Positions 1 through 33,224 of a stretch of DNA of 33,224 nt are shown here, piece after piece (the first letter of the stretch is position 1; the number at the start of each line of letters is the position of its first letter). A model generated the notes under the pieces. That model made no database searches and was not told where the DNA came from. It worked only from the letters and a program-made list of their open reading frames with translations. The DNA comes from Phoronis australis (lineage: Eukaryota; Animalia; Phoronida), in contig NMRA01000276.1 in NCBI GenBank assembly GCA_002633005.1, forward strand, positions 396,659 to 429,882, read 5' to 3'. The position numbers and the translations under genes are program-made.

Positions 1-265
1 ACTGACTAGTAAATGAAAGCAAACGACGACGGAACTTAACACAACCGACGTAGAACAATGACTGACTCGGCAGCTCTCACAGTCAGACTATATGAAAAGA
101 AATTGGTGCGAAATGCTTGCCTCCTAAAATGTCACTTCCGGAAGAGCGGACGAATAATTAATAAAATTACGAAAAGTTGTAATTAAGTGGAAAATATGTC
201 TAGGATAACCAACGAACCTTATTTTAGCTCAAAATGACATGGAAAAAGGTTGCCTTCGCCTTTAA
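1..265. mobile_element. Possible right end of a TTAA-flanked (Kolobok/T2-like) non-autonomous DNA transposon
   Basis: Ends in GGTTGCCTTCGCCTTTAA (248-265), which resembles the CCT-TTAA termini of Kolobok-type MITEs. The partner terminus is not in the window, so this is unconfirmed. Confidence 0.25.
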
Positions 266-431
266 AAGGACTGGTTCCTGTTTTGTGTATATTAGGTCAT
301 TCCGTGGACTGTTAAAACTAAGAAATTTCCAATGCACAATCTGATCTGGAATCAGCTGGATTAAACTTGACAAACAAGCATATTGTGTTGGTACACTATG
401 CTGTGCTAAAGTCGATCAGAATCACAAGGCC

Positions 432-448
432 TGTGTGTGTGTGTGTGT
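432..448. repeat. (TG)n microsatellite
   Basis: About 8 TG units, read directly. Confidence 0.8.
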
Positions 449-1218
449 ATGCATGGGCGTGTGTGGAATATGCCACACATTTATGAATCGGCAGATGAAA
501 GTTAAGTCTAATTTCTGTGAAAGTTGATCACTTTTCTCGGTTCAGTTGTGTGGTGATAGTATTTCATAAAAAGCACATCTTCACAGCATTTTTCGAAAGT
601 CGTTTCTTATAGTATTTTTTTAATGTTGGTGAGGGTCGGAGCATGCTGTTTATAACATAATCTCTGAATTAGGTGAGTTTATCTGATAAGTATAGACAGT
701 GAGAGCGTTGGACTATGTAAACAGTCTCCCCTTATTATCATTGTCAAACTGATAATGATCACCAACATCTGGAAATTCACTTCACAGGGCGGGACGTCAC
801 GAAATTAAAATAAGTGTATATCCTAAAAGCCCAGAAGGCATGGTGAGCTTTATTTTAAAGATTTCTTGGTACCCGTAAATAAATATTGCCCCTCTTCAAT
901 AGGAGTTGTACATATTTTGTTTATGTAACAGCGAGAGGTTGATTATTGTGTGGGGATTTGCATGGACATTTTAATTGAGTTTTATTGTTATTTTATGGAA
1001 ATTGTTTATCAATCTTCAAGCAAACTTTTTTCAAAAATGTAATATTCATGTACTGCATGAAGTGTATTTTTCATCGCAACTCGTAACAGTTCTTTAAGCG
1101 CATTATTTATGCAACAAGTTTTCTTTAATGATTTTAAATGATTCAATTATCTGACAAATCCTTTTTGGACATTTTCTAGAGTTATGATCTTTTATGCTTT
1201 TATCAGATTTGAACATTG

Positions 1219-1340
1219 TGTGTGGGTCGATTGACATAAAGTTTTGAACTGTGTGGGTGGATTGACATAAAGTTTTGAACTGTGTGGGTCGATTGACATA
1301 AAGTTTTGAACTGTGTGGGTTGACTGACATAAAGTTTCAA
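1219..1340. repeat. 31-bp minisatellite, ~4 copies
   Basis: Unit TGTGTGGGTCGATTGACATAAAGTTTTGAAC starts at 1219, 1250, 1281 and 1312. Confidence 0.92.
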
Positions 1341-1836
1341 ACACTTATTAAATGATCTTTGGGCCAGGGAATGGTTTCTCAGATTTTCGATTTTCTTTCG
1401 AACAACCAAGATATTGGTTATCAAAAAAGATATTTTGATGTTCATGCGCACTCGGGGAGGGGGCTCATTTGAGCCCCCCATTTGGTGAAGTGGGCAAAAA
1501 GGTCCGCCTCGGAGAAACAAAAAGTCCGAGGAAATGAGAAAAAAGTTCACTAAAAAGGTGCAAACAAGCAATTCACATCTGTGGGTGTGGTACTCCATTT
1601 TTTTTAGTCGTTGGTTTTTTTTGTCGGTAAGAGGTCCAGAAAGTCGGAAAATCAAGCAACCCTCTATTAAAGGTTAGGTGCGCGCATGATGTTGATCTCT
1701 GTTGTTTGAGACTAAATCAGAAATGTGACACAGTTCCCTGGTATTGGCAATTAGAATGTACAGTTCAAACACTAAGTTGCCAACAGTTATTTAGAAAATC
1801 ATGTTCAAGCAAAAGCATCCATTTTTACACAAAAGG

Positions 1837-1887
1837 TTGTCACATGATTACAACCTGTTCTTGTCACATGATTACAACATGTTCTTG
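1837..1887. repeat. 24-bp tandem repeat, ~2 copies
   Basis: TTGTCACATGATTACAAC(C/A)TGTTC at 1837 and 1861. Confidence 0.8.
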
Positions 1888-3989
1888 GACATTTTGAGGC
1901 ATCCATTGAGAGTATGGCTGCAATGGTTCCACTTTTTTGATTCCATTCGTTTAATCCATTTTTATCCTCAGTTCTCACAGTACAGTTCCCATTGTGCTTA
2001 TTGTGCTGAAAATCAGATAATACTATTGTGTGATTCATGTGAAGGAGCAGTTTTTATTCTTTTCTTAAAAAAACTATCTCTTAGAACTATAATGAAATAT
2101 TACAGAAATAAAAACAAAAATGGTCCTTGCTTTTCTTTTTTTGGTATTAACATTTCTATTTCTAAATCAACAAAGATATACAAAAATGAGATATATGCAA
2201 ATGAAACACAGTCGCACACACGCACACGCACATATTTAAATAATAGAACTTCAGCGTTGGTCTAATCCTTGCTTTTCTATTGAGACCACAAACTAAGTCA
2301 AAGGAATGGTGTACTTCGCTAATAAGTTATGGTAGTGATCAAACTAGTGATTATAATCTCCATGTAAATCCACAAGAATAGAGATTAAAAGCAGCAGTTT
2401 CTATTGGATTGTTAATACATGTAGCCATATTTATATATTTTTGTAGAAAATTTATATGTATATGTATATAGACTTACTTTTATATTGAATTGAAGGTGAT
2501 TGATATTAGCTTGTTAAATGTTTCCTAAACATTTCCACATTGTATTGAGTGTGATATGTGTTATAGTTTTCTTTGTATTTTATTTATTGATGATTTTTAT
2601 TAAAAGATATTCTGGAACTTATATTTTCCAGAAAAAATGAGTGTTTATTTTACACAAAATTGTATGATCATTCTATAATCAACACTTTAGAATGAACATT
2701 TTGTTAAAGCTGTATTTGTCGGTGTTGGGGCCTTTTGTTCTCATAAAATGGATCTTGTATAAATATCCCTTACTGTCTTAAGATTCTGCTTCCTGTGCCA
2801 ATCAGGTTATGAGACCATCAGCTACTGAAGAGGGTGCTTCATACTTTATCAGGGTCGAACAACCCTAAAATTGTGATTTCGAAAATGGCACATGTATGGA
2901 TTGACAGTTTGTTAGGTTTAAAGAATCCTGTCATGGTAAGGAATATTAGAAGACCAGTTGTATGAAGGTAAAAGGCCCAATTCCATTTTAAGCTTAACAA
3001 TGAGAATGGAATGCAGCCTTAAGATTGGTAAAAATATACTTAACTCAAGGCACCATTTGTAGACAATTCAATAAATTTGGAGCTCTGACATTTCGATGGC
3101 AGAGCAGTCTACTCCTTGCTCCTTACTGGACACAGTTCAATTTTTATCATAGCTTATAGACTAGTTTCATGGAATCTGTTTGTCAGTGGACCACTTTATC
3201 ACCAGGAATCAGTGCATTATATTGGACATATAATTTAAAAGTTCAATTGTATCCTGAAAAGACCAGTTGGATTTTGTAAGATTATGTATATTACTCCCAG
3301 GATTATTTAATGAAAGGCTGAAGAAAAGTTGTGGTTCATGTTGCTTTTTGAAATAATATGTAACTTTCATACCTAAATTTCATCTTTAATTTCACCATTA
3401 CAACGCACACACAGCACACGTTCAGTGCAAATTCCAAAACAAACACACGTTCGTGTCCGTGCCCCTCCATCATGCCCCTTGTAACACATTATCTGCATTT
3501 ATGGGTTTCAAGCAGCTGTTCTTTAGTAGAGATTATATTCCTCCCATATTCAATGCCCCTGAGTTGTTTATCAAACTTTCTCTCTTTGTACGTTGACCAT
3601 GAGCTGCCTACTTCTTGTCAGAACCTAGGAACCAATATGATTCCAGGTCTGAACAAAACGGTAAGACCTAGTGTTGGTTAATTTGTGTCGTAGACAGGAC
3701 CGCGTCTGTGCTGCAGCCTCCCGTCGTGACTCGGAGCTCAGCGGCTTGCCCTTGTCCACAGGAATGGGCTCTCATCAAGCAGCTTAAATCCGGCGAGCTT
3801 GGTCTTTTGGATTGCCATCCCTGCAGAATTGTGTTTGAACTCGGTGCTGGCTCGATCTTCGTATTTTAATAACATACCTTTTATAAATTTACTGGACTAC
3901 TACGGGTAGACAGCCAGTCGAGCCAGTACTGCTTGCTCTGGCGGTTGGTATGTCACTGAGGTGCACAAGATATTCGTATATTGCGCAAA

Positions 3990-4258
3990 TCAGCACTTTT
4001 CTATGTCACAGTATTCCCAGGTCTTTTTCGATTTTGTTGTGTAGCACCATGGTCGTTGCCGTCGTAGATTGTATGGGTTCCTGCAGTAGTTATTTCCCAC
4101 GATTCCATTAATATGGTTGTCGATGGCTTTGGCAGAATAAACGGAATGTTGATGAGGATATTGTGAGTCCCATCTCTGACATGTGACGCCGCTGGCAGTG
4201 TAGTCTAACGTACCCCTGTAATCCCGACCGTCTGTGTACCGCAATAATTTGCAAGTTT
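3990..4258 (-). CDS. Astacin-CTL-kringle gene, last coding exon: kringle domain and stop
   Basis: Acceptor ttttttag at 4259-60, phase 1. Translates TCKLLRYTDGRDYRG..SGVTCQRWDSQYPHQH..NNYCRNP..RPWCYT..WEYCDIEKC*, with all six kringle cysteines. Confidence 0.93.
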
Positions 4259-4377
4259 CTAAAAAAGTAATTAAACTTTTAAGTTTAGAAGCTAAACAGA
4301 AACGTCAAAAAGGCTCGTTACCGGACCGAGTACTTGATTTGGGAAAACTAAGTCCGTATAATCATATTTTTTGAAAA

Positions 4378-4783
4378 GGATACTAAACCCTGCCCTGGTG
4401 ATTGAAACCAATCGTCGTTTTGTCACTTACTGATCCAGACATTGGCGTCAATCTTGCAGGAATTAGCTTTAGACTGGCAGATAAGATATGGTTCTTAGTG
4501 GGTGGTCTTTTCCCCGCAGTTGCCGTGCAATTCGCTTCAGTGGTCACGCTTGCCCGTTTTCCAGACTTTAAAATATAAAGGAGTTTTCAAATTTTCCTCC
4601 AAACTTTTCAGGATTATTGAGTGTTACAGAGGGTTATTTCGTTTCAGAGAGCTGGATGGGCCAGTTCTGTTAATAGGCCAAAACCGGGTTTGTTATGCCC
4701 TTTTAAAATTACACGCCAAATGCTGCGTTAGGAGGTGACAGAACGAGGAGTAGCGGAAATCATCAAAACAGGGTTTAGTATCC
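4378..4783. mobile_element. ~410-bp MITE with 15-bp terminal inverted repeats (Kolobok/T2-like), in the last intron
   Basis: GGATACTAAACCCTG (4378-4392) is the exact reverse complement of CAGGGTTTAGTATCC (4769-4783). TTAA lies at 4787-4790 and a degenerate TGAA on the left. The family assignment is inference. Confidence 0.7.
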
Positions 4784-4955
4784 ATTTTAAGCTTAAAAGA
4801 AAAAATGCAAAATCTAGTGGCAAACTGTATGGCATAGATGCACATGAATTGTTGTCGGCTTGAATCTCCTCATATCTTCTTGGGTAACCAGTTAGAAACA
4901 CAATATCAACTTATCTAAGTTTCTGCCGGAAGTATAGACGAGTACATGTACTTAC

Positions 4956-5183
4956 TATTGGCAACTTTTTCACAGATGAATGGAAAAGCGTATTGTGGTA
5001 TGTCCTTTACCGACCCTGCCCACGTCCCCTGCCAACGCAACCTGCCGTCTCTCATGTCCTTAGCAAGAACTAATGTGGTGTACTTGCCCGGCTGACCCGG
5101 CCCAAACCTGTGGTACCGCATCTGGCGGTGTCGACGGTCGCGATGGTGCCAAATCCAGACAGATCTGTCGTATCTTTTTCCTC
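4956..5183 (-). CDS. Astacin-CTL-kringle gene exon: C-terminal half of the C-type lectin-like domain
   Basis: Acceptor catacttag, donor gtaagta, phase 1-1, 228 bp. Translates GKRYDRSVWIW..YHRFGPGQPG..RWQG..FPFICEKVAN. Confidence 0.9.
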
Positions 5184-5745
5184 CTAAGTATGAAAAATAA
5201 TTATACGTGTAATGTGATCACGGTCGTGCTACCATTTGAACATGTTTAATCAGACTACATATGAAATTTGAACATGGTCAATAGGTGTCACTGGGAAGCG
5301 TCACTTCCTTTCCAAAGGACGTTTTGAGATAAAAACTCCTTGTCACTCACATTTTCCAGTGATTTATTCGTGCATGAAGTTGAAGCTACTTCCAGAATTG
5401 CTCATGCCCCTATAGGGGAAGCACTTGAGCTATTAGGAGCACTTTAACACTTAGGATGTGACTGCTGGGAACATAACGTTATTACCGTCCCGTCACGGTT
5501 AGGCAAAATGGTATGCATTTCTTCATTCAACATTAACTATGAGAGTTGGGTAAAGAATGGACAACAAAACAGACATGGCCAAATTTAAGAAATGCACATA
5601 TTCGTGGGATAGTCGCCTGCACCTATAAGCTAAAGCGTAGGCGCATCTACGCCTGTACTTACAAGCGAAGCGCATTTCGAACAAAGGCTCACATTGACCT
5701 TAATTCGTGCACACAAGTACAAACTACTCTTTGTTGTAACCATAC

Positions 5746-5940
5746 CTGTTCGCCATTCCGTTACTTCTGGGAATGTGTTTTCTAAGTAGTTTGTGAGGAA
5801 GGCGTCCTCCGTCGAATCATCAATGCTCACCAGTCTCGCGTTTTCACTGTGACATTCTTTACCAGCGCCTGCGAATTGTTTCGGCTTCAGCACAAACTTG
5901 TAGCAACTGTTCTCATTGCGCACCCAGCCTTCAGGACAGC
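5746..5940 (-). CDS. Astacin-CTL-kringle gene exon: N-terminal half of the C-type lectin-like domain
   Basis: Acceptor acgacag, donor gtatgg, phase 1-1, 195 bp. Translates CPEGWVRNENSCYKF..AGKECHSENARLVSIDDSTEDAFL..WRTG, a typical long-form CTLD start. Confidence 0.93.
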
Positions 5941-6535
5941 CTGTCGTGTAAAATACAAACAATTTCATACCTTGGTCATTCATCACGTTTCGCACGCGAA
6001 TGACGTCATAAAAAGTGTCTAATCCCTTTTGCCTAAACTATTGCTTCGATGGTGTGCCAGTCGTGCAACTAAACCACCTTGGTGACCCAACTAAAGCTGT
6101 TGCAAGGTTCTTGTTGATATTTTAATCTAAATAATAAGACCAGTTTACTTAGCAAAAAAATTTTTATTTCAAGCTGCGTTCAGTTCACCCTATCTAGTTG
6201 CATGAAAAGGAAAATTGAAGTAAACCTCCGTGACTGACATAAAATCGGTCACTAAATACTCTTTATATTGACAGGATACCATCAGCGATTAAAAAACCCT
6301 TTAGATCTTATTGGAATTAACCAACCCTAAAATTGAGGATACAGAATGCCTGTGATTTGACTTGCCGGTTTATTCGGCAATACCATGATTCAAGATTTAA
6401 TGGTAATGTTTTTAGACCCCAAAGCGCTTTGGTTAAAAATTCAGCAATGACATATAAAAGTAGCTGGGTAAAATGCATCATTCATAAAAAATGCTACATT
6501 GACGGATCGCCAATAAACAAGACAGACCATCTTAC

Positions 6536-6647
6536 CTTTGATTTGCTTGTTACAACGATACATATCGCGTAGCTGTGCAATGTCGAGTTCACTCAGTGCA
6601 ATGCGCTGACCAATGGAGAATTTCAATTTTTTACCAATTCCAATGAC
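6536..6647 (-). CDS. Astacin-CTL-kringle gene exon: end of the astacin domain
   Basis: Acceptor ttcaatag, donor gtaaga, phase 0-1, 112 bp. Translates VIGIGKKLKFSIGQRIALSELDIAQLRDMYRCNKQIK (GQR..LS..D....MY.C motif). Confidence 0.93.
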
Positions 6648-7173
6648 CTATTGAAAAACACGTAGTGTTAAGAGACATAGCGTCAGTTATGCAACGGGCA
6701 GCCCACACTATGACGTTAAACGCACATCAGTTTTTCTTTATTTTAGCAGAAGATATGTTTATTCAGGGTAAAACCTATTCACTTATACAACTGGAATCCA
6801 ATAGGGCCCTGATCAGAAAGAAAATATTAAAAATCAAGTTAACAAGACGATATAAGAAGAATTAATATATACAAAAAAACGTTAACAAAAATTTGACACA
6901 GATGAGTGAAATATTAGAATAAAATTAGACACATTATTATTATTTCTGAAAGAATCGTTACCGATACGTCTTGGAGCAAGATGTCCACAAACGCATGCTA
7001 TATATTTACTCGTTCGTCGCCTCCAACATGTTCGCGTACGGAATGACGTCACTTCTCTCACGCTCGTAAGTTTGTTATAATGTATTGTTGGGTACATCAC
7101 AGTCCGTAAATGATATCACAGATGCGACAGACATGTTTATGGCATCAGGACCGCTACATCACGTCTAACGTAC

Positions 7174-7356
7174 CTCGATCGTAGGTTCCCCGTTTGTAGA
7201 GAAATAATCACTAGCATAGTGCATGATACTGGAGTAGTCGTATGGATATCCTCGGGAGTTCTGAAGTTTCTTGGTGAGCTTTTCAAAGTTAACTCTTGTT
7301 AAAGGAGAGATGTTCCTTTTGATTATGTTGACGTATCGGTCTCTATCTCGTCGGCT
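7174..7356 (-). CDS. Astacin-CTL-kringle gene exon: Met-turn region (not in the ORF track)
   Basis: Acceptor gttctcag, donor gtacgt, phase 0-0, 183 bp. Translates SRRDRDRYVNII..NF..GYPYDYSSIMHYASDYFSTNGEPTIE, with the SxMHY Met-turn. Confidence 0.94.
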
Positions 7357-7765
7357 CTGAGAACAAGATTTTATAATTTCACAATATGTGTAGCAATGGG
7401 CGATGGAACTGGTGTGTATTTAATATAAAGTTGTGCTGCAATAAGTATGAGGAAGTTTTAATAACATCAAACCAACTTGAACCCATGTGCTTACTTAAAA
7501 CCCAGCATACTAAGTCTAAAGTAAGTATTTGAATAGTATGGCTACTGCGGCAATATCATGTACAATGGAGTATCCAGAAATTTTCAACAAGGGGTCGAAC
7601 GCGACATTGTTGCCTTGGCGAGCGGCAACCCGCGTGGCCCTTGTTCCAATAACATTAGAAGACCAGCGCCCATGGCTCTTGTGATCTTGCAACTCGTTTA
7701 AAGAAGACAAAAACTGGACAATGCACTTTTCCATTCGTATTTCAATGCGAAGTGCTCAGTTTTAC

Positions 7766-7886
7766 CTGTTCGTGCCAAAATCCCAGAGCGTGGACCGTCT
7801 CGTGAACAACAGTACCAAACTTGTCGCAGCCGTAACCAAGGGCGATTCTCTGTGCACCTTTTTGAACGCCTATATACGACCAGCAT
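7766..7886 (-). CDS. Astacin-CTL-kringle gene exon: zinc-binding motif
   Basis: Acceptor ctgagtag, donor gtaaaa, phase 2-0, 121 bp. Translates CWSYIG..GCDKFGTVVHETVHALGFWHEQ, matching HExxHxxGxxHE. Confidence 0.95.
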
Positions 7887-8267
7887 CTACTCAGAACAAA
7901 CACAAAAATCAACGTTATTACCATTCAAGATTTCGAATATGGTGAACAGTTTGTTGTGCTTCGCCATAAAGCCTCTTACAAAAGTTCGATGTAATAACGG
8001 ATGGATGGATGGACGTTTACAACAAGCATTTTAATTCTGACGTTACAAGGTGTTGAAGTAATGTCATCTGTTGCACTCCACATTTCGCTATAAACACTTA
8101 GTTGACATTTCCTCTGTAATACCTCTCTGCAGTCATAGGCGCCATGAAGACCAAGACCCGAGGTAGGCCTACAATCTTTGTACTCGAAATCGAACATTTT
8201 GCACACTTTCGTGTGAAAGGAAAGTGTCTTATCATTCTGTTCTCTAGTATGTTACGGTAAATGCTGA

Positions 8268-9153
8268 TGAATTCGTTGAAAACGATACGACAATGATTAC
8301 TGGACACTACTTTTTCTTGTGTTTTTCGTATTGTCTGAAAACAATCCTTGTGTGCCGATCCCTGGTGTATAGCTTTGTAGTAGCTCCCCGAGCGTCATAC
8401 TGAGAAGAACAAACGATAGAAAATTGTTTTAAAAATTATATTAGACCGCAGTACTTCGAATGGATACTACATTCATCGAAGGCAAGAAATACAATGAGAC
8501 CTCGGTGAGTAGTGAGACATCATAGTAAAGGTCATGAGATAACAAACCATTCACGACATATCAAAAGGATTCTTGGCATAGCAGGTGTTCAAACAGAGTC
8601 TATAGTGCAATGACCAGCCAGTGAGCACAGCAGGTGGGACTAATTGAACGGGTTTCTCCATCAATATAATTAATGACTTAAGTAATAACAATCTATGTTT
8701 GTATTTATCTATATATCTGACAATAGTCTTATCCTCTTACTCTTTCCCCGACTCTCTTCTATGATGCACAGACTCAAAATGGTGGATAACACCATTTTGT
8801 GAGTGATAGGACAACCTGCGCGAAAGTGATCAGTCTGGCCAACACAACACTGAATAGGCAGAATGAAGACATTCATTCTCAGGGCATGTAAATTGGTAGA
8901 CAACGCTACATTTGCTTAAGATTCGTTCTGGCCTTTTACTCAAGCTGTTCTTTATGACAAGGCTATGAGTTTTAATATTCTGGTAATACACAATTATTTT
9001 TACCCTATCACCTGCTTTGTAAACAGCAACAACATGGCGTATCATTATCTTAATGACTTTCACAGTGCGATCCGCACACAAGGAGTATTTTTAGACAATA
9101 CGAAAAATGCGTAAAGAAGTCCAGTAATCATTGTCAACGTTTTTAACGAACTC
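8268..9153. repeat. Pair of ~90-bp diverged inverted repeats (8268-8360 and 9069-9153) in an intron
   Basis: The reverse complement of the left arm aligns with the right arm through GCACACAAGGA, AGACAATACGAAAAA, GTCCAGTAATCATTGTC and AACGAA. Confidence 0.8.
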
Positions 9154-9502
9154 TGCGCCAGAGGGGACTGTTGCCGAGTTATATTAATGTTGACGAGTGT
9201 CTATTCCAAGTTCGCACTTGGTGACCTTATATTCGAGCTACAATCTCGAGTAAAAACTCAAAATTTCCAGTAAAAAGTAAAAACTCGAACTTATAACCTT
9301 AATGCGTCATCAAGTGCAACTAGTTTGGGATATACAACTATCCACAAAAAACACTTGTCTTGGAGAAAACAAAAATGTCAAAAACAGTTTCGAGTTCGAT
9401 TTCGAGTAGAAAGATTACCCGGCAGACTAAATGATTATTCGCCTTACTATGTGATTTCTCCCCAAAGTGAGAAATGTTACGCGTCCATAAAGCCAAACTT
9501 AC

Positions 9503-9623
9503 CCTGGTTCATTCACGTAATAGACATAATTCGTGTCATCTTCCGTTGCCGGTCTGAATCTGACGCAGGTTTCTCTCATTATGTGTTCGTGGGCTCGCCG
9601 AATATGTTTCTTGACCTTTGAAG
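9503..9623 (-). CDS. Astacin-CTL-kringle gene exon: TCVRF region, copy A
   Basis: Acceptor tataaag, donor gtaagt, phase 1-2, 121 bp. Translates SKVKKHIRRAHEHIMRETCVRFRPATEDDTNYVYYVNEPG and joins both neighbouring exons in frame. Confidence 0.88.
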
Positions 9624-10555
9624 CTTTATATAGAACGGAAATGGTGGAGTATTAGCAACTGTTGGCCAAGATACACATAATGCAACAAGACACACATGTC
9701 AAGCACTTGTCCTTCTTCATGACATCCTAAATCTGATGTTATTCACAATTTCAATGCGGACAAATTTGTATTATTGTACGTTTGTCACCAAAGAATTGGC
9801 AAATATCAGTGTTGGGTGGACAATATATTGTTCTTGCGTGGAAATATGTCAGTCACGCAATTTATTTTATAACTCCGCAAAAGAGAAGAGTTAAATCCAG
9901 GATGCACCTGTTGTACATCTCTTGGAGCAGTCGTATGACCTAGTCGTGTAGCTTCAGCGACACTGGGGTCGTCCTAATACGTCATTCCAGGGCACAACTA
10001 TACTGAACAGCGTGCAGTTTGAACAGTTCAAATAAGTGCATTTCTTATTGATGTTTTTTAAATTGTTTATTCCATAGCTACAGAATGAAGCACACTGCAG
10101 CGTTCCTGACTCTATACATGCCGGTGACCACAGCCGCATAAAACTTACGGACCTCAAGTTGTCGTGGGCCGAGTGACCCGGGTAGGGATGACGAAGGTAT
10201 CGATTTTGAAGATGGCCAATGATGATCATGGGGGCGCAGTAGTGATTATGACGACGATGATGGGATGCCCAACATGACTATCAGAATGTCGATGACGTTG
10301 TCGCTGTTGACGACGATGTTAGTGATGATGACGACGATGTTAGTGATGATGACGACNACTAGTTTGGGATATACAGCTATCCACAAAAAACACTTGTCTT
10401 GAATTCGTGCAAAAGGAGAAAACAAAAATGTCAAAAACAGTTTCGAGTTCGATTTCGAGTAGAAAGATTACCCGGCAGACTAAATAATTATTCGCCTTAC
10501 CATGTGATTTCTCCCCAAAGTGAGAAATGTTACGCGTCCATAAAGCCAAACTTAC

Positions 10556-10676
10556 CCTGGTTCATTCACGTAATAGACATAATTCGTGTCATCTTCCGTT
10601 GCCGGTGTGAATCTGACGCAGGTTTCTCTCATTATGTGTTCGTGGGCTCGCCGAATATGTTTCTTGACCTTTGAAG
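10556..10676 (-). CDS. Second copy of the TCVRF exon (R to T variant), probably the other allele
   Basis: Same splice sites as copy A, offset by 1053 bp. Reads TCVRFTPATEDD. Confidence 0.6.
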
Positions 10677-11359
10677 CTTTATATAGAACGGAAATGGTGG
10701 AGTATTAACAACTGTTGGCCAAGATACACATAATGCAACAAGACACACATGTCAAGCACTTGTCCTTCTTCATGACATCCTAAATCAGATGTTATTCACA
10801 ATTTCAATGCGGACAAATTTGTATTATTGTACGTTTGACACCAAAGAATTGGCAAATATCAGTGTTGGGTGGACAATATATTGTTCTTGCGTGGAAATAT
10901 GTCAGTCACGCAATTTATTTTATAACTCCGCAAAAGAGAAGAGTTAAATCCAGGATGCACCTGTTGTACATCTCTTGGTGCAGTCGTATGACCTAGTCGT
11001 GTAGCTTCAGCGACACTGGGGTCGTCCTAATACGTCATTCCAGGGCACAACTATACTGAACAGCGTGCAGTTTGAACAGTTCAAATAAGTGCATTTCTTA
11101 TTGATGCTTTTTAAATTGTTTATTCCATAGCTACAGAATGAAGCACACTGCAGCGTTCCTGACTCTATACATGCCGGTGACCACAGCCGCATAAAACTTA
11201 CGGACCTCAAGTTGTCGTGGGCCGAGTGACCCGGGTAGGGATGACGAAGGTATCGATTTTGAAGATGGCCAATGATGATCATGGGGGCGCAGTAGTGATT
11301 ATGACGACGATGATGGGATGCCTAACATGACTATCAGAATGTCGATGACGTTGCCGCTG

Positions 11360-11470
11360 TTGACGACGATGTTAGTGATGATGACGATGTTAGTGATGAC
11401 GGCGACGATGTTAGTGATGATGACGACGATGTTAGTGATGATGACGACGACGTTAGTGATGATGACGACA
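11360..11470. repeat. 21-bp GAC/GAT-rich minisatellite, ~5 copies (partial copy at 10310-10356)
   Basis: Unit GACGACGATGTTAGTGATGAT. Confidence 0.88.
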
Positions 11471-11569
11471 ACGTCGACTGTTGATAATGTGGTGGCGTTT
11501 GCACCGATGACGGTTGCGTGCCGACGAGGAAAAAGCCTGTAAACGATGACATGTTAGGCCCGCCTATAG

Positions 11570-11940
11570 TTGTTTGACTATGATATAATAGGCTTAAATA
11601 GCTGAGTAGCGATGATATTATAGGTCTATCGGTGTGACGGGCAAAGAGCTGTGTGGCGATGATATCATAGGCCTATATCTGAGTGGCGTTGATATCATAG
11701 TCATATCTGTGTGTGAAGGGCCTATGGCTGTGTGGCGATGATATCATAGGACTATATCTGAGTGACGTTGATATCATAGTCATATCTGTGTGTGAAGGGC
11801 CTATGGCTGTGTGACAATAATATCATAGGCCTATAGCTGAATGAGAGGCGTTGATAGCATAGGCTTTTCTGTGTGACGGACCAATAGCTGGGTGGCGATG
11901 ATATCACAGGATGATATACATATGCCTGTCTGTGTGGCAT
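11570..11940. repeat. Degenerate minisatellite (~20-30-bp subunits) with a 79-bp higher-order unit
   Basis: GCTGTGTG(G/A)C starts at 11648, 11727 and 11806. The subunit core is ATGATATCATAGGCCTAT. Confidence 0.85.
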
Positions 11941-11966
11941 TTTGATCGTTATGAAAATAAACCTAC

Positions 11967-12141
11967 TCAGTTCAGAATCAATTTTGAATGGCACAATCCC
12001 ATTTGGCCACAACATCGTAACTCCTCGAACTGCCGCACGTTTATCCCTCCTCCTTTGGCGAGTTCTTGACGATCGCTCACGGCGAGCTTCCTTTAATGCC
12101 CTCGTCTGTCTCTCTCCTAGGACTATGTCTCCCTCAAAAAA
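11967..12141 (-). CDS. Astacin-CTL-kringle gene exon: pro-peptide and start of the mature protease
   Basis: Acceptor ccctttcag, donor gtaggt, phase 0-1, 175 bp. Translates FFEGDIVL (astacin aspartate-switch FxGDI), a furin-type RDKR/AA site, then LWPNGIVPFKI. Confidence 0.92.
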
Positions 12142-14024
12142 CTGAAAGGGGACAGGTTCTGCAGCTGAAAAATAAATACGAAATTGATGCTTTAACTAAA
12201 CTGAATAATCTCAACTCAGGTATTCGGTATTATCAGTTGACAAAACACGCAACAAACATAAACAACAATTAAAGTTATTTCCATCTTACTTAGCTGGCTA
12301 TAAACGAATATCGAATCAGACCTTTTAATCACAACATCGACCTCGCAATATTTCTTACAGGGGGAAGACGCCGTGGTAATGTGTTCTTGGTTACACCAAT
12401 GGTATTTCATTTCCATTACCAACCCAAGTCACAGGTAATCCGTCTATGCGCCATTTTTGAATTCGTAATTTTAGGGTCTGTCAACCTCAACACTCGTCCA
12501 GTTTTTCGAGTCGTTTATGGTTTTGATGTTCTTGTTGGTATTGGTAAGGAGTATTATGAGACATTTTTGATGAGAGTAAAAGGCCAAATTATACTCAGGG
12601 CATATACAGTTTTAAATAACACTACGTCAAAAAATCGCGTTCCTTCTTGATTTGGTTTAAAATTGACAAGATTTGTGGTCAACAGTTCTTCTTACAGCTA
12701 ACCGTAAAACAAGACTAATGTTATACAGATGTTTATTCTTTCCGAAACGTTTTTAGAATCAGCTTCGGCTTCTCGGTACATGACGTAGATAGAATTTCCG
12801 AATCAACAAGTTGGATGTAACTTGATGCAGTTTGTATTTAGAGATATACCTTTTGCACACGTTTCAAGTCTACGGTTTTATTTTAGATACAGTCAACATT
12901 TACTAAAACCATACATTTTTTAAGATGCGTCTCAGTAGCAACGCGTCAACAGGTCTTATTGTCTAACATGAGCCGGTAAAGTTGGATAGCTCATGGTTAT
13001 GTCTCATATTAACCGAAGTGGAAGACACGACACAAACATTTGATCGTACAGAAAAAGTTTAGGAAGGTGTTAGGGAGTCCTAAAATGAACATTTTTCAGC
13101 AGCAAATTTCCGTCTAAGGAGCGAACTTTTGATTTAAACCGCTTGTCGCTGTAAAATTAGTCTCAGTTTATTCCTTGCACAGATGAAATGTTTTCTGGAT
13201 TTGTAAGGAACTAACAGTTAGGGGCATGCTCAGCGTGTAAAATGACACGCCGGAATATACTTGAAGAGCTTGGTCTCGACCAATTGACCATCTGTCCAGT
13301 CTTTTGAAGTCATAAAATCAATTCCAATTTGAATAAGGAAATTTTTCAGACCAATTTCATTACCGTAAATCGGCTGAATAAAAATTTTGTTTTTGTGATG
13401 GAAAGAGGGTTAATTGTCCCTGCTGTTGTGTTCAGTGTAACCCTGGTTGTTGCCAGTTCACTCGCCAACAAAACACAAGCAGTTAAACAACCGCGATTGC
13501 TATTGTGAGGAAGTCCGTGTAAGAATTTTTTTGATGCTGCGAATACGACTGTCCCTGTAGAAACCATTGGAACGGGGTTTTGTGGTTGTAAGTCATATAT
13601 TCGGAAATAGTATTTTTAACCTTTTGTTCTAACCCAAATATGATCCTTGGCGCACTTTCGGGAACAGAAATTCTGTCACAGAAATTGGCTGGAAGTGAGG
13701 ATCAATATGTATTGAGGAGTTGACCAATATGTATTGTTAAGATAGTTTATGGTATTAATGGTACCGTTAGTTAATAACTAAACTAACTCATAAAGTCAAG
13801 TCTTGTTTTTGTTTGACACTTGTGGTCACAGTTACCATAGAAGTTCTAAAAACTGCAGACATTTTTAATTGCTGTTCCAAAAGTACGTCGGCCCATAGCT
13901 GCAAATATTTCCGAATATTGGGCCTATGGGCCAAAATGTATGGGGTAGCTGTGAAAATCCCTTGTATCAGTTATCTCTTCCTGCTTGTATTGATATTAAG
14001 GTTATGAAGGACAAGTCTGTGTAT

Positions 14025-14671
14025 TCAGTAAATCACCCAAAATACAAGCTTTAACCAAGGAGTGTAGTAGTACACTCCTTGCTTTAACTCAGTAAATCAC
14101 CCAAAATACAAGCTTTAACCAAGGAGTGTAGTAGTACACTCCTTGCTTTAACTCAGTAAATCACCCAAAATACAAGCTTTAACCAAGGAGTGTAGTAGTA
14201 CACTCCTTGCTTTAACTCAGTAAATCACCCAAAATACAAGCTTTAACCAAGGAGTGTAGTAGTACACTCCTTGCTTTAACTCAGTAAATCACCCAAAATA
14301 CAAGCTTTAACCAAGGAGTGTAGTAGTACACTCCTTGCTTTAACTCAGTAAATCACCCAAAATACAAGCTTTAACCAAGGAGTGTAGTAGTACACTCCTT
14401 GCTTTAACTCAGTAAATCACCCAAAATACAAGCTTTAACCAAGGAGTGTAGTAGTACACTCCTTGCTTTAACTCAGTAAATCACCCAAAATACAAGCTTT
14501 AACCAAGGAGTGTAGTAGTACACTCCTTGCTTTAACTCAGTAAATCTCCCAAATTACAAGCTTTAACCAAGGAGTGTAGTAGTACACTCCTTGCTTTAAC
14601 TCAGTAAATCACCCAAATTACAAGCTTTAACCAAGGAGTGTAGTAGTACACTCCTTGCTTTAACTCAGTAA
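14025..14671. repeat. 64-bp tandem array, 10 near-identical copies, each with a perfect 11-bp-stem hairpin
   Basis: Unit TCAGTAAATCACCCAAAATACAAGCTTTAACCAAGGAGTGTAGTAGTACACTCCTTGCTTTAAC starts at 14025+64n. Only copies 9 and 10 vary. Confidence 0.97.
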
Positions 14672-14696
14672 TCAATATATTTTTGAACCTGTCTAC

Positions 14697-15055
14697 ATAG
14701 AATTTGATTTTTGACTTTTCACCAATCTGCTATCAATTGCGTCACGTTACCATGTCTTTTTAGCTAAATTTAGCCAAAAAGGTGTATTTTATTATAATTA
14801 AAATTTCAAGATTAGTTCACAAAAAATGTTTTACAGTTTCCTAAATTATTGTTTCGTTTCCATTTTATGCACTTCTTGAGTTTGTTCACGAAAATCATAA
14901 AAGTCATAAAAGTCATACTTTTCGATTGTCTCTCATGTAAAAGTGGACCATCTTCAGAACAAGTCCTATTAAAGTTTTGGGAATAGCGATCCCACCACCT
15001 GCTTATCAGATTTCATGTTCCGAAGTTGGTAAAATGAAGGCCTTACATAACCTTC
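14697..15055 (+). repeat. Dispersed repeat, copy 1 (homologous to 31982-32400)
   Basis: Collinear shared blocks TAGAATTTGATTTTTGAC, CAATCTGC, GTCACGTTACC, CTAAATTAT.GTTTCGTTT, TTTTATGCA, CGAAGTTGGT and TACATAAC. Confidence 0.75.
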
Positions 15056-17500
15056 ATCGTAAACTACAGCATATGAATTAGACAACAGTCGACAATTTTT
15101 TTGTTTTATGAGGGTAATTAGTGTCAGATCTATTACTACTATGACGAAATACCTGTACTTTACTCGACTGTCTTACCTGGTTGTGACACTCCTAGTGCCA
15201 GAGATAACGGCTGGGGAAGCGGACACAGGGAGGGTGGACAAATACCTGAAATATATCAATGCACATTTAGCAGTTAAAATATCGCATTTGCATATGTCAT
15301 TATTTTTTTTCAAATTTTGCCACCTTGACTACGATGGCGAAAGTAGCCAGCCACTACCTGTATGAAGACTATCGTCAAAATATATTTAGTAGTATACAGC
15401 TTTGCGCCAAGGCGATGGCGAAGGACGCTATTACATATCATAAGCGTTATTCACCGTATGACTTCCATTATTGGTCTTTTGTTGGTCTTAACTATTCACG
15501 AAACCGTAAGTATATAATTGACAAGTGACTATTTGTTTTGGCTGCACATACATATATTATACGTACTCCGACCACATGATAACTTGGTTGAAAGCCGTGC
15601 ATTATGCGGTCATAATAATGGCTGTGGTTTGTGTCCAGTGTTCTAGCTGTTTAGTGTTACAGATAGATGTTGGAGAGCGAGTGTTTATGTTTAGATAGTC
15701 GGTTGACATTGCGTAAAGCTACCAGCGAGAGGAAGTAGCGTCTAGTTATAATGTTTATTTTGCACTCACTCATACAGAATGCAAGTGAAACAAAACCGCA
15801 GCAGAATCAAAAATAGAAGTGAACAATTGGACTTGGTTTTATCCAACAGCGCTTTGTTGCCTGAGGCCCAGATCTCATTCTCTTGATGGACTGAGACCCA
15901 GAGTTCTGATTAAGGTCGCACCAAGATACACTTCAAACGACAGCAAAAAAAAAACACATCATCAATTACTAACTTTCTCTGGGGTTAATTTAAATTTCCT
16001 TCCGTCGTGATGGAACCTCGTACCACATAGTCCGAGATGGAACTGAGTTGTTTATTTAACGTTACGACACTACTGACATTAAATTCCTGACTTTGTTCCT
16101 ATTGTCAGAAAATATGCATGTGTCATTCACAACGTGTTTAATGATAGGTTCACCAAGACACAATGATTGGAACAAGACTTGTGTGTGTGTCTCGTGTAGA
16201 GATTCGACAGGAATCAGTTATATTGTAGAATTATGCTGCAGAATATATTTGGTTAAATTGAATTGTTCGTTAAGTGCTATTTAATCAGTTAAGTAACAAC
16301 CCTTCTTATTTACAAAATTGATTGAAAACCTACATTGCCATCTGCCATTTACTTACGCGCAGGTTCACAGTCGCTTCATATTCATTTATCACAAAAAGAA
16401 CAAACAACTTAAAAATCAAATCTCCAAGAAATATTAACAATCGTAATCTCCCACTGGTGACTTGTCCTCTGGAGAATCGGCGAGAAATGTGGCAGAATTT
16501 GAGCGAATGAGCAAATAAATCGATAGAGACGTTGTTTTCAATTAGTAAACTGAATGTGATGCAGGTTTTTGCTCTGATGCCAGGAAACAACGAAAAACCA
16601 CGGTGGGTTACAAGTGGCCGACTAGGCAATTACATCGCCCTGGATGCCGCAGGCCTACAGGGTCGATAGTACATCCCTACAAAAAGTTACTCATTTCAAA
16701 ATACAGGAAATAAAATCAAATGAAACATGCATATATGCACATGGTGTTATAAACAACACATACCATAAGCCTGAAAACGATTCGGTCAAGATAATTTGAA
16801 CAAATCGATGAAAATCTGTCGCGGTTTGCTCGAGTTTCTCTTACCGGGAGCCATTTTGAGGAAGTTATGTGAAATCACGCATGTTGACGACTAAAAAGCC
16901 CATGGGACACAAATCTTACAAATTTCACCTGATACCTTCTCTATTTTGCAAGTGTCCCGCGCTAGTGTCACGCGCTTCTCTCAGTCTCGCGCTAGCATTT
17001 GCCTAACTCTCGTGACTCAGTTGACATACTTTTTGGTTATCGCGCACGCGGTGAAAAGTTAACGGCAACCAAAAAAGTGGAGTTGGAATTCATCGCCAAA
17101 GTCACCTTAATTCTCACAACTAAGCTTCATCGAAGATATGTATAGAAGTAGAAAGGACCAATGATGAAATTAAGCGTTTTTTAAATGATAGTTTTAAGTG
17201 TGGAATGTATTTTTGACGAGGTGAAAACTCAAAATCGGTGACCAGGTTTGGGTTACCGCCCGTTTAAAATACATGAAACGAAATGCGCCCCTAAATGGCC
17301 AATCGAGGGGCTACGTGTTGCCTAGTGGCCAACGTGTTACAGACTAGATAAAAAATCATAGCTGTTGTTTTTGGCTGGCGTTATCTGGTTGTGATCAAAA
17401 TGTGTTTTGACGATGAAGTGATCTAGAACCGAGACGGGCGGCTTTTAGGCGGTGACAGCATCAAAAGGTTTTAGCAGTGAAAATGACACTTTCTGTTATT

Positions 17501-17685
17501 TACTTTGGTTATCACCATAGACCTTTGTGTGTGCACAAGAATAACATTTTGTTGACTTTTCACACCCCGTTTCATGTCCAATGTTTATACTTTGGTTATC
17601 ATCGTAGACCTTTGTGTATGTTCGAGAATAACATTTTGTTGGCTTTTTACCTCCGGTTTCGTATCCCATTCAATGTTTATATTTT
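17501..17685. repeat. ~87-bp tandem duplication, diverged
   Basis: TACTTTGGTTATCA..TAGACCTTTGTGT..AGAATAACATTTTGTTG at 17501 and 17588. Confidence 0.85.
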
Positions 17686-18717
17686 TTCATGTAGAAATCG
17701 ATCTTGCATGCACGTACGCCTGTAGTACAAATACCCGGAAGAAGTTCAATATATGAGCTTCTCACCGCTTGCCACTGTTTTGTCATCGCAAGGGAATGTT
17801 TCGTCACTTTGTGTTTTAGTGTGTATATAATTATAGTTATTGTATAGCCTACCGTTTTTAAAAAAAACACTGCGGTCAGTTCTGTTACAGATGTTTTGAC
17901 TATGCAGTAGACAGACATACAGTGGTCTTATTATTGTTGTTCAACTTTTGGAATCGAGGTAGATTTGCGCAGAGATTATTATTTTTGAACATGCGCTTTC
18001 TAGTGGTCTGTTTCTTGTTTTTTTTTTCATAAACAAATCAATACTATTCCTATCCATACAAAAAGGATGTTCACAGAATAATAAGGGGCAAAAGCTGTAT
18101 GGTGTTCCAACCAAAGATATTAAATGTTGGAAAACGGCACCGACAAACAACGTCAACTGTTATTGCAAACAAAGTAAATCTAAACAAACTTCTTACCCTG
18201 GTTGATTTGCCACGGCCGTAGCCCACTTCGCTTCTCTCTTGAAAAACTTCGAAGCTCCACACAGATCACAAAAGTTGCTAAGACGACGAAACACATCATT
18301 AAAAACACGGTTGAAATCATTGTTGATAACAAACTTTGTGCGACGGGCAGTTAAATAAAATAAATAAAATAAATTACAATAAATAAAAGCAAGTATATAC
18401 AAGTAGTAGTACGTTGGTTATCTCGAACTTGCTCGCGACAATTTGACTACTCGGGCGAAGACGAGCTTCATATATATACATAAGCCAGAATTGGCAACCG
18501 TGTCATCTGCGTTTGTCGTTTGTCCTGTGGCCCAACGACGTTTTATCACCTCTTGACATGGTGGTATTGATAACACGTATTCGCGGTCAACAGTTGCGAC
18601 AGAGTTACACGGAGGAACACTAACTCGAGTAACTTAATGGCGAAGTCAGCATCGCTGATTGGCTGAAACTATTTCACTTGAACTACGTATGTCTCAAGTT
18701 TAACGCTTCCTTTTATT

Positions 18718-19223
18718 CCCGAGGGTACTCCCATAAACGAGGTATACGGGACTTAACAGTTTCTCTACGAATGGTGCCTTTTCCGACCAGCTTCTCTACG
18801 AATGGTGCCTCGGTTTTACAACAAAATTCCCCATTATTCTTGGATTTGATTACAAACGAACGGGTTCGTTTTCGAGGTTCACAACCCATCAATTGCTCCG
18901 GCTTTCTCCAGCTATAACAATCTACACTCATTTTTGGTCGAATAAGTTGAATTAATGTTTGACAACACACCTTGTCTTCTTGTACAGTGCAGGTTTAATG
19001 AGTTTAAAGACACCTGTTCAACAATCTGCTACCAAGAAAAGTTAAGTTTCGGTAATTAATCCCTACAAAAGGTTAGTGTTTATAGAACAAAACTGCAAAA
19101 AGTTACTTTCCCATTGAATCTCGCTACAACTGGCTCCTTATTTCTCGACTCCTCTCTATATAGAGTGGGTATCATACGTTCCAACTACATCCCTGTCAGA
19201 AATATAGTCGAGTACCCCCCGGG
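18718..19223. mobile_element. ~500-bp MITE-like element with CCCG..GGGTACTC terminal inverted repeats
   Basis: Left CCCGAGGGTACTC (18718-18730) and right GAGTACCCCCCGGG (19210-19223). An internal 23-bp direct repeat lies at 18757 and 18788. No clean target-site duplication is visible. Confidence 0.6.
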
Positions 19224-19572
19224 ATTTTTATAACGCATGAAGTAGAGACTGTTATCTCGTGTATTTGAATGACTCAGAATGGGAAAATGACAAAGATTAA
19301 TTGATCATCGGGAAGTTTTCAACTCTCATTAACAATCGTCTCCCTTTTTAAATCTTCCCACTCCTTAGCCTTTTGAAAGCGCCTTTGCCTTGTTTTGATA
19401 TTTGAAAGTAATCGATGGCTATAATACATATAGTCTTAGTAAAAAATTAGTTTACTATAGTTGTTTACCTTTGGCTTCTACAAGTCCCACTCACGTCACT
19501 TTAAGCTTAGTAAGCAGGAACGACTTGTGTAGATGCATGACTATTTGTATTATGAACGGCTAAATAAACAAC

Positions 19573-19672
19573 CTGTCTCTGTCTGTCCGTCTGTCTGTCT
19601 GTCTGTCTGCCTGTCTGTCTGTCTGTCTGTCTGTGTGTCTGTCTCTCTGTCTGTCTGCCTATCTATCTATCT
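19573..19672. repeat. (TCTG)n/(TCTA)n microsatellite
   Basis: About 25 imperfect tetramer units. Confidence 0.92.
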
Positions 19673-19742
19673 GACGTGGCGTGAATGTAGCCGAGGAAAA
19701 CCTTTCACTCACCATTCTCACCAGCTGTTTGCCCATAGATAC

Positions 19743-20613
19743 CCTATAATCTGTGATTTGCCTGTGTCCTCTAACTCAACCATGTGTTACTCAGGTGTTC
19801 TCAAGTTGACTGATTTATAGATCGAAAGCTAAGTTTCTTATTTTTCACGATTTGTTTTGAATTATTATAAGCATTTTATAACTATTCATCAATGAGTGTG
19901 TGTGCTCTAATATCAATCATTAGCTTTGTAGTTAAACGACAGTTTTCGACCAGTTCGGTATTTCCGCATTTCACATTCTCAGAATACTACGGAAATTGCC
20001 TTATCTCATCTTATCGATACGTAAAATGAAAACAAAAAGATGAATGGGGTAAACAAGCTTAGAATGTTACGTTTACTATTTCCTGTACCTAAAGGAGCAT
20101 TCTTCTCAAGTTTTTGTAATTAATAACCCAAAGTAAACTTCCGAGACAGGAAACATCGAAAACGTGTTTTGTCAGTAAAAATNCCTATAATCTGTGATTT
20201 GCCTGTGTCCTCTAACTCAACTCAGGTGTTCTCAAGTTGACTGATTTATAGATCGAAAGCTAAGTTTCTTATTTTTCACGATTTGTTTTGAATTATTATA
20301 AGCATTTTATAACTATTTATCAATGAGTGTGTGTGCTCTAATATCAATCATTAGCTTTGTAGTTAAACGACAGTTTTCGACCAGTTCGGTATTTCCGCAT
20401 TTCACATTCTCAGAATACTACGGAAATTGCCTTATCTCATCTTATCGATACGTAAAATGAAAACAAAAAGATGAATGGGGTAAACAAGCTTAGAATGTTA
20501 CGTTTACTATTTCCTGTACCTAAAGGAGCATTCTTCTCAAGTTTTTGTAATTAATAACCCAAAGTAAACTTCCGAGACAGGAAACATCGAAAACGTGTTT
20601 TGTCAGTAAAAAT
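19743..20613. repeat. ~435-bp tandem duplication joined by a single N at 20183 (probable assembly artefact)
   Basis: Copy A is 19743-20182 and copy B is 20184-20613. They differ by a 10-bp indel (CCATGTGTTA) and at least one SNP. Confidence 0.9.
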
Positions 20614-22072
20614 ATCACCGACTGATTTAACGGTGAATGAAAATGAACTGGAGTTGGTCTAAAATTGGCCTGTGATGACGTAAATAAAGTATTTGCCGCA
20701 CAGGGCCATGTGACTTTAAAACGTGACGTAGCATTCGACAATTGTTTTATGAGGACGTTTTGGAACAAAATGCAATTGTTACGTAATGAGCCGTCGAAGC
20801 GTCGACCAAAAGTTCGAGTAGTGATGCAGATGGACAACGAAGTTTGAAGTGTTTCTATAATTCGTGTTATGACGGACTAGAGTAAAAAGGCGAGGATGGC
20901 CCATCCGTGTCCGAGTGACCGGTAAAAGTAGTAAACAAAAGTCAAGGAAGTCTAGGATGCCATATATCATGCAAAATTTGTTTTGGTGAAAGCACGAAGT
21001 GACTTCGTTATTTTCTTGTTCGCAGTAATTGGAAACCTCAAAAATATTGGAAATAATCCATCGTAAATAAAAGTAGACGAGCCAGTGGCAAGGATAATAA
21101 GATTAAAAAATGGTAGGAGCGGATGAGTTGTTTGTAAGAGATGTAATTACATATACATTTCATGGCTTTCTTGAGAAAAATTCATTCTGTTTACTATTTT
21201 CTTATAAGCAATCAAATTACGTTGTTTGCTTAAGAAACCACAAAAGTCGTAGTCACCGGTTGGCGAAACCAACTCGACCTTGAGTCAGCTCTCCAACAGT
21301 CAAAAAACATGTGGTGAAAATTGTGTCCTGTCTTGAGTTCGCTCAAAATATTACGGGTTTTGAAACTTAAAGAGGAATATAAGTAGTGAATGCACAGGTG
21401 ATGTGAAAATGTCACGTAGATGGAGGCATGAAATAATTTACTACAAAGACTTCAAGAATGGGGAGTCAAATGAAAATCTGGTTTTTAAAAAATTGTCGCC
21501 CAAAAGCACTGTTTAAAAACAGTCTTACTTAAAGAGCTTTAACCAAATATCAATAAGAAAATACAGGTTAGAGTTGTTTTGAAAAGTAAATGACAAAAAT
21601 GGTAGTTCGACACCCCAATCCCTGAAACAAGCGACATCTATTGGCTGTCAATGACTTGATAAAGCGCGTTGTCACTCTTTTTGTTAAAACAGCTGGAGAT
21701 ATTTCATCACTAGTCACTTAATAGGTTATTATTTATCAGAGACAGTGTGCTTAGAACGACAAACAAGTTGAGTGCATAGTGCCCTAATACAATAATACAA
21801 TGCAATGAAGTCTCGTGACAGTGCCTCATAATTACTTTAACAGTACCAAATAAGCGATAAAATAATTATTCAATCTACTCAAGAAGTAAGACCTCCTCAT
21901 GTTATAGTTCCTAATTTACAAGAGATTGGGCAAATTGAAGTAATCTTTACGTTTATGTAATCATGTAGTAGAAAATTCATGATGAGTTAAGAAAGGGAAA
22001 TAAAGGCGAATCAAAATGTTTATTTTACACTACACTACACTACAGTGCAGTTTACCGGTTTCAGAAACACAC

Positions 22073-22167
22073 AACGTCTGAAACTTTAGGCGGACTGTTT
22101 GTAAGTCTTCTCTCACGAACATGGCTAACGTTTGAAACTAGATGCGGACTTTCTAAGTCCTCTCTCA
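22073..22167. repeat. ~54-bp diverged tandem duplication
   Basis: AACGT.TGAAACT....GCGGACT..TAAGTC.TCTCTCA at 22073 and 22127. Confidence 0.7.
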
Positions 22168-22547
22168 AGCGGATCACATTGCGTAAAGATATTAGATTGA
22201 AATGTTCACTCAGTAAATTTCTGAATCACTGTGATCAACTGAAAGTAGACCTGTTCAAGGAGTATTTCCTATTTGGTAAAAAAACAAGAAACATGTAAAT
22301 GAAATACACAAACGATGTCTCAAACCTTTCCATACCATGAAAAAAAGGATTTCCATCCCTAAACAACTAACGGCCAGTGCGTCAGGAAGTGACGAGTCAA
22401 AAAATCCATCACTTTTGACAGGATTGATCAACCAGTCAAAAACTGGGGGGATACAAGAGAGTGGCAGGGTTACGGACGCAGGTGACGTTTCAACTCTGTT
22501 TGACGTAGAAAAAGGGAGGAAATCTTTGAGACAAATTTACAAGAGCT

Positions 22548-23003
22548 ATTACAAGGGGGGGTCAACCATTGGTCGGACTTCAAAACCATTTGCCCAGACT
22601 TCCAAACCAGTCGGCTGGACTGCAAAACCAAACGGCCGGTGATCAAACGTGTTGTCCGGACTCCAAAACGACATGGCCTCACTCAAAAAACTAGTTGGCT
22701 GGACCTAAAACACTATGGTCGGTGCTTTAACCAGATGGCCTGAGATCAAACACCACGGCCAGACTTCCTCAGGGACTCGCTTTCAATCTCGAAATTAAGT
22801 GACAGCTGGTGTTTGAACACGGGCCAACCCGCTTTAGGTCCGGCCAACCAGCTTTTTGGGAGCAACCATCTGGTTTTGAGGTACCGGCAAACTTGTTTTG
22901 AGGTTCGATCACCAAGTTAGGGTTTTGCAGTCTAGCCACCTGCTTTTGAAGTAGGGGCAAGTGGTTTTGAAGTGCGACAGATTGTTGATTCCCCCATTGA
23001 AAT
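22548..23003. mobile_element. ~455-bp foldback/MITE element: long imperfect palindrome with ~21-bp internal subrepeats
   Basis: The left arm (ATTACAAGGGGGGTCAACCATTGGTCGGACTTCAAAACCATTTGCCC..GACTGCAAAACC..GGTGATC) aligns with the reverse complement of the right arm. GACT(T/G)CAAAACC recurs along both arms. Confidence 0.8.
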
Positions 23004-23803
23004 TTTGTCATGTCAATGTTTAGGTTGTTAAGGGATATAGAATGCACGTTTAATATTCTAAACTGACGCCATCTTTCGGAAACCCGCATCCATTTTGTGA
23101 CTTTTGTTTTAGTGGTTTTTGTGAACCATTTCCTGTCACTGTAAGACAGAAATACTAGAAATGCGCCAACTATACACATACATGTCTCAATTACGTTTTT
23201 TTCGAAATTATCTGGAACACAGATATGTATGTTACTTTCTAATTTCTTGGAAATTAGAATAAAATAGATGGCAGATGTACACCTAATTTTCATCATGTTT
23301 ATTTGATATATCTCAAAACTCTTCCTATAAACGATACCGTAACAGCCATATCAGTTATATTTCATATTTATTATAATGTTCGAATATTATTACAACCAAT
23401 ATATTTGGTTATCTCATATTTTATATAATAAACGATATTTCAACAACCGTTGTATCCAATATCAAAAAAGCCACGAAAATGACACAGTTGATTTACAAAA
23501 TTGTACAGGACCTAGAGTAAGAAAGTATACAAACTACTATAGTGTTACATATTCAACATACTTAAAACGTAACAATTACAACAAGCGCACTACAAACATT
23601 CTTCCCAGTGAATCTAGTTTCTTGACTTAACACAATAGATAACAGCCGGGAATATCGTAAAACTTTAAGGATCTCACACTAGGCAATACAGTGCGAGAAC
23701 CTCGTCAGCAAAAACCACTATGGCTTCATTTGATTTCCTGAAACACGTGAAAAATATTTAAGTTTAAAGTGAAGTTGAAAGTATTAAAAGACGCCATTAA
23801 GTG

Positions 23804-23850
23804 AACTGGCAATAGACAACTGACAATAGACATCTGACAATAGACAACCG
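23804..23850. repeat. 14-bp tandem repeat, 3 copies
   Basis: CTG(G/A)CAATAGACA(A/T) three times, in the probable 3' UTR of the TRIM gene. Confidence 0.8.
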
Positions 23851-24484
23851 CATTTTGCAATGACAGCAGGAGAAACAAATGTGGGCAACAAAGGAATGAT
23901 TCGCCAATGGCGGTGGTGGGCAGTTAACTTAGTATGGTTGCTTTAGAAACAGTTTACAAGTTCTGCACATTTCAGCTAAAGCACCAAGAAAGATCAACAT
24001 GTAAATGAAAGACGTGATTTTTGATCCTGGTAACTGTTTTAGCCTTTTTGTTAAACTGTTTTATAATTGGTTTACACATCACAAGAAACTTTTTGACTTT
24101 AAATGACAACTGTATGGATTGCAAATAGTTTACATATTTGCTTTTGCCATCTTTCATTTTGGAAATGTACAGCATTGCATATTTCCTTCATATGATAGGG
24201 ATGCTTTTAATAACATAACAAAAATATCATTTTTTATTTCAAGTTCTTAATATTGTTTTGCAAATATTGGGCGTTTTGGACACTGGACACAACAAGTAAC
24301 CTAGAATAACATTTCATTACAGTTTAAAATAAAGTAGTTATGCATATGTAAAATAATTATCCGCCACCCCTGATGTTAACTTATTACGAAACAGTGTAGT
24401 CACTATTATATTTTGTTGAAAGTCACGATTATTACAGCGATCCTGTCACAGACAGCACTAGCTTATTGTAAAACGTCTCTATAA

Positions 24485-27400
24485 CTAAAATTTGAAATAA
24501 TGAGTTGTTTTTTGAAACGCTGTTTGTCTATTGGTTATGGGTGCCTCTGTTGAATGTTGCTCAATAATTTTAAAATCTTCAGAGATACCACCATCGTTCG
24601 ATGAAAAAAAGTCAGCATTGCGATTATCAACACTCTTGCCTAAGTTATGCCTTCCCATTTTCTTCAATTCGGCACGGCTTAAATACACCGTACCCTCTTT
24701 TCTTGGCCTGCTTATAACGGTTTGAAGTTCCTGAAGAAATTCTTTTGAACGTCGAGGCGACGCCGCGGAAAGGTCTAATTCGTCTTTTCCAGGAGACACC
24801 GGAAAGGTTTTTAAGTCAACCTGCTGATAATTGGAATCAATGTAAACCTCTCCTGCCCCGACACGAGGTGGTGAAGCACCTTTATACTCAAGACAATGTT
24901 GAGCCAATGCTTGATGTTCTGGCCGCATTGCATGTGTGGATTGCGAGTTCGAAGGTCCTTGAGGCAGTGGGCGGGGGCTGTTTTGTGTTTGAGGAGGATC
25001 ACCGTCGCTCTCAAATACCCAATTATCTCTTGTTAGCGGATGTTGCTGAAGGGCGTACGATGTCTCCGACAGAGAGCGCCTCGTTTTGGATCGTAAAATG
25101 ATGTCATCAAGTTCATGAAGGACATCTTCAACTTGTTCTTCCACGCTGACTGCGCGCGTCATAAGATCTCTCTTCTGTTGGATCATTCTTTGATTGTGTT
25201 GTCGCAGGTGTTCTAGTGATACTGTTGGATCAACCAGGTCACTAACGTCACGCCTGATCACGTGGGGATTTTCTGACGCCAAGCGATTATTTTTATCGTA
25301 CTTCGGAGGTCTTTCTGCAGACTTGCTTCGTACCCGGGCAGTACTTGGCGATATCTCTCGCCCATTTCTCTGGCCAGCTCTTTTTTCGCCGATGCTCTGA
25401 TGTCGTTGACGATCGTGTTGAACGTTGTCTCTTAGGGCAAAACTACCCATCACGGGACTGGCAAGAAGCTGCGTCATGTCTAAAACTTGTTGTCTAGCTT
25501 TGTTATCCTTCTCGCGTGATGAGAGAGCAACTGTTCTACCATGCAAATTTCTCATCTTTTCCATATCCGCATGCAAAGACCTGCCTCTAACCGACAGGGC
25601 TGGTGGTTTATTAGTTTTCTGCTTCTTTTCGCGTGTGAAGGGTTTATTTTCCAAAAAGACCATTGTTGGCGACGGAGTACTTGGAGTCGATGCTTCTAAG
25701 TTCCTGTACGTGTCTTCAAATTCAGTCCAAACATCTGAATTCGGATTGCAGATTGCACTGCCTACAGTGTGAAGTGACTGTTGTACACCATCTGCCTCTC
25801 GGTCATTATACTGTCTAATATTCCTAACGTCAAATCTCTCTTGCGCAGTCGAATATGCTGAGTTCGCTTGTTTTGCTTTGAAGTCAAATGTGGCGACATC
25901 ATTAGGCGACATCTGACGTGTCATGATCACCTTCGATTCCATTACTTCAGCTTTCATGTTGAACGACCGTCGTTTGCCAAGAAGTTCTTCTAATACCTGG
26001 GCTTCTTTTAACTCTTGTGTACGGACGTGTGATGACTGTCCCCTTTTAGGAGGTACCGGAGACTTGGGTCTATTGAGTGTCCGCTTCTCTTCGTTTGCTG
26101 GTCTTGGTGACACAACTGGACTTGGGACACTTGAGATATCCGACTCTTTGGATTTGAAGTTAGATTTATCTTGATCACTTAAATATAAAAGCGGCTTTAC
26201 ATTTGCAGTGGGGCTGATTAAGTTGTCTATTGCCTTGTTTTGGATGTATTCAAAAGTTTTTATGTGTGAATCCATTCCCCGTTTAGGTGGTTTTGGTGCA
26301 TGCGGCGACCGCAAAGGGGACAAAGGCGAATTTTTTGTTACTCTTTCTCCATCGTTCAATGATTCTTTCGAACCGTGAAACACTGACTTAGATAATTCAG
26401 GAACAGGTGACGGGNAACTGGACTTGGGACACTTGAGATATCCGACTCTTTGGATTTGAAGTTAGATTTATCTTGATCACTTAAATATAAAAGCGGCTTT
26501 ACATTTGCAGTGGGACTGATTAAGTTGTCTATTGCCTTGTTTTGGATGTATTCAAAAGTTTTTATGTGTGAATCCATTCCCCGTTTAGGTGGTTTTGGTG
26601 CATGCGGCGACCGCAAAGGGGACAAAGGCGAATTTTTTGTTACTCTTTCTCCATCGTTCAATGATTCTTTCGAACCGTGAAACACTGACTTAGATAATTC
26701 AGGAACAGGTGACGGGACGCACAATATGTCCATTTCACCATCAATGGCTTTAGCCCGCACCACCGGCGCCAGCAACAAATCGTTAGTACTAAATGCTGCG
26801 CAAGTTTTATTCAAGGGCTCGTTGAAATGCGTTGGTCGGCTGAAAACACCGTCAAGAGACGATGTTTCAGTATCATCAACTTTACTCACGTGATTAGAAT
26901 TTGCGGACATGTCTTCATTGACACGCGAATGCACCAAGGCGTCACTCAAAGCCAATCCCTTGTCATTTGAAGTCGGTGATTCCGGCATTTCAGAAGCCAA
27001 GTTTTGGAAATCTTTTCCCGGTCCCACATAGCGTGGCGATTTTCGTTTACCTCTGTTGGTATCGTAACCAGTATCAGCATTCTGGAATTTATGCAAACCA
27101 CCTGTTATAGAACTAGGTCTGGAATTTTCGCCTCCAGGCACGCGGTTAGTTGGCTCGTTTTGCAAGCCAGCATCTGCAATGATGTTTTCTGGAGTCAAAC
27201 TGACCACAGATTCTGTCACAACTTTAAACGACTCCGGTCGCGCATCGACCTGCTTTATTGGTGGTTTAAATATTATCTTTCGCCACGCGATATTGTGTGA
27301 TTTTTCTTTCTGCTCATTTCTTCGTGGTTCGTTCTGTTCACATGGCAACGGTTTGAACGGCTTTGGTTTGGCGAGAAATTGTTGATTAGACTGAGGACCA

Positions 27401-30400
27401 GCCTTTGGAACACCGTCTGAAAAATCCGCAATTGGAACTAGCCCACTAGTTTGGGCGGCAGACGGCATTGCGTGCAGTTTCTCGTTCACCACTTTTAACT
27501 GATTAATGCAGTCCTCAATTTTTGTATCGGGTTTTGCAAACTCCATGAAATCTGTACCAACAGATTTATCAAACAGCAACACCGAGTTACTTCCCGAGCC
27601 AGTTGAAGTCAACACGGGCGTCGTTTCTGAGAAACTTGTCGAAGTACCTTTATTGATCTTCATGATGACGGTTTTCAAACACTCTTTTCGTGTTTGCAGA
27701 CGAACAAATGTTGGTGTCGACGTAGACCTGTCCGTTTTGATGCTCTCGTCTGTAAGTGTTGCACTGTTCCGCGTTGTTATAGCTATGGTACACGTGTTTT
27801 GATCCCTTATGTCCACATTACACGTTTGAGAGCACTTCGTGTCCTTGTGGGGCTTTTTTATGTTTGAAGCGGATTGAGAAACATAATTGATATGTGAAGC
27901 TCTAGTTTGATTAACTGATATTGATTTGGCGCTGGTAGTACCTGCAGCGTCAGCGGTGACTTTACTTTTCATCACCACAGTTTGCGGCGTCTGTGAAGAA
28001 GAACTGTTCTCAGTTACATTACCTGTGGTTAGTGTTGTTGCCCCCTTTGACGCCAGGGTTTCATGAGTTGTGCTGACTGGCTCAGATTTATCCCCAGGCA
28101 GAGGTTCCTCCGTGTTGGTTTCCGCATGACTGAGTGACTTTTGTGTTGTCATAGTACTTTTAGTTCTCGCTGCTCGATCTGGTGCGTTTATAAATGCAGT
28201 AAGTCGTTTTAAAGAAATTGTTCTGGGAGTCATGGTTTGCTTGTCAACCATTAAGCGGAATACATCTTTGGTTGACGCTCGAATCGATGCCGATACATCA
28301 TTCATAATACGTGTAGATGTTCCCATTTCCGATTTGCTTACAATAGGGGGCGCAGGTGTGGATGTTGCACTGTCGGTCATAACAACGTTGCATGTCGTTT
28401 CAGTGGACGTGTCAGCAACGCCGATTTTCTCAGTCGCAATAGCTATGTCGAAAACGTCGGTTTTGTCTTTAACTACAACATTTTCATTGGTGCTTATGGC
28501 GACATCAGCCGTTGTTACAGTCGTCATACTGGTTGAATTATCGACACGTGTCGGCATTTCTACATGCGTGGCGGCATTTAGAACATCTGGCGATGCGTAA
28601 ACAATTCGGTGGCACATGACAATTGGGTCCATCTCTGTATGGGCGTTTTGCAAAGTTGCGTAGTCCGTTGAGGTGCATTGAGTTTGAGTTTCGTTTTTTG
28701 TAGTTTCGATTGACACGTCAATCGTGTATGGTGGATCCGTTGCCACGGCAACATCGTCATAACTTATCGCCGCCATCGACGTAGCACTTTCGACAGTTTT
28801 TACGCTAGATGTCTCGGTCATATTTGTATTGGTTTTTGTAAATAGAGGGTCGCAGCCACTGTCTGTCATGGTTAAATACGTTTCTGTGGCAACGTGGCTA
28901 TAAAGTACTGGGGGCATAAAAGTCTCTGAATCTGCAGTCTCAACAACTATTGTTTCTGTTGACTGATGACTTGTGTGTTGTGGTATGGGGTCATTACCGG
29001 AATTGGTTGCGGATACACGATCAGTTTCTAAGCCAACAGAACTCGATTGTATTTTAGGCATACTTGTACCGCATTCTGACGTGTTCAGAGTACTGGTTCC
29101 TGCCTCCTGGTCAACTGTTTCGCACTTGACAGTCACACCTATATCTGACGTCCTAACAACTGGCTCTGACTCAGTTTCCACACTAGCGTTCAATGTTTGA
29201 AGATAGTCAGTGTTTGTTTCGTTCTCCACTGTATCTTGCAAGCCACTCTGTATAGTTTCGCAAGCCTGGTCGCTGGTTTTGCTTGGTATTGTCGCAGTCT
29301 CATGGTCTGCATAAGTTACTAGTTTCGTCGCAGTGCCGAAATCTCTCGTCGTCATGTGCGTCATGGTCTCTACACTATTTACTTCTGTCGCATTCGTACC
29401 CGTATGAATGTGTCTCACTTCCGGTTGAGACATAATGCCAATGTCAACAGATGCACTGGAGTGATCAGTTGCCGTCCCAATGTCAATCACTTCCTGTGCG
29501 TCCGTTGTAGTTCCCTGAGAATCTGTCACAACAGTTTTTGTACTTGTTGCTGCGTCACGACATTCAACCCCATCAGTCATAAATCCAGCGTCACGTGAGT
29601 CCATTATGGACGTCATGGTGGTTTCCACTGTTGCTTGTTCACAGCGGACAGAAACTCCGATATTTCTCGTTTGTATTTCATCCATAGATGTACTCGCATT
29701 TTTTCTGAATAACAACAAATCAACCAGAGTTCCTTTTTCTACCATCTCTGTCTTGGGAGTTTGGCTCATATCTGGATTTGTACCAAAGTCAATGGTAGAA
29801 ATAAAGGTAAAAGTGTGTTTTTCCTTGGTTTCAACTTTATCTGTCATAGTGTGTGTATCTCTGTGTACACAAGGTTGCACTTTTGTTTGAGTGTCAATCG
29901 TTTGCTGATGTGGTTTGCATGCAACTTCCACGTCAGCTGTACGTCTCTTTTCGGTTTGAGTGATAGCTGTTCCTGTCTCCATAGCATCGGTTTCAATAGA
30001 TGCGTTTTTTACAGAAGGTGGCTCTGTCATGTTCGATCTATTTTCGCATTTTCTCGCGTCTGTGTTTGTTTCGCTGTCTACAGTTCTATACAGGCGCACC
30101 TGGATATTTTTCTCCGTGAGACCAGTAATCAAATCACAGTTCATCGTGGTTGTCGCATCTGACGTGGTCGCCATTTCTGTCTGCACCTCCTTTGTAAATT
30201 GAAGTTGCCGTAGGTGTTCGTAAACATCCCAGTCGTCAGGCGTATTAACGTCATCACCACCACTTCCAACAGCCAAATCACCAAAATTTAGTGTTCCGTG
30301 CATAAATCGAACCCGCCTATTTAAATTTTCGGGTACTTCCATAAACTCCTTTTCAAGCAACTGTTTAAGTTTCTCCTCAATCTCTCTGTGGAGTAGAATC

Positions 30401-31338
30401 AGTTCTATCCCTTTGTCATTTATCATCATTTCTGTCAAGTTTGTTGTTTTCTCTAAATTTTCAAGAACATCCTGTAAATCTGATTTATTATTGAGATACT
30501 CCAAAGTCTCCGTTCCAAATATTTCTTTCACTTCCTCCACAAGTTGCTGCTCACGAGTTCTAATCACAGCATTAAATGCTGTGGATAGATCGTGAATCTG
30601 TCCCTCAGCGTCTTTCATATTGTTCTCGCAATTCATGATCATGTCAAGTTTTCCCTTCAAATTTTGAAGTTTATCACGACTCCGTTCTACCAAATTTTCG
30701 AGAGTCATCTTGTTTTTGTTAATACCCTCAGTGAAAGACGATACCTCGTGATCTTTATGCGCCTGAAAAGTGCAGACGACACAAATACACATTTGACACG
30801 GCTCACAGTAATATCGCACCGTCTCCTCGTCGTGCTCTTTACACACTACATCCCTTTCCGCATTCATATCGTACAGGTCGTGATTTTGCGTGACTTTAGT
30901 CTTCTTATGCCGCTCAACACAATTCTCGCATAACAGTTTGTTACAGTCTAAGCATTTTGACACGGCCATCCCATGTTTTCTGCCATTATTGTTGTCTCCG
31001 GCTGGGATGCAGATTTCGCACAACGGACCGCCTGAACTGGATGTTTTACTAAGAATAACATCAGTTAGGCTACTTAGCAGAAAGTTATCGGGTAATTTTC
31101 GCACGCCGCCGGTTGGTAAATCTGTTTTTCGACGACAAATCGGACAAGAAACAGTCCTGGTATATATACTATAACGATAGGACGTCCGCTCTTGTTCTGC
31201 GTTCATGTGTTTATCAATGCACTCCATACAGAAGGTATGCATACAGACGAGAGTCTTTGGCTTCTTAAGGATCTCAAAACAGATCTTACACAGCAAGAAC
31301 TGCTCGTTAATTTCATCCATCAATTTGCCACTAGCCAT
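24485..31338 (-). CDS. TRIM/RBCC E3 ubiquitin ligase-like protein (RING, two B-boxes, coiled coil) with a long Thr-rich repeat region and disordered tail; 2183 aa after removing the 302-bp duplication plus N
   Basis: C3HC4 RING at C17, C20, C32, H34, C37, C40, C65, C68; B-box1 (CEIC..CLDC..CENC..H..H); B-box2 (CKEH..CEPC..CVVC..H..H); heptad-rich helix. An in-frame TAA lies 3 codons upstream of the ATG. The 1660-aa and 632-aa ORFs overlap with identical peptide across the duplication, and 6854-302 = 6552 nt = 2184 codons. Confidence 0.9.
26114..26716. repeat. 301-bp tandem duplication joined by a single N at 26415 (probable assembly artefact, causes an apparent frameshift)
   Basis: Copy A is 26114-26414 and copy B is 26416-26716. 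One synonymous difference was seen (Ser AGC/AGT). Confidence 0.93.
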
Positions 31339-31981
31339 GACTGTTTACTTAGTTTTGCTCACTAAAATTGAGTTAATAATATCACGTGACACCGTATAAC
31401 CCGCTGAAAGAATATGCCGTCAGTTCGTCTTTTTCGAATTAGCCCTCCAAGCAGCAGACCTTTAGCGCTTGCCAAGTTCATATCTTTTTGAAAATGCGTT
31501 TGCAACTGTCTGCCCAGCAGATGTATGTTCACTGGGTTACGCAGAGTTACAACAACGTCATCGTGTTACACAAATCGCTCGTTGAATCTGCTTACAATCG
31601 AGGTTTCGCCTCTGGCAACCTCCAGTCATCACCCGTTGTTTTACCAGATGGTAATTACTCAGTCTACTTGTAAATCCCGACAGTCTCACGTAATCAGTTT
31701 GGAAACATGTTGCAACGTTGTTTCCGTGGCCCAAGTACCGATTGAAGCGCCAGGGGGACCATCGCGTTTGACCTCCAACTGCTGTTGAAGCACATGCGAA
31801 CAGAGAGCACTCTGAAAAATAAAAATTAGGTGCGGGAAATTGAATTTAACTCAAAACATGGAACAGAAGTGTTCGAAGAGTAAGTCAAGGTTGTGTAGAC
31901 CTTGTTGAAAAGTCTGTGCATTCTACAAAACTATAAAATTTAACTCAGCAAAAGTATACATTTTCTGGAAGTACACATTCC

Positions 31982-32400
31982 GTAGAATTTGATTTTTGAC
32001 ATTATAGGCCTATCAATCTGCCGCTAATTAGGTCACGTTACCTTGCTTTTAGGAAAATTTAACAAAACAACAAGATCAGTAACATGATCAAATTTCGTAT
32101 AATAAAAATGTTCATGATAAAATCTCAAAACAACAAGATCAGTAACATGATCAAATTTCGTATAATATAAATGTTCAAGATAAAATCTGAAAAAAAGGTT
32201 GTTTTCTAAATTATCGTTTCGTTTTCGTTTTATGCAGCTTGAACATGTTTCACGACAATCAGGTCCTGTTCTTGGTAGCCCCTCATGCAGAACAATTTAA
32301 AACCTGACGAGAACAAAGTATAAAGCATTGTATCTGAAAGTGGCACGCGATCAGCCATTTCTGAAATACGATGTTTCGAAGTTGGTCCTACATAACGTTA
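31982..32400 (+). repeat. Dispersed repeat, copy 2 (homologous to 14697-15055), with an internal 63-bp duplication
   Basis: Same collinear blocks as copy 1. CAAAACAACAAGATCAGTAACATGATCAAATTTCGTATAAT occurs at 32063 and 32126. Confidence 0.75.
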
Positions 32401-32952
32401 ACTTGTAAGTTGCAAAGAAAGAGTAATGTTACGGTCTTTCGGGAACACAAAAGTAAACGTGTTTTATTACGTTGATTAATAAATACGGCAGCCTGTCGTA
32501 AAACAGACTGAGCCTTATGTGGACTGATTTGTAACCGAATGTCAAAACTATTCTTTAAGAAACAGCCACGTGAAGTTCAAGACTTCCCAGCCCGCGCGCG
32601 ACTCCTGGTCGAGCCCAAAACTTCTCTCAGGCACGCTATTCCCCTCTTGCAAACACGTCTCACAGGCATATTTATTTGCACACGCTCGGCCAACCCTGGT
32701 CCCGCACATTATTCCTTGGCCTCGAAAGCTATTTTATACCCTCGTACACCGTTGGCTTCTCTCCGACCACTTCGCACAACCTGGTATAAAATTTCTACGC
32801 ACAAATGAACTGCGAAAAGTCTCTACTTGTAAACACATTACCGCCAATTTTTATTACTTTTTTAAAGAGACAACCATTGCCTATGCTATCAAGTGAAAAA
32901 TCTCACTCGCACTGTATGATAGTACAATCTGTCACTGTAACGTGCGTTTATT

Positions 32953-33224
32953 AATGTCACTTGACCTGTAGGCCTACCGCAATACAATGTCACTTGACCT
33001 GTAGGCCTACCGCAATACAATGTCACTTGACCTGTAGGCCTACTGCAATACAATGTCACTTGACCTGTAGGCCTACCGCAATACAATGTCACTTGACCTG
33101 TAGGCCTACTGCAATACAATGTCACTTGACCTGTAGGCCTACCGCAATACAATGTCACTTGACCTGTAGGCCTACCGCAATACAATGTCACTTGACCTGT
33201 AGGCCTACCGCAATACAATGTCAC
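32953..33224. repeat. 33-bp minisatellite, at least 8.2 copies, running off the window end
   Basis: Unit AATGTCACTTGACCTGTAGGCCTAC(C/T)GCAATAC, containing the palindrome GTAGGCCTAC. Confidence 0.96.

Follow-up and report, generated by a model that had tools for sequence, protein, structure and literature searches.

Gene model and TRIM head

The window, a stretch of 33,224 nucleotides from Phoronis australis (contig NMRA01000276.1), carries on its minus strand an open reading frame that starts at an ATG at 31338, directly preceded by an in-frame stop, and whose predicted product is about 2183 aa long when one copy of a duplication at an assembly gap is left out (Table 1). At this gap, a single N at 26415 is flanked by two 301-bp copies with one base difference between them, and duplications of the same kind flank the two remaining Ns in the window (10357 and 20183). 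With one 301-bp copy discounted, 2183 stop-free codons are obtained, reaching 24485. Based on the duplicate copies, the RNA data and the frame that stays open after discounting, the duplication is probably a contig-overlap artefact producing a false frameshift and stop, and the protein probably continues beyond the apparent stop at 26356.

The gene is transcribed. Among the RNA runs with the same species label (X2, X3 and X4; X1 is not recorded as RNA), X2 and X3 gave low, one-sided depth over approximately 23.2-31.8 kb, with one empty bin in X3, and their first mates map to the plus strand, which fits minus-strand RNA in usual libraries. Run X4 gave almost zero depth on the ORF. No splice joints were listed within the ORF in these runs; given their low depth, support for the single coding exon comes mainly from the open frame.

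Table 1 Features of the TRIM gene in the window
Feature	Positions	Strand	Basis or remark
CDS part 1, aa 1-1641	26416..31338	-	ATG to assembly gap; stranded RNA depth
CDS part 2, aa 1642-2183 and stop	24485..26113	-	In frame with part 1 after discounting 301 bp and the N
301-bp duplication around the single N at 26415	26114..26716		Probable contig-overlap artefact
C3HC4 RING, aa 17-68	31135..31290	-	Pfam PF00097, E 1.2e-07, 31.9 bits against a cut-off of 21
B-box 1, about aa 106-154	30877..31023	-	PF22586, E 5e-05, under the curated cut-off
B-box 2, aa 165-201	30736..30846	-	PF00643, E 3.5e-09
Coiled coil and linker helices, aa 202-329	30352..30735	-	AlphaFold2 long helices, pLDDT mostly 70-95
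59 LC8-type motifs, aa 381-1263, period mostly 12 aa	27550..30198	-	Profile and spacing-aware count
Unbroken tract of 14 motifs, aa 533-696	29251..29742	-	Spacing-aware count
Unbroken tract of 18 motifs, aa 742-951	28486..29115	-	Spacing-aware count
Ser/Thr-rich motif-free gap, aa 1078-1165	27844..28107	-	Candidate hinge; hinge role inferred
Amphipathic helix, aa 1272-1289	27472..27525	-	Conserved, heptad-spaced hydrophobics, directly behind the last motif
Ser/Pro/Lys/Arg-rich tail, aa 1290-2183	24488..27471	-	Poorly conserved

By RING, B-box and coiled-coil tests the protein is a TRIM (RBCC) protein, and a predicted ubiquitin ligase. All eight zinc ligands of the RING are present, and the closest solved RINGs are those of TRIM3, TRIM2 and TRIM56. 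PF00643 reports two B-box stretches (37.1 bits against a cut-off of 24.1), and the Cys and His residues of B-box 1 are invariant among 24 sequences. By analogy with TRIM20 and TRIM25, the coiled coil would form the antiparallel TRIM dimer. A Pfam search of the query detected no filamin, NHL, SPRY or any other Pfam domain behind the coiled coil, the tail had no Pfam or NCBIfam match above cut-off, and neither ORF part had a Pfam match to a KN motif or ankyrin repeats. The protein is neither a TRIM-NHL nor a KANK protein. Its closing helix (aa 1272-1289), which is built by AlphaFold2, is a candidate second dimerising helix. Candidate dimerising elements are found on both sides of the motif array, the TRIM coiled coil before it and the conserved helix after it, and both may dimerise the chains.

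A hidden 12-residue repeat and its spread

A preliminary description of this DNA had proposed a TRIM ligase with about 55-60 regularly spaced motifs after the coiled coil, and had counted by hand about 54 of them up to position 28108, with several more down to 27550. Our count of 59 sites, in a protein with Pfam RING and B-box matches, bears this out: the first motif begins at nucleotide 30198, the last ends at 27550, and 53 of the 59 lie above 28108. The 14 motifs given there as examples, compared by eye, all fall on scored sites (anchors at aa 386, 425, 449, 461, 484, 599, 611, 623, 670, 709, 866, 1036, 1075 and 1261). The consensus used in that description gave 30 sites against 4.6 in shuffles, a test set aside as circular, and was replaced by a 10-column profile seeded on T-x-T and trained solely on the middle regions of 23 homologues. 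In these homologues T-x-T is the strongest short-range residue pair, and the strongest pair overall is Thr-Thr at a distance of 12.

The comparison with shuffled sequence that had been suggested was run with this profile. At 5 bits, 43 sites were found in the query versus 4.8 ± 2.1 in 300 global shuffles (maximum 12), 5.2 in local shuffles, 8 in the reversed sequence, none in residues 1281-1641 and one in the RBCC part; at 2 bits, 53 sites were found versus 15.6 in shuffles. The spacing-aware count, whose spacing bonus was set after the family spacing data had been seen, gave 59 sites versus 8.8 ± 3.0 in 200 shuffles (maximum 17). Spacings are exactly 12 aa in 35 of 58 cases and 11-13 aa in 45 of 58, matching the period of 11-13 aa read by hand. 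The array is segmented into the tracts of 14 and 18 sites and shorter ones, with one spacing of 96 aa, and Thr and Ser together make up 29% of its residues. As had been noticed, the repeat is hidden at the DNA level: Tandem Repeats Finder (TRF) lists no repeat within 27550-30195, and third-codon-position identity between motifs is 0.27.

Searched with the RBCC part, 4016 candidates yielded 23 long proteins of 44-52% identity, and 104 representatives were retrieved at E ≤ 1e-30. A profile of the closing helix matched 45 of 166 proteins at E < 1e-3, every one of them array-bearing. These 45 members, 21 of which are outside the profile training set, contain 9-70 sites (median 40), with at least 30 sites in 41 of them, indicating that no single array length is conserved. 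The pitch is kept in homologues, a check that had also been proposed: over 24 proteins, 23 of which formed the training set, 537 of 1036 spacings are exactly 12 aa. Site density is 1814 in 56399 residues in the long clade versus 16 in 9429 residues in 34 outgroup TRIMs, although motif counts over the family are not independent, the homologues being related.

Long members were found in Octopus, Mya, Dreissena, Mercenaria, Lymnaea, Littorina, Babylonia, Nucella, Lineus, Tubulanus (857 aa, without a helix match), Lingula, Paralvinella and Watersipora, so that the array clade spans annelid, mollusc, nemertean, brachiopod and bryozoan members, a list that rests on names looked up for 30 clusters. 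Short-tailed members come from Priapulus, Solemya, Watersipora, Seison, Pomphorhynchus and Fasciolopsis, and proteins of Macrostomum and Adineta, outside the tree, are of the same type. A quick tree was built from 98 of the 166 rows, after the 68 with RBCC matches shorter than 280 aa had been left out. In it, the long clade comprises 46 rows (SH-aLRT 99) within a family of 64 (SH-aLRT 99), and the query groups openly with an annelid protein. The other 18 family rows are short-tailed, are not resolved as a single clade, and carry 0-7 irregularly spaced sites each (47 in 3838 residues). The nearest outgroup TRIMs are mostly NHL-bearing, a profile of six short tails matches the NHL regions of outgroup TRIMs (E down to 8e-05), and some short relatives retain a degenerate NHL-like tail, suggesting that the family descended from TRIM-NHL proteins.

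The pattern of the array is conserved and its linear sequence is not. Used alone as query, the array had no match at E ≤ 0.01 in 7990 scored candidates, orthologues included, and none in Pfam, NCBIfam, plasmid or phage proteins, or the ESM Atlas; its one match to PDB sequences (E 0.84) is a chance one. These empty searches show low sensitivity rather than novelty. Several array homologues are labelled 'serine-rich adhesin-like' in annotation. With arrays missed by sequence search and labelled in this way, further ones have probably been overlooked.

Likeness to LC8 sites and competing readings

According to the accessible text of PMC6607443, LC8 sites have a polar residue or Asp and never a large hydrophobic one at -4, a large or basic residue at -3, a non-aromatic one at -2, Thr or a branched residue in the buried positions -1 and +1, Asp, Glu or Pro at +2, a clearly preferred Gln at 0, and no internal Pro. 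The homologue-trained profile, into which nothing about LC8 entered except the T-x-T seed, agrees with these rules at six positions out of seven: -4 has Asp (40%), Glu (18%), Ser (15%) and Asn (11%), together 84%; Lys (26%) and Arg (16%) make up 42% at -3; Gly, Ser, Ala and Glu stand at -2; Thr (59%), Val (18%) and Ile (7%) make up 84% at -1; Thr reaches 74% at +1; and Asp, Glu and Pro combine to 45% at +2. In the 50 query sites compared, position -4 is free of hydrophobics larger than Ala, -2 of aromatics, and -1 and +1 of charges, absences that are partly built into the profile. The query is weaker than the family at -3, where 11 of 50 sites have Lys or Arg and 14 a small residue, and Pro occupies +1, a position buried in LC8 complexes (PMC6607443), in about 11% of family sites.

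The anchor at position 0 is the exception. The preliminary description had likened the motifs to LC8 sites and had noted that most copies lack the anchor Gln; the likeness holds at the six flanking positions and does not extend to a canonical TQT anchor, since Gln is found in only 5 of 59 query sites. Glu, which occurs in 10 of 59, is absent from the LC8 anchors (Gln, Asn, Met, Ser and Gly) reported in the available portion of PMC12057147. Taken together, these five residues anchor 1007 of 1797 long-clade sites (56% versus a background of 27%). When the anchor column was masked, 22 of 47 sites in the 18 short-tailed relatives had Gln at 0, where the background is 6%. Of the long members, 23 of 45 have Gln in their first site, and Gln anchors 52 of 183 sites of the first decile versus 1 of 339 sites of the two middle deciles (fifth and sixth). 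The motifs of the array thus look like LC8 sites, an identification supported by their residue pattern, and binding itself is predicted.

The motifs could instead dock another modular partner, for example readers of phosphorylated Thr, or be phosphorylation sites, or the whole region could be an unbound disordered spacer. The pThr-x-x-Asp pattern is a Thr-phosphate-type site, and Thr at -1 with Asp at +2 resembles it; Ser/Thr-Pro at 0/+1 in about 11% of family sites is a possible kinase site, and the Thr and Ser content of the array also fits. However, Asp stands at +2 in just 16 of 50 query sites, and this reading leaves the Asp at -4, the Lys or Arg at -3, the Gln or Asn anchors of the relatives and the exact 12-aa pitch unexplained, so that we consider it unlikely. 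A passive spacer would not retain the pattern while sequence similarity is lost.

It is similarly improbable that the repeats self-fold or stack, without LC8, as a beta-helix, beta-roll or cross-beta fibre with a Thr ladder. The strict 12-aa period, T-x-T, small residues at -2, Asp or Asn at -4 and the beta-branched residues that the repeat also has at -8 and -6 would suit such a fold, and T-x-T solenoids, whose coils are 12 aa long, are known in ice-binding and ice-nucleating proteins. A self-folding beta-solenoid had been named as an outcome to check for, and AlphaFold2 does not predict that the array folds by itself: with 24 sequences, aa 378-1272 have pLDDT under 50 and no secondary structure, which places the motifs in a predicted disordered region, and a piece covering aa 790-1010 (221 aa, 43 sequences) reached a pTM of 0.16 with no DSSP elements, both alignments being shallow and uncertain in register. 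These predictions are moderate evidence against a solenoid. In addition, prolines, which concentrate at the linker positions of the repeat, reach 8-15% at four to five positions per repeat; the short relatives carry isolated Gln-bearing copies, too few for a solenoid; and searches of low sensitivity yielded no match in plasmid or phage proteins, NCBIfam or solved structures.

A third alternative accepts LC8 but not a rod: with partial, heterogeneous binding, the array would sense or buffer LC8 in the manner of ASCIZ, and thereby tune the ligase in its dimer state, its turnover or its condensation. The weak anchors, the copy number varying from 9 to 70 and the few, irregularly spaced sites of the short relatives are in line with this, as is the report that ASCIZ senses LC8 through unsaturated complexes (PMC10046861, in the part available). 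Saturating 59 sites per dimer demands much LC8, which is a point against the ladder. On the other hand, the preprint on KANK1 (bioRxiv 10.1101/2025.07.16.665182), as far as its accessible text goes, reports that uniform weak sites with 3-4 aa linkers give homogeneous saturated rods and associates mixed linker lengths with ASCIZ-type heterogeneity, while 45 of 58 spacings in the present array are 11-13 aa. We therefore judge a sensor or buffer to have little chance of being the main role.

A predicted LC8 ladder and known systems

The reading that we favour, and hold to be rather likely, is that the motifs bind LC8 dimers cooperatively, which would zip the two chains of the predicted TRIM dimer into a rod with joints and a T shape. 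Structures of TRIM dimers show an antiparallel arrangement in which the B-boxes lie about 170 Å from each other and the C-terminal domains close to the two-fold axis (PMC4864278 and PMC4455283, in the parts accessible). If the coiled coil forms this usual dimer, both tails would exit side by side near the axis, and the TRIM geometry would provide the side-by-side tails that a parallel ladder needs. The Gln-anchored sites adjoining the coiled coil could nucleate LC8 binding, and the weak Ser-, Asn-, Met-, Gly- or Glu-anchored sites behind them would fill cooperatively, because the linkers are merely about 4 residues long; the helix at 1272-1289 might clamp the chains in register at their far end. 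With KANK1 as the yardstick (15 dimers in about 53 nm, so about 3.5 nm for each), stiff segments of approximately 50 and 64 nm would be expected from the two long tracts, and a length of up to about 200 nm from the whole array. The disordered tails, probably the substrate or anchoring end, would be held off the RING crossbar at a distance set by LC8 supply.

This mechanism departs from the one first suggested, a stiff LC8-zipped ladder of about 200 nm with the RING at a fixed distance from the tail. The length may be kept as an upper value, but the array is broken into tracts, so that a jointed rod is likelier than a single stiff one; an antiparallel dimer with its C-terminal parts near the two-fold axis would also put the RINGs at the ends of the crossbar and not at the rod tip. 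A complex prediction with four LC8 chains and two copies of aa 592-629 scored 0.33, 0.16 and 0.10 against a mark of 0.34, which was calibrated on cases without peptides or disordered chains and was used with no folded controls alongside; we give this result no weight on either side of the binding question.

A bolder extension, which we offer as possible but more doubtful than the favoured reading, is that an ancient lophotrochozoan TRIM subclass has given up its NHL propeller for an LC8 ladder larger than any yet seen, with 30-70 dimers on each ligase dimer. This ladder, which would nucleate at the coiled coil and have the terminal helix as its clamp, would act as a switchable ruler of 100-250 nm that sets the reach of the ligase; through tail motifs of the SxIP type, the ligase of some molluscs may also be tethered to the plus ends of microtubules.

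In titles and the beginnings of abstracts, mostly of non-subscription literature, we found no LC8 array on a TRIM, no TRIM-LC8 link and no account of this TRIM subclass, in agreement with the earlier remark that no TRIM subclass with such a C-terminus was known. The array, counted in predicted sites, is about four times the largest verified LC8 array that we found in print (KANK1, approximately 15 sites). The 30-70 regular weak sites over at least five phyla form a natural series in which motif strength, linker length and copy number can be related to cooperativity and rod length; the series includes short Gln-anchored paralogues, and Watersipora has short and long members in the same species. 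The subclass would be a further C-terminal class among TRIM proteins, and LC8 supply, if binding is true, would be a structural regulator of a ubiquitin ligase.

Compared with known systems, the head is that of TRIM2, TRIM3 and TRIM56, with a RING, two B-boxes and a coiled coil, and its best solved matches are TRIM3 (E 2e-28) and TRIM2. The TRIM-NHL proteins (TRIM2/3/32/71) differ in having an NHL propeller with or without a filamin domain, where the query has the array, the helix and a long tail instead. ASCIZ/ATMIN and Nup159 share with the query multivalent LC8-type motifs in a disordered region. In the accessible sections of the sources, human ASCIZ is given 11 LC8 sites (PMC10046861) and yeast Nup159 five (discussion of bioRxiv 10.1101/2025.07.16.665182; PMC10046861). 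Their motifs are mostly strong and Gln-anchored, and the linkers of ASCIZ are irregular, whereas the present array is, in predicted sites, five to twelve times larger, regular and weak.

The closest parallel is the L2 region of KANK1, consistent with the earlier mention of similar degenerate repeats in the KANK central region. As the available text of the preprint (bioRxiv 10.1101/2025.07.16.665182) describes it, L2 follows a coiled coil, has weak, mostly non-Gln sites with 3-4 aa linkers and binds about 15 LC8 dimers cooperatively, even though single peptides show no measurable LC8 binding; the rod that results has a hinge, measures about 53 nm in its extended form and is seen by EM mostly as a closed hairpin. 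L2 therefore provides an experimental precedent for weak, non-Gln, cooperative sites. Both proteins have a long disordered region after a coiled coil with weak non-Gln motifs in tracts split by a hinge (a candidate one in the query), and an 8-aa motif with a 4-aa linker gives the 12-aa pitch seen here. They differ in scale, with about 15 dimers over approximately 250-300 aa established by experiment in KANK1 versus about 59 predicted sites over 880 aa, and in context, as the present array is attached to a TRIM RBCC head with a RING and lacks a KN motif and ankyrin repeats. By this analogy, the array would act like KANK1 L2 if LC8 binds, and a KANK1-like cooperative ladder is the best reading of the locus.

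Transcript structure of the query gene and its surroundings

A pyrimidine tract followed by AG lies on the minus strand upstream of the query, the TRIM-family ORF carrying the LC8-type array. This tract may be the acceptor of a 5'-UTR intron, and, if it is real, the whole query CDS would lie within one terminal exon of ~8.6 kb. No splice joint supporting this acceptor is listed from the RNA runs. Within the motif-free gap of the array, an in-frame 3-base insertion was found in all covering reads of two of the three RNA runs carrying the same species label (3/3 of X2 and 2/2 of X3).

The exons of a neighbouring gene span 3990-12195 of the window on the minus strand. Its ORF at the upper end of this span had no match in Pfam; it resembles the beginning of an astacin protease. 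The duplications flanking two single Ns are probably contig-overlap artefacts of the same kind as that at 26415 in the query ORF. The two tandem arrays are young, with 98-99% matches among copies.

Features of the window
Feature	Position	Strand	Details
Kringle exon, neighbouring gene	3990-4304	minus	PF00051, E 1.5e-24
C-type-lectin-like piece, neighbouring gene exon	5630-6037	minus	
ORF, neighbouring gene	11752-12195	minus	
Single N	10357		flanking tandem duplication, about 1052 bp
Single N	20183		flanking tandem duplication, about 430 bp
Tandem array	14025-14671		64 bp x 10.1 copies
Tandem array	32953-33224		33 bp x 8.2 copies
Pyrimidine tract + AG	31812-31824	minus	
3-base insertion in reads	28064		

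Tails of homologues and short-tailed relatives

Ser-[Arg/Lys]-[Ile/Leu]-Pro motifs, which are similar to EB-binding SxIP sites, occur in homologue tails in basic, serine-rich surroundings. With the pattern picked after the sequences had been seen, 25 matches were found in 16 of 44 homologue tails (P0006, P0007, P0020-P0024, P0027, P0029, P0031, P0032, P0034, P0035, P0038, P0041 and P0056), against 4.1 ± 2.3 in shuffles; the query tail contains none.

A C-terminal segment of ~85 aa, similar to part of an NHL propeller, is kept in the short-tailed relatives P0043, P0055, P0060, P0062, P0066, P0074, P0078, P0157 and P0198. Those scanned with Pfam gave no NHL match, and from its sequence the segment is possibly a degenerate or mini-propeller domain. 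Two paralogues, one short and the other long, occur in Watersipora subatra (P0049 and P0118), suggesting that the pair is the product of an old duplication.

Proline at position +1 in long members

In the motif-array proteins P0003, P0004, P0005, P0008, P0009 and P0025, 6-13 sites each carry Pro at +1, often preceded by Ser. These may be proline-directed kinase sites inside the array. The +1 Pro violates the LC8 motif rule at these sites.
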